DNA of 64,000 nt, taken from contig JBFWJC010000001.1 in NCBI GenBank assembly GCA_050253415.1, positions 352,001 through 416,000 on the forward strand. Direction: 5' to 3'. Position numbers and translations under genes: made by a program. The notes beneath the pieces were generated by a model. The model made no database searches, was not told where the DNA came from, and was given only the letters and a program-made list of their open reading frames with translations. Position 1 is the first letter of the stretch, and each line of letters begins with the position of its first letter. The stretch is from Pedobacter sp. Lineage in GTDB: Bacteria > Desulfobacterota > Desulfuromonadia > Desulfuromonadales > Syntrophotaleaceae. Positions 1 to 64,000 of this stretch are shown here, piece after piece.

Positions 1-2125
1 AATCAGCACCACGAAAATCCAATGGCAGGGAAGATGCGTTATTTTCTGTGTGGTCAAGGACATCAGCGAGCGCAAGGTTCAGCAGCATAAACTGCAAAAT
101 GAACTTAGCCTCTGGCAGCTACTGATGGAGCGCACTAATGGTGGCATTGTCGTTGTTGATGGGGAAACATTGACGGTTCTGGAGGTCAATCCCGCGTTTG
201 CCGATATGCTCGGCTACCAGCCCGAGGAGATGCCCGGTATGCACCCTTGGGACTGGGACGCATGTCTCAGTCGTGCGGAGATAGAAGCGCATGCATCATC
301 CTTGCAGAAATCGCCTGAAGAACATTTTTTTGAAACGCGTATGAAGCGCAAAGATGGCACCCTGTGTGACGTGGAGGTCAATTCCATCGCCATGAGCTTG
401 GGTGAGCGAACGCACGTTTTTTGCCTCTGTCGCGACATCACGGAACGCTGCGAGGCTAACAAAGCGCTGCTTGACAGGGAACAGGAGTTTCGCAGCCTGG
501 CGGAGAATGCTCCCGATGCCATTGCCCGTTACGACCGCAAACACTGTCGAATTTATGTGAATCCTGCCCTGGAGCGGTTGCTCGGCAAAGATAAAAAGGC
601 TCTGCTTGGCCAGCCTGTCCAAAACGACGGGGCAGTGGATATGACAACCTATACCGCCGCGATCGAAGCTGTGTTTCAAACCGGTACCCAGCAAGAGACT
701 GAAGTTCGGTATCCCCATCTTAATGGCGAGATCGGCTGGTTTCATGCCCGCTTCGAACCGGAATTTGCCGAGAACGGATCGGTCAAGTCCGTACTGGTGA
801 TTATTCGCGATATCAGCGAGGTGGTGGCGCAACGGGAGCTGGCTCAGCATCTGGCGTTTACCGACGTTCTGACCGGCCTTCCGAACCGGGCCCTGTTCGA
901 AAAGCGTTTCCAGTCTGCCGCAGCCGTGGCAAAAAGCAACGGCTGCACTTTCGCCCTGCTGATGCTGGATATCGACCACTTCAAGGATGTCAACGATTCA
1001 CTGGGCCACAACTGCGGGGATCAGTTGTTGCGTCAGGTAACGGCACGGTTGTCCCATTGTGTCGGCGAATCCGACACCATCGCCCGTATGGGGGGAGATG
1101 AGTTCGCCATTCTGCTGACCGCGATTCATGGCATCGATGAGGCAACCAAGATTGCCGATCTGATTCTGGGCACATTGGCCCAGCCCTTTATCATCGAACG
1201 TCAGGAACTGTTTATTTCCGGCAGCATCGGTATGGCCTTTTTCCCCCGTGACAGCGTAAATCTCGATGAACTGTTCACTTTTGCCGATACGGCCATGTAC
1301 AGCGCCAAGCGCAAGGGGCGCAATAATTTTCAGTTTTATACCCAGGAACTCACCCGCTATGCGGCCGAGCGCTTATCCCTTGGCGCCTCGCTGCGCTATG
1401 CCTGTGTCAACCATGAACTGCAGCTTTTTTACCAGCCCAAGGTTCAGCTTGAGGATGGTCAGGTTGTCGGTGTGGAAGCTCTGCTGCGGTGGTGTCATCC
1501 GGAACTGGGCATGCTGGCGCCCGACCGGTTTATCAGTATCGCCGAGGAGACCGGACTCATTGTTGAAATCGGCGCATGGGTATTGAAAACCGCCTGCCGG
1601 GCGGCGGTGGATTTCAACCGGAACAGCCCGGTCCCGTTTAAGGTCGCGGTTAACCTCTCCTATAGGCAGTTTGTTCAAAACGATCTGGCCGGGACCGTCA
1701 AGACGATTTTGGACAGTACGGGGTGCCTGGGGGAATGGCTGGAATGCGAGATCACCGAAAGCCTGATGATCGAGGACAATCCGCAGGTGCGCAAGACTCT
1801 CGAAGCTTTGCGTGCTCTTGGTATATCCATCGCCATCGACGATTTCGGCACCGGTTATTCCGCCTTGAATTATCTCACCCGGTTTCCCGTCGACGTCCTT
1901 AAAATAGACCGCTCGTTTGTCAACGGCATCGACACCGATCCGCGCAAGGTCGGCCTGGTAAAGGTCTTCATTTCCCTGGGAACCAACTTGGATATGCAGA
2001 TTGTTGCGGAAGGAGTGGAAACCGTCGCCGAGTCGATGGTGCTGCAACAACTGGGCTGTGGCCTCGCCCAGGGTTATCTGTTCGGCAAGCCGCAGCCTTT
2101 TGATGCTTTGATCCAAACCCTGTAA
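1..2125 (+). CDS. PAS/PAC-GGDEF-EAL diguanylate cyclase/phosphodiesterase, 5'-truncated by the window
   Basis: The frame is open from position 2 (ISTTKIQWQGRCVIFCVVKDISERK, a PAC end). It has two further PAS/PAC domains, an intact ARMGGDEF, and the EAL motifs VEALLRW and IDDFGTGYS. Confidence 0.93.
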   Translation, partial: ISTTKIQWQGRCVIFCVVKDISERKVQQHKLQNELSLWQLLMERTNGGIVVVDGETLTVLEVNPAFADMLGYQPEEMPGMHPWDWDACLSRAEIEAHASSLQKSPEEHFFETRMKRKDGTLCDVEVNSIAMSLGERTHVFCLCRDITERCEANKALLDREQEFRSLAENAPDAIARYDRKHCRIYVNPALERLLGKDKKALLGQPVQNDGAVDMTTYTAAIEAVFQTGTQQETEVRYPHLNGEIGWFHARFEPEFAENGSVKSVLVIIRDISEVVAQRELAQHLAFTDVLTGLPNRALFEKRFQSAAAVAKSNGCTFALLMLDIDHFKDVNDSLGHNCGDQLLRQVTARLSHCVGESDTIARMGGDEFAILLTAIHGIDEATKIADLILGTLAQPFIIERQELFISGSIGMAFFPRDSVNLDELFTFADTAMYSAKRKGRNNFQFYTQELTRYAAERLSLGASLRYACVNHELQLFYQPKVQLEDGQVVGVEALLRWCHPELGMLAPDRFISIAEETGLIVEIGAWVLKTACRAAVDFNRNSPVPFKVAVNLSYRQFVQNDLAGTVKTILDSTGCLGEWLECEITESLMIEDNPQVRKTLEALRALGISIAIDDFGTGYSALNYLTRFPVDVLKIDRSFVNGIDTDPRKVGLVKVFISLGTNLDMQIVAEGVETVAESMVLQQLGCGLAQGYLFGKPQPFDALIQTL

Positions 2126-2417
2126 GCCGATCCTGCCGCCGGTCCGGGGCCTCGTTTCACGTCTGTGGTGCTTTATAGAATGCCCTGGATTGGCAGCGTA
2201 ACAGATCTTTCTCCCGGCCGGTAAAAGGTCACCCTCCCCCTCCGCAGACCTCGGCGCAGGTTTGTCGGCATAGCGACCCGCAAGCGAATATCCCGGATTC
2301 ATGCCCTTTTAACTGTTTTTACCCGAATGGTTTATGTATTCTTCGGGAAGACATTACGTTGCACTCGCTTGTTGACTCCGCCATGAATAATCGATCTTCA
2401 ACACAGGGAGAACCTGC

Positions 2418-2723
2418 ATGGACCCACTGGACAGGGACACAGCAAAAAAACTTTACAACCATTACCGTAAAAACCGGGATGGTATCCGTAACTGCCAGGA
2501 AATGGCCTCCATCTGCCTGATCTGCGAATCGATCCATATCGTCCCCGTGGAAGGCAATCCATATAAGCTCATTTGTCGCAACTGCGGCTTTGCTTTTTTC
2601 CGTTATGTATGCAGCGCCTGCGGAGCCACCATCGATGGGCGCGATCCCAAGAATCCCCCGTGTGAAAAGTGCGGCTTGAGGGTCTGCACCTGTGGGGCAT
2701 GCGATTGCCCGACAGACGCCTAG
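2418..2723 (+). CDS. Small Cys-rich multi-zinc-ribbon hypothetical protein
   Basis: GGGAG RBS upstream; 13 Cys in 101 aa, including four CxxC and two CxC. Confidence 0.75.
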   Translation: MDPLDRDTAKKLYNHYRKNRDGIRNCQEMASICLICESIHIVPVEGNPYKLICRNCGFAFFRYVCSACGATIDGRDPKNPPCEKCGLRVCTCGACDCPTDA

Positions 2724-2855
2724 AATTGCGAATCCGACCCGCTCAATGATACGAGTAACAGCAGGGCAACACGCTCTTTTCTTGAAATTTAATGGTTAAT
2801 GGTGAGCCTGGGACAACGAGACCCCGGCTGATTTTCAGGTGAAAAGGCCAGATGA

Positions 2856-4574
2856 ATGAATACACTGACACTCTTTGCAGTCGTGGCGGCATGGTTCTGC
2901 CTCGGCTATGTTATTTATGGCCGCTATCTGGCAAAACGATTGATCGGAGAGCAGGCGGACACGCCAACGCCCGCGCGCCGGCTTGAGGATGGTGTCGATT
3001 ATTGCCCGGCCAAAGTATCCTTTCTTTGGGGGCACCATTTTTCGTCCATCGCGGGAGCCGGACCGATTATCGGGCCGATCCTGGCGGTATCCTATTTCGG
3101 TTGGGGACCGGCGGTGTTGTGGATCGCTCTGGGCAGCCTGTTTATCGGTGCTGTGCACGATTATTTGGCATTGATGCTGTCGGTGCGCCATGGCGGCAAG
3201 GGGATGGCCGAAGTGGCGGCCGTTGTTATGGGGCAACGCACCCGTCTGCTGTTCGGGGTTTTGTTGTGGGTGACGCTGGTCTTTATCGTCACGGTGTTTG
3301 CCATCGGCGGTGCCCAGGCGTTGATTAACGATCCCCGGCTGTGCCTGCCCACTTTTGGGGTTTGCCTGGTGGCCATGGCCATGAGTCTGGCGGTATACCG
3401 GTTTCGGTTGCCGGCGTTGCCGGTGACCTTGATCGCCGTGCTCCTGACCTTTGGCCTGATTGCGGCAGGCTTTCACTATCCCCTGGTCCTGCCTGCGGCC
3501 TGGAGTCTGCAGACCAAACTGGGCGTCATGTTGACCTTGCTGTTCGGGTATTGTTTTCTGGCGTCATTGTTGCCGGTGTGGGTGCTGCTGCAACCGCGCG
3601 ATTTTCTATCGTCGGTGTTGCTGGGGCTCGGCCTGGTGTTGGGCGTGGGTGCTTTGATGATAGTGCCGGCACCGTTCAATGCGCCATTTTATCAGGCCGA
3701 CGCCAGCCGTCCGTTGTGGCCGATGCTGTTTATTACCCTGGCCTGCGGGGCGATAAGCGGGTATCACTGTATCGTCAGTTCCGGAACCACCGCCAAACAG
3801 CTTGCCAGTGAAAGACATGGCCGTCCGGTAGCGTTCGGCGGCATGTTGATGGAAGGTCTGCTGGCTCTGCTGGTGGTCATCATGGTGGGCGCCGGGCTCA
3901 AATGGGGCATGGCACCTGCGGGCAGCAATCCGATGGTCTTTTTTGGGGATTCCCTGCAAAAAGGCTGGATTGTCGCATTTGCCAACGGCTACGGCCGGAT
4001 CGTCGGTCAGGCTGGTTTCCCCTGGCTGACCGGTGCTTTCAGCGCCTTGCTGGGCGCGACCATGGTCAAAACCTTCGTCATGACGTCCCTCGATACCTCG
4101 ACCCGCCTGGGTCGCCTGATTTTTGTGGAGACATTTTTCCCCAGGGTGCCGTGGTTGAACAATCGTGCTGTAGCCACCCTGGCGCTGCTGCTGCCTTCTT
4201 ACTGGCTGGCCATGAGCAACAACTGGCAAACCCTGTGGAAAATGTTCGGCGCGTCCAACCAGTTGATCGCAGCCTTGACGTTGATGGTCGCCGGCACCTG
4301 GCTGGTCACACGGGGGCGGCCATCCTTGCCGGCGATGCTGCCGGCTTTGTTCATGGCGATTACCACCCTTACCGCATTGCTGTGGCAAGCATTCAAACCC
4401 GGCGGATTTTTTGCCCCGCAGGGTGGCAATCTGCTGCTTGGCGGCGTGGCTTTGCTGCTTTGTGCATTGGCGGTGAGTGTAGCAGTTGATGCGGTGACCA
4501 CCATCCTTTGCTCGGATGGCAAAAAAAAATCGGAAACCAACGCAGTTGTTCCCGTTTCAAGTTCAATGAATTAG
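2856..4574 (+). CDS. cstA: Carbon starvation protein A family transporter
   Basis: Motifs DGVDYCP, GHHFSSIAGAGPIIGP, LLQPRDFL, ACGAISGYH and TSLDTSTRLGR; many TM helices. Confidence 0.92.
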   Translation: MNTLTLFAVVAAWFCLGYVIYGRYLAKRLIGEQADTPTPARRLEDGVDYCPAKVSFLWGHHFSSIAGAGPIIGPILAVSYFGWGPAVLWIALGSLFIGAVHDYLALMLSVRHGGKGMAEVAAVVMGQRTRLLFGVLLWVTLVFIVTVFAIGGAQALINDPRLCLPTFGVCLVAMAMSLAVYRFRLPALPVTLIAVLLTFGLIAAGFHYPLVLPAAWSLQTKLGVMLTLLFGYCFLASLLPVWVLLQPRDFLSSVLLGLGLVLGVGALMIVPAPFNAPFYQADASRPLWPMLFITLACGAISGYHCIVSSGTTAKQLASERHGRPVAFGGMLMEGLLALLVVIMVGAGLKWGMAPAGSNPMVFFGDSLQKGWIVAFANGYGRIVGQAGFPWLTGAFSALLGATMVKTFVMTSLDTSTRLGRLIFVETFFPRVPWLNNRAVATLALLLPSYWLAMSNNWQTLWKMFGASNQLIAALTLMVAGTWLVTRGRPSLPAMLPALFMAITTLTALLWQAFKPGGFFAPQGGNLLLGGVALLLCALAVSVAVDAVTTILCSDGKKKSETNAVVPVSSSMN

Positions 4575-4688
4575 CAGTCTGTCGGTTTTGGGGAAAATAG
4601 GGGCAGAATAAAACCCTCAAGGTTTCTCTGTATGCACCACACAAACTCTGAGTGCTAAACAGCGCGTCTCCATCAAAAGGAGGCTGTT

Positions 4689-5390
4689 ATGAAACTCCGT
4701 CCAAGCGTATCGGTTAGTGGTTTTTTGATCGTGATTTTGTCGCTGTTTGGGCAGGTGCTTCTGGCGGAAAATCTGCCCGAGGGGTTTGTCGATGTATGCA
4801 CTGTGATTCCGGGACTGCAAATGGAATTGCGCTATCTGGGGGAGCATAATTTTCTTGGGGAGCAGGTGGATGGCTATGTGGCCGAGCGCTGTATCCTGAC
4901 GGCCGAGGCTGCTGCCGCTCTGAAAGGAGTGCAGGATGATTTAAAGCCCTTTGGGTTGGGGGTGAAAATCTTCGATGCCTATCGTCCTAAACGTGCGGTG
5001 AGCCATTTTGTGCGCTGGGCGCGCGATCTGACCGATACCCGTACGAAGGCTGACTTTTATCCAGCTGTGGAAAAAAAAGATCTGTTTCGGCTTGGGTATA
5101 TCGCCGATAAATCCAGCCATAGTCGCGGCAGTACCGTTGATCTGACGATTGTAGCCCGGGGCGGTGGGCAAGGTTTTCGCGAGCTGGACATGGGCACCGG
5201 GTTCGATCTTTTCAGTCCGGACTCCTGGCCAGTCAGTTCCGCCGTTAACGCGGAGCAGCGGGCCCATCGGTTGTTGCTGCGGTCACTGATGATCCTGCAC
5301 GGATTTGTGCCCTATGAGCAGGAATGGTGGCATTTCACCTTGGCGCAGGAGCCTTATCCCGATACCTATTTTGACTTTCCTGTGCAGTGA
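4689..5390 (+). CDS. D-alanyl-D-alanine dipeptidase (VanX/DdpX family, M15D) with signal peptide
   Basis: DAYRP, SSHSRGSTVD, DMGTGFD and EWWHF motifs; AGGAGG RBS. Confidence 0.92.
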   Translation: MKLRPSVSVSGFLIVILSLFGQVLLAENLPEGFVDVCTVIPGLQMELRYLGEHNFLGEQVDGYVAERCILTAEAAAALKGVQDDLKPFGLGVKIFDAYRPKRAVSHFVRWARDLTDTRTKADFYPAVEKKDLFRLGYIADKSSHSRGSTVDLTIVARGGGQGFRELDMGTGFDLFSPDSWPVSSAVNAEQRAHRLLLRSLMILHGFVPYEQEWWHFTLAQEPYPDTYFDFPVQ

Positions 5391-5782
5391 TATGGTATTG
5401 ATGGCATCGCAAAAAGGCGGTTCTACGGCGTTGCGGGGGGGGGGGGGAGCTGGTTCTCGACAGGCTCCTAAACCTGTCTTCGTTTCTGAAAAATACCAGG
5501 CCTGGTAGGACGTCGGAGCAGAAATCCCTGTTCCCCACCTCAGGTATCTCCCAAAGTCCGCCTCACTGCGTCGCAGCACTAAACCCTCAACGTCTGATCA
5601 TCCATCCCATAAGCTTGTGTATACCCCAAAAGATTACCCCTTGAAATACCCTGCGGTTCCTTGCCAAAGCAGGATAAACGCGGGACACTCTTATTAAGAC
5701 AGGCCGGTTTTGGAGCGGTTGTCCGCGTTGGACTATAAGGGTTTGCCGGGGATGCCGGCCAAGGGTTGAAAACGGAGGCGCT

Positions 5783-6826
5783 ATGGATAAGGGCCACCAG
5801 GAGAACGATGCGCTGCATAAAGGTGCCGGAGGTATGAACGGTGAGGCCGGATCCTGCCGGGTGGGGCCGGAGTCCGACTCCGAAGTTGAATTGCTGGATG
5901 CCTATTCGCGGGCGGTCATCACGGTGGCGGAGGCGGTAGGTCCTGCCGTGGTTGGGGTGTTTGCCGGCAAGGGGATGCGGGGCGGCGCCGCCGAGCCCGC
6001 CGGTGCCGGCTCCGGAGTCATCATCGCGCCGGACGGTTATATCCTCACCAACGATCATGTGGTGCAGGCTGCAACGCACCTTACCGTGATCCTGCAGGAC
6101 GGCACCTGTCTGGAAGCGACCCGGGTCGGTGCCGATCCGGCCACCGACCTGGCGGTGCTGCGTGCCGAAGGATCCGGTTTGCCTTACGTCGGCATGGGGG
6201 AATCAAAGCATTTACGGGTCGGACAGCTGGTGATCGCCATCGGCAACCCCTTCGGTTTTTCATCCACGGTGTCCACCGGGGTGGTGAGTGCGCTCGGACG
6301 GGCCCTGCGCAGCCGTGAAGGGCGTTTGATCGAAAACATCATCCAACATACCGCGCCACTTAATCCGGGCAATTCGGGTGGCCCGCTGGTTGACGCCCAC
6401 GGTCTGCTGGTGGGGGTGAATACCGCGATTATTGCCCAGGCCCAGGGGATCGGATTTGCTATTCCGGCAGCTACCGCTCGCCTGGTGGTCGCAGAGTTGA
6501 TGATCCACGGCCGGGTGCGACGGGCTCACCTCGGTCTGGTCGGCCAGCCGCGCCCTCTGCCCCGTGCCCTGGCGCGCCGACTCCACCTGAAGGAAGCGGC
6601 CGCCGTTGAAGTGGCAGCGCTTGATCCGCACGGGCCAGCTGCCCGGGCCGGCCTTTGCAAGGGCGATCTGATCATCTTTCTTGGCGGTCAGCCTATCTCC
6701 AGCATCGACGATATCCACCATCTGCTGGCCGAGTGGACGATCGGCGAACCGCTGCCGGTGGTCATCCTGCGCGGCGATGAGCAAAGAGATTTCCAGTTGG
6801 TGCCGATGGACGCTTCCGGAACCTGA
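5783..6826 (+). CDS. HtrA/DegQ-like trypsin serine protease with one PDZ domain
   Basis: GSGVII, LTNDHVV, DLAVL and NPGNSGGPL; C-terminal PDZ domain. Confidence 0.93.
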   Translation: MDKGHQENDALHKGAGGMNGEAGSCRVGPESDSEVELLDAYSRAVITVAEAVGPAVVGVFAGKGMRGGAAEPAGAGSGVIIAPDGYILTNDHVVQAATHLTVILQDGTCLEATRVGADPATDLAVLRAEGSGLPYVGMGESKHLRVGQLVIAIGNPFGFSSTVSTGVVSALGRALRSREGRLIENIIQHTAPLNPGNSGGPLVDAHGLLVGVNTAIIAQAQGIGFAIPAATARLVVAELMIHGRVRRAHLGLVGQPRPLPRALARRLHLKEAAAVEVAALDPHGPAARAGLCKGDLIIFLGGQPISSIDDIHHLLAEWTIGEPLPVVILRGDEQRDFQLVPMDASGT

Positions 6827-6910
6827 CACTTATTCCACAACGAGGCATGTGCCATATCCCCACCCCGATCTTTTCCGGTTGCTTATGTATCGGCTATTGC
6901 AGAGCTGCGC

Positions 6911-7182
6911 TCAGACGCGCTGGGCCTGCTCCAGGTCATAGCTGCGGACCACCAGCACGGGGATGGTCAGGTCATGCCGCACGGCCGTTACGGTCTGGCC
7001 GAATACCAGGTCGTCCAGTCCGCGATGCCGCCCCAGTCCGGTTTGACAAGGTAAACCTCGCTGACGAGGTAGGCCTGGCCCACAAATGCCAGCAGCCTGC
7101 GATATCAGCCTCTTTTTTTGACCACGATTTTTGGGCCGTAATCGTCGTTGTGGTTCGGGCCGTTGGAGGAGAGGTTGTCCAT
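6911..7182 (-). pseudogene. mntH: Collapsed remnant of an Nramp/MntH Mn2+ transporter with C-terminal universal stress protein domain
   Basis: Reads MDNLSS...KKRG*YRRLLAFVGQAYLVS, then EVYLVKPDWGGIA, then in another frame HRGLDDLVFGQTVTAVRHDLTIPVLVVRS. These are three normally distant MntH-USP segments. Internal TGA at 7107-7105. Confidence 0.75.
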
Positions 7183-7400
7183 GGGGATTCACCCTGATTG
7201 GGGCGAGGAGAGTTATAGTTTGAAGGTGTAGATCCGGCTTGCACGGAAAACATCTGTAAAAAATACTATAGAAATTTGCCAAATCAGCAGAAATGATGAA
7301 TTGATAGACGTTTTACGAAACACCGGGAAGCAACTCAACTGGGCGAAACCTGCAGGAAGGGGCCTGGTTAACAAACTGCCGTTATCCTCCGGAGAAACTT

Positions 7401-7853
7401 ATGTCTGCATGTCATGACTCTTTTTGGAGCTGTATGCCAGGGCACATCAGGGACCGCTTGGTCTGGAGTTTATGGTTCATTACGTGGCTCGGTTTGCTGG
7501 CGGGGTTGTTTTATCGGATTTTCTATGATTATGTGGTTTTTCTTTCCGCCATTCACGCCTTGTGCTTTATATTTCTGCTTCGGTTTCAGGTAACAGCATT
7601 CCCGGTCCAAGTCAGGATCGCGTATTTTGTCTGGGTCGCCGTCGGGACCTATGTCCCCCATATGACCATTCTGTTGTACATCACTACGGTAGGACTGGCG
7701 ACCAACCTTTTCCTCGGTTATTGTCCGTTGGCGCGGATGCTGTATCTTTTGCCCTGGAATCGGGAGGAGCCCTTATCTATTGGACTTTTGGCACGGGTCT
7801 TTTTTACTCCGCCTGTTGCCGGTCGATTCAAGCCGCGTCCCTTAAAAGAATAA
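7401..7853 (+). CDS. Hypothetical integral membrane protein (about 4 TM)
   Basis: GGAG RBS, hydrophobic helices and a LGYCPLARML motif. Confidence 0.7.
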   Translation: MSACHDSFWSCMPGHIRDRLVWSLWFITWLGLLAGLFYRIFYDYVVFLSAIHALCFIFLLRFQVTAFPVQVRIAYFVWVAVGTYVPHMTILLYITTVGLATNLFLGYCPLARMLYLLPWNREEPLSIGLLARVFFTPPVAGRFKPRPLKE

Positions 7854-7905
7854 GGAGAGGCGATGCAAAAAAGATTTTCATGGTATCGTTTGCTGCAGGG
7901 AATGC

Positions 7906-8640
7906 ATGAAATATACAAAGGACAGGGCCTATCTTATGACCTCCCGGGCAATAACCGAACATCTGCAGCATTTGGCCGATCCTCAGACAGCCGATCAGTC
8001 CCGCCGGTTTTTCAAGACCGCCAAGGGTCAATACGGGTACGGAGACATTTTTCTGGGGATCAAGGTGCCAGTAGTGCGCCAAGCGGTAAAGAAGTACAAA
8101 AATGTGCCGTCAGGTGTGGCCTTCGAGCTGCTGAAATCCGCTTTCCACGAGGTCCGGTTATTCGCCCTGCTGCTGATGGTGGAGCGTTTTTCCCAAGGGA
8201 GCGCCGGGGAGCGGGAGGATATCTATCATGCCTACCTGGCCCATACCCGGTATATCAATAATTGGGATCTGGTGGACAGTTCCGCCTATCACATTGTCGG
8301 CGCTTACCTGGAAAACCGCGATACATCGGTGTTGGATGAGCTGGCCAGGTCCGATTCGCTCTGGGAACGGCGCATAGCCATCATCGCGACGTTTTGTTTC
8401 ATCAAGAAAAACCGGTTTGGCGAAACTTTGCGTATGGCAGAGCAATTGATTGGTGATCGGGAAGACCTGATCCACAAGGCCGTAGGCTGGATGCTGCGCG
8501 AGGTGGGAAAACGCGACCTGAATGCGGAAGTATGCTTTTTAAAGGCGCATTGCCGGAGCATGCCACGGACCATGCTCCGGTATGCCATCGAGAAATTCAG
8601 CCCACAAGATCGACGGAAATATCTGAACGGGGAGATATGA
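7906..8640 (+). CDS. DNA alkylation repair protein (AlkD-like)
   Basis: NNWDLVD, LWERRIAII, IHKAVGWMLREVGKR and RTMLRYAIEK. Confidence 0.9.
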   Translation: MKYTKDRAYLMTSRAITEHLQHLADPQTADQSRRFFKTAKGQYGYGDIFLGIKVPVVRQAVKKYKNVPSGVAFELLKSAFHEVRLFALLLMVERFSQGSAGEREDIYHAYLAHTRYINNWDLVDSSAYHIVGAYLENRDTSVLDELARSDSLWERRIAIIATFCFIKKNRFGETLRMAEQLIGDREDLIHKAVGWMLREVGKRDLNAEVCFLKAHCRSMPRTMLRYAIEKFSPQDRRKYLNGEI

Positions 8641-8754
8641 TGACCTGCTTCTCTGATTCCAAAGTCGCCACTGGTCCCGCCCCATTATCTCGACACTCTA
8701 CTTTTTGAGCTTACCCATAACTTGGACAGGGCCTGACGGATATGTGCCCTTTTC

Positions 8755-10158
8755 TCAACCTAGATAATCCCCTATCCTTTTGCTCCCAGACTTACCGTCA
8801 CCCATGGCCAGTATGACCGTTGCGCCACCGCGAACGATGTCCCCCCCTGCGAAGACGCCGGGCAGATTGGTGGCACTGTTTTCATCGGTTTCAATGTTAC
8901 CCCATTTATTCAGTTTCAACTCCGGAGCGGTCGTGGTCAGCAAAGGATTGGCGCGGGTTCCGATGGCGTTGACCACCACATCGACTTCCAGAACGAAGGT
9001 GTCGTCCTCGATGGGCACCGGCCGACGGCGCCCGGAGGCATCGGGTTCTCCGAGTTCCATGCGCTGGCAGAGCAGGCCTTTGACCCAGCCGTTTTCATCC
9101 CCGAGGATTTCCAGGGGGGCCGCCAGCAAAATAAATTCGATCCCTTCTTCCTTGGCATGATGGCTTTCTTCGATCCGTGCCGGCATTTCCTTCTCGGTGC
9201 GCCGGTAAAGGATGATGGAGCGCTCCGCGCCCAGCCGTCGGGAGGTGCGTACAGCGTCCATGGCGGTGTTGCCGCCGCCGATGACCGCGACCCGTTTGCC
9301 GCGGATGATCGGCGTAGGCACATCATCACGCCAGGCGGCCATCAGGTTGACCCGGGTCAGATATTCGTTGGCGGAGTAGACGCCCTTGAGATTTTCGCCA
9401 TCGATGTTCAACATGACCGGTAATCCGGCGCCGTTACCGATAAAGACGGCGTTGAACTCCTCCCGCAGTTCATCGAGGGTCACCGTTTTGCCGACCACCA
9501 CATTGCACTCGATCTCAACGCCGAGATCTTTGAGTCGCTCTACCTCGATATCGACGATACACTTTGGCAGGCGAAATTCGGGGATGCCATAGCGCAACAC
9601 GCCGCCGGTATCATGCAGGGCCTCGAAAAGGGTCACGGCGTGCCCCTTGCGGGCCAATTCGCCGGCCATGGTGAGTCCGGCGGGACCCGATCCGACAATG
9701 GCGACTTTGTGTCCGGTGGGTGACGGCCGTTCTTCTCTGTGCAGTTTGTCGGGGTGCGCCAAGGCCCAGTCGGCAACAAACCTTTCCAGGTACCCGATGG
9801 CCACCGGGGCACCTTTGGAACCGCGCACGCAGACCTGCTCGCATTGGGTCTCCTGGGGGCAGACCCGGCCACATACGGCCGGCAGGGTGTTGTCAGCCAG
9901 CAGGATACGTGCGGCTTCGGGCAGGTCACCCGCGGCCAGGGCGGCGATAAATTCCGGGATGCGCACCCGCACCGGACAGCCGGCGACACAGGGACGGGAT
10001 TTACACAGCAGGCAACGCTGGGCTTCGCGCATGGCCAGTTCTTCGGTGAGCCCCCGGTTGACTTCCTCGAAGTTGCCAATACGGCGGCCGGGGTCCTGTT
10101 CGGGCATTTTTACCCGTTCAATAGCCATGCGTTCCTTGGGAGTCAGATCTTTTTTCAT
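8755..10158 (-). CDS. nfnB: NfnB, large subunit of NADH-dependent ferredoxin:NADP+ oxidoreductase (GltD-like)
   Basis: CLLC...CVAGCP and CGRVCPQETQCE Fe-S motifs; GSGPAG and GGGNTAMD; adjacent to nfnA with no gltB nearby. Confidence 0.88.
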   Translation of the reverse strand: MKKDLTPKERMAIERVKMPEQDPGRRIGNFEEVNRGLTEELAMREAQRCLLCKSRPCVAGCPVRVRIPEFIAALAAGDLPEAARILLADNTLPAVCGRVCPQETQCEQVCVRGSKGAPVAIGYLERFVADWALAHPDKLHREERPSPTGHKVAIVGSGPAGLTMAGELARKGHAVTLFEALHDTGGVLRYGIPEFRLPKCIVDIEVERLKDLGVEIECNVVVGKTVTLDELREEFNAVFIGNGAGLPVMLNIDGENLKGVYSANEYLTRVNLMAAWRDDVPTPIIRGKRVAVIGGGNTAMDAVRTSRRLGAERSIILYRRTEKEMPARIEESHHAKEEGIEFILLAAPLEILGDENGWVKGLLCQRMELGEPDASGRRRPVPIEDDTFVLEVDVVVNAIGTRANPLLTTTAPELKLNKWGNIETDENSATNLPGVFAGGDIVRGGATVILAMGDGKSGSKRIGDYLG

Positions 10159-10166
10159 GATGTATA

Positions 10167-11024
10167 TTATCGTTTCACTTTGATGATTTTTTCACGCAAT
10201 TCTTCGGGTAGCTCGGAAAGGATTTTGGCCTCGGTTTCCCGGTACATGGACAGCCGATCAATCAGTAGCCCGAAGTCGACCAGGTGGCCGTCGAACTCCG
10301 GTCCGTCGACGCAGGCGAATTTGGTTTCGTCGCCGACCTTGACGCGACAGCCACCGCACATCCCGGTGCCATCGATCATGATGGGGTTGAGGCTGACAAT
10401 GGTTTTGATCCCGTACGGACGGGTAAGTTCGGCCACGGCCCGCATCATGGGAACGGGGCCGATAGCAAAAACCGCTGCCGGCCGTTTGTCCGGATCATCG
10501 ATCAATTCTTGCAGGGCATGGGTTACGAATCCCTTTCGCCCGAGGCTGCCGTCTTCGGTAGCGATGAGAACCGTATCGGAAAAGGCAGACAGTTCATCGG
10601 CCAAGATGATGAAGGGCTTGGATCTTCCTCCGATAATGGTGGTCACTTCATTGCCCGCTTCCGCCAGAGCCTTGGCCAGGGGATACAAAACCGCGGTTCC
10701 GAGCCCTCCACCCACGCAGGCGATGCGCCCCCATATGTCAATTTCGGTTGCTTTCCCGAGGGGGCCGGCGATATCGCGTAGGGAACCGCCGACGGGAGTG
10801 TTGACGATTTTAAGGGTCGAGGTGCCGACGGCCTGAATGAACAGGGTGATGGTGCCGGCCTGCGGGTCGGCATTACCGATGGTCAAGGGGATGCGTTCAC
10901 CACCTGCTTCGGGATGTACTATGACAAACTGGCCCGGTTGCCGGGCTTTGGCAATGCGCGGAGCGCGGATGACCATGCGGTGCACATTGGGAGCCAGTGT
11001 GACGTTTTGCAGAACTTCAAACAT
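10167..11024 (-). CDS. nfnA: NfnA, small subunit (FAD/NAD, 2Fe-2S)
   Basis: ERIPLTI, GPLG, DGTGMCGGCRV and FACVDGPEFDGH. Confidence 0.9.
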   Translation of the reverse strand: MFEVLQNVTLAPNVHRMVIRAPRIAKARQPGQFVIVHPEAGGERIPLTIGNADPQAGTITLFIQAVGTSTLKIVNTPVGGSLRDIAGPLGKATEIDIWGRIACVGGGLGTAVLYPLAKALAEAGNEVTTIIGGRSKPFIILADELSAFSDTVLIATEDGSLGRKGFVTHALQELIDDPDKRPAAVFAIGPVPMMRAVAELTRPYGIKTIVSLNPIMIDGTGMCGGCRVKVGDETKFACVDGPEFDGHLVDFGLLIDRLSMYRETEAKILSELPEELREKIIKVKR

Positions 11025-11365
11025 GTTCTCTCCATCAGATTAAAAACGGGGAGTGACCGAGAACTTCGAAGCAGGAATACCTATCTGTCTTGCACTACCA
11101 GGCTCTCAATCTTCTCAGTAACGGGGGCTTTTTCGTACCTTAGCCCCTGAATAGATCAATTCCTTTCGGTATTTAATCGATATATCGCAGAGATCCTTTC
11201 CCGGTGCGTCCCGCCCGAAAAAGCAGTTTTCCGGCGCAGGGTGCCCCGCGATGATCGCGTACATTGCAGGGGGTATCATCTGGGCCGGATCGGATAATAA
11301 GCATGAGAGCATCATAGCGTGGCTGATATCCCGACAGCGCATGCGGTTTCTTCGGGATTTCATGG

Positions 11366-11411
11366 CGGCATCGCTCCACCGAACTTTGTTGGGTGGAGCG
11401 ATGCCGTTTTT
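11366..11411. terminator. 15-bp stem-loop downstream of gdhA
   Basis: cggcatcgctccacc-N11-ggtggagcgatgccg. The T-tract is only on the + strand, so on the gdhA strand it may be a stabilising or attenuating hairpin. Confidence 0.55.
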
Positions 11412-11428
11412 CATCAGGGGTTTCCCCG

Positions 11429-12835
<1,407 letters not shown>

Positions 12836-13570
12836 TTAGGCAGAGGAATGATAGTTTAAGTTTGAATAGGATGTCCAGAGAAAAACAAAGGCAAGATGAG
12901 CTATTATGCAAAAAAAATAAACACGAAATGCTCAAAAAATAATCGCGAAATATCGGAGTGCAAGATTTGTCGGTTCAGGAGGGAAATTCTCGCATCGGCG
13001 AGAGGGCAAAGAATTTTGCAACGGATCTATCTGCCAAAAGAAGGTTGTGTGACATGTCCAGTCACAATCTAGAAGGAATATTTTCACTCGAAAAAGAGGA
13101 TTTACATGGATCTCAATCCGTTTCGCAAAGAGTTTCCGAATGGGAGGGTGCATGCATATGGATACAGTTGGCTGGCCTCATAGCCGGAACAGTTCTCACC
13201 GTGGTTACCTGCAGTTTCCGTTGTTGTCACGAACATCTGCCCGTCCCGGATTGACTTATGGCCGCGTCTTTAAAGGGCAACTCGGGGTGACAACCAAGAC
13301 GTCCATGCGCGGGGCCAGGTTGCCGTTTTGACGCTGGCTACGAGCCATGGTATTTCATGGGCAACTCCACCAAGGGAGTATCTTCGATCTTCTCGGCCAA
13401 GTGACCTGGGGACAATCAGCAGGTCGCCCTGGAAAATCGGCCATGGCATCCGGGCCATAATTGCAGCTCATGCAGTTTCTTTGGAATGTTATGGCGGCAG
13501 CGCTTCGCCTGATTTTCATGGTGGATAGATTCGATAATAAGTCCGAATGCGGTTGGTTTCCCTCTGAAAA

Positions 13571-16153
13571 TCAGCAAAAACAGACGACCTGCTGGGCTAA
13601 AACATCCGACATCAATTGGAGCTTACCTTCATCCAGGAACACGACCTTTACAATATCTTTAAATCGGGCAGCCGATGGCTCAAAATCATCCAACTGATTA
13701 GCGAATTTGTCGAGGAATCCGGGATTGAAGGTACAATGGCTATCTTCCGGGAACAATGCCAGGTAGAAAATTTCGGTTTCTACTAAATCCTGAAAAAAAT
13801 GGCTTCCGAACGAAAGTTCCGGCATCAACCCGCCGGCAGGAAAAGCAACTTCGGCCAAGATGGATACATTGTTGATTTCGGAAAATCCTACGGGTATGCC
13901 CAATGAAGGCGTCGTTGTCCCCCAGCGACCCGGCCCCATAAGCAATGTAGGCATATTCTGTTGATTACATATCTTTTTATTGAGCCGCCCTACGATACGG
14001 GCAATTTCATATTTGTCGGTCAGCGGCAAAAGACAGTAACCTGCCGGTTCCACCCAAATGATGCACCGGACAGGCTGAACGACATTGCCCCCCATGAAAT
14101 GACCTTCCGATTGAAAAAGAACCCGGTCGTCGGTTAAGTCTTGCGGAATCTGAACGCCTTTTTCGAAACCGCGCGTCTGCAGAGGGCGGCACTGAACCAG
14201 ATTGATCTTCGGTGCATCATCAAGGGGAAAATTAACGGTAAACTCTATATCAACCGGATATTTATAATGATTTTCCAAAGTTTTAAGCATGCGTTGCATC
14301 AGTTTTGCAAAACCTGATTCGGAAAGCAGCTTTTCAAAAGTCAGCAACCAGGCTTCACGGCTTTTGAGACCACGCTCTTCGAGCCTTTGCATGGCTTCAC
14401 GGTCCGGCACGGCATAACGGGTTAGGTCGAAATGGAGACTATGGCAAGCCAGATTAGACAGAGAGATTGTTTCGGGAGCATTTTTTGTTACGTTTAGCAC
14501 ATCGACATCCCTCTGGGAAAAACGCCGTAAATCGGCTGAGTTTTTCAGAGGAACCTTGCAGGGCAGATCCAACGCTACGATTCGCGGATAGTCGTTTTCG
14601 GCGCGGTCGACGGCGCGGGTTCCCAACCCGAGAACCAGACGCAGCATGCCCGCCGCCGGGTCCATATCCCTGTCCCAGACAAAGGCGTTGTAGGATGCGC
14701 CCACCCCGGCCAGCTCCGGAAAGTAGAAATGGTCATGGTATGCCCCGGAAACCCTCTGCACAAGCAAAGCCATCTGCTCCTGATAGTTATCCAACCCCCG
14801 CTGTCGTCGGTAAGTCAGGGCATCTTCGCTCATAGTACTTGCGAAAACCCGACGCACCGCATCTTCGAACTGTTCATATCGCTGTTCCGGCGATCCCTGG
14901 TTAACGCGGAAGAAACTTTCGTATTTGCCTGCGAAGGCATTACCAAAGCTATCCTCAAGAAGGCTACTGGAACGCACGATTATCGGATACTGCCCAAAGT
15001 GTTCCAACATTTCCTGAAACTTATTACGTACATCGGGAGGAAAAGTCCCGTGGAGAAATTTTTCGTAGAGATCCGGTGCGCATTTAAAGTAGCCGTCTGG
15101 CGTTTTTTGCTCCATCAACAGCTTCCACCAGCCATTATGGACAACATAGGAAAAATAGAGATCTGACGCGATATAAAAAGAATCGTGCGGTTCGAGATAG
15201 TGCTGCCAATCAAAGGAGAAATCCCTGAGGAGCATATTTCGAGCCAGCAACATGCCGACGGACTTACCGCCGATATAGCCGGTGCCAATAGTGCGGGACT
15301 TGATTTCTAAAAGGTCTTCCAGTGAAAAATATTTCCGGGTAAGGGAAAGCATACGATCATCATGGCCTATCATGATCCGGCAAAGCTGATCGACCATTTC
15401 GTATTGTTCGCTTTCAGCCGTTGGAACACTGGCCAACCCTTCAGCCTTAAGAAATAAACGATCCCAATAATCTAAATGCCGTTGTGCATTTTCTGTCTGA
15501 CGCTGGTATATCCGGGTAAGATTTGTAGCATCATAGCTATTCGCGATGGGGATAAAGCTTTCGTCCTTTTTGACATGGGGAAGGAACATGGTTGGCGAAT
15601 GCCGTTGCCAGACCTTAATGGGATGAACGTGAATATTGCCGTTGTGCGGATAGATATCCAACAGCACCTGCGTAGTGTTCTGGATTTGGGCAATCGTTTT
15701 GAAAGAGTGACTGCTACGAATGAGGGCGAAGTAGGCCACGGTATTCAATTCGAACAGGTAGGGGCAGGTTACCTGGAAAAAATTGCCGATCATGCCATCG
15801 GTAGCCCAGGCCAGAAGCAAATCCGACAGACAATCAAACACGTAAAAAACATCCGGCCCCGTTTCCGTAAGTAAATTGTATACCTTGGCAGAAAAAGACT
15901 CGAACCCCCGGTAAGCATCTAATTCATGAACTGTAATCCCATCTTCCGGTTTAAGCAACGGCGGGTGCTGGGCGAACCGCATGTAGACGATCTCACGTCC
16001 TTCATCCAGCGATTGTTTCGCAAAGCGTTGGACGAAATACTGATAGTCCAAAACACTATCGACACGCCAGACAACATTGTCACCGATCCGCAAATTGTTC
16101 AGAATATCATCCAACCCAAAAAAACCTGTTGAGGCATGCGATGGCATGTTCAT
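13571..16153 (-). CDS. PEP/pyruvate-binding (PEP synthase N-terminal ATP-grasp-like) domain protein
   Basis: IGGKSVG, IIVRSSSLLEDSFGNAFAGKYES, LGLGTRAV, DIEF and LVQCRP; no phospho-His swivel or pyruvate domain evident. Confidence 0.85.
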   Translation of the reverse strand: MNMPSHASTGFFGLDDILNNLRIGDNVVWRVDSVLDYQYFVQRFAKQSLDEGREIVYMRFAQHPPLLKPEDGITVHELDAYRGFESFSAKVYNLLTETGPDVFYVFDCLSDLLLAWATDGMIGNFFQVTCPYLFELNTVAYFALIRSSHSFKTIAQIQNTTQVLLDIYPHNGNIHVHPIKVWQRHSPTMFLPHVKKDESFIPIANSYDATNLTRIYQRQTENAQRHLDYWDRLFLKAEGLASVPTAESEQYEMVDQLCRIMIGHDDRMLSLTRKYFSLEDLLEIKSRTIGTGYIGGKSVGMLLARNMLLRDFSFDWQHYLEPHDSFYIASDLYFSYVVHNGWWKLLMEQKTPDGYFKCAPDLYEKFLHGTFPPDVRNKFQEMLEHFGQYPIIVRSSSLLEDSFGNAFAGKYESFFRVNQGSPEQRYEQFEDAVRRVFASTMSEDALTYRRQRGLDNYQEQMALLVQRVSGAYHDHFYFPELAGVGASYNAFVWDRDMDPAAGMLRLVLGLGTRAVDRAENDYPRIVALDLPCKVPLKNSADLRRFSQRDVDVLNVTKNAPETISLSNLACHSLHFDLTRYAVPDREAMQRLEERGLKSREAWLLTFEKLLSESGFAKLMQRMLKTLENHYKYPVDIEFTVNFPLDDAPKINLVQCRPLQTRGFEKGVQIPQDLTDDRVLFQSEGHFMGGNVVQPVRCIIWVEPAGYCLLPLTDKYEIARIVGRLNKKICNQQNMPTLLMGPGRWGTTTPSLGIPVGFSEINNVSILAEVAFPAGGLMPELSFGSHFFQDLVETEIFYLALFPEDSHCTFNPGFLDKFANQLDDFEPSAARFKDIVKVVFLDEGKLQLMSDVLAQQVVCFC

Positions 16154-16692
16154 GCGGCTACCTTTGTATTAAAGCGCTATACCTGATTAATAAACTCGGA
16201 TTGCCCGACAAGATTGCCAGCCCACTCTTTTTCGATAGTATCACAGGAAAAACAACCTTTTTGCAGCGTAAGGCGCAAGTTCGAAATCTCATCGCCGTAA
16301 AGATTGCCGGTCCGGACCTATACTTTTCAAGGGACGCCATCTGCAGATCAACCGGTCAATGCAACACGCTCCCGCAGTTTTTCAGCAGGGGTATGAAAGC
16401 CTTAAGTTTTCTCGGTCTCTGATTTAAAAGCATTGCCACCATCCTCAAATCCTCCTGAGAGTGATCCGAGAGATCTGATTTCTTCAGAAAGTATCACCGT
16501 AGTAAGCGAAATCTATTCTTCAGCAAGTCATCGGTTGTATTTGCCAGATGAATCCGCCAAATAAAAAACCTGCCAAATCAGTGCAAAAGATTGACAGCTT
16601 TTTGGGGTTCCGACAAGTTGTAGACATTGTGCAAATAATCGAATTTAAACGGTATATAGATAAATTTGCGACTGCCTGTAAAAGGTGAAAAC

Positions 16693-19515
16693 TCAGGCGA
16701 TCTTGATCGTCTTGTAGAGGAAGTTCTTGAATTTGTAGAACAGGCGGCGGTCCTCGCCTTCGCCGTTGGCATTGTCGCAGGCGCGCAGTACTTCGGCTAT
16801 CTGCGGCATGCTGCCGGCACCGCGCGCCCGCGCCAGTTCCACCACTTCGGAGACCACATCGCGCGAGATGCGTTTTTCGGTATAGGGGGTATGCAGGCCG
16901 GACCAGAAATCCTCCTCGCCGCGCACGATGCGGTCAAGAATATCCTGCGCCACCTGGCTGGTGAGTCTTTTTGCCGATTGATCTTCGCCACGCTGGCCGA
17001 GGGATGCCAGCACGCGGGCGATATCCGCCTCGTCGATGTTGCGTCCTTTGTGGAAGAACAGGGCGCGCACCAGGATGGTGCGCAGTTCCCGGATGTTGCC
17101 GACGAAGTGGTGCTGCGCCAGCAACTGTTGCGCGCCGCGGCTCAGAACCGGGGCTTCCTGTTCGGCCTCTTCCGGTTTTTTATATACCTGATGCAGCTTG
17201 CCGAGGAAATGCAGCGCCAGGTCGGGGATATCCTCGCGCCGTTCGTTGAGGGACGGTACTTCGATGGCCAGCTCCGACAGGCGGTGATACAGATCCTCCC
17301 GAAACCGCCCTTCGCGTATCAGTTGGCCCAGGTCCTTGTTGGTGGCCGCCACCAGCAGTACCCGGGCGTAGCGGGTATGGTTCTCGCCGAGGCGAACGAA
17401 ACCGCCGTTGTCGAGAAACCGCAGCAGCTGTACCTGGGTCTTGGGGTCGGCATCGCCGATTTCATCGAGGAACACCAGTCCGCCGTGCGCTTCTTCGAGA
17501 ATCCCCTTGCGGTCGGCATGAGCCCCGGTAAAGGCGCCGCGCTTGTGGCCGAACAGCTCGGAATAGGTCAGCTCCCCGCTGTAGGCGGCGATGTTGGTCT
17601 TTTTCACCGGCAATTCGCTCTTGCCGTCGATGTTCTGCTGGTACATCTGGTTGAGTCGCGAGTAGATGTTGTTGAACAGAAACTCCTTACCGCTGCCTGT
17701 ATCCCCGGTAATCAGGATGGAGGGCAGCCCCAGGGTGGCTTCCTGCACATCGCTGTTGAACCACATGGTGATACGGTTGAACAGCGGCGGTGTGATCCCC
17801 TGGATGAAGGCGACGATATCGTTGGCCTTGGCCGAATTGCCGATGATGTTTCCGAGCTTGTAGGACGAAACATTGGGGTCTTTGTAGCCGTAATCCCCAC
17901 CCAGTCGGCTGACCTCGCCGGTCAGTTTCTCGATGTAGAGCAGATCCGACACATGGCGCGCGATCATGCGACTGATGATCTGCAGGATGCGCTTGTGCTC
18001 GTCGGTAAAGTAGTAGGGGCGCAGGCTGTCCATGCAGATGATGGCGATGACCTCGTCGTCGCAGACTACCGGCACGCCCAGCTCGCTTTTGATGATATCG
18101 GTGACTTCGTGGTAAAAGCCGCCGGTGCGCTTTTCCTCCAAGGTATCCGATACCATATAGGGGCGGCCGGTCTGAGCCACGTAGCCGGTCAAACTACGCT
18201 GTTCCGGGGGTAGATCGGTGCTGCCGACCCGTAGCGGCGGGATATATTTTTTGAGTCGCTGTTTGCTCTTGGCGCCCACCAGCTTGCCGTCCGGCTCTTC
18301 CACCACCAGCCATCGTTCGTCCTGTTCTCTGCGTACCAGGGCGATGCTGCCGGTGTCGGCACCGATGAGTTCGGTCGCCTTGGACAATACCCGACTGAGA
18401 AATGACGGCAGGCCCTCGAGCTTTTCGTGCAACAGATCGTTGATTTCCGACAGCACCTTGATCTCGACATGCTCGTCGCCGATCTCCTGGATGACCCGTT
18501 GGGCCATTTCGGCATGGGCTTCCAGCAGGCCCTTTTCAAAGTCGCTGAAACGGTGGGTGCCGCGCGTGTAATAGTTGACCAGGCAGATGATGCGGCGGGT
18601 GCGGGTATCGTAACGCGGCACCACGTACAACGATTTGAGTCCGAGTTCTTCGGTGAGATAACGTTTCTGCAGCATCTCGGAGGACAGGGTGGGGAAATAC
18701 AGCGGTTCCAGCAGGGTGTCGTCGACGATGACTCCGGTGCTGTTGATATAGCGTGACAGCAGCGACGTGCCGGGGCCGAGATGGATCAGGCGCTGGTTCT
18801 CGTAGGCCTGTTTGTCTTCCAGCACATCCGCGTAGGAGGCCAGGATCTGCAGACATTCCTCGCTGCTGTCCGGGCCGATGGGGGTCGGTACCAGTACGGC
18901 GGCCAATGCCAGCTTGTCGATGAGCTTGACGGCTGATTTGACCATGCACAAGGCCGCTTCCTTCTTTTTGGATTCGTCCACCCAGCGTGACAGTACCAGC
19001 TGCTGGTGATAAAGCCGCGCCTGGTCGATGAAGGCCATTACGCCGTCGAGAAAACCGCGCAGCTGGCGGGCCTGTGCGTCGCTGAGGACCCGCCCCGAGC
19101 GGCTGCTGTCTACCGCCAGCACCCCGACCGCGCGTGCGTGATGCACCAGCGGCAGGTGGCAGGTGGCGCGGATATTGAACGTTTCGGCCATCAGCCGCAC
19201 GATGTGATTGTCGATGGCTGCCATATCCGGCATCTGCAGTTCTTCGTGGGTATGATAGACCTGCGAGACGGGAAACTCGGTGTTATTGATGGGAAAAGAC
19301 CGTTCGCGGATGGTGTCGTTCTGGCGTCCCGTCGCCATGGCGCAACTCAATGCGCCGCTGGTGAGGTCCTCCAGATAAATCCGGCAGGTGTTGCGTCCGG
19401 TCACAAGATGCACCGCCTTGACCAGCGCGTGCAGGATGTCATCCAGGCTTTCCTTGCCGAGAGTGCTGATCTTTTCGGTGAGCAGTTTCAGCTGGGCATT
19501 TATAAAAGGGTCCAC
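16693..19515 (-). CDS. Multi-GAF sigma-54-dependent transcriptional activator
   Basis: GTG start; tandem GAF-like domains; GDTGSGKE, ELFGHKRGAFTGA, FLDEIGD and FREDLYHRL. Confidence 0.9.
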   Translation of the reverse strand: MDPFINAQLKLLTEKISTLGKESLDDILHALVKAVHLVTGRNTCRIYLEDLTSGALSCAMATGRQNDTIRERSFPINNTEFPVSQVYHTHEELQMPDMAAIDNHIVRLMAETFNIRATCHLPLVHHARAVGVLAVDSSRSGRVLSDAQARQLRGFLDGVMAFIDQARLYHQQLVLSRWVDESKKKEAALCMVKSAVKLIDKLALAAVLVPTPIGPDSSEECLQILASYADVLEDKQAYENQRLIHLGPGTSLLSRYINSTGVIVDDTLLEPLYFPTLSSEMLQKRYLTEELGLKSLYVVPRYDTRTRRIICLVNYYTRGTHRFSDFEKGLLEAHAEMAQRVIQEIGDEHVEIKVLSEINDLLHEKLEGLPSFLSRVLSKATELIGADTGSIALVRREQDERWLVVEEPDGKLVGAKSKQRLKKYIPPLRVGSTDLPPEQRSLTGYVAQTGRPYMVSDTLEEKRTGGFYHEVTDIIKSELGVPVVCDDEVIAIICMDSLRPYYFTDEHKRILQIISRMIARHVSDLLYIEKLTGEVSRLGGDYGYKDPNVSSYKLGNIIGNSAKANDIVAFIQGITPPLFNRITMWFNSDVQEATLGLPSILITGDTGSGKEFLFNNIYSRLNQMYQQNIDGKSELPVKKTNIAAYSGELTYSELFGHKRGAFTGAHADRKGILEEAHGGLVFLDEIGDADPKTQVQLLRFLDNGGFVRLGENHTRYARVLLVAATNKDLGQLIREGRFREDLYHRLSELAIEVPSLNERREDIPDLALHFLGKLHQVYKKPEEAEQEAPVLSRGAQQLLAQHHFVGNIRELRTILVRALFFHKGRNIDEADIARVLASLGQRGEDQSAKRLTSQVAQDILDRIVRGEEDFWSGLHTPYTEKRISRDVVSEVVELARARGAGSMPQIAEVLRACDNANGEGEDRRLFYKFKNFLYKTIKIA

Positions 19516-19714
19516 GCGTCCTCCCCGGAGCCGGTTGAGTAATGTTTTTACTCACAGAGTATAACCCCAGGCCGGATCACGAGTCAAAGGGTCACTTGAA
19601 TCGGGGTATAGCCCCTCTTGCCAAATAATCTTAATGGACCTACACTGAATGGGCTCGGATCTTCAACGGCCTTACCGGTTCAACAACCCCATGTGCATGT
19701 TCCAAGGAGAGAGT

Positions 19715-21196
19715 ATGGCTACCGGCAGATACGTCATTATCGGGGGCGGCAACATAGGCCAGAGGCTGATCCGACTGCTATCTCCCGATCGGGAACTGGT
19801 GCTGATCGATCAGGATCAGAAGGCCCTGGACGAGGCACTGGCGTTGCGCAGCAACGGCATTACGGCGGTGCTTGGGGATGCCACCAGCCGCCTGGTTCTG
19901 GAAAATGCCGGTCTTAAAAAGAGCGACACCGTGCTGATTACGGCTACCATCGAAAAGATCAATATCGAGGTGGCCCGTGTGGTGAAGGAATATTTTGAAA
20001 CCCGCCAGGTATTCGCCGTTGGGATTACCCGGGCCGGTATCGCCGCAATGGAGGAGCTTGGCGTCGAGGTGGAAAACATTTTTTCCGTCAGCGCCATCGG
20101 TCTGCGTAACCGGCTGGAACACAAAACCAAAACGGTGCACGGCATCGGCCTGGGTAAAAACGAAATCCTTGAGGTGGAGGTCCACCCCAACTCGCGCCTG
20201 GCGTACAAAACCATCGGCAGCATCCGGCCCCGCCGCTGGCGCATCGGCATCATTTACCGGGATGAGGCCATTGTTGTGCCGCGTGATGATACCGTGCTTA
20301 AACCCGAAGACAAGCTGATCATTCTCGGCGATCCTCGGGTGTTGAAAACCGTGGCTGAAATGCTGACCTTCCGTTTTGTGCAGTTTCCCCTCGAATATGG
20401 TGACCGGACCCTGGCTCTGCTGTTCGGGGGCGAACCGGAAGCTTTTTTTGCCGAACTCGCCTATATTCTCAAAACCTTTCCCCTGGCGCAGACCTCGGTG
20501 GTGTCTTGCTCCTCCCGACCGGACGATGTTGAGCGTTCCCGCGCATTATTGGCTGCCCAGGGACTTGATCAACTGGAACTGCGGCAGATTCCCATTGCGG
20601 AACTGCTGGCTGCCCCTGCTACAGCGCCCGGAACTGCCGGCAAGGTGGGGCTGGTGGTGCTGTCCCGAGTTCATTTGAGTCGCGGCATGAAAAGCCCCTC
20701 TGTTGGGCGTTCCCGCAAAAGCCTGCTCATGCGGTTGTCCCAGACCTTCCGGGCTCCGCTGCTTTTGAGCGGCGGTACCTTCCCTTATCAGCGGATGGCG
20801 TTGCCATGTATGGCTGAGGATCAGATGCAATCCAGCATGCAGACCGCGCTGGAGATTGCCGCGCCTCTGCAATTCAATCTTGAGGCGCTTATCTGTAAAC
20901 CCTCCGAATACATTGCCGGGGACGATGAATTTTCCGACTATGACAGCATGTGTAAAACCATCGATCGTTTGCGCCATATATACCGGACCGAAGTACGCGA
21001 GAAGTTGCTGGAAGGCAACCCCATCATGGCATTTTGCGAAGAGTTGAAGGGGCACCAACTGCTTGTCGCCAATATCGGCGAATGGCGCCAGCCACGGTTG
21101 CTGCCGGACTGGCTGAATCCCGATATCCCCTGGCATGTCGTCGACCGTGCCGGTATCTCGACCATGCTGTTGCCGGCCGACCAGGAGACTCTTTGA
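19715..21196 (+). CDS. TrkA-N/TrkA-C (RCK) domain protein with C-terminal USP-like region
   Basis: IIGGGNIG and GDATS, RCK-C (IGIIYRD...VPRDDTVL); AGGAGA RBS before ATG 19715. Confidence 0.82.
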   Translation: MATGRYVIIGGGNIGQRLIRLLSPDRELVLIDQDQKALDEALALRSNGITAVLGDATSRLVLENAGLKKSDTVLITATIEKINIEVARVVKEYFETRQVFAVGITRAGIAAMEELGVEVENIFSVSAIGLRNRLEHKTKTVHGIGLGKNEILEVEVHPNSRLAYKTIGSIRPRRWRIGIIYRDEAIVVPRDDTVLKPEDKLIILGDPRVLKTVAEMLTFRFVQFPLEYGDRTLALLFGGEPEAFFAELAYILKTFPLAQTSVVSCSSRPDDVERSRALLAAQGLDQLELRQIPIAELLAAPATAPGTAGKVGLVVLSRVHLSRGMKSPSVGRSRKSLLMRLSQTFRAPLLLSGGTFPYQRMALPCMAEDQMQSSMQTALEIAAPLQFNLEALICKPSEYIAGDDEFSDYDSMCKTIDRLRHIYRTEVREKLLEGNPIMAFCEELKGHQLLVANIGEWRQPRLLPDWLNPDIPWHVVDRAGISTMLLPADQETL

Positions 21197-21199
21197 CCT

Positions 21200-22360
21200 A
21201 TGGCCGAGCAACTGGTCACTCTCGTTATGGTGGTATTCGGAGCGGCTCTCATGCCGCTGGCGGCGAGGCGCCTGTCGGTGCCGTCGGCCGCGCTGGAAAT
21301 CGTTTTTGGCATGGTGCTGTTCAACACAGTGCTGGACCATCAGCCCGACTGGTTTGAGTTACTCAAAGAGCTCGGTCTGATCTACCTGATGTTCATTGCC
21401 GGTAGCGAACTGTCGCTTCGGGAATTGCAGAGTAGCGGGCGGGTGTTGCGCTACCTGCTGATACCCCTGCCGGCTTTTATCTTCATGCCGCTGCTGCTGC
21501 AGTTTATCGGGCTGCCCTGGTATCTTGGCATTGCCCTGGCCATGATTTCCGCCGGCATCGTCATCCCGGTTCTCAAAGAGTCGGACCTGCTGCAACGCCC
21601 TATCGGGCGCGATATTCTCGGTGTGGCGCTGGCCGGGGAGCTGATTTCGATACTGGTGCTGACCCTGCTCGATATTTTTCACCGTTATGGCGCAACGCCC
21701 TATGCATTTTTTGAACTGCTGAAATTGGTTGCCCTGCTCGGTGTGGCCGGGTTGGCCTTGAAATTCCTCTACCTGCTGGCCTGGTGGCATCCGAAGCACG
21801 TGGCTCGCGTCATGCGCAGCGAGGACCCCACCGAAGAAGGTATGCGTCTGGTCATTTCCGTCGCCTTTGCCGGTGGTCTGGCCGCTTACGGTGCCGGTGT
21901 GGAGCCGATTCTCGGCTCTTTTATGGCGGGGGTCATTTTCAGCCATGTCTTCAAGAGCAAAGGCCGCTTTGAGGACAAAATAAACGCTATCGGATTCGGG
22001 TTTCTGACGCCCTTTTTCTTTATCGGCGTCGGAGCCGCTTTCAATCCGGCGCTGTTGAGGTCTCCGCAGACGGTTCTGCTGGCCGTGGGGTTGTCCGGTT
22101 TGCTGCTGGCCGCCAAACTTCTGCCGTTGCTTCCGGCTCGTTTTATCGGTCTGCGTGCCCAGGAGGCGTTCGGCATGGGCCTGTTGCTGGCGGCCCCGCT
22201 GTCGCTGCTTGTGGTGGCCGGAACCCTGGGACAGAAAATGGGGCTGCTGTCATCCGAGCTGAACGGCATGCTGGTGCTGACCGCTGTTTTGGCAAGTATC
22301 CTGTTTCCCATGATATTCAGGTTCCTCGTGCCGCATCTGAAACAGGACAAACCGACCTGA
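21200..22360 (+). CDS. Cation:proton antiporter (CPA2 family)
   Basis: LGLIYLMFIAGSEL, ILGSFMAG and PFFFIGVG; about 12 TM; 3 bp after the TrkA-domain gene. Confidence 0.85.
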   Translation: MAEQLVTLVMVVFGAALMPLAARRLSVPSAALEIVFGMVLFNTVLDHQPDWFELLKELGLIYLMFIAGSELSLRELQSSGRVLRYLLIPLPAFIFMPLLLQFIGLPWYLGIALAMISAGIVIPVLKESDLLQRPIGRDILGVALAGELISILVLTLLDIFHRYGATPYAFFELLKLVALLGVAGLALKFLYLLAWWHPKHVARVMRSEDPTEEGMRLVISVAFAGGLAAYGAGVEPILGSFMAGVIFSHVFKSKGRFEDKINAIGFGFLTPFFFIGVGAAFNPALLRSPQTVLLAVGLSGLLLAAKLLPLLPARFIGLRAQEAFGMGLLLAAPLSLLVVAGTLGQKMGLLSSELNGMLVLTAVLASILFPMIFRFLVPHLKQDKPT

Positions 22361-22584
22361 TCGATGGTATCCGGCGGATTGCTGCGGCCAGAATTTCCTT
22401 GCTCCCGAGGGGCAAACATTGTATTTCCTATAGCCTTCATCCCGCGTTTATCCGGTAACTATCCGTTGTGCAATCTCGGACCATAACCTGCATGCCCTCA
22501 AGGGCGAGTCATTGCTCCGATGCGTGACCATTGCACTTTTGCGAAAAGGGTGATGGGCGCGTTAAACCTACCAAGGAGGATCCC

Positions 22585-23742
22585 ATGGGTCTGTTATCCA
22601 ATACCGTCAGCATCTGCCAGTTCAATGTGGTCGGCGACCTGCCGACGGAAAATCTCATTGAATGGGCCGGGCAATGCCTGGCCGGGCAAGCTTTCCAGAG
22701 CATTGAAGGCAGCAGTGAAGAGCAGTCGAGCGGCTGGGTACACCTCGACGATTTCGAGGCCTGCGATTTCGAGGCCCCCGAAACCTATGCCCGTGACCAT
22801 TATCTGACCTTCAGCTTGCGGCGTGACCGGCGGCGTGTTCCCGGCGGCTTGCTCAAGGCCCACCTTGATCGTGCCGAGCAGAAGTTTTTGGCCGAACACC
22901 CCGGCCTGCAGCGGGTTCCTAAAAACAAACGCGAGGAATTGCGCGAAGCGGTGAGGGGTAACTTGCTGTCCCGCACCCTGCCCTCGCCGGCCACCTTCGA
23001 TGCTGTATGGGATACGCGTAACGGGCGGCTGACCCTGACGACCCTTAACGGTCAGATCGTGGAACAGTTCGAGAACCTGTTCAAAACCACTTTCGAAGGG
23101 CTGCGACTGGTGGCTCTGCATCCCATGGCTCGCGCTGCAGGGGTCCTGGATGACAACCGCAAGGAGGCGTTGCAGCAGCTTAACCGTGCGGTGAACGATA
23201 CGGTGCTCGATCAGATCAAGGACAATCTCTGGCTTGGGTGGGATCTGCTGCGCTGGCTGGTGGACCGTACCCTCAATTCCGGCTCCGAATACCGTGTCAA
23301 CCAGCCCGGCCCGGCTCTTGAAGGCGAAGGCTTTGCGGCCTATCTCAACGACCGCCTGGTCCTCAGCGGCGGTCATGAAGAGGGTACCCAGAAAATTACC
23401 GTAGCCGGTCCCCAGGACCATTTCGACGAGGCGTTGGCCGCTCTCGATACCGGCAAGGATATCGGGGAGGGAACGCTGTACCTGGAAAAAGGCGAGCTGC
23501 AGTGGAAAATGACCCTCAAAGGGGAATTGTTTCAGTTCGGCTCTTACCGCTGTCCGGGCGTGAAGCTGGAAAAGGATGCTCTGACCGATCAGAACAGCGA
23601 GCGCATGGCGGTATTTTTCGAGCGCATGTATGTTCTTGAAGAAGGTCTGCAATTGTTCGACAGCCTGCTGTCGGCCTTTTTGGAAGAGCGTCTTTCGGAA
23701 AACTGGCGTCCGCCCCTTACGGAAAATACGACTACGGCATGA
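22585..23742 (+). CDS. rdgC: Recombination-associated protein RdgC-like
   Basis: SSGWV, LRRDRRRVP and LLSRTLP motifs; AGGAGG RBS before ATG 22585. Confidence 0.75.
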   Translation: MGLLSNTVSICQFNVVGDLPTENLIEWAGQCLAGQAFQSIEGSSEEQSSGWVHLDDFEACDFEAPETYARDHYLTFSLRRDRRRVPGGLLKAHLDRAEQKFLAEHPGLQRVPKNKREELREAVRGNLLSRTLPSPATFDAVWDTRNGRLTLTTLNGQIVEQFENLFKTTFEGLRLVALHPMARAAGVLDDNRKEALQQLNRAVNDTVLDQIKDNLWLGWDLLRWLVDRTLNSGSEYRVNQPGPALEGEGFAAYLNDRLVLSGGHEEGTQKITVAGPQDHFDEALAALDTGKDIGEGTLYLEKGELQWKMTLKGELFQFGSYRCPGVKLEKDALTDQNSERMAVFFERMYVLEEGLQLFDSLLSAFLEERLSENWRPPLTENTTTA

Positions 23743-24134
23743 GTCGGATGTTGGATATGATTTTCGTCTACGGTACCCTGCAACAGCAGGGTGCCGCCCA
23801 TCATCTTCTGGTCGGGCAGGCCACCTTTATGGGGGCTGCCTGGCTGCAAGGTCGATTGTACGAAGTGAGTGGCTATCCCGGTGCGGTTCTGTCGGACAGC
23901 TCCCGGGACCGCATTCAGGGGGAACTTTACCAGATGCACAAGCCGGACATACTGCTGGCGCAACTCGATCAGTATGAAGAGGTCGGGCCGCAATTTCCCC
24001 AACCTCACGAGTATCGGCGCATGCAGGTCAGCGTCAGCGACGCGCGGCAAAAGCCCCGCGCCGCCTGGACGTATATTTACACTCGTAGCACCGTCAATCT
24101 CCCCCGTATTACGAGCGGTCGCTGGTTTGCCTAA
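23739..24134 (+). CDS. Gamma-glutamylcyclotransferase (AIG2-like)
   Basis: FVYGTL, YPG, GELY, LDQYE and AWTY; ATGA overlap with rdgC. Confidence 0.88.
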   Translation: MSRMLDMIFVYGTLQQQGAAHHLLVGQATFMGAAWLQGRLYEVSGYPGAVLSDSSRDRIQGELYQMHKPDILLAQLDQYEEVGPQFPQPHEYRRMQVSVSDARQKPRAAWTYIYTRSTVNLPRITSGRWFA

Positions 24135-24384
24135 AGCTCACGGGAGTCTGTCGGACTATCCATGGGCCGGCTGTGTTTTCATCTTCTTTCCATACTGTTT
24201 GCTGTATCAGGCCATAATATTTTTCTCCTGACTCCGGAACGAGAATTGCTGTTTTGTTATAAAATAGTTCCCTGGTTCATGAGGTTGTTGTGTCTTTCCC
24301 TCGGTCCGTTAGCCTTTGAGTGCGTATTTTGGTCACACGAAGCGGGATATCGCCGGACTTGTCCTTAACACAAAGAAAGAAATT

Positions 24385-25089
24385 ATGCTGGATACTTTTT
24401 TCGATAAAATTTTCGTTATCAATCTGGAGGATCGGGAGGATAAATGGAGGGAAATCTGCCAACGGCTGACAGCACTCGGCATCCAGAAGTTTGAACGGTT
24501 TTCTGCCGTCAAACGCCCTCTCAGTGCTTACCCGGAACAGTTCTATGCCGAAATGAATCTGAGCCGGATCCGACCTGAGGATACCGAAAAGTATCTGGCC
24601 AACGCCTCAGGGTGCAAGCAATCCCACATTGAGATCATAAAAAAAGCCCAACACGAGGGTTTCAACCATATCCTGATACTTGAAGACGATTGTGCCTTTA
24701 TCGATAACGCCATGGATATCTTTTCCAAAGCCTGGAAGGAATTACAAACCACCGACTGGGAGATGTTCTATCTGGGGGGGATGCACAAAAAGCGTACGCC
24801 TCCCCAGTCTTTCAGTCGCCACCTGCTGCGACTTGCCGGCACCTATGAAACCCATGCCTATGCCGTCTCGCGCAGGGGGTATGAACCGCTATTGACTGCT
24901 CTGGGCCAGTATGGGGAGGAAGTCGATGTTATCTATGCCAAGCGTATTCAACCCGATCATGCCTGTTTTGCCACCCATCCTTCGATTGCCTTTCAGGATG
25001 ATACTCCCAGCGATATCGTACAACGACGTATAAAACCGGTAAAAAAGCGCGGCTGGCTGTCTTCTATGTTGCGGCGTTGGCTGCAATGA
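24385..25089 (+). CDS. Glycosyltransferase family 25
   Basis: FVINLEDREDK, ERFSAV, GCKQSH, ILILEDD and THAYAVS. Confidence 0.88.
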   Translation: MLDTFFDKIFVINLEDREDKWREICQRLTALGIQKFERFSAVKRPLSAYPEQFYAEMNLSRIRPEDTEKYLANASGCKQSHIEIIKKAQHEGFNHILILEDDCAFIDNAMDIFSKAWKELQTTDWEMFYLGGMHKKRTPPQSFSRHLLRLAGTYETHAYAVSRRGYEPLLTALGQYGEEVDVIYAKRIQPDHACFATHPSIAFQDDTPSDIVQRRIKPVKKRGWLSSMLRRWLQ

Positions 25090-25324
25090 CAGAATCCTGG
25101 GGGTGCTTGTATCCCCTGTTTAATATCCCTTCAAAATTCTCCCCGATTCATCCGGTATTCTGGCATCTCATTGTCGTCTTATGGAGACACTTGCTGCCCA
25201 AGGCATAACTTTATACTTTCCAATAATTCTATATCGGAGTATAACAGAAAAATTGCTTTTGCGTCGACCACTTAGCCAAGACCTTAACCTTTAAGCTCTG
25301 CCACCAAAGCGATGAACTGACATT

Positions 25325-27574
25325 ATGACCAAACCATCGATCTACCAAAGGCTCTTTTCCGATATTTCCGATTTGCTGGCGGTTATTGACCGTAATCATC
25401 GTCTGGTCATGTGCAACTGGCGTGGTGGTTATGACTACGTTCCGGAGGATAAGAGAAAAGGGCAGCCCCTTTGTTACGATGTTTTTTATCCCGGCCAGGG
25501 GAAACCCTGTGAGCCGTGTCATGTGATGGACGTATTTCGTAACGGCAAGCCTTTGGTAACCGAAAAACATAATGCTCGCATCGGCCACCTGGAGGTGCGC
25601 TGTTTTCCTATACACGATGAGTATGGTGAATTGACTCTGGTGGCCGAACAACTTTGCGATATCAACCAGAGAAAGACCGCCGTGGAAAACCTGCGGGCCA
25701 GGGAAACACAATACCGGACGCTGGTGGAGAGCCAGGTCGACCTGATTTGCCGCTGGCAACCTGATGCCACGCTGACCTTTGTCAACGCCTCCTATTGCCG
25801 GTTTTTCGGCAAAACTCGTGAAGAGCTGCTCGGTACCAAATTTACCGATCTCGTTTCTGAAGAGATTCGTCGCGGCCTTGTCGAGCATGTCGCTTGTCAG
25901 GCGCAGAATCCGAAGTTGGGTTCCCTGGAGGTCGAAGTTTGTAATGCCGATGGCGAGAACCGCTGGCAGAGCTGGTATGATTGCCCTATATTCGATGAGC
26001 AGGGACACTTGCTGGAGTTTCAATCGGTGGCGCGGGATATTACCGAAGAAAAACTTGCCCTTGAGCGGTTACGACTAAGTCAGGATCGCTACCGTCTGTT
26101 TTTTGAAAATGATCTGACCGGCGATTTTGTGGTGACGGTAGAAGGCCAGCTTGTCGATTGCAATCAGGCTTTTTTGCGTATTTTCGGTTTTGCTTCCAAA
26201 GAACAAGCCATGGCGCAAAACTTTTTTGCGCTGTTTTTTCACTGCAACGATCCCGCCTTCTTTTTTCAAACGTTACAAGCGCAGCAGAAGATGGAATATT
26301 GCGAAATAGAAGGCTGCAAAAGCGATGGCGCCCCCATACAGTTAATCGCCAACCTGATCGGCGAGTTCGACGATGACGGGCAGCTCGCTTCCATTCAGGG
26401 CTTTTTATTCGACAACACCGACCTGAAAAATCTGCAGAAGCAGTTTCTGCATGCGCAAAAAATGGAAGCCATGGGGCGTCTGGCTGGTGGGGTCGCTCAT
26501 GATTTCAACAATCTTTTGACCGTTATCAGCGGTTACAGCCAGTACCTGTTGCAGAAATACCCAGAAGAGCCCATGCGGGGTTGCCTGGAGCAGATCGTCA
26601 AAGCGGGAGATCAGGCTGCTTCCCTGACCAGTCAATTGCTGGCCTTCAGTCGGCGGCAGGTCATGCAGACCAAAGAGATGGATCTCAATGCGGTAACCGC
26701 CGATATGGAAAAGATGCTGCTGCGTATCCTCGGTGCCGATGTTGAACTGGTGGTGTTGCGGGACCCACGCCTCGGGCTTATCAATGCCGATCGGGGGCAG
26801 ATCGAACAGGTGATCGTCAATCTGGCCATCAACGCGCGGGATGCCATGCCCGGGGGTGGCAAACTGACCATCGAGACCATCAATATCGAGCTCGATGAAA
26901 TTTACTCGACCTGGCACACCGGTCTGGCCCCAGGGTATTATGTCATGATGTCCGTGACCGATACCGGTTCCGGTATGGATGCCGAAACCATGAGCAAGAT
27001 TTTTGAACCCTTCTACACCACCAAGGAGACGGGCAAGGGAACCGGGTTGGGATTGTCAACCGTGTACGGTATCGTGCAGCAAAGCGGTGGGCACATCTAT
27101 GTTTACAGCGAACCGGGCATGGGCACCACCTTTAAAATCTATCTGCCGCGCATCGACAGCCCCATGATCAGCGGTGCCATCAAGGAAGGACCCTGCCTGC
27201 CTGTCAGGGGATCGGAAACCATCCTGCTGGTCGAAGACAACGAGTCGGTCAGGGATCTGGCCCATATGGTCTTGCACGGCAATGGATATAAGGTCCTGGA
27301 GGCCGGTAATCCGCAAGAGGCCTTACAGGTGTTTGAATCCTACGGAGACCCCATTCATTTGTTGCTGACCGATGTCGTTATGCCGGGTGGTAGCGGCCCG
27401 ATGCTGGCAAAGGAACTGCGCAGTCGGTTGGACAACCTCAAGGTTCTGTATGTTTCCGGATATCCGCAGGATACCCATGCCATCGACAATCTTGATGCGC
27501 ATAAGGACGCCTTTCTGGCCAAACCCTTTACCCCTGTTTCCCTGGGTCTGAAAGTGCGTGAAATCCTCGGTTGA
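25325..27574 (+). CDS. Multi-PAS hybrid sensor histidine kinase with receiver domain
   Basis: LAGGVAHDFNNLL, NLAINARDAM, FEPFYTTK, GTGLGL, and receiver LLTDVVMP. Confidence 0.95.
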   Translation: MTKPSIYQRLFSDISDLLAVIDRNHRLVMCNWRGGYDYVPEDKRKGQPLCYDVFYPGQGKPCEPCHVMDVFRNGKPLVTEKHNARIGHLEVRCFPIHDEYGELTLVAEQLCDINQRKTAVENLRARETQYRTLVESQVDLICRWQPDATLTFVNASYCRFFGKTREELLGTKFTDLVSEEIRRGLVEHVACQAQNPKLGSLEVEVCNADGENRWQSWYDCPIFDEQGHLLEFQSVARDITEEKLALERLRLSQDRYRLFFENDLTGDFVVTVEGQLVDCNQAFLRIFGFASKEQAMAQNFFALFFHCNDPAFFFQTLQAQQKMEYCEIEGCKSDGAPIQLIANLIGEFDDDGQLASIQGFLFDNTDLKNLQKQFLHAQKMEAMGRLAGGVAHDFNNLLTVISGYSQYLLQKYPEEPMRGCLEQIVKAGDQAASLTSQLLAFSRRQVMQTKEMDLNAVTADMEKMLLRILGADVELVVLRDPRLGLINADRGQIEQVIVNLAINARDAMPGGGKLTIETINIELDEIYSTWHTGLAPGYYVMMSVTDTGSGMDAETMSKIFEPFYTTKETGKGTGLGLSTVYGIVQQSGGHIYVYSEPGMGTTFKIYLPRIDSPMISGAIKEGPCLPVRGSETILLVEDNESVRDLAHMVLHGNGYKVLEAGNPQEALQVFESYGDPIHLLLTDVVMPGGSGPMLAKELRSRLDNLKVLYVSGYPQDTHAIDNLDAHKDAFLAKPFTPVSLGLKVREILG

Positions 27575-27593
27575 GGTAGCCCCGTATATACGC

Positions 27594-27632
27594 AAAAAAG
27601 GCTCCCCTTTAATACAAAGGGGAGCCTTTTTT
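27594..27632. terminator. Bidirectional intrinsic terminator
   Basis: aaaaaaggctcccctttaatacaaaggggagcctttttt between convergent genes. Confidence 0.88.
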
Positions 27633-27651
27633 GCTTTCGTAACGAACTGTT

Positions 27652-28323
27652 TCACCTATTTTTTAAAAAAGTCTCGAATTCGGTCATGTCCCGCTGGATT
27701 AAATCCTGCCCCTTTTGTTCGTGCCAGCGATTGGTGTCGCGCAGGCCGAATACGCAGCCGCAGTATTGCTGGTGATAAAACTCCTCACGCTGTGAGACCT
27801 CCACCATGCGTTGCGAGCCGCCGCCCTTGCGCCAATTGAACGGCCAGAATATCACACCCGGATAAGCCTGAGCGGCGGCCAGCCCCGCCCGGTTGACCTG
27901 TTCCAGGTTTTTCCAGCGAGAGATCCCCAGGGTGGTGGCAAACACTTCAAAACCGTGAAATGCGGCAAACTCCGCCGTTGCATCAAGCCGCAAGCGGAAA
28001 CATGCGCTGCAACGCTCTCCGCGCTCAGGTTCCTGTTCAAGGCCGGCCACCGTGTCGAACCACCCTGACGGGTCGTAGTCGGCTTCCACAAATGCCACAC
28101 CCAGCTTGGCTGCGAAGGCCTTCTGTTCCTGCTTGCGTCGGTGGTATTCGTCACGTGGGTGAATGTTGGGGTTGTGAAAATACAGAGTCACCGCTACTCC
28201 GGCGCCGACCAGGGTTTCCAGAACCCCTCCTGCACATGGTGCGCAGCAGCTGTGCAGCAGCAGCGATCGCGCCCCGCCGGGCAGTTCCAGGGTCATGCCA
28301 TTTTGGGTCTCGGACTTTTTCAA
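27652..28323 (-). CDS. queH: Epoxyqueuosine reductase QueH
   Basis: LLLHSCCAPC, NPNIHP, EPERGERCSACF and YHQQYCGCVF. Confidence 0.9.
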   Translation of the reverse strand: MKKSETQNGMTLELPGGARSLLLHSCCAPCAGGVLETLVGAGVAVTLYFHNPNIHPRDEYHRRKQEQKAFAAKLGVAFVEADYDPSGWFDTVAGLEQEPERGERCSACFRLRLDATAEFAAFHGFEVFATTLGISRWKNLEQVNRAGLAAAQAYPGVIFWPFNWRKGGGSQRMVEVSQREEFYHQQYCGCVFGLRDTNRWHEQKGQDLIQRDMTEFETFLKNR

Positions 28324-28393
28324 GCAATTCTCTCCGGATTTGACGCAGCATTGAGTTTTACAGGTTCACGACTGTTCCGCAAAATCATGCTTT

Positions 28394-28477
28394 AACAGGG
28401 ATGCCCAGAATACACAGGATGAAAACCAAAGGATTGGAATTCAAGAATTTTATCCTGAACATCCTTATTATCCCTGT
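28394..28477. repeat. Palindromic intergenic element, copy A ((caggatNNN)x3 arms)
   Basis: aacagggatgcccagaatacacaggat...atcctgaacatccttattatccctgt; aligns with the reverse complement of 31229-31312. Confidence 0.8.
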
Positions 28478-28613
28478 CCGATCTGGTCGTATTCTCTGCT
28501 ATGCGGGGTATACGGCGTCAGTATACCCTCAAGCCGCTATTCCGGACAAGTCTGGCAGTCATATACTGTTTTGACTGGGAATGGCTAAAGGATCCGTTCG
28601 TTAAAATACAGTC

Positions 28614-28651
28614 TTGACAAACAACCCGGTATTTGTCCTATTGTGCAAGTA
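28614..28651 (+). promoter_or_regulatory. Putative promoter and ArsR-type operator
   Basis: TTGACA at 28614; imperfect inverted repeat TATTTG(28630)...CAAGTA(28646) upstream of the ArsR gene. Confidence 0.45.
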
Positions 28652-28675
28652 GACAATAAGGAAAGGTTAAATATT

Positions 28676-28966
28676 TTGCCAAAATCCAAAGCAGAGCTGG
28701 ACTATTGTACCGACTTTTTCAAAGCACTGTCCCACCCGACCAGAATTGTGCTGGTCGTGGAGTTGGCGCAAGGGGAACAGTGCGTACGTACCTTGACCGA
28801 GAAAGTTGGTGCCGATATGTCGACCGTTTCCCGCCATCTGCGGGAGCTTAAGAACGCCGGTATTATCCGTAACGAAAAACGTGGCAATCAGGTTTTTTAC
28901 CATTTACGCACGCCGTGTATCCTGAACTTCATGGAATGCATCCGCAATCTGCAACGGGCCGAGTAG
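28676..28966 (+). CDS. ArsR/SmtB family transcriptional regulator
   Basis: FKALSHPTRI, STVSRHLRELKNAGII and GNQVFY. Probable TTG start at 28676 after GGAAAGG. Confidence 0.88.
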   Translation: MPKSKAELDYCTDFFKALSHPTRIVLVVELAQGEQCVRTLTEKVGADMSTVSRHLRELKNAGIIRNEKRGNQVFYHLRTPCILNFMECIRNLQRAE

Positions 28967-29014
28967 CTAAACCCTCCATCCTGTACAGGTCGTGTTAATG
29001 GAAAGGAGCCCGGT

Positions 29015-30328
29015 ATGAAATGGAACAAGGAATGGAAATCGCTGGCGATGATCGTTGGCGGGTTTGTGCTTTGCTATTACCTGCCTGTCGATTGGCTACG
29101 CAGTCTCGAGCGTTTGCAGAACGCGGTGTGGGAGTCGCTGTACCTGGTCAAGTGGTATGCCCGCGAGCACGTCCTGTTGTGCCTGGTACCGGCCTTTTTC
29201 ATTGCCGGGGCGGTCGGGGTTTTCGTCAGCCAGGCCGCGGTGATGAAATACCTTGGCGCCCGTGCCAGCAAGGTTCTGGCCTACGGCGTGGCGGCGGTAT
29301 CGGGGTCTATTCTGGCGGTGTGTTCGTGTACCATCCTGCCGTTGTTCGCCGGGATCTATCGTATGGGGGCAGGGCTCGGTCCGGCCTGCGCTTTTTTGTA
29401 TTCCGGCCCTGCCATCAATATTCTGGCTATCATATTAACGGCCCGGGTACTCGGTCCGGAGATCGGTATGGCGCGAGCCGTCGGTGCGGTATTGTTCAGT
29501 ATCGTCGTCGGTCTGTGCATGCATTTTTTCTTCCGCAAAGAAGAACTTGAAAAACGCGATGCCAATATGATTATGCCGGAACCGGAGGTGTCTCGTCCCC
29601 TATGGCAAAATGCTCTTTATTTTGCAACCATGGTCGGTATTCTGGTGTTTGCCAACTGGGGGCGCCCCACTACCGAAACCGGTTTATGGCATGCTATTCA
29701 TGCCTCTAAATGGTTGATCACCGGCGGCTTTGCCCTGCTGCTGGGCCTCATATTGATACGCTGGTTTCAGGTTCGCTGGTGGAAAATCGCCCTGGTGGCG
29801 ATCCCCACCGTGATTCTGGCGGAGCTTCTGCCGCAGGTACCAGGCGTAGCGTTTGTGGTCGGCGTGGTGGGCCTGTCGGTCATCATCAACACCGAAGGGG
29901 AGGAAATGCAGGAGTGGTTCAGCACTTCCTGGGGATTTGCCAAACAAATCCTGCCCCTGTTACTGATCGGTGTCATCATCGCCGGGGCCTTGCTGGGACG
30001 TCCGGGCTCGGAAGGGCTGATCCCTTCAGATTGGGTCGCACGCTCTGTCGGTGGCAACTCTCTGGGTGCGAACCTGTTTGCTTCCGTGGCCGGAGCCTTC
30101 ATGTACTTTGCCACCCTGACCGAGGTGCCGATTCTCGAGGGGCTGATCGGTTCAGGTATGGGCAAGGGTCCGGCTCTGGCCTTGCTGCTGGCGGGGCCCG
30201 CTCTAAGTCTGCCGAACATGCTAGTCATCCGCAGCGTTATGGGTACCAAAAAGACCTTGGTGTTCGTGCTGCTGGTGGTGGTCATGGCCACCGTAAGTGG
30301 TCTGATTTTTGGAACATTTTGGGGATAG
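29015..30328 (+). CDS. Predicted permease (ArsP/DUF318-like)
   Basis: LAVCSCTILPLF, FLYSGPAIN, YFATLTEVP and LLAGPALSLP. Confidence 0.88.
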   Translation: MKWNKEWKSLAMIVGGFVLCYYLPVDWLRSLERLQNAVWESLYLVKWYAREHVLLCLVPAFFIAGAVGVFVSQAAVMKYLGARASKVLAYGVAAVSGSILAVCSCTILPLFAGIYRMGAGLGPACAFLYSGPAINILAIILTARVLGPEIGMARAVGAVLFSIVVGLCMHFFFRKEELEKRDANMIMPEPEVSRPLWQNALYFATMVGILVFANWGRPTTETGLWHAIHASKWLITGGFALLLGLILIRWFQVRWWKIALVAIPTVILAELLPQVPGVAFVVGVVGLSVIINTEGEEMQEWFSTSWGFAKQILPLLLIGVIIAGALLGRPGSEGLIPSDWVARSVGGNSLGANLFASVAGAFMYFATLTEVPILEGLIGSGMGKGPALALLLAGPALSLPNMLVIRSVMGTKKTLVFVLLVVVMATVSGLIFGTFWG

Positions 30329-30385
30329 TTGTCATAGAACGTCGAAGTTTCAGACACACATGTTGCTTTTAGTGATGGAAAGGAA

Positions 30386-30625
30386 ATGCAGATGAAAAAG
30401 ATACAGATACTCGGCACCGGCTGTAAAAAGTGCCAGACCCTTATGGAAAATGCAAAATCGGCGGCCGATGAACTCGGCATCCAATATGAACTGATCAAGG
30501 TTTCTGATATCAAGGATATCGCCGGATTCGGCGTCATGCTAACTCCGGCTCTTGCAGTCGATGGAGAGGTCAAGCTGGTTGGCAAGGTCGCCAAACCGGA
30601 AGAGTTGAAAAAGTATCTGGCTTGA
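30386..30625 (+). CDS. Small redox-active disulfide protein (thioredoxin-like)
   Basis: ILGTGCKKC and TPALAVDG. Confidence 0.9.
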   Translation: MQMKKIQILGTGCKKCQTLMENAKSAADELGIQYELIKVSDIKDIAGFGVMLTPALAVDGEVKLVGKVAKPEELKKYLA

Positions 30626-30756
30626 TCCGCACGATTGAAGATACGACGCTCGCAATTGCAATGAATGATTTTGGTGAAGTACTCACATGCTTGAAAGGGA
30701 AACTTGCCGGACCTTGCCGGCATTGCCTCATAATCTATCTCTAGGAGGGAGCAATC

Positions 30757-31080
30757 ATGCGCATGTTGGCGGAATTTTTTCCGGAATTCACTGATTTATT
30801 GGATCAGATGGATGACCTCTATCTGAAAAAACGCACTATCGATGAGAAGACCTACCAGTTCATCGCTTTTGCCCTGTCTATCAAGGGGCGCTCCAAACCC
30901 TGTGTGCTCAAGCATTTCAAGGGGGCTCTGGAGGCCGGTGCCACGGTCAAGGAGCTGTCCTATATCTTTGCTCTGACGATGCGGGAGGCGGCCGGTGCCG
31001 ACGACTGTTGGACGCATGATGTGCTGGGCGACTGGAAAGAAATCGTCGCCGGTAATGTCGATTGCGACTGTGCTGTATAA
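30757..31080 (+). CDS. Carboxymuconolactone decarboxylase/AhpD-like protein
   Basis: CVLKHFKGALEAGATVKEL; AGGAGG RBS. Confidence 0.8.
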   Translation: MRMLAEFFPEFTDLLDQMDDLYLKKRTIDEKTYQFIAFALSIKGRSKPCVLKHFKGALEAGATVKELSYIFALTMREAAGADDCWTHDVLGDWKEIVAGNVDCDCAV

Positions 31081-31167
31081 TGGCCTAATGCCATGCCCTG
31101 GGGATGTTGCTATTCCCGGGGCATAAGTTTACCCATAAGCTTTATTTGGTAATTTATTGAAAAACGG

Positions 31168-31422
31168 ATTTACCGCCGAGACCGCCGAGACCGCAGAGAA
31201 AATGCGACATTCTTAAAACTCCTATACAAACAGGGATGATCAGGATGTTCAGGATAAAATCTTGCGCGCCAATTTTTTGGTTTTAATCCTGCGTATCCTG
31301 GATATCCCTGTTAATACATAACTTAAATGGGATTATAGGCAATATGTAAGGCAGTAAAGGCTGCAGAGTATTATCAAGTTAATAGATTTTTCTCGGCGGT
31401 CTCTGCGTGCTCTGCGGTAAAT
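31168..31422. repeat. Nested palindromic element: outer (accgcMgag)x3 arms enclosing inner (caggatNNN)x3 arms
   Basis: Outer arms 31168-31203 and 31386-31422; inner arms 31229-31259 and 31281-31312. Confidence 0.85.
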
Positions 31423-31467
31423 GATTCGTGATTTTCAAAAGATACTCCCAAAGAACTTCTTCCCGCG

Positions 31468-32670
31468 TTAACACACCGGATGTTTCCCCTCGATCAACTC
31501 CCTGCACAGCCTATCCATTCCTGCCAGAGCTTCACTCAGGATAGCCCTGGCTGCCTGCCGAACCGGTTCGAAAGGCTGTCCCGGTGCGGGCAGAATGTGA
31601 GCCGCCATCAACTGCGGTTGGTCGATGGGCGCCCCGATCTGGCTGACCAGAAATACATACACCTCCTGCAGGCCGGGAATCCCTTCGTAGATGGTGCGCG
31701 CAGCATGATGCGCAAGCACGTTGTATATTTTGCCGACATGACTGACCGGGTTTTTGCCCGCGACCGCTTCGGTACCGATGGGGCGCCCTACGGGGATCAG
31801 GCCGTTGACCCGGTTACCGCGTCCGACCTGCCCGGAGTCGGCATCCTCGGCGGAGGTGCCGAGCAGGCTCAGGTAAACACCCCCCAGGCCCCGACCGGGC
31901 TGATCGAGGGTGTTGAGATGGACCTTAATCTCGTCAAAACCGGGCAGGGTCGCTGCAAATAGCTGCAGATCGGCGAGGATGGCGCGTTTGCGGTCAAAAT
32001 AGATTTTTTCGCAGTCGATATGGCGGGCCATCAGCGGCATGGCCACGGTCAGGTCGAGGCGTCTGTACTGGCGCACCCCCATGACTTTGACGTCTTCGCC
32101 GGTTTCGGGAAAAAGCTTTTTGAACGCTGCACCGTTGACATAGTGTTCCAGCGCAAGCACCGCTTTCTCCGTGGGGCTTAAGGGGTAGTATCCTACCGCC
32201 GCCGAGCTATCGTTGGCGCAGCGCACATGCCCGGCACGAGAGAATATATCGGTCAGTTCCTCCGAGCCGGGGGCCAGCAGTACCCGGCAATTCAGGTGCT
32301 GGTCCGGGTCGATAAATCGCATGTGGGCAACCAGCCAGTCGCGCACCGCCTTGTCGGCTATCTCCGCCACCGGCACTTGTTTGCCCTGAACAAGGACGGT
32401 CGCCCGGTCGCCGATACTCAGTTCCATCCGTTTGAGCATGCGGCCGCCGCCGAACCATTTCTCGACGCTGCCTGCGGTCAGCAGGCCCTTGTCGATGTTG
32501 TGATGCAGGACCGAGCCGAACTCCTTCAGATAGTAGCGTGACAGTTGCTGGGATATGGTCTCCAGCATGGCGTCGCACATGCTGTCGGGATGACCGACCC
32601 CTTTACGTTCCACGATCTCGAATGGCTGATCGGCCATCGCCCGGCCTTCAAAAGGTGCTACCAGAATCAT
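31468..32670 (-). CDS. Archaeal-type methionine adenosyltransferase (SAM synthetase)
   Basis: EIVERKGVGHPD, ANDSS, GEDVKVMG, GTSAEDADSGQVGRGNR and AGKNPVSHVGKIYN. Confidence 0.9.
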   Translation of the reverse strand: MILVAPFEGRAMADQPFEIVERKGVGHPDSMCDAMLETISQQLSRYYLKEFGSVLHHNIDKGLLTAGSVEKWFGGGRMLKRMELSIGDRATVLVQGKQVPVAEIADKAVRDWLVAHMRFIDPDQHLNCRVLLAPGSEELTDIFSRAGHVRCANDSSAAVGYYPLSPTEKAVLALEHYVNGAAFKKLFPETGEDVKVMGVRQYRRLDLTVAMPLMARHIDCEKIYFDRKRAILADLQLFAATLPGFDEIKVHLNTLDQPGRGLGGVYLSLLGTSAEDADSGQVGRGNRVNGLIPVGRPIGTEAVAGKNPVSHVGKIYNVLAHHAARTIYEGIPGLQEVYVFLVSQIGAPIDQPQLMAAHILPAPGQPFEPVRQAARAILSEALAGMDRLCRELIEGKHPVC

Positions 32671-32878
32671 TCGATGTCTCCTTATGACACGGTTTCGGGG
32701 CTGATTTTCACCACCCTCTGTGTAATTGTACCGTGCCTCTTCCTGGACGCCAGCTACCCTTGGGGACCATTTCCCGTAAATAATCCTCAGGCGTTGATAA
32801 GGGCGTAGATTCTGACCGACCTTGATCTTCCCGGATAAACATGTTAGGCCTCAAGGGAACTCTAACCAGCGAGGTGTC

Positions 32879-33493
32879 ATGCAGGAATTCGTAAGTGCTT
32901 CAACCCTTCTGTTTATGCTACTTAACCCCTTTTTACTGGTGGTCTACCTTATCGACGTGTTTCAAAAGCTGTCTACTGCGACGTTCATTCGCGTGATATT
33001 GCGTGCCGGTTTCATCAGTATCGGAGTGTTTTCCGCATCCGCCTTGCTGGGGGATGTGATTTTCGAAGATGTGCTGCAGGCCCGTTTTGCCTCATTCCAG
33101 GTGTTCGGCGGCATCGTTTTCCTGCTCATCGGCCTGCGTTTCGTGTTTGAAGGCAATGCCGCCATCGAAGCATTGCGCGGCGAATCCCAGCATATCGCCG
33201 GTGCCATCGCCATGCCGCTCATGATCGGACCCGGCACCATCGGTGCCAGTATTCTCATCGGCAAGCGCCTGGGTCAGTGGCAGGCGATCCTGGCCATCAC
33301 CCTCACGGTTCTGCTCAGCGTTGTGGTTATGATTATCCTCAAGCGGGTGCACGATTTTGTACGTACGCATAATGAACCGATGGTGCAGCGTTACATCGAG
33401 GTCGCAGGCCGGATTACCGCCTTGATTGTCGGTACGTTTGCCATGGAGATGATTTTTCGGGGAGTGGAGACCTGGGTCAAGGCGTTTGGCTGA
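32879..33493 (+). CDS. MarC family membrane protein
   Basis: LLNPF, FQVFGGIVF and AMPLMIGPGTI; GAGG RBS. Confidence 0.88.
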   Translation: MQEFVSASTLLFMLLNPFLLVVYLIDVFQKLSTATFIRVILRAGFISIGVFSASALLGDVIFEDVLQARFASFQVFGGIVFLLIGLRFVFEGNAAIEALRGESQHIAGAIAMPLMIGPGTIGASILIGKRLGQWQAILAITLTVLLSVVVMIILKRVHDFVRTHNEPMVQRYIEVAGRITALIVGTFAMEMIFRGVETWVKAFG

Positions 33494-33505
33494 AATTTTT
33501 AAAGG

Positions 33506-33641
33506 TTTACTGCTGAAGACGCGAGGAGCGCGGAGAAGGTGTAACCGCCTGAAAACCCCTTAACAATACAGGGATATCCAGGATGTACAGGATTAAAACC
33601 AAAGGAGCGGTTTTAAAGACTTTATCCTGATTATCCCTGTT
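33506..33641. repeat. Partial copy of the nested palindromic element
   Basis: Degenerate outer arm tttactgctgaagacgcgaggagcgcggagaa (33506-33537), followed by acagggatatccaggatgtacaggat...atcctgattatccctgtt (33568-33641). Confidence 0.75.
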
Positions 33642-33687
33642 AGAGCATGTAATTAAAGGGGCAACACCCCGTTGGCTCCAAAATTAA

Positions 33688-36600
33688 TCACCGGAATTCG
33701 ATCTTGTAAAACAGATCGACGCCGCTTTCCTCTCCGGTACTCGATTCCAGTTCCCAGCGCTCGCCCAGGCTGTAACGCAGGCGGAAGGCATGGGTATTGG
33801 TGAACAGGGATTGTCCGATGCTCACATACAGGCTGGGGCTGAGATATTTGCCGATGGTCAGCATGGAACCCGATACCTCGTCCTGGGTAGTGCCTTGTTC
33901 GATACCGAGCACGTCAACCCCCAGTGAGCGTTTAAGGCGGTCGCGCAGCACCACCGATTCCCCTTGGGAGAGCAGCACTCCGCCGGCGGTCATGAGCAAG
34001 TCGGCCTCGCCGGCATTGCGGGCGGTGGCTCGTCCGAGGACGATATATGCCAGCCGATCGCTGTCGGACATGGCCGGATCGGAGGTCAGCTTGACCACTG
34101 GTGACCGTGGTGTTCCGCTGACCTGTACCCCGGCCTTGACCTTGCCGACGGTGCGCAGGGCAAGGATGTCGAGGGTCGGCTGATCGAGAGATCCGTTGAA
34201 TAGCAGGTTGCCGCGGGTGATATCGAGGCGGGTGCCGTAGGCGGCATACTGTCCCTCGGCCACGGTGATGCGTCCTTCAGCGTTCAAAGCCTTGGCACCG
34301 ATGGCCGTCAGGCGCAAGGCCCCGCTCAAGCGGGCATCGAGACCGGAGGCCTTGACCAGTACGTGATCCCCGAGCTCCAGCGTGATATCAGCCTGAATAT
34401 TGAAATCGGAGCGTTGTTTTTCCGGTATTTCCTGGCCGATGATGACGACATCTTCGCTGGGACTGACCACCGAAGGTTTTTTGTTGTCCCGGATCATGAC
34501 CTCCGGCAGGCCGATGGTGCCGGCCACCTTGACTCCGGCAGGACTACCCGTCATGCGCAGCTCCGGATCGGCCAGTACCTGCAATTCCGGCAGGTTGATA
34601 AGCTGGACGCGCGCGCCCTTGAGGGTCATGTCGTAGGTGCCCGGTTTCCAGTCCTGCAATTGCAGGCTGCCGGCACCGCGCAAGGTACCGTCGCCGGAAC
34701 GCAGCGACAGGCTGTCCAGAAGGATGCGATCCCCGTCCAAACGCGCTACCAGCCCGACATCCCGCAGCTCGATGCCGGCTACCGGCAGATAGGCACCTGC
34801 CTCAAGCAGACGTGCCTGGCCTTCGAGCCGCGGTTGCCCCCAGGTGCCGCCGGCATGCAAGTTGATTTCGATGCGGCCACGGGTTTCCTGTACTACCCCC
34901 GGCATCAACACGCTCAACAACCCCAACACCGCGCTACGGCCCTCAAGGGTAACCTCCAAAGGACCTTTGTCCAGAGGGGTTACAGGCAGTCTGGCCGGTA
35001 TGGGCAGCCGGTATTGCCCCTGCAGTCTGCCGTAATCACCCAGTTGCAGGTTGGTGGTACCCGTGAGACTTTGGTCGCGCCAGGACCAGTTGGCCGCGGC
35101 GGTCTGCACCGGAACCGACACCTGGCCCGAGTCGTTGCGGCTCAGGACATAACCGTCGGTGATTTTGATTTGCCCTGCGGCGATCATGTTGCGATCCGCA
35201 AGCAGTTTCCCTTCGCTTGTGCCGGAGAGGATCCCTTTAACCTGAATGTCGGGCGGCAACCAGGGGGCGAGACGTTCCAGATTCAATGCGCTGCAGGACA
35301 ACTCCCAACGGGCCTGCTCGGGCAAAGCCATGCGCGCACTACGCCCTCCTTCCAGGAACCCTTGCAACGCGCCACCGTCTTTAAGGTCGGCGGTCACGTC
35401 GGCGCGCAACCTGTCCGGATTCCAGTGCACACTGGCGGCGGCGTTATTCAACTCCAGTTGCAGGCGCTCCTGTTCAAAACGGCCCGCCAACTGCAACTCG
35501 GCGGAAAGATCAAAAGTCTCCTTGCCTGTTTGCCGCCAGGCTCCCTTGCCGCTGCTGGTGCCGGTGAGTTTGGCATCGGCGATCCAGGGTTGCGCATGGG
35601 CCAGCCGGATATTTTGCCAATCGAGGGCCGCGTTACCGGTCAGCGGGGAAAACTGCAGCTGGGCCAGAGCCGAGAGCTGTTCGTCACCTTTGCCTGTCAG
35701 ACGCAGTGCGTCGAGACGCAGCTCCCGTTGCGAAACGGTCAGCGCGGCCGGACTGGCCAGACGCAAGCTACCGACGGTATCCTGCAATGAAAGCTCGGTA
35801 AGGCTGCCCTGCCACCGGGAGGCGGCATAACCTCCGGCCGCTGCCAGCTGGAGGCGGGTCTGCTTGGGAAGGGTTATGCGGGCCGACAGGCTGTGCCGGT
35901 CAAGACGACCCTGGCCCTGCAAGGTCACGGAGGGGATGTCCAGTTGGTTGTGTTTGACTCCTGCGAGGTCGGCCTTGAGGGTACCGGTGCGGTCGTCTGC
36001 GAGGCTGGCCGTAAAGTTCAACCGCTGGATTTGCAACTTTTCGTATCCCATGCCGCGGCCGTTTCCGGCGATCTGTCCGGCGAACTGATGGTCTCGCCAG
36101 CGCACCCAGCCGCGACCCTGTACGGCACCGGCCAGTTCGGGCACAAATCCGGCGAGATCCTCCACCTTGGCGTTAAAGTCGATTCGCTGCTTCAAGCGCC
36201 CTCTGGCAGAAACATCTACACCACGGCTTTGCAGGTCCAGTGCCTTGATCTGCACGTCCTGACCCTGCAGACGGGCGTCGATGCCCCCGTGCAAGGGGTA
36301 GCCGCGCAGGGTGCTGGGCAACAGTTTGGCCTGCAACTCGGCCGTCACCGGGCCGGTTTGCGGACGGCTCCAGGTGCCTTCGGCCTGCAGGTTGATCTGA
36401 CCCGGCCAGGTCAGGCCCGCCGCTTCAGGATTGAGGCCGCGGCCGGTGAAGGTGCCCTGAATCACCATTTCCGGTGCCCAGTGCGCGGTGAGCTCGCCAC
36501 CGATCTCCCCATCCAGCCCCAGGATTTTGAGACGGGAAAGGGTCAAAACGTCGGGGCTGCCGCTAAAGCTTGTCTTAAGTTCAAGTTTGCGCCAGTCCCG

Positions 36601-37608
36601 CGCCTGGTTGGCCAAAGCCAACTGTCCTTCGAAAGCCTCCAGACCTCCCTTGAATGCCAGGCTGCCGCTGAGGTTGGTAGCCTGCCCGGTGAGTGTCATC
36701 AGATCCAGGTCTTTAAGGGTTGCGGTCAGATCGAGTCGCGGCTCGGGTTGTGCCCAATCGAGTTGCGCCTTGCCGCGCAGAGTGCCGTTGCCGGAGAGGG
36801 AGCGCAGGTCAACGTCTTTCAGGCTGACGTCGGTGGGTGCCAGGGCATAGGGTGTGGCAAGCTGCCAGCTACCCGTAATCGGCGAATGCCCGCTGAGGAT
36901 AAGGCGTCCGGCCAGGGTTTCAGGTTGTTGTGCGGGGTGTGCCGATCCGGCCAGGAGCATGGGGATATCGTTGCCGGGGGATGTTTTCAGCAGCGCCGCC
37001 GCCTGCAGTTGCAGACGCTGTCGCCGCCAGTCGGCTTCCAACCTGGCGGTCACCGTCCCGGCATCGCATAGCACCGTGAGCCAGGGGATGCGCAGTCTGC
37101 GGCGGGTCCAGCGGGCTTTGGTGGCTACCCCTTCAACGTAAAACGGCTCGGCATCCGGCTGTTTCCAGGTCAAGCGTTGCACTTGGACCTCGTCGAGAGC
37201 CACATGCAGCTTATCCAGCCAGCCGGGCAGTACGGGCCAGCTGAAATCCAGGGGTGTATCAGGTTCATCCGGTCTGGACTGTGTGACCAGGGTCACATCA
37301 TCGAGGCTCAAGGAGCGGATCCGTACATTGCGGTGCAGCAGGCCGGTCGCGCGCCAGCGCCATCCCAGCCGGCCGATGGAGATTTCGCCTCCGTCCCAGT
37401 GCAGCGCGACACCGGACAGAATCAGTTCATCCGTGAGACGTCCCTCGACGGATTGCACGGCAAAGGTCTCGGGCGCGCGGTTTGCGAGGGTGCGAATCAG
37501 CCAGTCGGCCCCCGTGGGTGTCGCCATCAGCCAGTAACAGCCAAGCACGAGCGCCAGGGAGATCACCAGCGTCAGACTGCCAAGAATGTAGAATACGTAA
37601 CGTTTCAC
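33688..37608 (-). CDS. tamB: Translocation and assembly module TamB
   Basis: N-terminal anchor, long beta-rich body and C-terminal IGKYLSPSLYVS...GVDLFYKIEF; overlaps the tamA stop. Confidence 0.88.
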   Translation of the reverse strand: MKRYVFYILGSLTLVISLALVLGCYWLMATPTGADWLIRTLANRAPETFAVQSVEGRLTDELILSGVALHWDGGEISIGRLGWRWRATGLLHRNVRIRSLSLDDVTLVTQSRPDEPDTPLDFSWPVLPGWLDKLHVALDEVQVQRLTWKQPDAEPFYVEGVATKARWTRRRLRIPWLTVLCDAGTVTARLEADWRRQRLQLQAAALLKTSPGNDIPMLLAGSAHPAQQPETLAGRLILSGHSPITGSWQLATPYALAPTDVSLKDVDLRSLSGNGTLRGKAQLDWAQPEPRLDLTATLKDLDLMTLTGQATNLSGSLAFKGGLEAFEGQLALANQARDWRKLELKTSFSGSPDVLTLSRLKILGLDGEIGGELTAHWAPEMVIQGTFTGRGLNPEAAGLTWPGQINLQAEGTWSRPQTGPVTAELQAKLLPSTLRGYPLHGGIDARLQGQDVQIKALDLQSRGVDVSARGRLKQRIDFNAKVEDLAGFVPELAGAVQGRGWVRWRDHQFAGQIAGNGRGMGYEKLQIQRLNFTASLADDRTGTLKADLAGVKHNQLDIPSVTLQGQGRLDRHSLSARITLPKQTRLQLAAAGGYAASRWQGSLTELSLQDTVGSLRLASPAALTVSQRELRLDALRLTGKGDEQLSALAQLQFSPLTGNAALDWQNIRLAHAQPWIADAKLTGTSSGKGAWRQTGKETFDLSAELQLAGRFEQERLQLELNNAAASVHWNPDRLRADVTADLKDGGALQGFLEGGRSARMALPEQARWELSCSALNLERLAPWLPPDIQVKGILSGTSEGKLLADRNMIAAGQIKITDGYVLSRNDSGQVSVPVQTAAANWSWRDQSLTGTTNLQLGDYGRLQGQYRLPIPARLPVTPLDKGPLEVTLEGRSAVLGLLSVLMPGVVQETRGRIEINLHAGGTWGQPRLEGQARLLEAGAYLPVAGIELRDVGLVARLDGDRILLDSLSLRSGDGTLRGAGSLQLQDWKPGTYDMTLKGARVQLINLPELQVLADPELRMTGSPAGVKVAGTIGLPEVMIRDNKKPSVVSPSEDVVIIGQEIPEKQRSDFNIQADITLELGDHVLVKASGLDARLSGALRLTAIGAKALNAEGRITVAEGQYAAYGTRLDITRGNLLFNGSLDQPTLDILALRTVGKVKAGVQVSGTPRSPVVKLTSDPAMSDSDRLAYIVLGRATARNAGEADLLMTAGGVLLSQGESVVLRDRLKRSLGVDVLGIEQGTTQDEVSGSMLTIGKYLSPSLYVSIGQSLFTNTHAFRLRYSLGERWELESSTGEESGVDLFYKIEFR

Positions 37609-39428
37609 CAGCCGTACCCGATACTCAAATGGATGCGAAAAGAAGGATTGTCTTCACCGATCTGACGGGCGACATCGAGTCGCACCGGCCCCACCGGCGT
37701 GTAGTAGCGTAAGCCCATGCCGGCCCCTTGGTCCAGCCTGATCTGGCCGGGCTCGTCAAACGCGTTGCCGGCGTCGTAAAATGCTGCCAAGCCCCATTTT
37801 TCGCCCAGGGCGCGTTCCAGTTCCAGGCTGCCGACCAACAGATACTTGCCGCCTATCACGTCGCCGTCGCTGTCTTCGGGCCCCAGCGATTGGTAGGCAT
37901 AGCCACGCACGCTGCGATCGCCGCCGGCAAAAAATCGCAGCGACGGCGGCACGTCTTCCAGGGGTTCGTTCTGCAAAGTCCAGCCTGTGTCCATGCGTGC
38001 CAGCAGAGAGAGTCGGCCGGGCAGGGCCAACAGCACGTTGCCGGAGGCCAACATTTGCAGCAGCCCGGTATCGGAGCCGAGATACTGGTGTCCGCCACGG
38101 ACCTCAAGATTGTAACCGTAACCGTTTTGAGGGCGGACCAGACTGCGATAATGGCGATGGGAAAAGCGCACCCCCGGCAGCACCATGCGCAGGGTATCTG
38201 TTTCTCCACCGACGGTGAAGTGTTCTTGAAAGGCTTGCAGATAGGTGGAAATTTTTCGGCCCTGGCCCAGATCCCAGGCGCGTTCGACCTCGCCGGTCAG
38301 CTTACTGGAGAGAACGGTGTCGACATCCTCCCGTTCGAAGGTCAGCCGGACCGCCGTGAAACTGTTGAGGCTCTGTGTGTCAGGCCAGATGTAGGCAGCT
38401 CCTGCCGTTTGGGCATTTTGCGCCAGGTTGGCTTTAAGTTGCAGTTCATGTCCGTGGTTGAAGATGTTCAGATCTTGGTAGAGCAGCGACATGCGTGCGC
38501 CGGTGTCGGTGCCGTAACCGATGCCGGGGCGCAAGCGCCGGGAAGGGGAAGGCTCGAGAACCACATCGACCGGCACGCGCTGGTCGCTCACCGCCTGGCG
38601 GTCCGGAAGCAGCCGGATTTCCTTGAAACGGTCGGCGTCAAGCAACTGCAGCTGGGTTTCCCCCAGGCTGGCGTAGGAAAAAATATCGCCAGGCTGAAAG
38701 GTCAAAAAGCGTCGCAGGTAGACATCGGGATAATCTTCCGCCCCTTTGAAGCGGGTTTCTCCAAAATAGTACCGAGGTCCGGTGGCCAGTTCCAGTTCGA
38801 CCTCGGCGGACAGATTGTCCAGGTCAATGCGTATTTCATGTACGGCAAAGTCGGCATCCAGGTACCCGAGATCCAGCGCCTGGCTCTGCAGGTCCTTTTT
38901 GGCGCTTTCGTAAGCGGCTTGATCGAGAGGCTCTCCGACCTGTAGCGGAAAAGCCGCCGCCAGTCGCGTCAATGACCCCCGCGCAGTGCCGGGGCCGGTG
39001 ATCTCGACCCTTGATTTGGTGACGCGCACCGGTTCGCCAGGGTCTATGCTGACTTGGAGCACACTCCTGTCGTCGATTTTCTCAAGCCGGGTTTGGATCT
39101 TCGGGGTAAAATATCCAAAGGGCTGCATGGCGCGTGCCGCCTGCTGCGGTACCTGGTTTGTGAAGCGCTCCAACCAGCGGTGGTCGACTTGCCCCTCCCT
39201 TACCAATCCGGGGGGAAAAGCCAGAGCCGCCTCAACGTTGACGCGTAGCGGTCCCTCCAAACCCTGTAAATCAAGGCTTAGCGGTTCCGCTGCGAGCCCC
39301 GCTCCCGGCTGAAAGAAACACAGGATTCCAAGCAACAGGCCGACAACGGCCGACGACCATGAGGATCCTCCGCGAGGCCATGCTTTTTTTACCCGGATGC
39401 CCGCTCTCATAATAAGATATCCGCGCAA
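37605..39428 (-). CDS. tamA: Translocation and assembly module TamA (Omp85 family)
   Basis: POTRA-like repeats, GIGYGTDTG, RFFAGGDRSVRGY and TPVGPVRLD; start position uncertain. Confidence 0.88.
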   Translation of the reverse strand: MRGYLIMRAGIRVKKAWPRGGSSWSSAVVGLLLGILCFFQPGAGLAAEPLSLDLQGLEGPLRVNVEAALAFPPGLVREGQVDHRWLERFTNQVPQQAARAMQPFGYFTPKIQTRLEKIDDRSVLQVSIDPGEPVRVTKSRVEITGPGTARGSLTRLAAAFPLQVGEPLDQAAYESAKKDLQSQALDLGYLDADFAVHEIRIDLDNLSAEVELELATGPRYYFGETRFKGAEDYPDVYLRRFLTFQPGDIFSYASLGETQLQLLDADRFKEIRLLPDRQAVSDQRVPVDVVLEPSPSRRLRPGIGYGTDTGARMSLLYQDLNIFNHGHELQLKANLAQNAQTAGAAYIWPDTQSLNSFTAVRLTFEREDVDTVLSSKLTGEVERAWDLGQGRKISTYLQAFQEHFTVGGETDTLRMVLPGVRFSHRHYRSLVRPQNGYGYNLEVRGGHQYLGSDTGLLQMLASGNVLLALPGRLSLLARMDTGWTLQNEPLEDVPPSLRFFAGGDRSVRGYAYQSLGPEDSDGDVIGGKYLLVGSLELERALGEKWGLAAFYDAGNAFDEPGQIRLDQGAGMGLRYYTPVGPVRLDVARQIGEDNPSFRIHLSIGYGW

Positions 39429-39851
39429 TGTTCGTTACCTTTCGACCTTGCAGTGCATCTGATATGTGCTTGCCGTTGATCTAGTCTTCGGCCGGTTTCA
39501 TCATCGCATCAATTGTGGTTTGACGTCCATAACTGTTTGATATGCCCGATCTTTGGGGGTTTGAAAGTTGGGATGTGTAAACCACTATTCTTCCATGATA
39601 ACGCCAAAAATGGCCGTGTACAGTTTTGTTCGAGAGGCGTTTCATACGGAGCGGCAGCTTTGGAATCCGCATTGTGTCTACGCTTTTTGCGATGGGGTCA
39701 ATTGGGGACGGAATGGAACGAATATGTAAAAAAATCCCCTTTCAGGTACAAGAAATCGTGTTAAAATGCTTTCCCTGTTTTGCCCTGTATCCTTTGTTTT
39801 TAAATACGTGCAGTGCCATCTTTGACAGGCGAGGCACAAGGAGGCCATCCC

Positions 39852-41573
39852 ATGACCCTTAGCGATCTTATCGTCCACTATCTTGAACAGTTCGGCGTGG
39901 AATATGTTTTCGGCATTCCCGGTAGTCCGCTTGGTCCCCTGTTCGATGCCCTCAAACGTAGCGAACAGCGTGGCGGGCCGCGCATGGTGCTGACGCGCCA
40001 TGAAGCCGGCGCGGCTTTCATCGCCGACGGTTATGCCCGCGAAAGCGGCAAGCTAGGGGTATGCTGCGCCACCACCGGCCCCGGGGCCACCAACCTTATT
40101 ACCGGGGTGGCTTCCGCTTATGCCGAACAGGTGCCGATGCTGGTCATCACCCCCCAGACCCGCTTGCGCGATCTGGGGTTCGGTTGTTTTCAGGATTCGT
40201 CGCGCAACGGTATCGATACGGTGAGCATGTTCGAGCCATGCACCGTTTACAATGCCAGCGTGACCCATCCCCACCAGTTGGAGAGAAAGCTGACGGCGGC
40301 ACTGACCGCAGCTTTCGGTACACCGAGGGGCCCTGCCCATCTGTGTATCCCCATCGATGTTTTTGCTGCCGAGGCTGAAGTACCGCTGCAATTTCCCCAT
40401 TTGAGGGAACTGCTCGAACGTCCCCGGGCGTTCCTGGATACCCGTGGTGTAACGAGCTTGTGCGAAGAGGTTTCCGGTGCGCTGAATCGCGGTGCCAGAC
40501 TCTGCCTGCTGGCCGGCCATAACAGCATCGGTGCGGGTCGCGAAATCGAAAGGTTTGCGGAGTTGACCGGGGCGTCCCTGCTTACCACACCGCGCGGCAA
40601 GTCGGCCATCAACCCCTACCATCCCCGGGCCCGTGGTGTGTTCGGCATGGCCGGACACAGTTCGGCCCGTGCTGCGCTGGCGGATGAGCAGGTCGAACTG
40701 ATCCTGGCCGTCGGCACCAATCTGGGCGAATGGTCGACCTGCAAGTGGGACCCGGTGCTCATGAACCATAAACTGGTGCACATTCATAATGACCGCCGCT
40801 GTTTCAGCCGGTCCCCCATGGCTCGCCTGCAGGTGGAAGGGGATATTGCCGCTCTGTTCACGCAGCTCAACACCTGCCTGGAAACGTTGCAACACGAAGG
40901 GCGACTGACCCTGCGCAATGCCGGGATGGGTTCTGTGGCGGCTGCAGCCGAGAGCTACCTGCCGGCAGGTATCACCGTTAACAAACCGGCCTGTTGCGAT
41001 ACGGTGCGTAGCGATGCGCCGATCAAGGCTCCCCAGGTGTATGCCGAGTTGATCCGGCGGTTGCCGCAGGAAACCCGGTTTTTTATCGATAACAGCAACA
41101 GCGTGCCCTGGTCGATCCACTACTTTTTCCACCCCCGACCGGAGAACTATCATCTGTCCATCGAATTCGCCACCATGGCCTGGGCGGTGGGCGCTGCAGT
41201 CGGTGGCGCTTTCGGTAACCGCCAGGCGCCGTCGGTGTGCCTGGCCGGAGACGGATGTTACCTGATGAGCGGCCAGGAGATCACCGTGGCGGTGGAAAGG
41301 CAGTTGCCGGTTATTTTTGTGGTGCTCAACGATCAGGGTTACGGGCTCATCAAGCACGGACACCGGCTTGCCGGCAAGGAGCCGGTCGACTTTTCGATTC
41401 CTCCGGTCGATTTTGCCATGATGGGTCGCGCGGCCGGTGCCGATGCCCAGACCATCCGCAGCATGCGGGACTTCGACAATCTGGACTGGCAGGCTCTGGC
41501 CAGCCGTCAGGGACCGACGTTGCTGGAGGTCATTATCGACCCCGAGGAACAACCCACTATCGCCATGTCCTGA
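39852..41573 (+). CDS. Thiamine diphosphate-dependent enzyme (acetolactate synthase large-subunit-like)
   Basis: VFGIPG, RHEAGAAF, TGPGATN and GDG...VLND; AGGAGG RBS. Confidence 0.88.
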   Translation: MTLSDLIVHYLEQFGVEYVFGIPGSPLGPLFDALKRSEQRGGPRMVLTRHEAGAAFIADGYARESGKLGVCCATTGPGATNLITGVASAYAEQVPMLVITPQTRLRDLGFGCFQDSSRNGIDTVSMFEPCTVYNASVTHPHQLERKLTAALTAAFGTPRGPAHLCIPIDVFAAEAEVPLQFPHLRELLERPRAFLDTRGVTSLCEEVSGALNRGARLCLLAGHNSIGAGREIERFAELTGASLLTTPRGKSAINPYHPRARGVFGMAGHSSARAALADEQVELILAVGTNLGEWSTCKWDPVLMNHKLVHIHNDRRCFSRSPMARLQVEGDIAALFTQLNTCLETLQHEGRLTLRNAGMGSVAAAAESYLPAGITVNKPACCDTVRSDAPIKAPQVYAELIRRLPQETRFFIDNSNSVPWSIHYFFHPRPENYHLSIEFATMAWAVGAAVGGAFGNRQAPSVCLAGDGCYLMSGQEITVAVERQLPVIFVVLNDQGYGLIKHGHRLAGKEPVDFSIPPVDFAMMGRAAGADAQTIRSMRDFDNLDWQALASRQGPTLLEVIIDPEEQPTIAMS

Positions 41574-41588
41574 CAGGCCCGAATGTTC

Positions 41589-41621
41589 AACGAGGCAGAC
41601 GGTTCACCCGTCTGCCTCGTT
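41589..41621. terminator. Stem-loop between convergent genes
   Basis: aacgaggcagacgg-ttcac-ccgtctgcctcgtt. Confidence 0.7.
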
Positions 41622-41659
41622 TCCCTCACCGATGTTTACCGCCTTATTTGCCGTCAACC

Positions 41660-42103
41660 TTACGATGAAGACTGCTGCGTTTCTTCACTATCGCCTGGAC
41701 TGAAACGAATAGCCAGCGTACGTACAATACCCAGGGCCAGTATCAACAGGCTGAACCCGGCCATGGTGGATGCGGAGGTGCTGTGCTGCCGGTAAAGCCC
41801 CAGGATCATTTCCCGAATGACAATGACGATGGCCGGATCCATCATGGAATGCAGGCGGATGCGGTGATCCTTGAAGTAATCAATAAAACTGCGAAACAGT
41901 TCAATAATTACCAGGAAATTGAGGATTTCTGCGACGACTCCGGTAAAGGCCCCACCGATGGGACCCCATGAGAGCAGGTCCCTGATGGTGAATACTGTTC
42001 TGCCCAGGCCGATGACCAGTACCGCTACGATATAGACAATCAGGATGTTGACAATATATTGCAGCGATCGATCAAAAATCGGTATCCATTGGCAACGGTG
42101 CAT
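41660..42103 (-). CDS. PsiE family membrane protein
   Basis: Four TM helices; LVIIELFRSFIDYF and IVIREMI. Confidence 0.8.
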   Translation of the reverse strand: MHRCQWIPIFDRSLQYIVNILIVYIVAVLVIGLGRTVFTIRDLLSWGPIGGAFTGVVAEILNFLVIIELFRSFIDYFKDHRIRLHSMMDPAIVIVIREMILGLYRQHSTSASTMAGFSLLILALGIVRTLAIRFSPGDSEETQQSSS

Positions 42104-42345
42104 GGTGCCTCGGCTTTCGTGTTGTTTTTAATGGTTTCGTTTCCACCGAAGGTGTCATTATGCCCTGGTTGCAACAGGCAGGTGTAAGCAGTCGGTCAGT
42201 TTTCGGTAAGTGGTTCGGGCTGGTGCATTCCTCCGCAATAAATCCTTTCCCTTTAATGGTTCCCTCCTTATAATAAGCAACCGCCAATCCTTTTGTTGTT
42301 ACGCACAAGGCAAAGGCCTCCTTGCGGAAGTCTTTATGAACCGTT

Positions 42346-43410
42346 GTGAGAAATTGGCACCTCCCCGTAACAGACACGCAAGGATCCCTCATGCCCCAAT
42401 GTAAACTTTGGCCGATGTGCAAGCCCCGCATTCACTTGATCAATCCGTTCTTCAACGCTGCCGGTGGCTCGGAATGGCGCACGCTGGAATTGGCCCGGCA
42501 ACTTGCGCCCTATGGCCGGGTGCGTATATGGTCTGACCGTCCGCCCGATCCGCGTCTGGCGCATCTTCCCATTCGGTTGATCGAACCGAAAAAATTACGC
42601 TTCCCTGTGGGGGGGACGCTGATTTTCGTGGGGGCCTTTCAGAAACCGGGACGATGGATCAAGTGGAGCCACCCCCATCGGGTTGTGATTCTGGCCAATA
42701 CCTTGTGCCAGTTAAGTCTCGATAACATGATGAGCCGCATTCAACAGCGGACAGGTAGAACTCCCGAGGTGGTTTTTGCCTCGAGCTGGCTGGCCAAAGC
42801 AATGGGACATCAGGTGCGTGTCCACCCTTCTCCCATCGATTTGCATCGTTTTTGTCCTGGAACCGGCAGCCCATCACCTCGCCCTTTTACCATCGGACGC
42901 CACAGCCGCGATACCCTCGAAAAACACGCGATTGGGGACCCTGAACTTTATCGGCGGTTGTTAGCAGACGGCACCAGGGTGCGCATCATGGGGGGAACTT
43001 GCCTGGCCGACTTGCTGCCCTCCGATCGGTCCCTTGAGTTGCTGCCGACACTGGCAGAGCCGGCTGAAGAATTTTTAAGGGGGCTGGACTGCTTTTTCTA
43101 TCGCACCGGTCCTTTGTGGCGGGAACCTTTTGGGCGGGTGGTGCTGGAAGCCATGGCGTGCGGTCTGCCGGTGGTATGCGAAAGGCGTGGCGGATACAGT
43201 GAATGGATTCGTCACGGTGAGAACGGCTTTCTTTTCGAGAAACAGGAAGAAGCCCAGAATATTCTGCAAACGCTCAAACAGGATGCCGAACTGCGCAGCC
43301 GTATCGGTAAGGCGGCCCGTCATAGCGTTGAAGAAATTTATTCCCCGGAGGCTATGCGGCAGCAGGCGGCTTGGTATTGTGCAGGCGATCAGGGGTGGGG
43401 GCAGGAATGA
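42346..43410 (+). CDS. Glycosyltransferase family 4 (start may be further downstream)
   Basis: GGSEW and EPFGRVVLEAMACGLPVV. Confidence 0.88.
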   Translation: MRNWHLPVTDTQGSLMPQCKLWPMCKPRIHLINPFFNAAGGSEWRTLELARQLAPYGRVRIWSDRPPDPRLAHLPIRLIEPKKLRFPVGGTLIFVGAFQKPGRWIKWSHPHRVVILANTLCQLSLDNMMSRIQQRTGRTPEVVFASSWLAKAMGHQVRVHPSPIDLHRFCPGTGSPSPRPFTIGRHSRDTLEKHAIGDPELYRRLLADGTRVRIMGGTCLADLLPSDRSLELLPTLAEPAEEFLRGLDCFFYRTGPLWREPFGRVVLEAMACGLPVVCERRGGYSEWIRHGENGFLFEKQEEAQNILQTLKQDAELRSRIGKAARHSVEEIYSPEAMRQQAAWYCAGDQGWGQE

Positions 43411-44402
43411 TTTTTTCAACAGCCGCAGACGGGAACCCCCCCCTGGTTCATCTTATCAATCCCTTTTTGGATGCTGCTGGCGGTGCCGAGTGGGAAACCC
43501 TGCAACTTTATGAGGAATTGCGGCAATATGCGAAGGTGCGACTCTGGTCGGATCGTGCCCCCGATCCACGCTTGTCACATTTCCCCATTCGCATGATACA
43601 GCCGGCACGTTTCAGGTTTCCTTTCGGAGGGATCCTGGTGTTTGTCGGCGCTTACCAAAAATGCCGATCCTGGTTGCGTTGGTGTCGGCCCCGTCGCGTG
43701 ATCGTTCTGGTCAACACAACCTCCCACCACGATCTGGATCGGATACTGACGCGCCTGGGGATAAGCGGATTGCCACATCCCGAGTTGGTCTTCGTGTCAC
43801 GCTGGCAGGCTGATTTCATGGGACGGGAGGGCGTTATTCACCCATCCCCCATCGATCTTGAGCGTTTCCGTCCCCAACCAGAGAGGCCCGGTGATGGCGT
43901 GTTTACCATCGGCCGGCATAGTCGCGATACACTGGAGAAACACCACTTGCACGACCCGCAATTTTATCGTGACCTGGTCCAGGCGGGCAACCGGATCCGC
44001 ATTATGGGGGGCACCTGTCTCCCAAAGGCGTCACTGCCGCAACAAGGGTGCGAAATCCTGCCGACCATGAGCGAGCCGGCAGAGGATTTTCTACGCAGTC
44101 TGGATTGCTTCTTTTACCGGACCAGTCCTCAGTGGCATGAGCCGTTTGGCCGAGTGGTGTTGGAGGCCATGGCGTGTGGTCTGCCGGTGGTGTGCGAACG
44201 GCGAGGCGGATACAGTGAATGGATTACCGACGGCAAAGATGGGTTTTTATTCGATACCGTGGCGCAGGCCCGCACCATTCTGGCCCGGTTAAAGGAAGAT
44301 GCCCCTTTTCGCGCCAAGGTAGGCAAGGCGGCGCGCATTACGGCGGAAAATATTTATTCTGCACAAAATATGAGGCAGCGTCTGGCTTTTTACTATACCT
44401 GA
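43407..44402 (+). CDS. Glycosyltransferase family 4, tandem paralog
   Basis: Same motifs as the upstream gene; ATGA overlap at 43407-43410. Confidence 0.88.
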   Translation: MIFSTAADGNPPLVHLINPFLDAAGGAEWETLQLYEELRQYAKVRLWSDRAPDPRLSHFPIRMIQPARFRFPFGGILVFVGAYQKCRSWLRWCRPRRVIVLVNTTSHHDLDRILTRLGISGLPHPELVFVSRWQADFMGREGVIHPSPIDLERFRPQPERPGDGVFTIGRHSRDTLEKHHLHDPQFYRDLVQAGNRIRIMGGTCLPKASLPQQGCEILPTMSEPAEDFLRSLDCFFYRTSPQWHEPFGRVVLEAMACGLPVVCERRGGYSEWITDGKDGFLFDTVAQARTILARLKEDAPFRAKVGKAARITAENIYSAQNMRQRLAFYYT

Positions 44403-44480
44403 GCTATGCGCTTGCTTTGCTCTCCATAGGTATTATTTTTTCTACTCTCTCCTGCCATTCTATTATTGTTACCTTCCTGA

Positions 44481-45821
44481 TTAGTCGCAATCCGCCACCA
44501 TTCCAACCTTGTTATCCAGATACACTTTTCGGCGTCGCCACAGATAAAACGGCAGGCCGGCCAAGGTAATCAGGATGCCGAGCAGCGAAAGCCCGGGATT
44601 GGTCCAGCCGATCTGCACCAGGATGCACAGATAGGCGGTCACGAAAACCAGCGGTACCAACGGGTAGCCCCAGGTGCGATAGGGGCGCGGGGCATGCGGT
44701 TGCCGCCGGCGCAAAACGAACAGCGCCACGCCGCTGGCTATGCTGGATAACACCATGACAAACACAACGTAGCTCAGCAGCTGGTCGAAGGTGCCGAGCA
44801 GTACCAGCAGGCAGGCCAGAACCGCTTGAATCAGCACGGCACAAGCCGGAGTTCGGTAAAGAGTGTGAACCTCCTTCAGGCAGGACCAGAAAACCCCATC
44901 CTCCCCCATGGCAAAAGAAACCCGCGCACCGGTCATGATGGTGGCGTTGATGCCGGCTGCAATCGCCAGCACGATGGGGATCGAAACAAGTCCAGCTATG
45001 CCAGATCCGTAAAGCCTGACCATGGCGGCCTGGGCGACGTTGACCACGTTATTCAGTTCGGCCATGGGCAGGGCGAGCAGGTAAACCAGGTTGATCAGAG
45101 TGTAGATCAGCGTCACACTCAGGGTTCCCAGGATCAGTGACAGGGGCAGGTTGCGCTGGGGATTTTGGATTTCGCTGCCCATGTAGGCCGAGGCGAACCA
45201 GCCGCTGTAGGTAAAGATGACCGCGATCATGGGGGTGGCGAACAGCCTGCCAGGGTCCGGTTGCACTGCACCGGCCGCAGACAGATGCCGCCAGTCGCCA
45301 CCTCCGGCCACAAAGCCGGCGACGATCAAAACCAGCAAGGTTAGAATGGTGCCGAGGGTGAAAACATTCTGGGTCGTGCCGCTCAGGCGGATGCCCCGGT
45401 AGTTGATCAAGGAAAACAGCAGGATAAACGCCATTGCCATGAACTGCTTGTCTGCCTCCCTCAGAAACGGCAGGAAAATTTTCAGATAACTGACCAACCC
45501 GATGGCCAGCGCGGCGATGGATCCGGGGTTGATCACCCAGAACAGTACCCAGCCGAGCAGAAAACCGGCCCAGGGGCCATAGGCGGCTTTCAGGTAATGA
45601 TAGTCGCCGCCGGCCTTGGGGTACATACCGGCCAGTTCGGCATAGGTCAGGGCCCCGCAGATGGTCAGCAGGCCGCCCAGCACCCATATGCCGAGGAACA
45701 TCCAGGGGTGGGGCAATTCCCTCGCCAGAAAACCGCTGGTGGTAAAGATCCCGGCCCCGATGACGTTACCGATGATCAACAGGTAGGCATCTCCCAGGTC
45801 GAGCCGACGATTCAGTTGCAC
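44481..45821 (-). CDS. APC family amino acid permease
   Basis: IGNVIGAGIF, YAELAGMYPKAGG, FTYSGW and RPYRTWGYP. Probable GTG start at 45821 overlaps the upstream stop. Confidence 0.9.
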   Translation of the reverse strand: MQLNRRLDLGDAYLLIIGNVIGAGIFTTSGFLARELPHPWMFLGIWVLGGLLTICGALTYAELAGMYPKAGGDYHYLKAAYGPWAGFLLGWVLFWVINPGSIAALAIGLVSYLKIFLPFLREADKQFMAMAFILLFSLINYRGIRLSGTTQNVFTLGTILTLLVLIVAGFVAGGGDWRHLSAAGAVQPDPGRLFATPMIAVIFTYSGWFASAYMGSEIQNPQRNLPLSLILGTLSVTLIYTLINLVYLLALPMAELNNVVNVAQAAMVRLYGSGIAGLVSIPIVLAIAAGINATIMTGARVSFAMGEDGVFWSCLKEVHTLYRTPACAVLIQAVLACLLVLLGTFDQLLSYVVFVMVLSSIASGVALFVLRRRQPHAPRPYRTWGYPLVPLVFVTAYLCILVQIGWTNPGLSLLGILITLAGLPFYLWRRRKVYLDNKVGMVADCD

Positions 45822-47482
45822 GCTGCGTTTCCTTCCGCCAGGCATGAGCCTATGTAGATCAGGCCGAGCATCTTTTCCTTTTGGTCCTGCGCGGCTTTGC
45901 GCATCTCGCCAAGGGTGATGGATATCTGGTGTTCGCGGCTACGGATGCCGGCGGCATAGACCAGCCGCACCGGCGTATTATCGGCAAAATGGGTCCGTAG
46001 CAACGATTCGAGTTCCGGCACATCCTGCAACCCCATGAAGATGGCCAGGGTGTCGCCGTTTTTCGCTACGGCCGCAAGGAGTTCGTCGTTGCGACGCAGA
46101 CCGCGCGGCGCGGTAATCACGGTGGAGCCGTTGGCGCTGATATCGCGGTTGATAACCGCATTGGCGGCATTAAGGGAGCTGAGCCCGGCCACGGTTTCGA
46201 TTTCGGCCTCATCCAAATATTCCCTGATCCAGCGGGAACTGCCGTAAATCATCGGGTCGCCCCAGTCGAGAAATGCCACGTTCTTCCCCGCATCCAGTGC
46301 CTTGCGGATCTTGCCTGCATTGGTGCGCCACTCCTCTTGCCGCAACCGGTCCCGTTCCGTCTCGGACAGGGGTGTTTTGCGGTCACGATCCGCAAACGCA
46401 AACGGATCGAACAGCACCTCCTTGCCGCTGAGGTAAGTGGCGAAGCGTTTTTGTATATCCCCCGGTACCGCAATGGCATCGGCCCGTGCCAACGCCGAAA
46501 GGGCTTCGAGGGTGATCTGGCAGGTGTCGCCGGCGCCGACGCCGATCACGGTCAGCTTCGGGACATGCCGGGGGCGCAGCACCTCGATGGATGCCACGTC
46601 GCGCACGAAACGGCTGGCAGACGAATCGGGCAGCACCAGCCATCGTGCATGCTTTTCTCCAAGGGGCTGGCCGCCCATGCGGTCAGCAAGCAGAATCCGC
46701 CGACCGAGGGGCGACCAGAACAATTCCCCGTAGGACAGCAGCGATCGATAGCCATCACGAGATCGGACCAAAAAGACGGTTTGGGGTTCCGCGCCCACCC
46801 CGGCCTGTTTCAAAATATCCACCAGCGGCGTACCGGAAAAACGCTTTACGCCGTCAAAACGGGTGCCGTTCCAGACGATCTTGGTAGTGACTTCAGAGAT
46901 CGATTGGTTGGGTCGTTTTGCCAGTGATACGGGCTGTATCGCGGCATCCCGTGTCGGATCGATCACCTCGATGCTGACGATATCGGTCAGGCAGCGGTCG
47001 CTGTAAAAGTCGTTGCCCAGCACCAGGCGTGGCAGGACGAGCGGTTTTGGTACTAGCGTGGGAGTCTCTTTGGTATATATCGGTGTTGCGGAAAAGGCGA
47101 TGATCACATCGGCCGGACGACCATACGCCACCTCCGCCCACGACAACAGGGTGCGTTGGCCTTGACGATTACGCACCACAAGGGCGAGGTCGATGGCCTT
47201 GGGGAAGGTTCCACCTTCTTTTTCCACTCCGGCAGCCTGCAAAAGATATTGCAGAGGTACGCCCTGGTAGCGATAGACACCATGAAAGGTATTCTGGGTG
47301 GCGACCTCGGTGGTGCGGACCTCCACCGTCCGGTAGTTGGCCAAGTCCTTCAGGGTCAGGCGCTGGGGGTGCTTGACCAGACCGGTGATCGTGACTACCG
47401 GTTCGGCTGCTGCCTGGCAGACAGTGAGTCCGCAGGTAAAAAATAGATACGAAATTACCAGCAATAACCGCAGGTATTTCAT
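45812..47482 (-). CDS. Exported molybdopterin-oxidoreductase-like domains fused to a tetrapyrrole methyltransferase domain (paralog 2, no CxxCH)
   Basis: Signal peptide MKYLRLLLVISYLFF...CQA; ITGLVKHP, YQGVPL and SRDGYRS; C-terminal VIGVGAGD and VAFLDWGDPMIYG. Confidence 0.78.
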   Translation of the reverse strand: MKYLRLLLVISYLFFTCGLTVCQAAAEPVVTITGLVKHPQRLTLKDLANYRTVEVRTTEVATQNTFHGVYRYQGVPLQYLLQAAGVEKEGGTFPKAIDLALVVRNRQGQRTLLSWAEVAYGRPADVIIAFSATPIYTKETPTLVPKPLVLPRLVLGNDFYSDRCLTDIVSIEVIDPTRDAAIQPVSLAKRPNQSISEVTTKIVWNGTRFDGVKRFSGTPLVDILKQAGVGAEPQTVFLVRSRDGYRSLLSYGELFWSPLGRRILLADRMGGQPLGEKHARWLVLPDSSASRFVRDVASIEVLRPRHVPKLTVIGVGAGDTCQITLEALSALARADAIAVPGDIQKRFATYLSGKEVLFDPFAFADRDRKTPLSETERDRLRQEEWRTNAGKIRKALDAGKNVAFLDWGDPMIYGSSRWIREYLDEAEIETVAGLSSLNAANAVINRDISANGSTVITAPRGLRRNDELLAAVAKNGDTLAIFMGLQDVPELESLLRTHFADNTPVRLVYAAGIRSREHQISITLGEMRKAAQDQKEKMLGLIYIGSCLAEGNAACN

Positions 47483-47509
47483 TGCAACCTCTCTTTCAAA
47501 TAATATAAA

Positions 47510-47553
47510 GGGCAGGTTCGCGACAGATCATCCCCGTTGTCGCGAACCTGCCC
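47510..47553. repeat. 16-bp perfect inverted repeat between the two paralogs
   Basis: gggcaggttcgcgaca-N12-tgtcgcgaacctgccc. Confidence 0.75.
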
Positions 47554-47609
47554 CTGCTTATCCACTGGCCGTGTTGCTTGCGCTCCGGATGAAGCGTGTT
47601 ATGCCCGGT

Positions 47610-49412
47610 TTAATGGCACTCGCCGAACCGCACATTCAGGCGCGGCCCCATGTAGATCAGGCCGAGGAATTTTTCCGGTTCGGCTGCCAGGTGGGCCGCC
47701 GCTTGTTGCAGGGTGGTGCGTACCAGGCGTTCACTGCCTGCGACGCCGGCACTGTAGACCAGGTTGACCGGAGTCTCGGCGGAATAATGGCTGTCAAACA
47801 AGGGTTGCATGTCCTGGAATTCCTTCAATCCCATAAAGATGGCCAGGGTATCGCCGCTTTTTGCCAGGGCGGCAAGCAACTGCGGATTTTGTTTCAGACC
47901 GCTCGGCACGGTGATGACCACCGATCCTCCGGCTCCGACGTCGCGCTGGATCATGGCATTGGCCACGTTGAAGGCACTCAGGGCGGGGATGGTTTCGAGC
48001 TGGTCGTCGCTGAAGAAGGCCCGGATCCAGCGGGTGCTGCCGTAGATCATCGGATCGCCCCAGTCCAGAAATGCGACGTTTTTCCCCTCCTTCAGCGCCT
48101 GGCGGATTTTGGCCACCCCCGCCTCGCGTTGCAGGCTGCAGCGTTTATCCGCCTCGGCCGGTGTTAGCTCCGGGTGGGATTTGCGATACATGTGCTGGAT
48201 GAGCACCAAGGGGTCGAACAGCACCGGTTTGTCGCCCAGGTAGGGGGCATAGCGCTTGGCGATATCCGCCGGGGCTACCAGCACGTCAGCGCGCGCCAGG
48301 GCGCCGATAGCCTCCAGGGTGATCAGATCGGTATCACCCGGCCCCACGCCGATGATGGAAATTTTTGCCGCCGGTTTCAGGTCGACGACCTCGATACGCG
48401 CGACGGCCAACACATCCCGATCATCGACCAGTTCCTCGGGTACGATAATGCGGTATTTCCCGCCGCGCTGACCTTCCAGAGTTTTGCCATTGTCACTTTC
48501 GGCGATCATGATGCGCCGGCCCTTAAAGGACTGGAACAGTTCGCCGAAGGAAAACAATGCCCGGTATCCGTCCGGGGCGGAGATCATCACGGCTTTGGTC
48601 AGTTGCTCACCGGCGCCGGCCGCCTCAAGAATCTTGGCCAGAGAAATGCCTTTGTAGCGGTGCAGGCCGTGGTATCCCATATGCACGCCGACGACCTTCT
48701 TCATCATTTCCATACGAGGGTAGTCTTTGAGGTCGGACAGTTTCAGTTCTTTGGCCACCGCACCGGTCACCCGGATTTCCCCGGATTCAAGCTTGGCCGC
48801 ACGATCGACCTTGAGTTTGGGATACAGATCGATGACCTCGATGCGGGTAACGTTTTCCAGGCAACGGTCGGTGTAAAAGTCGCCGCTGAGCAGCAATTTG
48901 GGCATGCCTGCCGGGCGGTCGTATTCGATAAGGGACTTCCGGTAGATTTCCGGGCCGTGGCATTTTAGGCAGCGATCCTCGGTCATCATCGGCTTGACCG
49001 GGGTGGCGGCAAAGGCGATGGTCACTTCGGTGGCATTGCTATAGTAGACTTCGCCCCAGGACAGCACCACCTGCTTGCCGGAAGCATCGGTCACCCGGAT
49101 GGCCAGATCGATCGGTTTTTCAAACGGCTGGTCCTGTTTGACGATTTCAGCCATGTCCAGCAGGGTGCGCAGCGGTACGGCTTTGTGCAGATATACGCCA
49201 TGAAACTTGCCGTCTCGGCTGACCTCGTTGAGCTGAATCTCTACCGACTGAAAGCGGGCCAGATCGTCGGTGGATAATTTGAGGGGGCGTTTGACCTCAC
49301 CGGTGATGCTCATGACCCCTTGTGAAGCCGTCTGCTGATCGGCCGCCAGGCTTTGATGAAAGGCCGGCAAAACAGCCAGTAACGTAAGCAGGGTAACGGC
49401 CATGCGTTTCAT
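47610..49412 (-). CDS. Exported molybdopterin-oxidoreductase-like domains fused to a tetrapyrrole methyltransferase domain, with CxxCH (paralog 1)
   Basis: Signal peptide MKRMAVTLLTLLAVL...SLA; two repeats (ITGEVKRP.../VTGAVAKE...APDGYRA); CLKCH; IIGVGPGDTDLITLEA and GDPMIYG. ATGA overlap with the upstream gene. Confidence 0.8.
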   Translation of the reverse strand: MKRMAVTLLTLLAVLPAFHQSLAADQQTASQGVMSITGEVKRPLKLSTDDLARFQSVEIQLNEVSRDGKFHGVYLHKAVPLRTLLDMAEIVKQDQPFEKPIDLAIRVTDASGKQVVLSWGEVYYSNATEVTIAFAATPVKPMMTEDRCLKCHGPEIYRKSLIEYDRPAGMPKLLLSGDFYTDRCLENVTRIEVIDLYPKLKVDRAAKLESGEIRVTGAVAKELKLSDLKDYPRMEMMKKVVGVHMGYHGLHRYKGISLAKILEAAGAGEQLTKAVMISAPDGYRALFSFGELFQSFKGRRIMIAESDNGKTLEGQRGGKYRIIVPEELVDDRDVLAVARIEVVDLKPAAKISIIGVGPGDTDLITLEAIGALARADVLVAPADIAKRYAPYLGDKPVLFDPLVLIQHMYRKSHPELTPAEADKRCSLQREAGVAKIRQALKEGKNVAFLDWGDPMIYGSTRWIRAFFSDDQLETIPALSAFNVANAMIQRDVGAGGSVVITVPSGLKQNPQLLAALAKSGDTLAIFMGLKEFQDMQPLFDSHYSAETPVNLVYSAGVAGSERLVRTTLQQAAAHLAAEPEKFLGLIYMGPRLNVRFGECH

Positions 49413-50176
49413 GATTTTTGTCCTCCGTTGCGAATCTTGCGAATTTGCGGAAAGTACCAGAGCATCAGCAGGCACAGGATCGTATTGCCGATCAGTATCA
49501 GCAACAGACCGGGATCCTTTTTAACGGTGATTTGAAGGGCCGGCAATACGTCAACGCCGGGTTTGCCGGCCATCCCCAGATGCAGGGTGTAGCCCTGCCA
49601 GTAAATTGGTTCGAGAATGGCGATCTGGCGTTGCACGACGTCGGTCCCGTGTTTCAGCTCCAGGGTGGCCGTGCATTGCTTCATGGTTCCCAAAAGAAGG
49701 GGTTCCCGCCAGTATTCGTAGTGGCGTTCGAGCAAGGTAACCTGAAGATCGTTCACGGTGACTTGTTCTCCGACCACGGCCGGCAGGCGTTGCTTGCTGC
49801 CAGTGAATTCGGTAAGGGCATGACCGCCGATAATAAACAAAAAGCAGAAGTGCATGATGGACGGAGCCAGCAGCAGTGCCAAGATGGCGCGGCGATGCTG
49901 ACCTCGGTGTTGCCAGAGCCAGGTCAGGCGTTGCAGGGTACAGGCGGCGGTATTCACGCCCAGCAGGAAAAGCAGGCCGAACAGCGAAAAGATCCACCAG
50001 TTCTGTATTCCGTTGTGGTGCATGATCCAGGAGGGAAAGAGTTGAGCGTTGAGTTTGCCGAATACCGGCATGTACCGGGTGTAAAAGCTACCGATAAATA
50101 GATTGACAGTCAGCAGGCACAGCAACCATAACGTCAGACGAATACTGGCCATGGACGTCCAGAGTCGTTTAATCAT
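49409..50176 (-). CDS. Short ResB-like cytochrome c biogenesis protein
   Basis: ASIRLTLWLL, NTAACTLQR, His in IMHFCFL, and KKDPG. Confidence 0.75.
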   Translation of the reverse strand: MIKRLWTSMASIRLTLWLLCLLTVNLFIGSFYTRYMPVFGKLNAQLFPSWIMHHNGIQNWWIFSLFGLLFLLGVNTAACTLQRLTWLWQHRGQHRRAILALLLAPSIMHFCFLFIIGGHALTEFTGSKQRLPAVVGEQVTVNDLQVTLLERHYEYWREPLLLGTMKQCTATLELKHGTDVVQRQIAILEPIYWQGYTLHLGMAGKPGVDVLPALQITVKKDPGLLLILIGNTILCLLMLWYFPQIRKIRNGGQKS

Positions 50177-51029
50177 TGCCGACCTCCGTCAGTTTGGAGT
50201 TGCGACAGGCATTCGGTACCGCCCCATGCACCTGCTGGGCTGCGGTAGCCTGAGTGTTGTTGCCGGAGGACTTGGCCGGATTAAGCACGGTAAGATGCGC
50301 CGCCACCTGCAGGGCGTAAGCCACAACCAGCACCACCAGTGCCCCGGACACCGCCCAGCGAGCTTTTTTGCGCAGGTCGAAGGCGCGGTCAAAGTGGGTA
50401 TGCAGGTAGCCGCAGTACAAACACCAGATGGCGGCGGATTGCAGATGCCGTTCTCCCCAGTGAAACGCCGCGCCCCAACCGAGATAACTCCAGACCGCAC
50501 CGATAACCTGGGCCAGGCTGTAAAAGATGAAGCCCCAGATCACCAGTTGGTTGAACAACGGATCGCCGTCGCGACGACGCAGATGGCGCCAGGCGAGCCA
50601 GCCACCGGCCAGGAAACAGGCGATGGCCAGCACTTCAAGGAAGAAAAACAAAGGGGAAGACCAGTTGGCGGTAAACGGTCCGGGTGGCGGAATCTGCACC
50701 GGCAGCGCCAGAGTGGTTAACATCGTCAGCGTCACCAGCCAGCTCAGAGAGGCCGCCTGTTGCCGCTGGCCGCGCCACAGGCATAATAGCGCCAACATAG
50801 CCAGGCACCAAGGCAGAAACAGCGCACCGTTAAAGACTCCGTCGAGGGAGAAAATCCCCCAGCGCCAGCAACGGCCGAGCTGGCTGGTGGTGTGCAGCAT
50901 AAATCCGAGCCCCAGCAGCCAGCATGAAAAACGAAACTTTTTCAGCAGATAAAAGATAAGGCTGCCGGCGTAAACGCCGGCAGCCACATTGAATAACATC
51001 GCGGAGGTAGTCGCTAAAGTCATGCACAA
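50169..51029 (-). CDS. CcsA/ResC-like cytochrome c assembly protein (divergent)
   Basis: TM-rich; degenerate WWD region GAVWSYLGWGAAFHWGER and YLH. Confidence 0.78.
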   Translation of the reverse strand: MCMTLATTSAMLFNVAAGVYAGSLIFYLLKKFRFSCWLLGLGFMLHTTSQLGRCWRWGIFSLDGVFNGALFLPWCLAMLALLCLWRGQRQQAASLSWLVTLTMLTTLALPVQIPPPGPFTANWSSPLFFFLEVLAIACFLAGGWLAWRHLRRRDGDPLFNQLVIWGFIFYSLAQVIGAVWSYLGWGAAFHWGERHLQSAAIWCLYCGYLHTHFDRAFDLRKKARWAVSGALVVLVVAYALQVAAHLTVLNPAKSSGNNTQATAAQQVHGAVPNACRNSKLTEVGND

Positions 51030-51065
51030 TCCCTCGTTGTGGAAGGTTCTGTTTTCATAACAGGA

Positions 51066-53069
51066 TCAGTAGGTGAAGTTGAGGCCGGCCAGGAAGTTGC
51101 GGCCGGGAGCCGGTTGACCGACCTCGTAATAATCACGATCGGTGATATTGTTGACTTCTACAAAAGCAGTCCCTTCCACCCCCAAGAGCTTGCCGAGTTT
51201 CTGCTCGGCCCGGGCATTGAGCAGCAGGAAGTCCGGGGACTGCGTCCACTCTTCAATAAGAGCAGTCGGAGTGTAAGTATTCTTATTAGCGTACTGCCGG
51301 TTTACATAGGAGAGTTGGGTACTGAGGTTGAGCCCGAAGGGGAATCGGTAGCGCAGGTCCAGATTGGCGCGATGGCGCGGCCTCCCTTCCAGCTCGCGGT
51401 CATTTTCCTTGTCTTCGGTGCGCATGTAGGTGTAATTCAGCCCGGCCCAGAACGCCTCGGTGATGTCGGCGCCCAAGGAAACCTCTATCCCTTTGGTGAC
51501 GGCCTCGCCGATATTGATATAAACCGTTTCGCCATCAATTTTATCCTTATCGATGAGGTCTTCGATGTCATTGTAAAAGGCCGCTACCGAAAGAGTTATA
51601 TCCTCGCCGAAGGCTTGGGTCAGGCCGACCTCATAAGTGATGGTTGTCTGGGGGTCGAGATCGGGGTTGCCGCCAATTAATTCGCTGTACAGCTCCTTGA
51701 GATGGGGGAAACGGGTTTTTTTGCCGATGGAGCCGTGGAGGGTAGTGCTCTCCGACAGAGTGATAACCACACCACCCTGGGGATTGATGGCATCGATAGC
51801 TTTCGTCAGCTCCCGACCGGTGGCTTCACGCGGATCGTAATAGTCGTAGCTTACCCCTACCACGAACGCGAGCCAGTCGAGAGGTCGCACCTCGTCTTCG
51901 ATCCCGATGGAGTAGGTATTCGCCGCAAAGGTCTCCCAGGGCGACCAATCGTTTTCATCTAGCGGTTCTTCTTTGTCCCGTTGTTTGGTTTCGTCTCGCA
52001 CAAACGAGCCACCGATCTTGAGGTAACTCCAGCGACCAAAGTCCATGAAAGCCTGCAGTTCACCGCCGGTGCTGTAATTTTCATAAGGGGATAATACATA
52101 AGGTTTCTTTAGACTTTTTGGATATTCACCAAATCGCCCATACATTTCGTCATCGTGGCTGACATAAAATGCGCGGGCTTTGAGCCGCAGCCAGTCGGTC
52201 ACCTGCTGCTCGCCAACCAGGCTCAATTGCCACTGCTCCCATTCGTTAAAACGCCACAGGGGCCGATTCGGCACCCCCTTCTCATTGTTGTAATAGTTGA
52301 AGGTCAGATAGAGTTTAGTCTCCTCGCTGGGCTCATAACCGAGTTTAAAATTGACATGGTGCTGCAGGTAATCGCTTCGATCCCGTTTGCCGCCATCTTC
52401 CGGTGCTTCCAGTTGGTCAGCCCACCAATCCTCATCATAATCGCTGGACAGCCGCCAGCCATTGGAATGGCGGTAGCTGTACCCGGCGTATACAGTGAAG
52501 TCGCCGATCGGAGCTCCGGCACTAACGGAATAGTGCTGGGTGCCGTAGTCACCCCAGGCAGTGCTGGCCGTGGCCATTGGTTTAGACGCGGTCTTGGTGA
52601 TGATATTGATGACCCCGCCCATGGCATTGGGCCCGTACAACACGGATGAGGCGCCTTTGGTGACGGTGATCTTGGCAACATTGTCGATGGGGAATTGGGC
52701 CAAGTCGATAAGACGTGAATATTGCTCGTAAACCGCCACACCATCGATCATTATCTTGACATCTTCACTATTAAAACCACGAATGCTGACGTAGCTTTCG
52801 CCCTTTTTGGAACCTCTCTGCACGAAAACGCCCGGCAATTGTTGCAACGCGTCGGCCACGGTCTGGGCGCCGCGCTGTTTAAAATCCTCCTCGGTTACTT
52901 CCGTAACAGTGGTGGCCAGATTGGCCACCTGTTTTTCCCCGCTGACGATAACCTCGCCCAGGGTAAATACGTCATCAGTGGCTACCTCCTCTGCCGCCAG
53001 CGCCGGCCAAGCTGCCAGTAAACAACCGGCCAGCACCCACGCCGACCACCAAATACGTGTTTTTGTCAT
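51066..53069 (-). CDS. TonB-dependent outer membrane receptor
   Basis: Signal peptide, LGEVIVSG TonB-box region, SIRGF, KGASSVLYGPNAMGGVINIITK and C-terminal PGRNFLAGLNFTY; AGGAGG RBS. Confidence 0.93.
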   Translation of the reverse strand: MTKTRIWWSAWVLAGCLLAAWPALAAEEVATDDVFTLGEVIVSGEKQVANLATTVTEVTEEDFKQRGAQTVADALQQLPGVFVQRGSKKGESYVSIRGFNSEDVKIMIDGVAVYEQYSRLIDLAQFPIDNVAKITVTKGASSVLYGPNAMGGVINIITKTASKPMATASTAWGDYGTQHYSVSAGAPIGDFTVYAGYSYRHSNGWRLSSDYDEDWWADQLEAPEDGGKRDRSDYLQHHVNFKLGYEPSEETKLYLTFNYYNNEKGVPNRPLWRFNEWEQWQLSLVGEQQVTDWLRLKARAFYVSHDDEMYGRFGEYPKSLKKPYVLSPYENYSTGGELQAFMDFGRWSYLKIGGSFVRDETKQRDKEEPLDENDWSPWETFAANTYSIGIEDEVRPLDWLAFVVGVSYDYYDPREATGRELTKAIDAINPQGGVVITLSESTTLHGSIGKKTRFPHLKELYSELIGGNPDLDPQTTITYEVGLTQAFGEDITLSVAAFYNDIEDLIDKDKIDGETVYINIGEAVTKGIEVSLGADITEAFWAGLNYTYMRTEDKENDRELEGRPRHRANLDLRYRFPFGLNLSTQLSYVNRQYANKNTYTPTALIEEWTQSPDFLLLNARAEQKLGKLLGVEGTAFVEVNNITDRDYYEVGQPAPGRNFLAGLNFTY

Positions 53070-53268
53070 AACTCCTCCTTGCAATAAAAATGGAATTTCC
53101 CTGACAGGCATGGGTTGCCTGCGGGAAACTCAGGGTTAGTCACACCTCTTACAGAAAACTTTTGGTAAAACATTCATCAAAATCCGAAAGCGACCAGGCG
53201 GGTTAAATCCGCCCGTCTCCAGCAATAAAATTAAAATTCTTTATCTAATTAAGTGTGATGTCTGAATT

Positions 53269-53292
53269 GGATATATTGCTGGGTACATAACG
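53269..53292. promoter_or_regulatory. ModE-type operator upstream of the TonB receptor cluster
   Basis: GGATATATTGCTGGGTACATAACG contains TATAT-N7-TACAT followed by AACG. Confidence 0.62.
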
Positions 53293-53699
53293 CAAGGCGT
53301 CTCAAATTGCGGATGTGCCGCATTGCCATAGATTCATGGGGGAGAATCGAAGTATTTATGAAGTTGGGTGGATATGGAAGGCAGGAAAGAGCCGCAAGAC
53401 TTGCGACCGCCTCTAGGAGGAAAGACGGTGCAAGACTCTCGCAAAATTTTTCCCAGCTTTCGCTGTATAGCAAACGGAATAACGCCATGCAAGTAAAAAA
53501 GCATTTTAAGTTTAATTATTTAATGTATACCTTGACGAATTCCCAATTCGGCATTCCCATGGCGGGACGGACAGGGGGCTCCGGATCATGCAAGGGTCCT
53601 ATGCCCACCGATAGATCATAAAACGCCAGGATGTTGCAGCATCCTGTGTGTTGCCTGCTACAATCGTAGAAAATGCAGCGCGAGACGAAAGGATGTCCC

Positions 53700-54056
53700 A
53701 TGACCCAAAAAGGTTACCTGTGGATGACGACATTGTTGGTGGTGACGGTGCTGCTTGCCGCCTGTGCGGGCAGGATGGCGGCGCGGTCGCTTCTGGATGA
53801 GGACTATGCCGTCATGAGCGATGAAGAATTATTGGTGTATTACGACCAGGTAAGTGAAGCGATCGCAAAGGAAGAAGGCGGAGGGGGTGGTTTCGGTCTG
53901 GGGTTGGGGCTCGGGGTTGGCAGCGGTTCGTTTTCGGTGGGTGCCAGCCAGGGGATGTATGTGGATGATCCGACCGAGCAGTTGCGAGTCCGACGCAATC
54001 AGGTGCGTCTTGAGTTGGCCAGACGAGGTCTGCAACCCCAAGGCACGCCGCAGTAA
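53700..54056 (+). CDS. Small lipoprotein with Gly-rich segment
   Basis: Lipobox LLAAC and GGGGGFGLGLGLGVGSG; AAAGGA RBS. Confidence 0.75.
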   Translation: MTQKGYLWMTTLLVVTVLLAACAGRMAARSLLDEDYAVMSDEELLVYYDQVSEAIAKEEGGGGGFGLGLGLGVGSGSFSVGASQGMYVDDPTEQLRVRRNQVRLELARRGLQPQGTPQ

Positions 54057-54065
54057 CTTTTCCCT

Positions 54066-56135
54066 TCAGGTCAGGCCATAAAGAGTCTGCACCTCACTGG
54101 GTGCTTGATCGTAATGGGAGAATTCCATGACAAAGGTGCCGCGCCCTTTGGTGGCACTACGGAGTTCGCCCATGTAGTCGAACAGTTCGGAAAGGGGTAC
54201 GTATGCCTGGATGAGTTCCGTCTCGATGCGGGATTCCAGGCCGTCGATACGACCTCGTTTCTGCTGTAAGGAGCCGATTACCTGGCCGGCAGACTCCACC
54301 GGCACGGTCAACTCGAGTGCCATGACCGGTTCCAGCAACGTCACCCCGGCTTGGGCGGCGACCATGCTCAGACCGCGTTGAGCTGCCGCGCGGAGTCCTA
54401 TCTCGGTGGTTACGCCGGGTTCAAACGGCGCTTCCAGCACGGTGATTTCTGCATCGGTGAGCGGGTAGCCGGTGCGCATGCCTGCCGCGCATGCCTGCCG
54501 CAGGCACTTTTCAAGTTCCTCCCGTAGAGGCGGCAACAGCTGTCCTTCCCCCTCCGGCAAGGTCACTCTCAAACCTTGGCCACGGTCCAGCGGTGCAATT
54601 TCCAGAGTTACATCGCCGCTCTGGACCCTACCCTCCGTTTCTCGGTGGAATTTTTCCTGATGTCTAGCCTTGCCTTGCACCGTCTCACGATAGACAACCT
54701 GTGGCCGACCGGTGCGAACCTCGACGCCGAATTCCCGGTGCAGGCGTTCGGTAATAATCTCGAGATGCAGCTGGCCCATACCGGTCAGGATGGTTTGCCC
54801 CGTATCGGGGTCCTCCCTCATGCGGAAGGTCGGGTCTTCCCACAGCAGTTTTTCCAGAGCGGCCGGTAGTTTGTCGCGATCCTCGATATGTCGCGGCTCA
54901 ACGGCTAGGGAGACAACCGGTTCCGGCACGCGCAGTCCTTCCAGGCGCAGAGGCTGTCCGGAATGGCACAAGGTATCGCCGGTCAGGGCGTGCTTGAGCC
55001 CGACAGCGGCCACGATGTCGCCGGCCTGCACTTCATCCACGCGTTCACGCTTGTGGGCATGCATGCGAAACAGCCTGGCCGGTTTTTCGGGTACACCCCG
55101 CGTACTGTTGAACAGTTCGTCCCCGGCGTGCACGGTGCCGGAATAGACCCGCAGATAGGTGAGCCTACGTCCTTCGTCCGACAATACCTTGAAGGCCAGC
55201 GCGCAAAGCGGTCCCTTAGGATCACAGGTCAGCAACAGCTGTGGGTTATCCCCATGATTGAGGGGGATAGCCTTAATGGGCGGCGTCTCAAGGGGGGAAG
55301 GTAGAAAATCGATGACGGCATCGAGGATGGGTTGGATGCCCTTGTTGCGCAGAGCCGAGCCCAAAAAGACAGGAAACAGGCGGCATTCAAGCACGCCACG
55401 GCGCAGCGCCGCTTTGATCCGTTCGGTGGTGACCGGTGTACTTTCGAGAAAGTCGGTCAGGATGGTATCGTCAAAATCGGCGGCGGCCTCCACGATTTGC
55501 TCGCGCGCTGCAGCCACCTCTGAACGCAAGGCCTCGGGAACCTCGGAGATCTGCACGGTGGCACCGAGATCGTCCTCGGCAAAGGTCAGCAGGCGACCTT
55601 CGAGAATATCGACGACGCCGGCGAAAGTCCCTTCGATCCCGAGAGGCAGCTGCATCAGCACCGGACGGGCGGTAAAGCGACGCTGCATCTGCTCGAGTAC
55701 CCGGCGAAAATCGGAACCGATGCGATCCATCTTGTTGATCAGGCAGATGCGCGGTACCGCATAGCGGTCAGCTTGGCGCCAGACCGATTCGGTCTGGGCC
55801 TGCACCCCTTCCACGGCGCTGAAAATCACCAGCGCACCGTCCAGTACCCGCAGGGAGCGCTCGACCTCGATAGTGAAATCAATATGGCCGGGGGTATCGA
55901 TGAGATTGATGCGTACATCGCGCCAGTGACAACAGGTCGTGGTGGCGGTAATGGTGATACCGCGCTCCTGTTCCTGCTCCATCCAGTCCATAATGGCGTT
56001 GCCATCATGGACTTCCCCCAGACGGTGGCTCTCGCCGGTATAGAACAATACCCGTTCCGAAACGGTGGTTTTCCCGGCGTCGATGTGGGAGATGATTCCG
56101 ATGTTGCGCAGTTTGTTGAGGTCAAGGCGGGTCAT
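54066..56135 (-). CDS. fusA: Elongation factor G paralog outside the str operon
   Basis: [32 protein letters not shown] and LRSATKGRG. Confidence 0.92.
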
Positions 56136-56163
56136 GACGCCTCACGCTTATGCGGGATTGGCT

Positions 56164-57984
56164 TCAGTCTTGCCGGACCTGGGAAAGAAGTTCCATGTCC
56201 AGCCCGTTATATTCGAAATACTCGCGTTCGAGCTCTTCCACGTAAAAACGGTCCAGTCCGCTGTTTTTGAGGAAGTCGTCGCGTAACGCATCATCTCGAC
56301 CGGCAATAATGCGCGGCAGTAGATTGTGCAGATACAACTCCTCCATCTGGACATGATGCACCACGCGGCGGAAAAGCTTGTGCAGCAATTCTTCATCGAT
56401 GGTTCCGTTAAGACCTGTTTCGCGTACCACTTCTGCCTGCAGTTGTTCCCGTTCCTGGGCAGTGCTGTACCGGGAATAAAAATTGCGAATCCGTTCCTTG
56501 GTGTGGCTCAGCAAGGTGTTGAACAGTTCTTCCTGCTTGCAGATGTCGTTGAGGAGCCGTTGCATCCCTTGCAGGGTCAGTCTGCCTTCCTCTATGGCCG
56601 CCAGTCCCTTACGCAGGGCCAGCAGCTTACGGCGGCCGAATTGCCCAAGATAGTGGTTTTCCAGAATTCCGCTGAAGAAGAGTTCATCGAACAATTCGCC
56701 GCCCAGCACGTCGAATTCTTTTTTGTTATTCAGCAGGCTGCGCACCAGCTCTTCGGTAAATCGTATCTTGTCCATGAAGGCAAGCTGGTTAATATGCTCC
56801 GAGGTACTGTCGAATCGGTCGAAGTAGGTGATGATCCACGAGAAATTTTCTACCAGAAAGACATCGGCGCCATCGCGCATCTTTTCGTCGCAGGCCTTGG
56901 CCGCCTCAAGTAACATCTGTTCAAAAGCGTAGTCGCGGCCTTCCACTGCACGTCGCTTGGCTTTAAGTAATTGTACCAGGTCTTCGCGGTCGATGCGGGC
57001 ATCGATCTGCCGCTCATGTAAAAATATCCCCTCGAGAATCTGGCGCGTTTCCGACAGGTAATCCTGTTCGTCGGCGCTGGTCAACAATTCCGGCTTGAGT
57101 ACTTCGTCCATGGCATAAAACAAAGCCGAAGGGATTTTGCTGCGCACCGACAGGGTCTTGAGGCGGGTTAAACGGGCATTTTCAGCTGTCCCGATACGTC
57201 CTTTGAGCTTGCACTCGACCAGGATGTTTTTGTACTCGTCAACGATGCGTCGATTGGCCGCATGCTTGTACATAACGTCGATGCGGATGCGTTCTTGCTG
57301 GTAACTGTCAATGCCGAGGGTATCAGCCAGTTTTACAAGCTTGGTAAATTCCGGGTCGGGGATGTTCTGGTAGGCGTGATAAAGTTCCCGAAAAGCATCG
57401 TGATAACGTCTGTGCTTGGTGTTGATAAGCTTGATCAGATACAGGGCGCTGCGATGCCCGAGAAGCGGAAGTAGTTCTTCGATCAACTGGGCATCGTCCC
57501 CTTCGCCGATGAAGGGAAAGCGTTTCAGATCCTTGCCCGCCAGGCGCAGAATCTCTGCCTGCTGTTCCTGCAAAAGACCCGATACCGAGCCGAAGATGAA
57601 AAAGTAGTAGTTGTGAACGGCATTGCCTTCCAGAAAAACACGGTCGTATTCCTCGTAGCCGTCGGTGCGGCTGGAAAACATCAGTGCGCCGTCCTCGCGG
57701 CTGCTGGTGCCGAACATGACCAGTCGGTTACGCACTTCTTCCTTTATAAGATCGGCTAGCGGTTGCTCCACACCGAACATGTATTCGCAGAATGAGCCAC
57801 CGTTGCCGCGATGCGTCAGGCCTTCAGCATCGAGAATCAGCTCGTTCCCGGGGGAGAAAATACGCAGGGATTGTCCGGATGCTTCGTAGAAATAACTGCG
57901 ATAGGCCTCGGGCGAGGCAATGGTGACATAGTATTCGATACTGTCGTTGATCTGGCCGTGGAGGCGTACTTCCTGATGTTTCAT
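56164..57984 (-). CDS. Conserved ~600-aa hypothetical protein (TIGR04442-like, from recall)
   Basis: 606-aa ORF coupled to its neighbours; HRGNGGSFCEYMFGVEQP, YQQERIRIDVMY and SGLDRFYVEELEREY. Family call is from memory and unverified. Confidence 0.7.
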   Translation of the reverse strand: MKHQEVRLHGQINDSIEYYVTIASPEAYRSYFYEASGQSLRIFSPGNELILDAEGLTHRGNGGSFCEYMFGVEQPLADLIKEEVRNRLVMFGTSSREDGALMFSSRTDGYEEYDRVFLEGNAVHNYYFFIFGSVSGLLQEQQAEILRLAGKDLKRFPFIGEGDDAQLIEELLPLLGHRSALYLIKLINTKHRRYHDAFRELYHAYQNIPDPEFTKLVKLADTLGIDSYQQERIRIDVMYKHAANRRIVDEYKNILVECKLKGRIGTAENARLTRLKTLSVRSKIPSALFYAMDEVLKPELLTSADEQDYLSETRQILEGIFLHERQIDARIDREDLVQLLKAKRRAVEGRDYAFEQMLLEAAKACDEKMRDGADVFLVENFSWIITYFDRFDSTSEHINQLAFMDKIRFTEELVRSLLNNKKEFDVLGGELFDELFFSGILENHYLGQFGRRKLLALRKGLAAIEEGRLTLQGMQRLLNDICKQEELFNTLLSHTKERIRNFYSRYSTAQEREQLQAEVVRETGLNGTIDEELLHKLFRRVVHHVQMEELYLHNLLPRIIAGRDDALRDDFLKNSGLDRFYVEELEREYFEYNGLDMELLSQVRQD

Positions 57985-58859
57985 AGTCCGATCCGGTCGT
58001 TGGCTCCACGCTCTGACCGCGACGGTTGCTGCGGCTGGAGGCCGCTATCGACGGCATCCTCAACGAAGAGACTGAAACATTGGCCGTCGTAGGCCAGCTC
58101 GATACCAGGCGGTAATTCATGGTTGTCGCGTGAGTGGCTGACCTCGTGACAGAGGTGGGTTAATAAAGTGCGGCGGGCCCCGATCCTTTGCGCCATCTCG
58201 ATGGCTTCGGAAATACAGAAATGGCTGGGGTGGGAACGAAACCGCAACCCATCAAGGACCAGGATATCCAGGCCACGAAGACGGTCTTGCGAATGTTCCG
58301 GGATAGCATTGCAGTCGGTCAGATAGGCAAACGGGCCGATGCGGTAGCCGCTGGCTTCACCTGGTCCATGCTCGAGGAGGATCGGTTCGATGGGCAGCCC
58401 GAACAGGCTGAATGGGCCCCCGACCTGCCAGGGATCGAGCCGGGGGCGAAATCCCACGCTCGATTCGGAATTGAAAATATATTGGAAGTTCTGCTGAATT
58501 ATAGCCATGGTGGCAGGTGACCCGTAGATAGGTATCGAATCTTTGGTCACCATGTTGAAGGCTCTCAGGTCATCTATGCCATGCACATGATCGGCATGTG
58601 CGTGTGTATACAGTACCCCGTCCACGTGCCCCAAATGCTCCCGCAAGGCCTGTTGGTGCAGGTCGGTGCTGGTGTCGATCAGTATGTTGCGCTCACCCCA
58701 TGAAATCAAAGCGCTGCAACGTGTACGCCGATCACGCGGATCCGTCGATCGGCACACCTCGCATGTGCACCCCAGCATGGGAACGCCGGTGCTGGTGCCC
58801 GTGCCGAGAAGCACAATGTTTATGGGGTGTGAGGAACTCAAAGCAGACTCCGGTGCCAT
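57981..58859 (-). CDS. MBL-fold metallo-hydrolase (PhnP/YycJ-like)
   Basis: GTGTSTGVP, CTCEVC, THAHADHVHG, AYLTD, HPSH and LTH. Confidence 0.9.
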   Translation of the reverse strand: MAPESALSSSHPINIVLLGTGTSTGVPMLGCTCEVCRSTDPRDRRTRCSALISWGERNILIDTSTDLHQQALREHLGHVDGVLYTHAHADHVHGIDDLRAFNMVTKDSIPIYGSPATMAIIQQNFQYIFNSESSVGFRPRLDPWQVGGPFSLFGLPIEPILLEHGPGEASGYRIGPFAYLTDCNAIPEHSQDRLRGLDILVLDGLRFRSHPSHFCISEAIEMAQRIGARRTLLTHLCHEVSHSRDNHELPPGIELAYDGQCFSLFVEDAVDSGLQPQQPSRSERGANDRIGL

Positions 58860-59205
58860 TCAGTTATGTTGCCCGTTGCGGTTGAGAGATTTAATGCCTC
58901 GATATTTACATTAACGCAGCATTACGAACAGGCAAAATAGCATTTTTATTAAGGATGTGGCAATAACCTAGTATTCCGTGAAAAGCGTTCTGAAAAAAAT
59001 CTTGAGATTCCTTTTATAACTGTCAAAGTGTCGGCATGGGAAAACGGGGTGGCCTGCGCTGAGTCCTTGGCCGCGGGGCCGGTTTGTGACGGCAAGGCAT
59101 TGCATCCTGGGCCAAACGGCATTAGACTCAGTTCAATTCTTCCCCCCCACAACATCATTATGTTCTCCAGTGCAGCAGACCTGAAGCCTGTGAAAGGATA
59201 AAACT

Positions 59206-60702
59206 ATGCAAATCGTCGCTGTCAGCACCCCTGCTTTGACCCTGAAAACCAACTGCCTGGTGCTCGGCGTCTGGCAGGGTCAAACCGATACACCACTTCT
59301 GAATTCTCTCGATATTTCCCTGAACGGTGCTTTGCGTCAGTCCGTCGACAGCAAAGCGTTTGTCGGTAAGGAAAGTGAAACGCTTTTATTCCAAACCGGT
59401 ACCGCTTTGCCGGCGTCACGTATTCTTCTGGTTGGGCTCGGACCCTGGGCCGAAGCCGGTACCGGTACGCTGCGCAGCGGTGCCGCCGACGCCTGTCGTG
59501 TCCTGCAGCAACAGCGTGTGACCGATGCCGCCCTGGCCTTGTGCGAACCGCCACCGGGTAGCTGCAAGCCAAGCCAGGTTTTGCAGGCGCTGGCCGAAGG
59601 ATTACTGCTCTCAGCGTACCGATTCGATCGTTATCTCACGCAAAAACGCGATGAATTGCCCCTTCCGCTCGAAACCGTTCTCATATTGGTCGACCGGGAG
59701 TCAGAGGTCGATTCAGCTGTCGGTGCCATAGGCAAGGCGCAACAGATATGCCGGGGTGTGGCGTTGGCACGGGATCTGGTTAATGAGCCGGGCAATGTCA
59801 AATCCCCGGAATATCTGGCTGCCCAGGCGCAAGCACTGGCTGAAAAGCATTCTCTCGCCTGTACCGTGCTGGATCAGGAGCAGTTAGGCCGTGAAGGATT
59901 TGGAGCTCTGCTGGCTGTGGCTCAGGGCAGCGCACGACCACCACGACTTATTGTTCTCGAATATCGCGGAGGGGATCCGCAGGACAAGCCCCTGGTGCTG
60001 GTCGGTAAGGGGGTGGTGTTCGATTCCGGTGGGATCTCTCTGAAGCCGGGTGAAAAAATGGATGAAATGAAAATGGACATGGCTGGCGCGGCCGCCGTGT
60101 TTGGCGCCATGGATGCCGTTGCGGGGATGCGTTTGCCCGTTAATCTTGTTGTTATTGTGCCCGCTGTGGAAAATCTTCCGTCCGCCACCGCATATCGTCC
60201 TGGCGATATCATTTCGTCGTTGTCCGGTCAGACCATCGAGGTTCTGAATACCGATGCCGAAGGCCGTTTGATCCTGGCAGACGCCCTGACTTACGCCGGT
60301 CGCTTTGAACCGCGCGCCATCATCGACCTGGCCACCCTCACCGGAGCCTGTGTGATTGCTCTGGGTCACGAAGCATCGGCCGTATTCAGCAACCGCGATG
60401 AGCTTGCCCGGCAACTTGTTGCGGTCGGGGAAAGCAGCGGCGAGCGCCTGTGGCAATTGCCCCTGTGGGAAAGCTATGGCAAGCAGATTAAAAGCGATAT
60501 CGCCGATGTGAAAAATACCGGCGGCCGTCCCGCGGGTACGATTACGGCTGCGGCGTTTCTGCAAAAATTTGTTCCCGACTGCGCCTGGGCCCATATCGAC
60601 ATTGCCGGTACCGCCTGGGAGGAAAAAGGCACCGCCTGTTGTGCCAAGGGGGCTACGGGGGTTGGTGTGCGGTTGCTTGTCGATTTCATACAGCAGGCCT
60701 GA
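59206..60702 (+). CDS. pepA: Leucyl aminopeptidase (M17)
   Basis: GKGVVFDSGGISLKP, MKMDMAG, NTDAEGRL and DLATLTGA. Confidence 0.95.
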   Translation: MQIVAVSTPALTLKTNCLVLGVWQGQTDTPLLNSLDISLNGALRQSVDSKAFVGKESETLLFQTGTALPASRILLVGLGPWAEAGTGTLRSGAADACRVLQQQRVTDAALALCEPPPGSCKPSQVLQALAEGLLLSAYRFDRYLTQKRDELPLPLETVLILVDRESEVDSAVGAIGKAQQICRGVALARDLVNEPGNVKSPEYLAAQAQALAEKHSLACTVLDQEQLGREGFGALLAVAQGSARPPRLIVLEYRGGDPQDKPLVLVGKGVVFDSGGISLKPGEKMDEMKMDMAGAAAVFGAMDAVAGMRLPVNLVVIVPAVENLPSATAYRPGDIISSLSGQTIEVLNTDAEGRLILADALTYAGRFEPRAIIDLATLTGACVIALGHEASAVFSNRDELARQLVAVGESSGERLWQLPLWESYGKQIKSDIADVKNTGGRPAGTITAAAFLQKFVPDCAWAHIDIAGTAWEEKGTACCAKGATGVGVRLLVDFIQQA

Positions 60703-61001
60703 GCCCGGCAGGTGGCTGCTCTCTTTCTGGTCCGTGAAGCATGTCGTTAAAGGTTATCCGGCTCTGTTGCCGACACCCGCTGGTGAAAAAAAAGGTTTGT
60801 TAATCGAAAAAAATGTTCCTCTGCGGTTGCGACCCCGCATCCCTGTGATATTAGGTTTTGTTGATTATCCCCCTCTCTGGTGAGGCGGCATGGCCACCGA
60901 CCGGGACCACGGCGGGTTGTGCACAAGGAGGGGAATCAGCGAGAAAGTGGTCCGGATAACACAGGCCATCAGGGCCGGAACAGCGGAAGGAGCAAGCAGG
61001 T

Positions 61002-61208
61002 ATGATTCAGATTCAAGGTACGGTTAAGTGGTTCAACGATGCCAAAGGTTACGGTTTTATCACGCAGGATGATGGTCCTGATGTTTTCGTGCATTATTCC
61101 GCCATTCAGATCGAGGGGTATAAATCCCTTGCCGAAGGGGACCGGGTTCGCTTTGAGGTTACCGAAGGTAATAAAGGGCCGCAGGCGACCAATGTAGCTA
61201 AAGTTTGA
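61002..61208 (+). CDS. Cold-shock domain protein
   Basis: [24 protein letters not shown] and KGPQA. Confidence 0.95.
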
Positions 61209-61231
61209 TCCTTCCGGGTTTAAATTATTCG

Positions 61232-61260
61232 GGCTCCGCAGTTTTTGCGGGGCCTTTTTT
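61232..61260 (+). terminator. Intrinsic terminator of the cold-shock gene
   Basis: ggctccgca-gtttt-tgcggggcc-tttttt. Confidence 0.8.
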
Positions 61261-61300
61261 ATTTGATAGGTAACAATTCACGTTTAAACTGCCCTTCATC

Positions 61301-61329
61301 TTGACATTCTGCGGGGGGATTGATAGTTT
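61301..61329 (+). promoter_or_regulatory. Sigma-70-type promoter of hisZ-purA
   Basis: TTGACA, 17-bp spacer, TAGTTT with an extended TG. Confidence 0.6.
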
Positions 61330-61404
61330 CACTGTTTGGTGATTTTTGAATCATCCAGACCTGTCGCCGGACCTGATGTCACCGGAAAGGAATGCACATT
61401 GCCC

Positions 61405-64000
<2,596 letters not shown>

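Follow-up and report, generated by a model that had tools for sequence, protein, structure and literature searches.

A conserved gene cluster with a TonB-dependent receptor and exported sulfite oxidase-fold/methyltransferase fusions: a probable new route of tungsten or molybdenum acquisition

TupABC under the control of Moco/Tuco riboswitches or TunR-type regulators is a described system that has the same regulatory logic and gene neighbourhood as the relatives of the cluster reported here. TunR, by name and as a tungstate-responsive regulator, reportedly goes back to Kazakov et al. in 2013. Compared with the described Tup, Mod and Wtp systems, the cluster adds an energised outer-membrane step and exported proteins that join sulfite-oxidase (SUOX) folds to a methyltransferase, and in the genome studied here it is unlinked from Tup-like genes. 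PruR (7rkb, 7kou, 7kom, 7kp2) is described as a periplasmic Cys-less SUOX-fold pterin binder (PMC11194511), and a small exported domain of this fold without the Mo-ligating Cys is also found in the fusion proteins Fus1 and Fus2. However, in the fusions this domain is tandem-duplicated and joined to a methyltransferase, carries Glu or Lys where PruR has Trp at the Cys position, lacks a DcpA-type cyclase/phosphodiesterase partner and occurs in a W/Mo context and not in biofilm signalling. The methyltransferase domain has the class III fold and SAM-binding motifs of CbiF/CobM and CbiL/CobI, whereas the fusions are exported, SUOX-fused, encoded outside the cob cluster and far under the equivalog cut-offs.

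The system II synthase CcsBA (ResBC) is a two-protein membrane complex, as is likewise predicted for the CcsA-like and mini-ResB-like proteins of the cluster. A Trp-rich motif, an 'LH' membrane His and His residues in the ResB-like transmembrane segment are common to both, but in the cluster's pair the WDPKE core is replaced, both periplasmic His are missing and CxxCH-less clients occur; the mini-ResB-like protein also lacks the large periplasmic domain of ResB (255 aa against a 486-position profile). The receptor shares the Plug and 22-strand-barrel architecture of BtuB and CntO (metal-pseudopaline), but falls below all curated family cut-offs and in relatives is under Moco/Tuco riboswitch control. 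Best sequence matches of the permease are BasC and the SLC7 LAT exchangers (LAT1/2, y+LAT1/2, xCT), and LATs are obligate exchangers; in contrast to these, its gene sits in a metal-linked operon and follows immediately on that of an exported methyltransferase.

The cluster consists of six co-directional minus-strand ORFs in the window, the whole 64,000-nucleotide stretch of DNA that was analysed. All six were present where the first-pass annotation had placed them, and the profile matches agreed with the domain content claimed (Table 1). From receptor to permease the intergenic distances are 36, -8, -4, 127 and -34 nt, and the neighbours in the window (an EF-G paralogue, glycosyltransferases, PsiE) are unrelated. 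The receptor probably starts at 53069, with an AGGAGG ribosome-binding site, giving 667 aa with a signal peptide, and the Fus1 ORF reaches upstream to 49475. It had been stated that no function was assigned to such a gene set, which is right, but the cluster had already been remarked on in print in 2012, without a function (PMC3543383).

Table 1. Features of the cluster and its control regions (window coordinates)
Feature	Position	Strand	Basis or remark
Promoter-like block CTTGCA ... TATACA, overlapped by a ModE-like box	53461..53493	-	Conserved in 6/6 orthologous upstream regions
ModE-like box of the first-pass annotation, CGTTATGTACCCAGCAATATAT, within the long 5' leader	53271..53292	-	Sequence inspection; candidate only
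5' leader, ~390 nt	53070..53460	-	First ~70 nt form a hairpin common to L007 and L009
TonB-dependent outer-membrane receptor	51066..53111	-	Pfam Plug 100.4 bits, TonB_dep_Rec_b-barrel 148.8 bits
Divergent CcsA-like heme-handling membrane protein, 286 aa	50169..51029	-	PF01578 33.9 bits, cut-off 29.9
Mini-ResB-like membrane protein, 255 aa	49409..50176	-	Weak PF05140 likeness across family members
Fus1, exported fusion, 600 aa from MKRM	47610..49412	-	Oxidored_molyb and TP_methylase
Hairpin (18-bp stem) followed by U-rich tract, between Fus1 and Fus2	47483..47609	-	Fold -51.3 kcal/mol, z -4.7
Fus2, exported paralogue of Fus1, 556 aa, without CxxCH	45812..47482	-	Oxidored_molyb and TP_methylase
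LAT/SLC7-type APC permease, 454 aa	44481..45845	-	AA_permease_2 196 bits

A pattern search of genome contigs gave 151 matches, 129 of which encode relatives. Seventy-eight loci were kept, and 60 of them (L007-L066) had fusion-level matches. These 60 span at least five phyla, with members in Desulfuromonadales, Smithella/Syntrophus/Syntrophorhabdus, Desulfonema, Nitrospirae/Thermodesulfovibrionales, Spirochaetota/Leptospirales and Acidobacteriota. Receptor-(pair)-fusion-(fusion)-permease is a recurring gene order and the co-conservation of the genes is far beyond chance, which supports the proposal that they form a conserved module. In many loci with the receptor immediately next to the fusion, the pair is missing.

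The module is associated with tungsten and molybdenum genes. By the stricter tblastn count, 24 of the 60 loci had a W/Mo marker, the markers being TupA/TupB-like genes, HTH+PBP regulators, FmdE and a P3-less Moco/Tuco riboswitch immediately before the receptor gene; among the loci of at least 15 kb it was present in 16 of 25 and absent in 9. When 690 neighbour ORFs were clustered into groups, the commonest neighbours were TupA-like oxyanion-binding proteins (22 ORFs in 14 loci; NF041772 216 bits, cut-off 400). Other groups were TupB-like (NF041773 168.5 bits, cut-off 320), HTH_17+PBP_like regulators (12 loci), ExbB/ExbD/TonB, FmdE (3 loci) and Mo-oxidoreductase (3 loci), with a dedicated ExbB/ExbD/TonB set encoded alongside the module in 18/60 loci. 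Rfam matches to RF01055 were obtained in five of the 60 loci, each directly upstream of the receptor gene: L008, L010 and L011 are Desulfuromonadales with the window's gene order and a Fus1 that is 74, 72 and 76% identical, and L024 and L025 are Spirochaetes. The P3 hairpin was deleted in the three alignments inspected, and P3-less RNAs correlate with tungsten-cofactor metabolism (PMC2408646). The riboswitches of the five loci and the TupA, TupB and HTH+PBP neighbours bear out the earlier suggestion that Mo or W is involved. L029 instead has a c-di-GMP-I riboswitch ahead of its receptor gene.

The genome of the window, that of a Syntrophotalea/Pelobacter-like organism, contains four Moco/Tuco riboswitches of 119-122 nt each, a length as in the P3-less examples, all upstream of aldehyde:ferredoxin oxidoreductase genes, and an HTH+PBP regulator gene adjoining a TupA-like and a MOT1-type gene. 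Because no riboswitch was matched by Rfam in the window, including the receptor leader, and no Tup genes adjoin the operon (C1:396-405 kb; nearest TupA-like genes at C1:179 kb and C1:1078 kb), the W/Mo link of the window's copy is drawn from its orthologues and from a candidate operator. A regular expression matched the promoter-like block once in the upstream region of the receptor gene, both in the window and in all of L007-L011, with the columns CTTG, CG.TAT, TTG and TA.A.CG invariant in all six sequences. The block is the operon's candidate region for operator and transcription start, and the ModE-like box over it reads CGTTATTCC-N6-TATACAGCG. The ModE-like box reported earlier is present in the leader, but in comparison with the published consensus (PMC545781) its left half alone (CGTTATGTA, kept in L007 and L009) shows a resemblance and the right half matches poorly; the better candidate is the one overlapping the promoter. 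By itself the window's box is not statistically compelling, and a loose regular expression found 66 places in the genome. The genome encodes a ModE-type HTH protein of 122 aa, comprising the DNA-binding domain only (97.3 bits, cut-off 98.5). The leader hairpin was obtained with RNAalifold on three sequences, and the leaders of L008, L010 and L011 carry the Moco/Tuco riboswitch at the matching place. Another PBP_like_2 gene of the same genome is preceded, at ~60 nt, by a similar ModE-like box.

Fus1 and Fus2 are 44% identical, and each has a TP_methylase (133.9 and 139 bits) and an Oxidored_molyb match, corresponding to two Cys-less SUOX/PruR-like domains and a CbiF-like class III SAM methyltransferase. 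The structure model of the N-terminal tandem (pLDDT 90.7) matched SorA (2blf; Z 15.8, rmsd 2.5, 137 aligned), SoxC (2xts; Z 15.6) and PruR (7rkb; Z 14.8, rmsd 1.9 Å, 122/146 residues) in VIA-align, and Foldseek agrees. In our reading of the alignment the Mo-ligating Cys position is occupied by Glu in domain 1 (N62/E63) or Lys in domain 2 (K239), invariant or nearly so, as are the SAM motifs GxGxGD and GDP.iYG among the 11 fusions aligned. The methyltransferase domain aligns to CbiF (4e16) with an E of 1.5e-20. A single CxxCH, CLKCH, was found in Fus1 (residues 148-152, window 48971-48957) and none in the Fus2 sequence. Both N-terminal signal peptides are Sec-type without an RR motif. Since exported stand-alone versions of each half also exist (signal-peptide methyltransferase-only and lipobox SUOX-tandem-only proteins), the methyltransferase does work outside the cytoplasm. 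The fusions are exported proteins, as proposed, and not cytoplasmic cobalamin enzymes. A point against the W/Mo reading given below is that no periplasmic SAM pool is known.

The receptor scored under every NCBIfam equivalog cut-off, with BtuB models at 173 bits (cut-off 599.7) and 148.7 bits (cut-off 836). Its best PDB sequence match was BtuB, in the plug region only (107 bits), and neither the window nor any of the 60 loci gave an Rfam match to a cobalamin riboswitch, so the receptor is not a plain BtuB. A literature search gave no report of a TonB receptor specific for W/Mo.

The CcsA-like protein gave a weak CcmF WWD match (E 0.0084). Aligned with the two canonical CcsA encoded elsewhere in the genome, it keeps the 'LH' histidine, has a degenerate WWD and lacks both flanking periplasmic His. 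Its 255-aa partner had no Pfam or NCBIfam match at E<=0.01; 10 of 12 members of the partner's family matched the N-terminal part of PF05140 weakly (best E 3e-5), and H109 and H119, within a transmembrane segment, are invariant. The two are predicted to form a complex with an ipSAE of 0.85, compared to 0.00 for the best control; the ipSAE mark was reached by 116/157 solved complexes and 2/215 mismatched pairs. At least 90% of the contacts are the same between runs, the partner pLDDT is at least 82, and the result may stem from likeness to solved CcsBA. In 9 loci the pair is present beside CxxCH-less fusions. Of the loci in which receptor and fusion adjoin and no pair is in view, 11/11 have a CxxCH in the fusion. 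As both periplasmic His are absent and the presence of the pair does not track the CxxCH, the two proteins, previously called a dedicated heme-ligation pair, are probably not a dedicated heme lyase.

Best PDB matches of the permease were 6f2g (7.1e-55) and the human LAT/y+LAT/xCT light chains. It is carried by 25-27 of the 60 loci, there directly downstream of a fusion, and its orthologues are 55-65% identical across several orders of two phyla (Desulfobacterota-type lineages and Nitrospirae). Five genomes were searched, four of them spirochaete or Leptospiraceae genomes carrying the fusion; one gave no match and the other four none above 35% identity. Judged from these genomes, the permease therefore cannot be essential to the fusion chemistry. 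Its proposed role as the inward route for a product is not supported; it is a homologue of LAT-type exchangers.

We consider the cluster probably a new route for acquiring W/Mo. With a probability of about 0.55, the receptor imports a scarce W/Mo species, the exported fusions handle it in the periplasm, and the operon is off when W/Mo cofactor or oxyanion is sufficient. It would be a W/Mo-responsive acquisition module of anaerobes, the more likely signal being tungsten. The off-switch in relatives would be either a Moco/Tuco riboswitch of the P3-less kind or an HTH+PBP regulator encoded next to the cluster, and in the window's genome probably the ModE-type box overlapping the promoter. The periplasmic processing chemistry we infer as follows. 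The imported species would be in a form not directly usable by TupA/ModA-type binding proteins, e.g. metal with pterin-dithiolene cofactor or its debris, a thiolated metalate from sulfidic water or a metallophore complex. It would be held by the two Cys-less SUOX-fold domains, nearest to PruR in size and shape, and the CbiF-like methyltransferase would alkylate the ligand with SAM and so free tungstate or molybdate, S-methylation of a dithiolene or thio ligand being the chemically simplest option. This sequence from import to alkylation is tentative, and on balance doubtful. The oxyanion would then be taken up by TupA-like proteins and inner-membrane partners, whose genes lie next door in other genomes in up to 4 copies. 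That the LAT-type permease exchanges an amino-acid-like compound seems unlikely; the most economical guess would be export of SAM against uptake of SAH or of a by-product derived from methionine. The CcsA-like/mini-ResB-like complex, with membrane His only, could be a heme holder, an electron conduit or a porter of heme or another planar cofactor, and not a cytochrome c synthase; we rate such a role somewhat below even odds.

The methylase domains of the fusions are nearest to precorrin-4 C11 and precorrin-2 C20 methyltransferases, and because these closest relatives are corrin C-methyltransferases a tetrapyrrole substrate can be argued for against the W/Mo reading. The pair would export a macrocycle (heme, a precorrin-like intermediate or sirohydrochlorin), the CbiF/CbiL-like methylases would modify it in the periplasm, and the receptor would re-import it or import a precursor; such a macrocycle could also serve as a ligand for W/Mo. 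The BtuB match of the receptor is in line with this, as is the pair, which belongs to a heme-handling superfamily and needs a job other than heme attachment to the fusions because it accompanies CxxCH-less ones. We nevertheless find such synthesis or remodelling quite unlikely: no cobalamin riboswitch was detected in the window or the 60 loci whereas Moco/Tuco riboswitches occur, the fusions score far under every tetrapyrrole-methylase equivalog cut-off (e.g. 80.6 vs 259.65), the genome's ordinary cob methylases are located elsewhere, many loci with receptor and fusion side by side have no pair, and the N-terminal domains resemble pterin/Moco binders and not tetrapyrrole binders.

That resemblance raises the question of whether whole molybdopterin, Moco or Tuco from other cells is scavenged through the receptor and a PruR-like carrier and the cofactor or pterin re-used in the cell, the methyltransferase being a protecting or trapping step instead of a metal-releasing one. 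Each N-terminal domain matches neopterin-bound PruR in fold and size, the invariant DGY(R) of domain 2 would fall, in an alignment by eye, at PruR's pterin-stacking tyrosine, and the riboswitches sense a cofactor. However, neither the PW motif nor the stacking tryptophan of PruR is conserved, an inner-membrane pterin route is not evident, and the TupA-like proteins as commonest neighbours point to free tungstate as the product, which makes scavenging improbable; to our knowledge bacterial Moco uptake has no precedent. Very improbable are ordinary periplasmic redox enzymes, i.e. a sulfite-dehydrogenase-like molybdoenzyme with c-heme as in SorAB and the adjoining pair as heme lyase. The SUOX fold with SorA as top match, the CxxCH of Fus1 and the predicted CcsA/ResB-like complex would fit, but Glu or Lys takes the place of the Mo-ligating Cys, the CcsA-like protein lacks both periplasmic His, CxxCH and pair vary independently among loci, and Sec-type signal peptides without twin arginine would not export a folded Moco protein.

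The six genes had been taken as one unit, and they are conserved together. However, none of 200 shuffles folded as well as the hairpin between Fus1 and Fus2, which looks like a terminator or attenuator and has counterparts with a U-tract at the same position in L007 and L011. Since the nearest relative, L009, lacks Fus2 and the APC permease, this hairpin after Fus1 makes 4+2 a better description of the cluster than a single six-gene unit.

ORF calling placed the six ORFs one behind another on the minus strand, spanning 44481 to 53111 of the window. In gene order the intergenic gaps are 36, -8, -4, 127 and -34 nt, and an ATGA overlap joins the stop of the ResB-like gene to the start of Fus1, the first of the two fusion proteins. 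Since Fus1 homologues are about 600 aa long, the real Fus1 start was placed at MKRM (49412). Sec-type signal peptides with no twin arginine were found at the N-terminus of the receptor, Fus1 and Fus2, and a single CxxCH motif is present in Fus1 (residues 148-152), with none in Fus2. The best protein matches came from Syntrophotalea (Pelobacter) carbinolica, S. acetylenica and other Syntrophotaleaceae. The genes next to the operon are unrelated to it (EF-G paralogue, 606-aa protein, MBL-fold protein, glycosyltransferases, PsiE). The 606-aa ORF has no Pfam match and lies between the EF-G paralogue and the MBL-fold protein; its family is also present upstream in the close relative L007. Divergent from the operon runs a gene whose small, lipoprotein-like product is Gly-rich in its middle (GGGGFGLGLGLG) and has no Pfam match; the gene is kept at the same place in five relatives (L007-L011).

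Positions of the features discussed, in the window, in homologous loci (L numbers) and on contigs C1 to C3 of the window's own genome
Feature	Position	Strand	Remarks
TonB-dependent receptor	probable start 53069	-	AGGAGG in front; Plug and barrel; below every curated equivalog cut-off
CcsA-like protein, 286 aa		-	Cytochrom_C_asm (PF01578) barely passed, 33.9 bits vs 29.9
ResB-like membrane protein		-	no Pfam or NCBIfam match
Fus1 and Fus2		-	paralogues, 44% mutual identity; Oxidored_molyb and TP_methylase
APC permease		-	AA_permease_2 match
Fus1-Fus2 gap with hairpin	47483-47609	-	18-bp stem, then U-rich tract
Hairpins (U7 tracts) in the corresponding gap	L007 10845-10900; L011 8438-8488		other stem sequences
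Promoter-like block	53493-53461	-	CTTGCATGGCGTTATTCCGTTTGCTATACAGCG; conserved in 6/6 promoters
Leader hairpin	53390-53458	-	first ~70 nt of leader
ModE-like box	53292-53271		in leader
Gly-rich lipoprotein-like gene	53673-54056	+
606-aa ORF	56164-57984	-
TPP-enzyme gene	39813-41573
Tandem TupA-like genes	L018 6409-10201; L016 16860-18612		four and two genes, respectively
c-di-GMP-I (GEMM-I) riboswitch	L029 6210-6290	+	~160 nt upstream of receptor ORF
Own-genome Moco-motif riboswitches	C1:1369619; C1:1063628; C3:12346-12467; C1:727300		outside window
Regulator, TupA-like and MFS_MOT1-type genes	C1:1077515-1080732
Near-palindromic ModE-like boxes	C2:738608; C2:740805		CGTTATATTCC...GGAATAGCG type

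A word-index search gave 427 relatives of Fus1. Both domains were present in 117 of the best 120 of these, the other three being SUOX-only proteins of 363-370 aa. No larger fused forms of Fus1 (1051-3000 aa) were found, which is weak evidence by the search tool's own account. A scan of one genome per species confirmed 129 relatives among 151 pattern matches, from which 78 loci were retained. The 60 loci with fusion-level matches (L007-L066) were counted as members, and 18 of the 78 (L067-L084), mostly from Chamaesiphon and matching at 25-30% identity in the methyltransferase domain only, were left out of the counts. The member loci are from Desulfuromonadales, Desulfobulbaceae, Smithella, Syntrophus, Syntrophorhabdus, Desulfonema, Desulfarculaceae, Nitrospirae/Thermodesulfovibrionales, Spirochaetota/Leptospirales and Acidobacteriota, and the module occurs in at least four phyla besides that of the window. 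With tblastn of the six window proteins three layouts were recognized: receptor-CcsA-like-ResB-like-fusion-(fusion)-permease, a shorter receptor-fusion-permease, and a spirochaete form with receptor, SUOX-tandem-only lipoprotein, the CcsA/ResB-like pair and fusion, from which the permease is absent. Single-HSP tblastn picked up the receptor in 27 of the 60 loci, and likewise the pair and the permease in 27 each. When the window's phylum was sampled evenly, 26 of 301 genomes (~9%), the window's own included, had fusion matches at E<=1e-30. No match was present in sampled genomes of the same order or class among those listed, and the distribution is therefore patchy.

Conservation of the neighbourhood, which the first-pass annotation had proposed as a check, was seen as recurrent layouts among the 60 loci, and the genes around them pointed to tungsten (W) and molybdenum (Mo). 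We called 690 ORFs across these loci and clustered them. Neighbours with a PBP_like_2 domain numbered 22 ORFs in 14 loci; at 216 bits against the 400-bit cut-off of the TupA model they are, judged by score, TupA-like proteins and not TupA equivalogs. Regulator genes of HTH_17+PBP_like architecture, which we take to be that of the tungstate-responsive TunR, were found near the module in 12 loci. Other recurrent neighbours were TupB-like permeases, ABC ATPases, ExbB, ExbD, TonB, FmdE and molybdopterin oxidoreductases. Under the stricter single-HSP tblastn rule, at least one W/Mo marker was present in 24 of the 60 loci; among the 25 loci that reach 15 kb or more, the number was 16. As a genome of this size has few such marker genes, one of them would seldom lie within 9 kb by chance. 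In two Thermodesulfovibrionales/Nitrospirae loci (L018 and L016), tandem TupA-like genes come right after the module's ExbB-ExbD-TonB genes.

The Rfam scan detected RF01055, the Moco RNA motif, in five of the 60 loci, always directly upstream of the receptor gene. Three of these (L008, L010 and L011) are Desulfuromonadales with the gene order of the window and a Fus1 that is 74%, 72% and 76% identical to that of the window, respectively; here a terminator-like hairpin comes after the aptamer. The other two (L024, L025) are from Leptospirales/Spirochaetes, where the receptor and the fusion are divergently oriented. The P3 hairpin was absent from the three RF01055 alignments examined, and L008 and L011 share a match length of 120 nt. 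According to Regulski et al., Moco RNAs lacking P3 segregate almost perfectly with tungsten-cofactor metabolism (PMC2408646). Four RF01055 matches of 119-122 nt are also present in the window's own genome, each before a gene for an aldehyde:ferredoxin oxidoreductase (AOR) paralogue. AORs are a tungsten enzyme family, and four riboswitch-preceded paralogues are a heavy investment in such enzymes. W/Mo cofactor economy is marked by a Moco/Tuco riboswitch or by TupA genes in the neighbourhood. In the window itself Rfam gave no match, neither an RF01055 aptamer in the 5' leader of the receptor nor a cobalamin riboswitch. A receptor-fusion-permease cluster of an uncultured Pelobacter MAG (L029) has a GEMM-I riboswitch where other relatives have the Moco/Tuco riboswitch.

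The N-terminal 317 residues of the fusions were modelled from 17 sequences (pLDDT 90.7) as two SUOX-fold domains. Oxidored_molyb (PF00174) scored 46.8 and 43.9 bits. Structures matching the model included SorA (2blf; Z 15.8, rmsd 2.5 A, 137 aligned), SoxC (Z 15.6), PruR with neopterin (7rkb; Z 14.8, rmsd 1.9 A, 122 of 146 aligned), PruR 7kp2 (Z 13.7), chicken SO (Z 12.7) and YedY (Z 11.8), and Foldseek concurred on the SUOX fold (E 1.3e-7). The fold search was needed, as the N-terminal profile gave only marginal SorA matches (E 0.09) among PDB sequences; in the ESM Atlas the tandem matched only unnamed or Oxidored_molyb clusters (0.92). By our reading of the alignment, the position of the Mo-ligating cysteine is occupied by Glu in domain 1 (N62/E63 motif) and by Lys in domain 2 (K239). 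All of 11 aligned fusions share E63 as well as K239, and neither the alignment of these 11 nor the 17-sequence N-terminal set contains an invariant cysteine. PruR is described as a periplasmic, pterin-binding protein with a Cys-less, truncated SUOX fold, its hallmarks being a PW motif, a pterin-stacking Tyr/Trp and Asn, and a pruR-dcpA operon (PMC11194511). The fusion domains resemble PruR in size, shape, export and the Cys-less truncated fold; they differ from it in having no PW motif and a variable residue (W/D/T/N/F) at the Trp position. Aligned by eye, the stacking Tyr of PruR may have its counterpart in an invariant DGYR motif of domain 2.

The C-terminal domain matched TP_methylase (PF00590) with 133.9 and 139 bits against 27.8 in the two fusions. 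It aligns with CbiF (4e16, E 1.5e-20) and other corrin methylases, and its fold matches include CbiF, NirE and CysG. The SAM motifs GxGxGD and GDP.iYG are kept in 11 diverse fusions. Methylase-only proteins with a signal peptide were found in Smithella and a spirochaete, and SUOX-tandem-only proteins with a lipobox in spirochaetes; each half was also found alone in the 301-genome sample. Because both halves exist as separate exported versions, the methylase is extracytoplasmic by design.

The permease is nearest to the bacterial LAT homologue 6f2g (BasC-type, 7.1e-55) and to SLC7 light chains; it scored 196 bits with AA_permease_2 and 207 with TIGR00911 against a cut-off of 701.8. By these matches it belongs to the LAT/SLC7 branch of the APC superfamily, for which exchange activity is a prediction. 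Linked orthologues are 55-65% identical and come from several orders; the phyla are two, Nitrospirae and Desulfobacterota-type lineages. A second type of linked permease is 35-37% identical. Among four fusion-carrying genomes of spirochaetes or Leptospiraceae the best permease match had 35% identity, and in the fifth genome searched, that of L009, there was no match. As fusion-carrying genomes can do without a close match, the permease is accessory and not core.

For the membrane pair, a dedicated role in heme ligation had been proposed in the first-pass annotation. The CcsA-like protein scored 41.7 against 187.6 with TIGR03144, far under the level required; the two canonical CcsA proteins of the same genome reached 184 and 174 bits. 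When seven CcsA-like members were aligned with these two, the histidine positions of 'VHV' and 'GLHSY' were unconserved. The family has kept the Trp-rich motif, in which WDPKE is replaced by W[GS/other]xxH, and the histidine of 'LH' is the only invariant one. In the canonical proteins the two missing histidines flank the WWD motif (WGxxWxWDPKE); in CcsBA these are the periplasmic heme ligands. The ResB-like family has WW, NT..C, H109, H119 and DPG as invariant features. The ResB-like protein of the window, at 255 aa, lacks the large periplasmic domain of ResB/CcsB; it scored 10.3 bits against 24.6 with PF05140. Weak PF05140 matches were obtained in 10 of 12 relatives (best E 3e-5), covering only the first ~84 of 486 positions, and the ResB-like profile gave 0 matches among PDB sequences at E<=10. 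The two proteins were predicted to bind each other with an ipSAE of 0.85, as compared to 0.00 for the best control. Of solved complexes 116 of 157 attained that ipSAE mark, and of mismatched pairs 2 of 215. The runs shared at least 90% of contacts, and the partner pLDDT was at least 82. This prediction may rest on the solved CcsBA structures.

The pair occurs together with a CxxCH fusion in 14 loci and with only CxxCH-less fusions in nine (L023, L026, L027, L045, L046, L048, L049, L050, L052), to which L014 is added as a tenth by alignment. As the pair does not track the CxxCH of the fusion and the canonical periplasmic histidines are absent, we abandoned the view of it as a lyase dedicated to the fusion. 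Where the receptor abuts the fusion and no pair is in view, the fusion carries CxxCH in 11/11 loci. The constant presence of the c-heme in pair-less loci suggests that the pair and the c-heme of the fusion are two routes to one need, e.g. a redox or heme partner.

We infer from these data that the receptor imports a W/Mo species and that the fusions process it. The most far-reaching form of this reading is speculative, with a probability of roughly 0.2. In it, anaerobes of sulfidic or cofactor-rich habitats would mine W (and Mo) from forms out of reach of the classical transporters. A TonB receptor under Tuco control would take in pterin-dithiolene-bound or thiolated metal, and the exported SAM-dependent methyltransferase would S-alkylate the sulfur ligands, freeing tungstate for TupA. 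The PruR-like binding domains would guide the methyltransferase, and a dedicated LAT-type SAM/SAH exchanger would supply it. S-methylation occurs in Moco catabolism, and thiotungstates can be alkylated. We favored S-alkylation because of this chemistry, the likeness of the fold to PruR, a SAM site that is intact and the many TupA genes nearby.

The main rival explanation is that the methylase retains its ancestral role on a tetrapyrrole. A tetrapyrrole role was speculated by Aklujkar et al. (2012) for Pcar_0191, Pcar_0192 and Pcar_0195 (PMC3543383). Within the literature available to us this remark is all that was found, with no function assigned, and Table S4 of the same paper may list these genes. 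A plain BtuB with cytoplasmic cobalamin methylases was rejected. The receptor matches the BtuB models far below their cut-offs (TIGR01779, 173 bits vs 599.7; NF007926, 148.7 vs 836), and no riboswitch accompanies it in the window. The fusions score 80.6 vs 259.65 with TIGR01465 (CobM/CbiF) and 79 vs 163.25 with TIGR01467 (CobI/CbiL), have signal peptides and lie away from the cob-type methylase matches of the genome (C1:745-767 kb). The first-pass annotation had likewise described the fusions as exported.

Two further readings were also rejected. A Moco-containing sulfite dehydrogenase has the SUOX fold in its favor, but as read from the alignment there is no Mo-ligating cysteine, the signal peptides have no RR, and Sec export is incompatible with a pre-loaded Moco enzyme. 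The other was signalling of the PruR-DcpA type; Pfam and a check of the flanks showed no GGDEF/EAL gene inside the cluster of the window. The far-reaching form of the metal reading, if true, would be without precedent on two counts: TonB-dependent uptake of W/Mo, and a periplasmic SAM-dependent enzyme system that has its own SAM supply. It would also give a degenerate CcsBA complex a new use. No characterised system combines these parts, and the core proteins are without a characterised counterpart; we regard the cluster as a variant within TonB-dependent metal acquisition. In anoxic sediments and digesters, syntrophy, the respiration of sulfur and metals, and the turnover of carbon depend on W/Mo enzymes as their driving force, for example formate dehydrogenases, aldehyde oxidoreductases and acetylene hydratase. 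The module would be a testable candidate for W/Mo uptake at sub-nanomolar levels or from sulfidic water, where the metal is thiolated or scavenged. Even with the metal story wrong, two things would be new biochemistry: a family of SAM-type methyltransferases that is exported, and a CcsBA-like complex depleted of histidines.

The gap between Fus1 and Fus2 contains a hairpin of -51.3 kcal/mol (z -4.7), equalled by 0 of 200 shuffles and missed by a simple terminator scan because its loop exceeds 8 nt. It looks like an internal terminator or attenuator, which would put the expression of Fus1 above that of Fus2 and the permease. The distance from the hairpin to the Fus2 start is 27 nt, including the ribosome-binding site, and read-through is therefore probably needed for Fus2 and the permease. 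The module of L009 stops after Fus1. L009 (Pelobacter sp. UBA5610) is the closest relative in the species-level collection, with an 86% identical Fus1; downstream of 10779 it lacks Fus2, the permease and the glycosyltransferase/PsiE genes, and its module directly reaches the TPP-enzyme gene.

The riboswitch is absent from the window, L007 and L009; a promoter-like block is nevertheless common to all six close relatives, with CTTG, CG.TAT, TTG and TA.A.CG as invariant columns. A simple promoter scan did not list this block. Compared with the ModE half-site TATATAnCG, its right half has one mismatch and its left half is poorer; the ModE consensus (CGnTATATA-N6-TATATAnCG type) and a Geobacter site were taken from PMC545781. 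The ModE-like box reported by the first-pass annotation is indeed present in the leader, and its left half is kept in L007 and L009. Across the genome the box regexes gave 66 loose and 12 strict matches, too permissive to prove a regulon, and the boxes are therefore candidates only. The ModE-type protein of the genome has the HTH only and scored 97.3 bits against a cut-off of 98.5. A second PBP_like_2 gene in the genome has a similar box ~60 nt upstream. The leader hairpin is common to the three riboswitch-less sequences (window, L007, L009) and shows little covariation among these close sequences. On C2, two near-palindromic ModE-like boxes lie in front of genes for another TonB receptor (641 aa) and for a transporter of ECF type with a duplicated ATPase and a CbiQ-like protein, and may belong to the same regulon as the window operon. 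On C1, an HTH_17+PBP_like regulator, a TupA-like binding protein and an MFS_MOT1-type molybdate transporter are encoded in a row, an unusual pairing of a periplasmic binding protein with a MOT1-family carrier.
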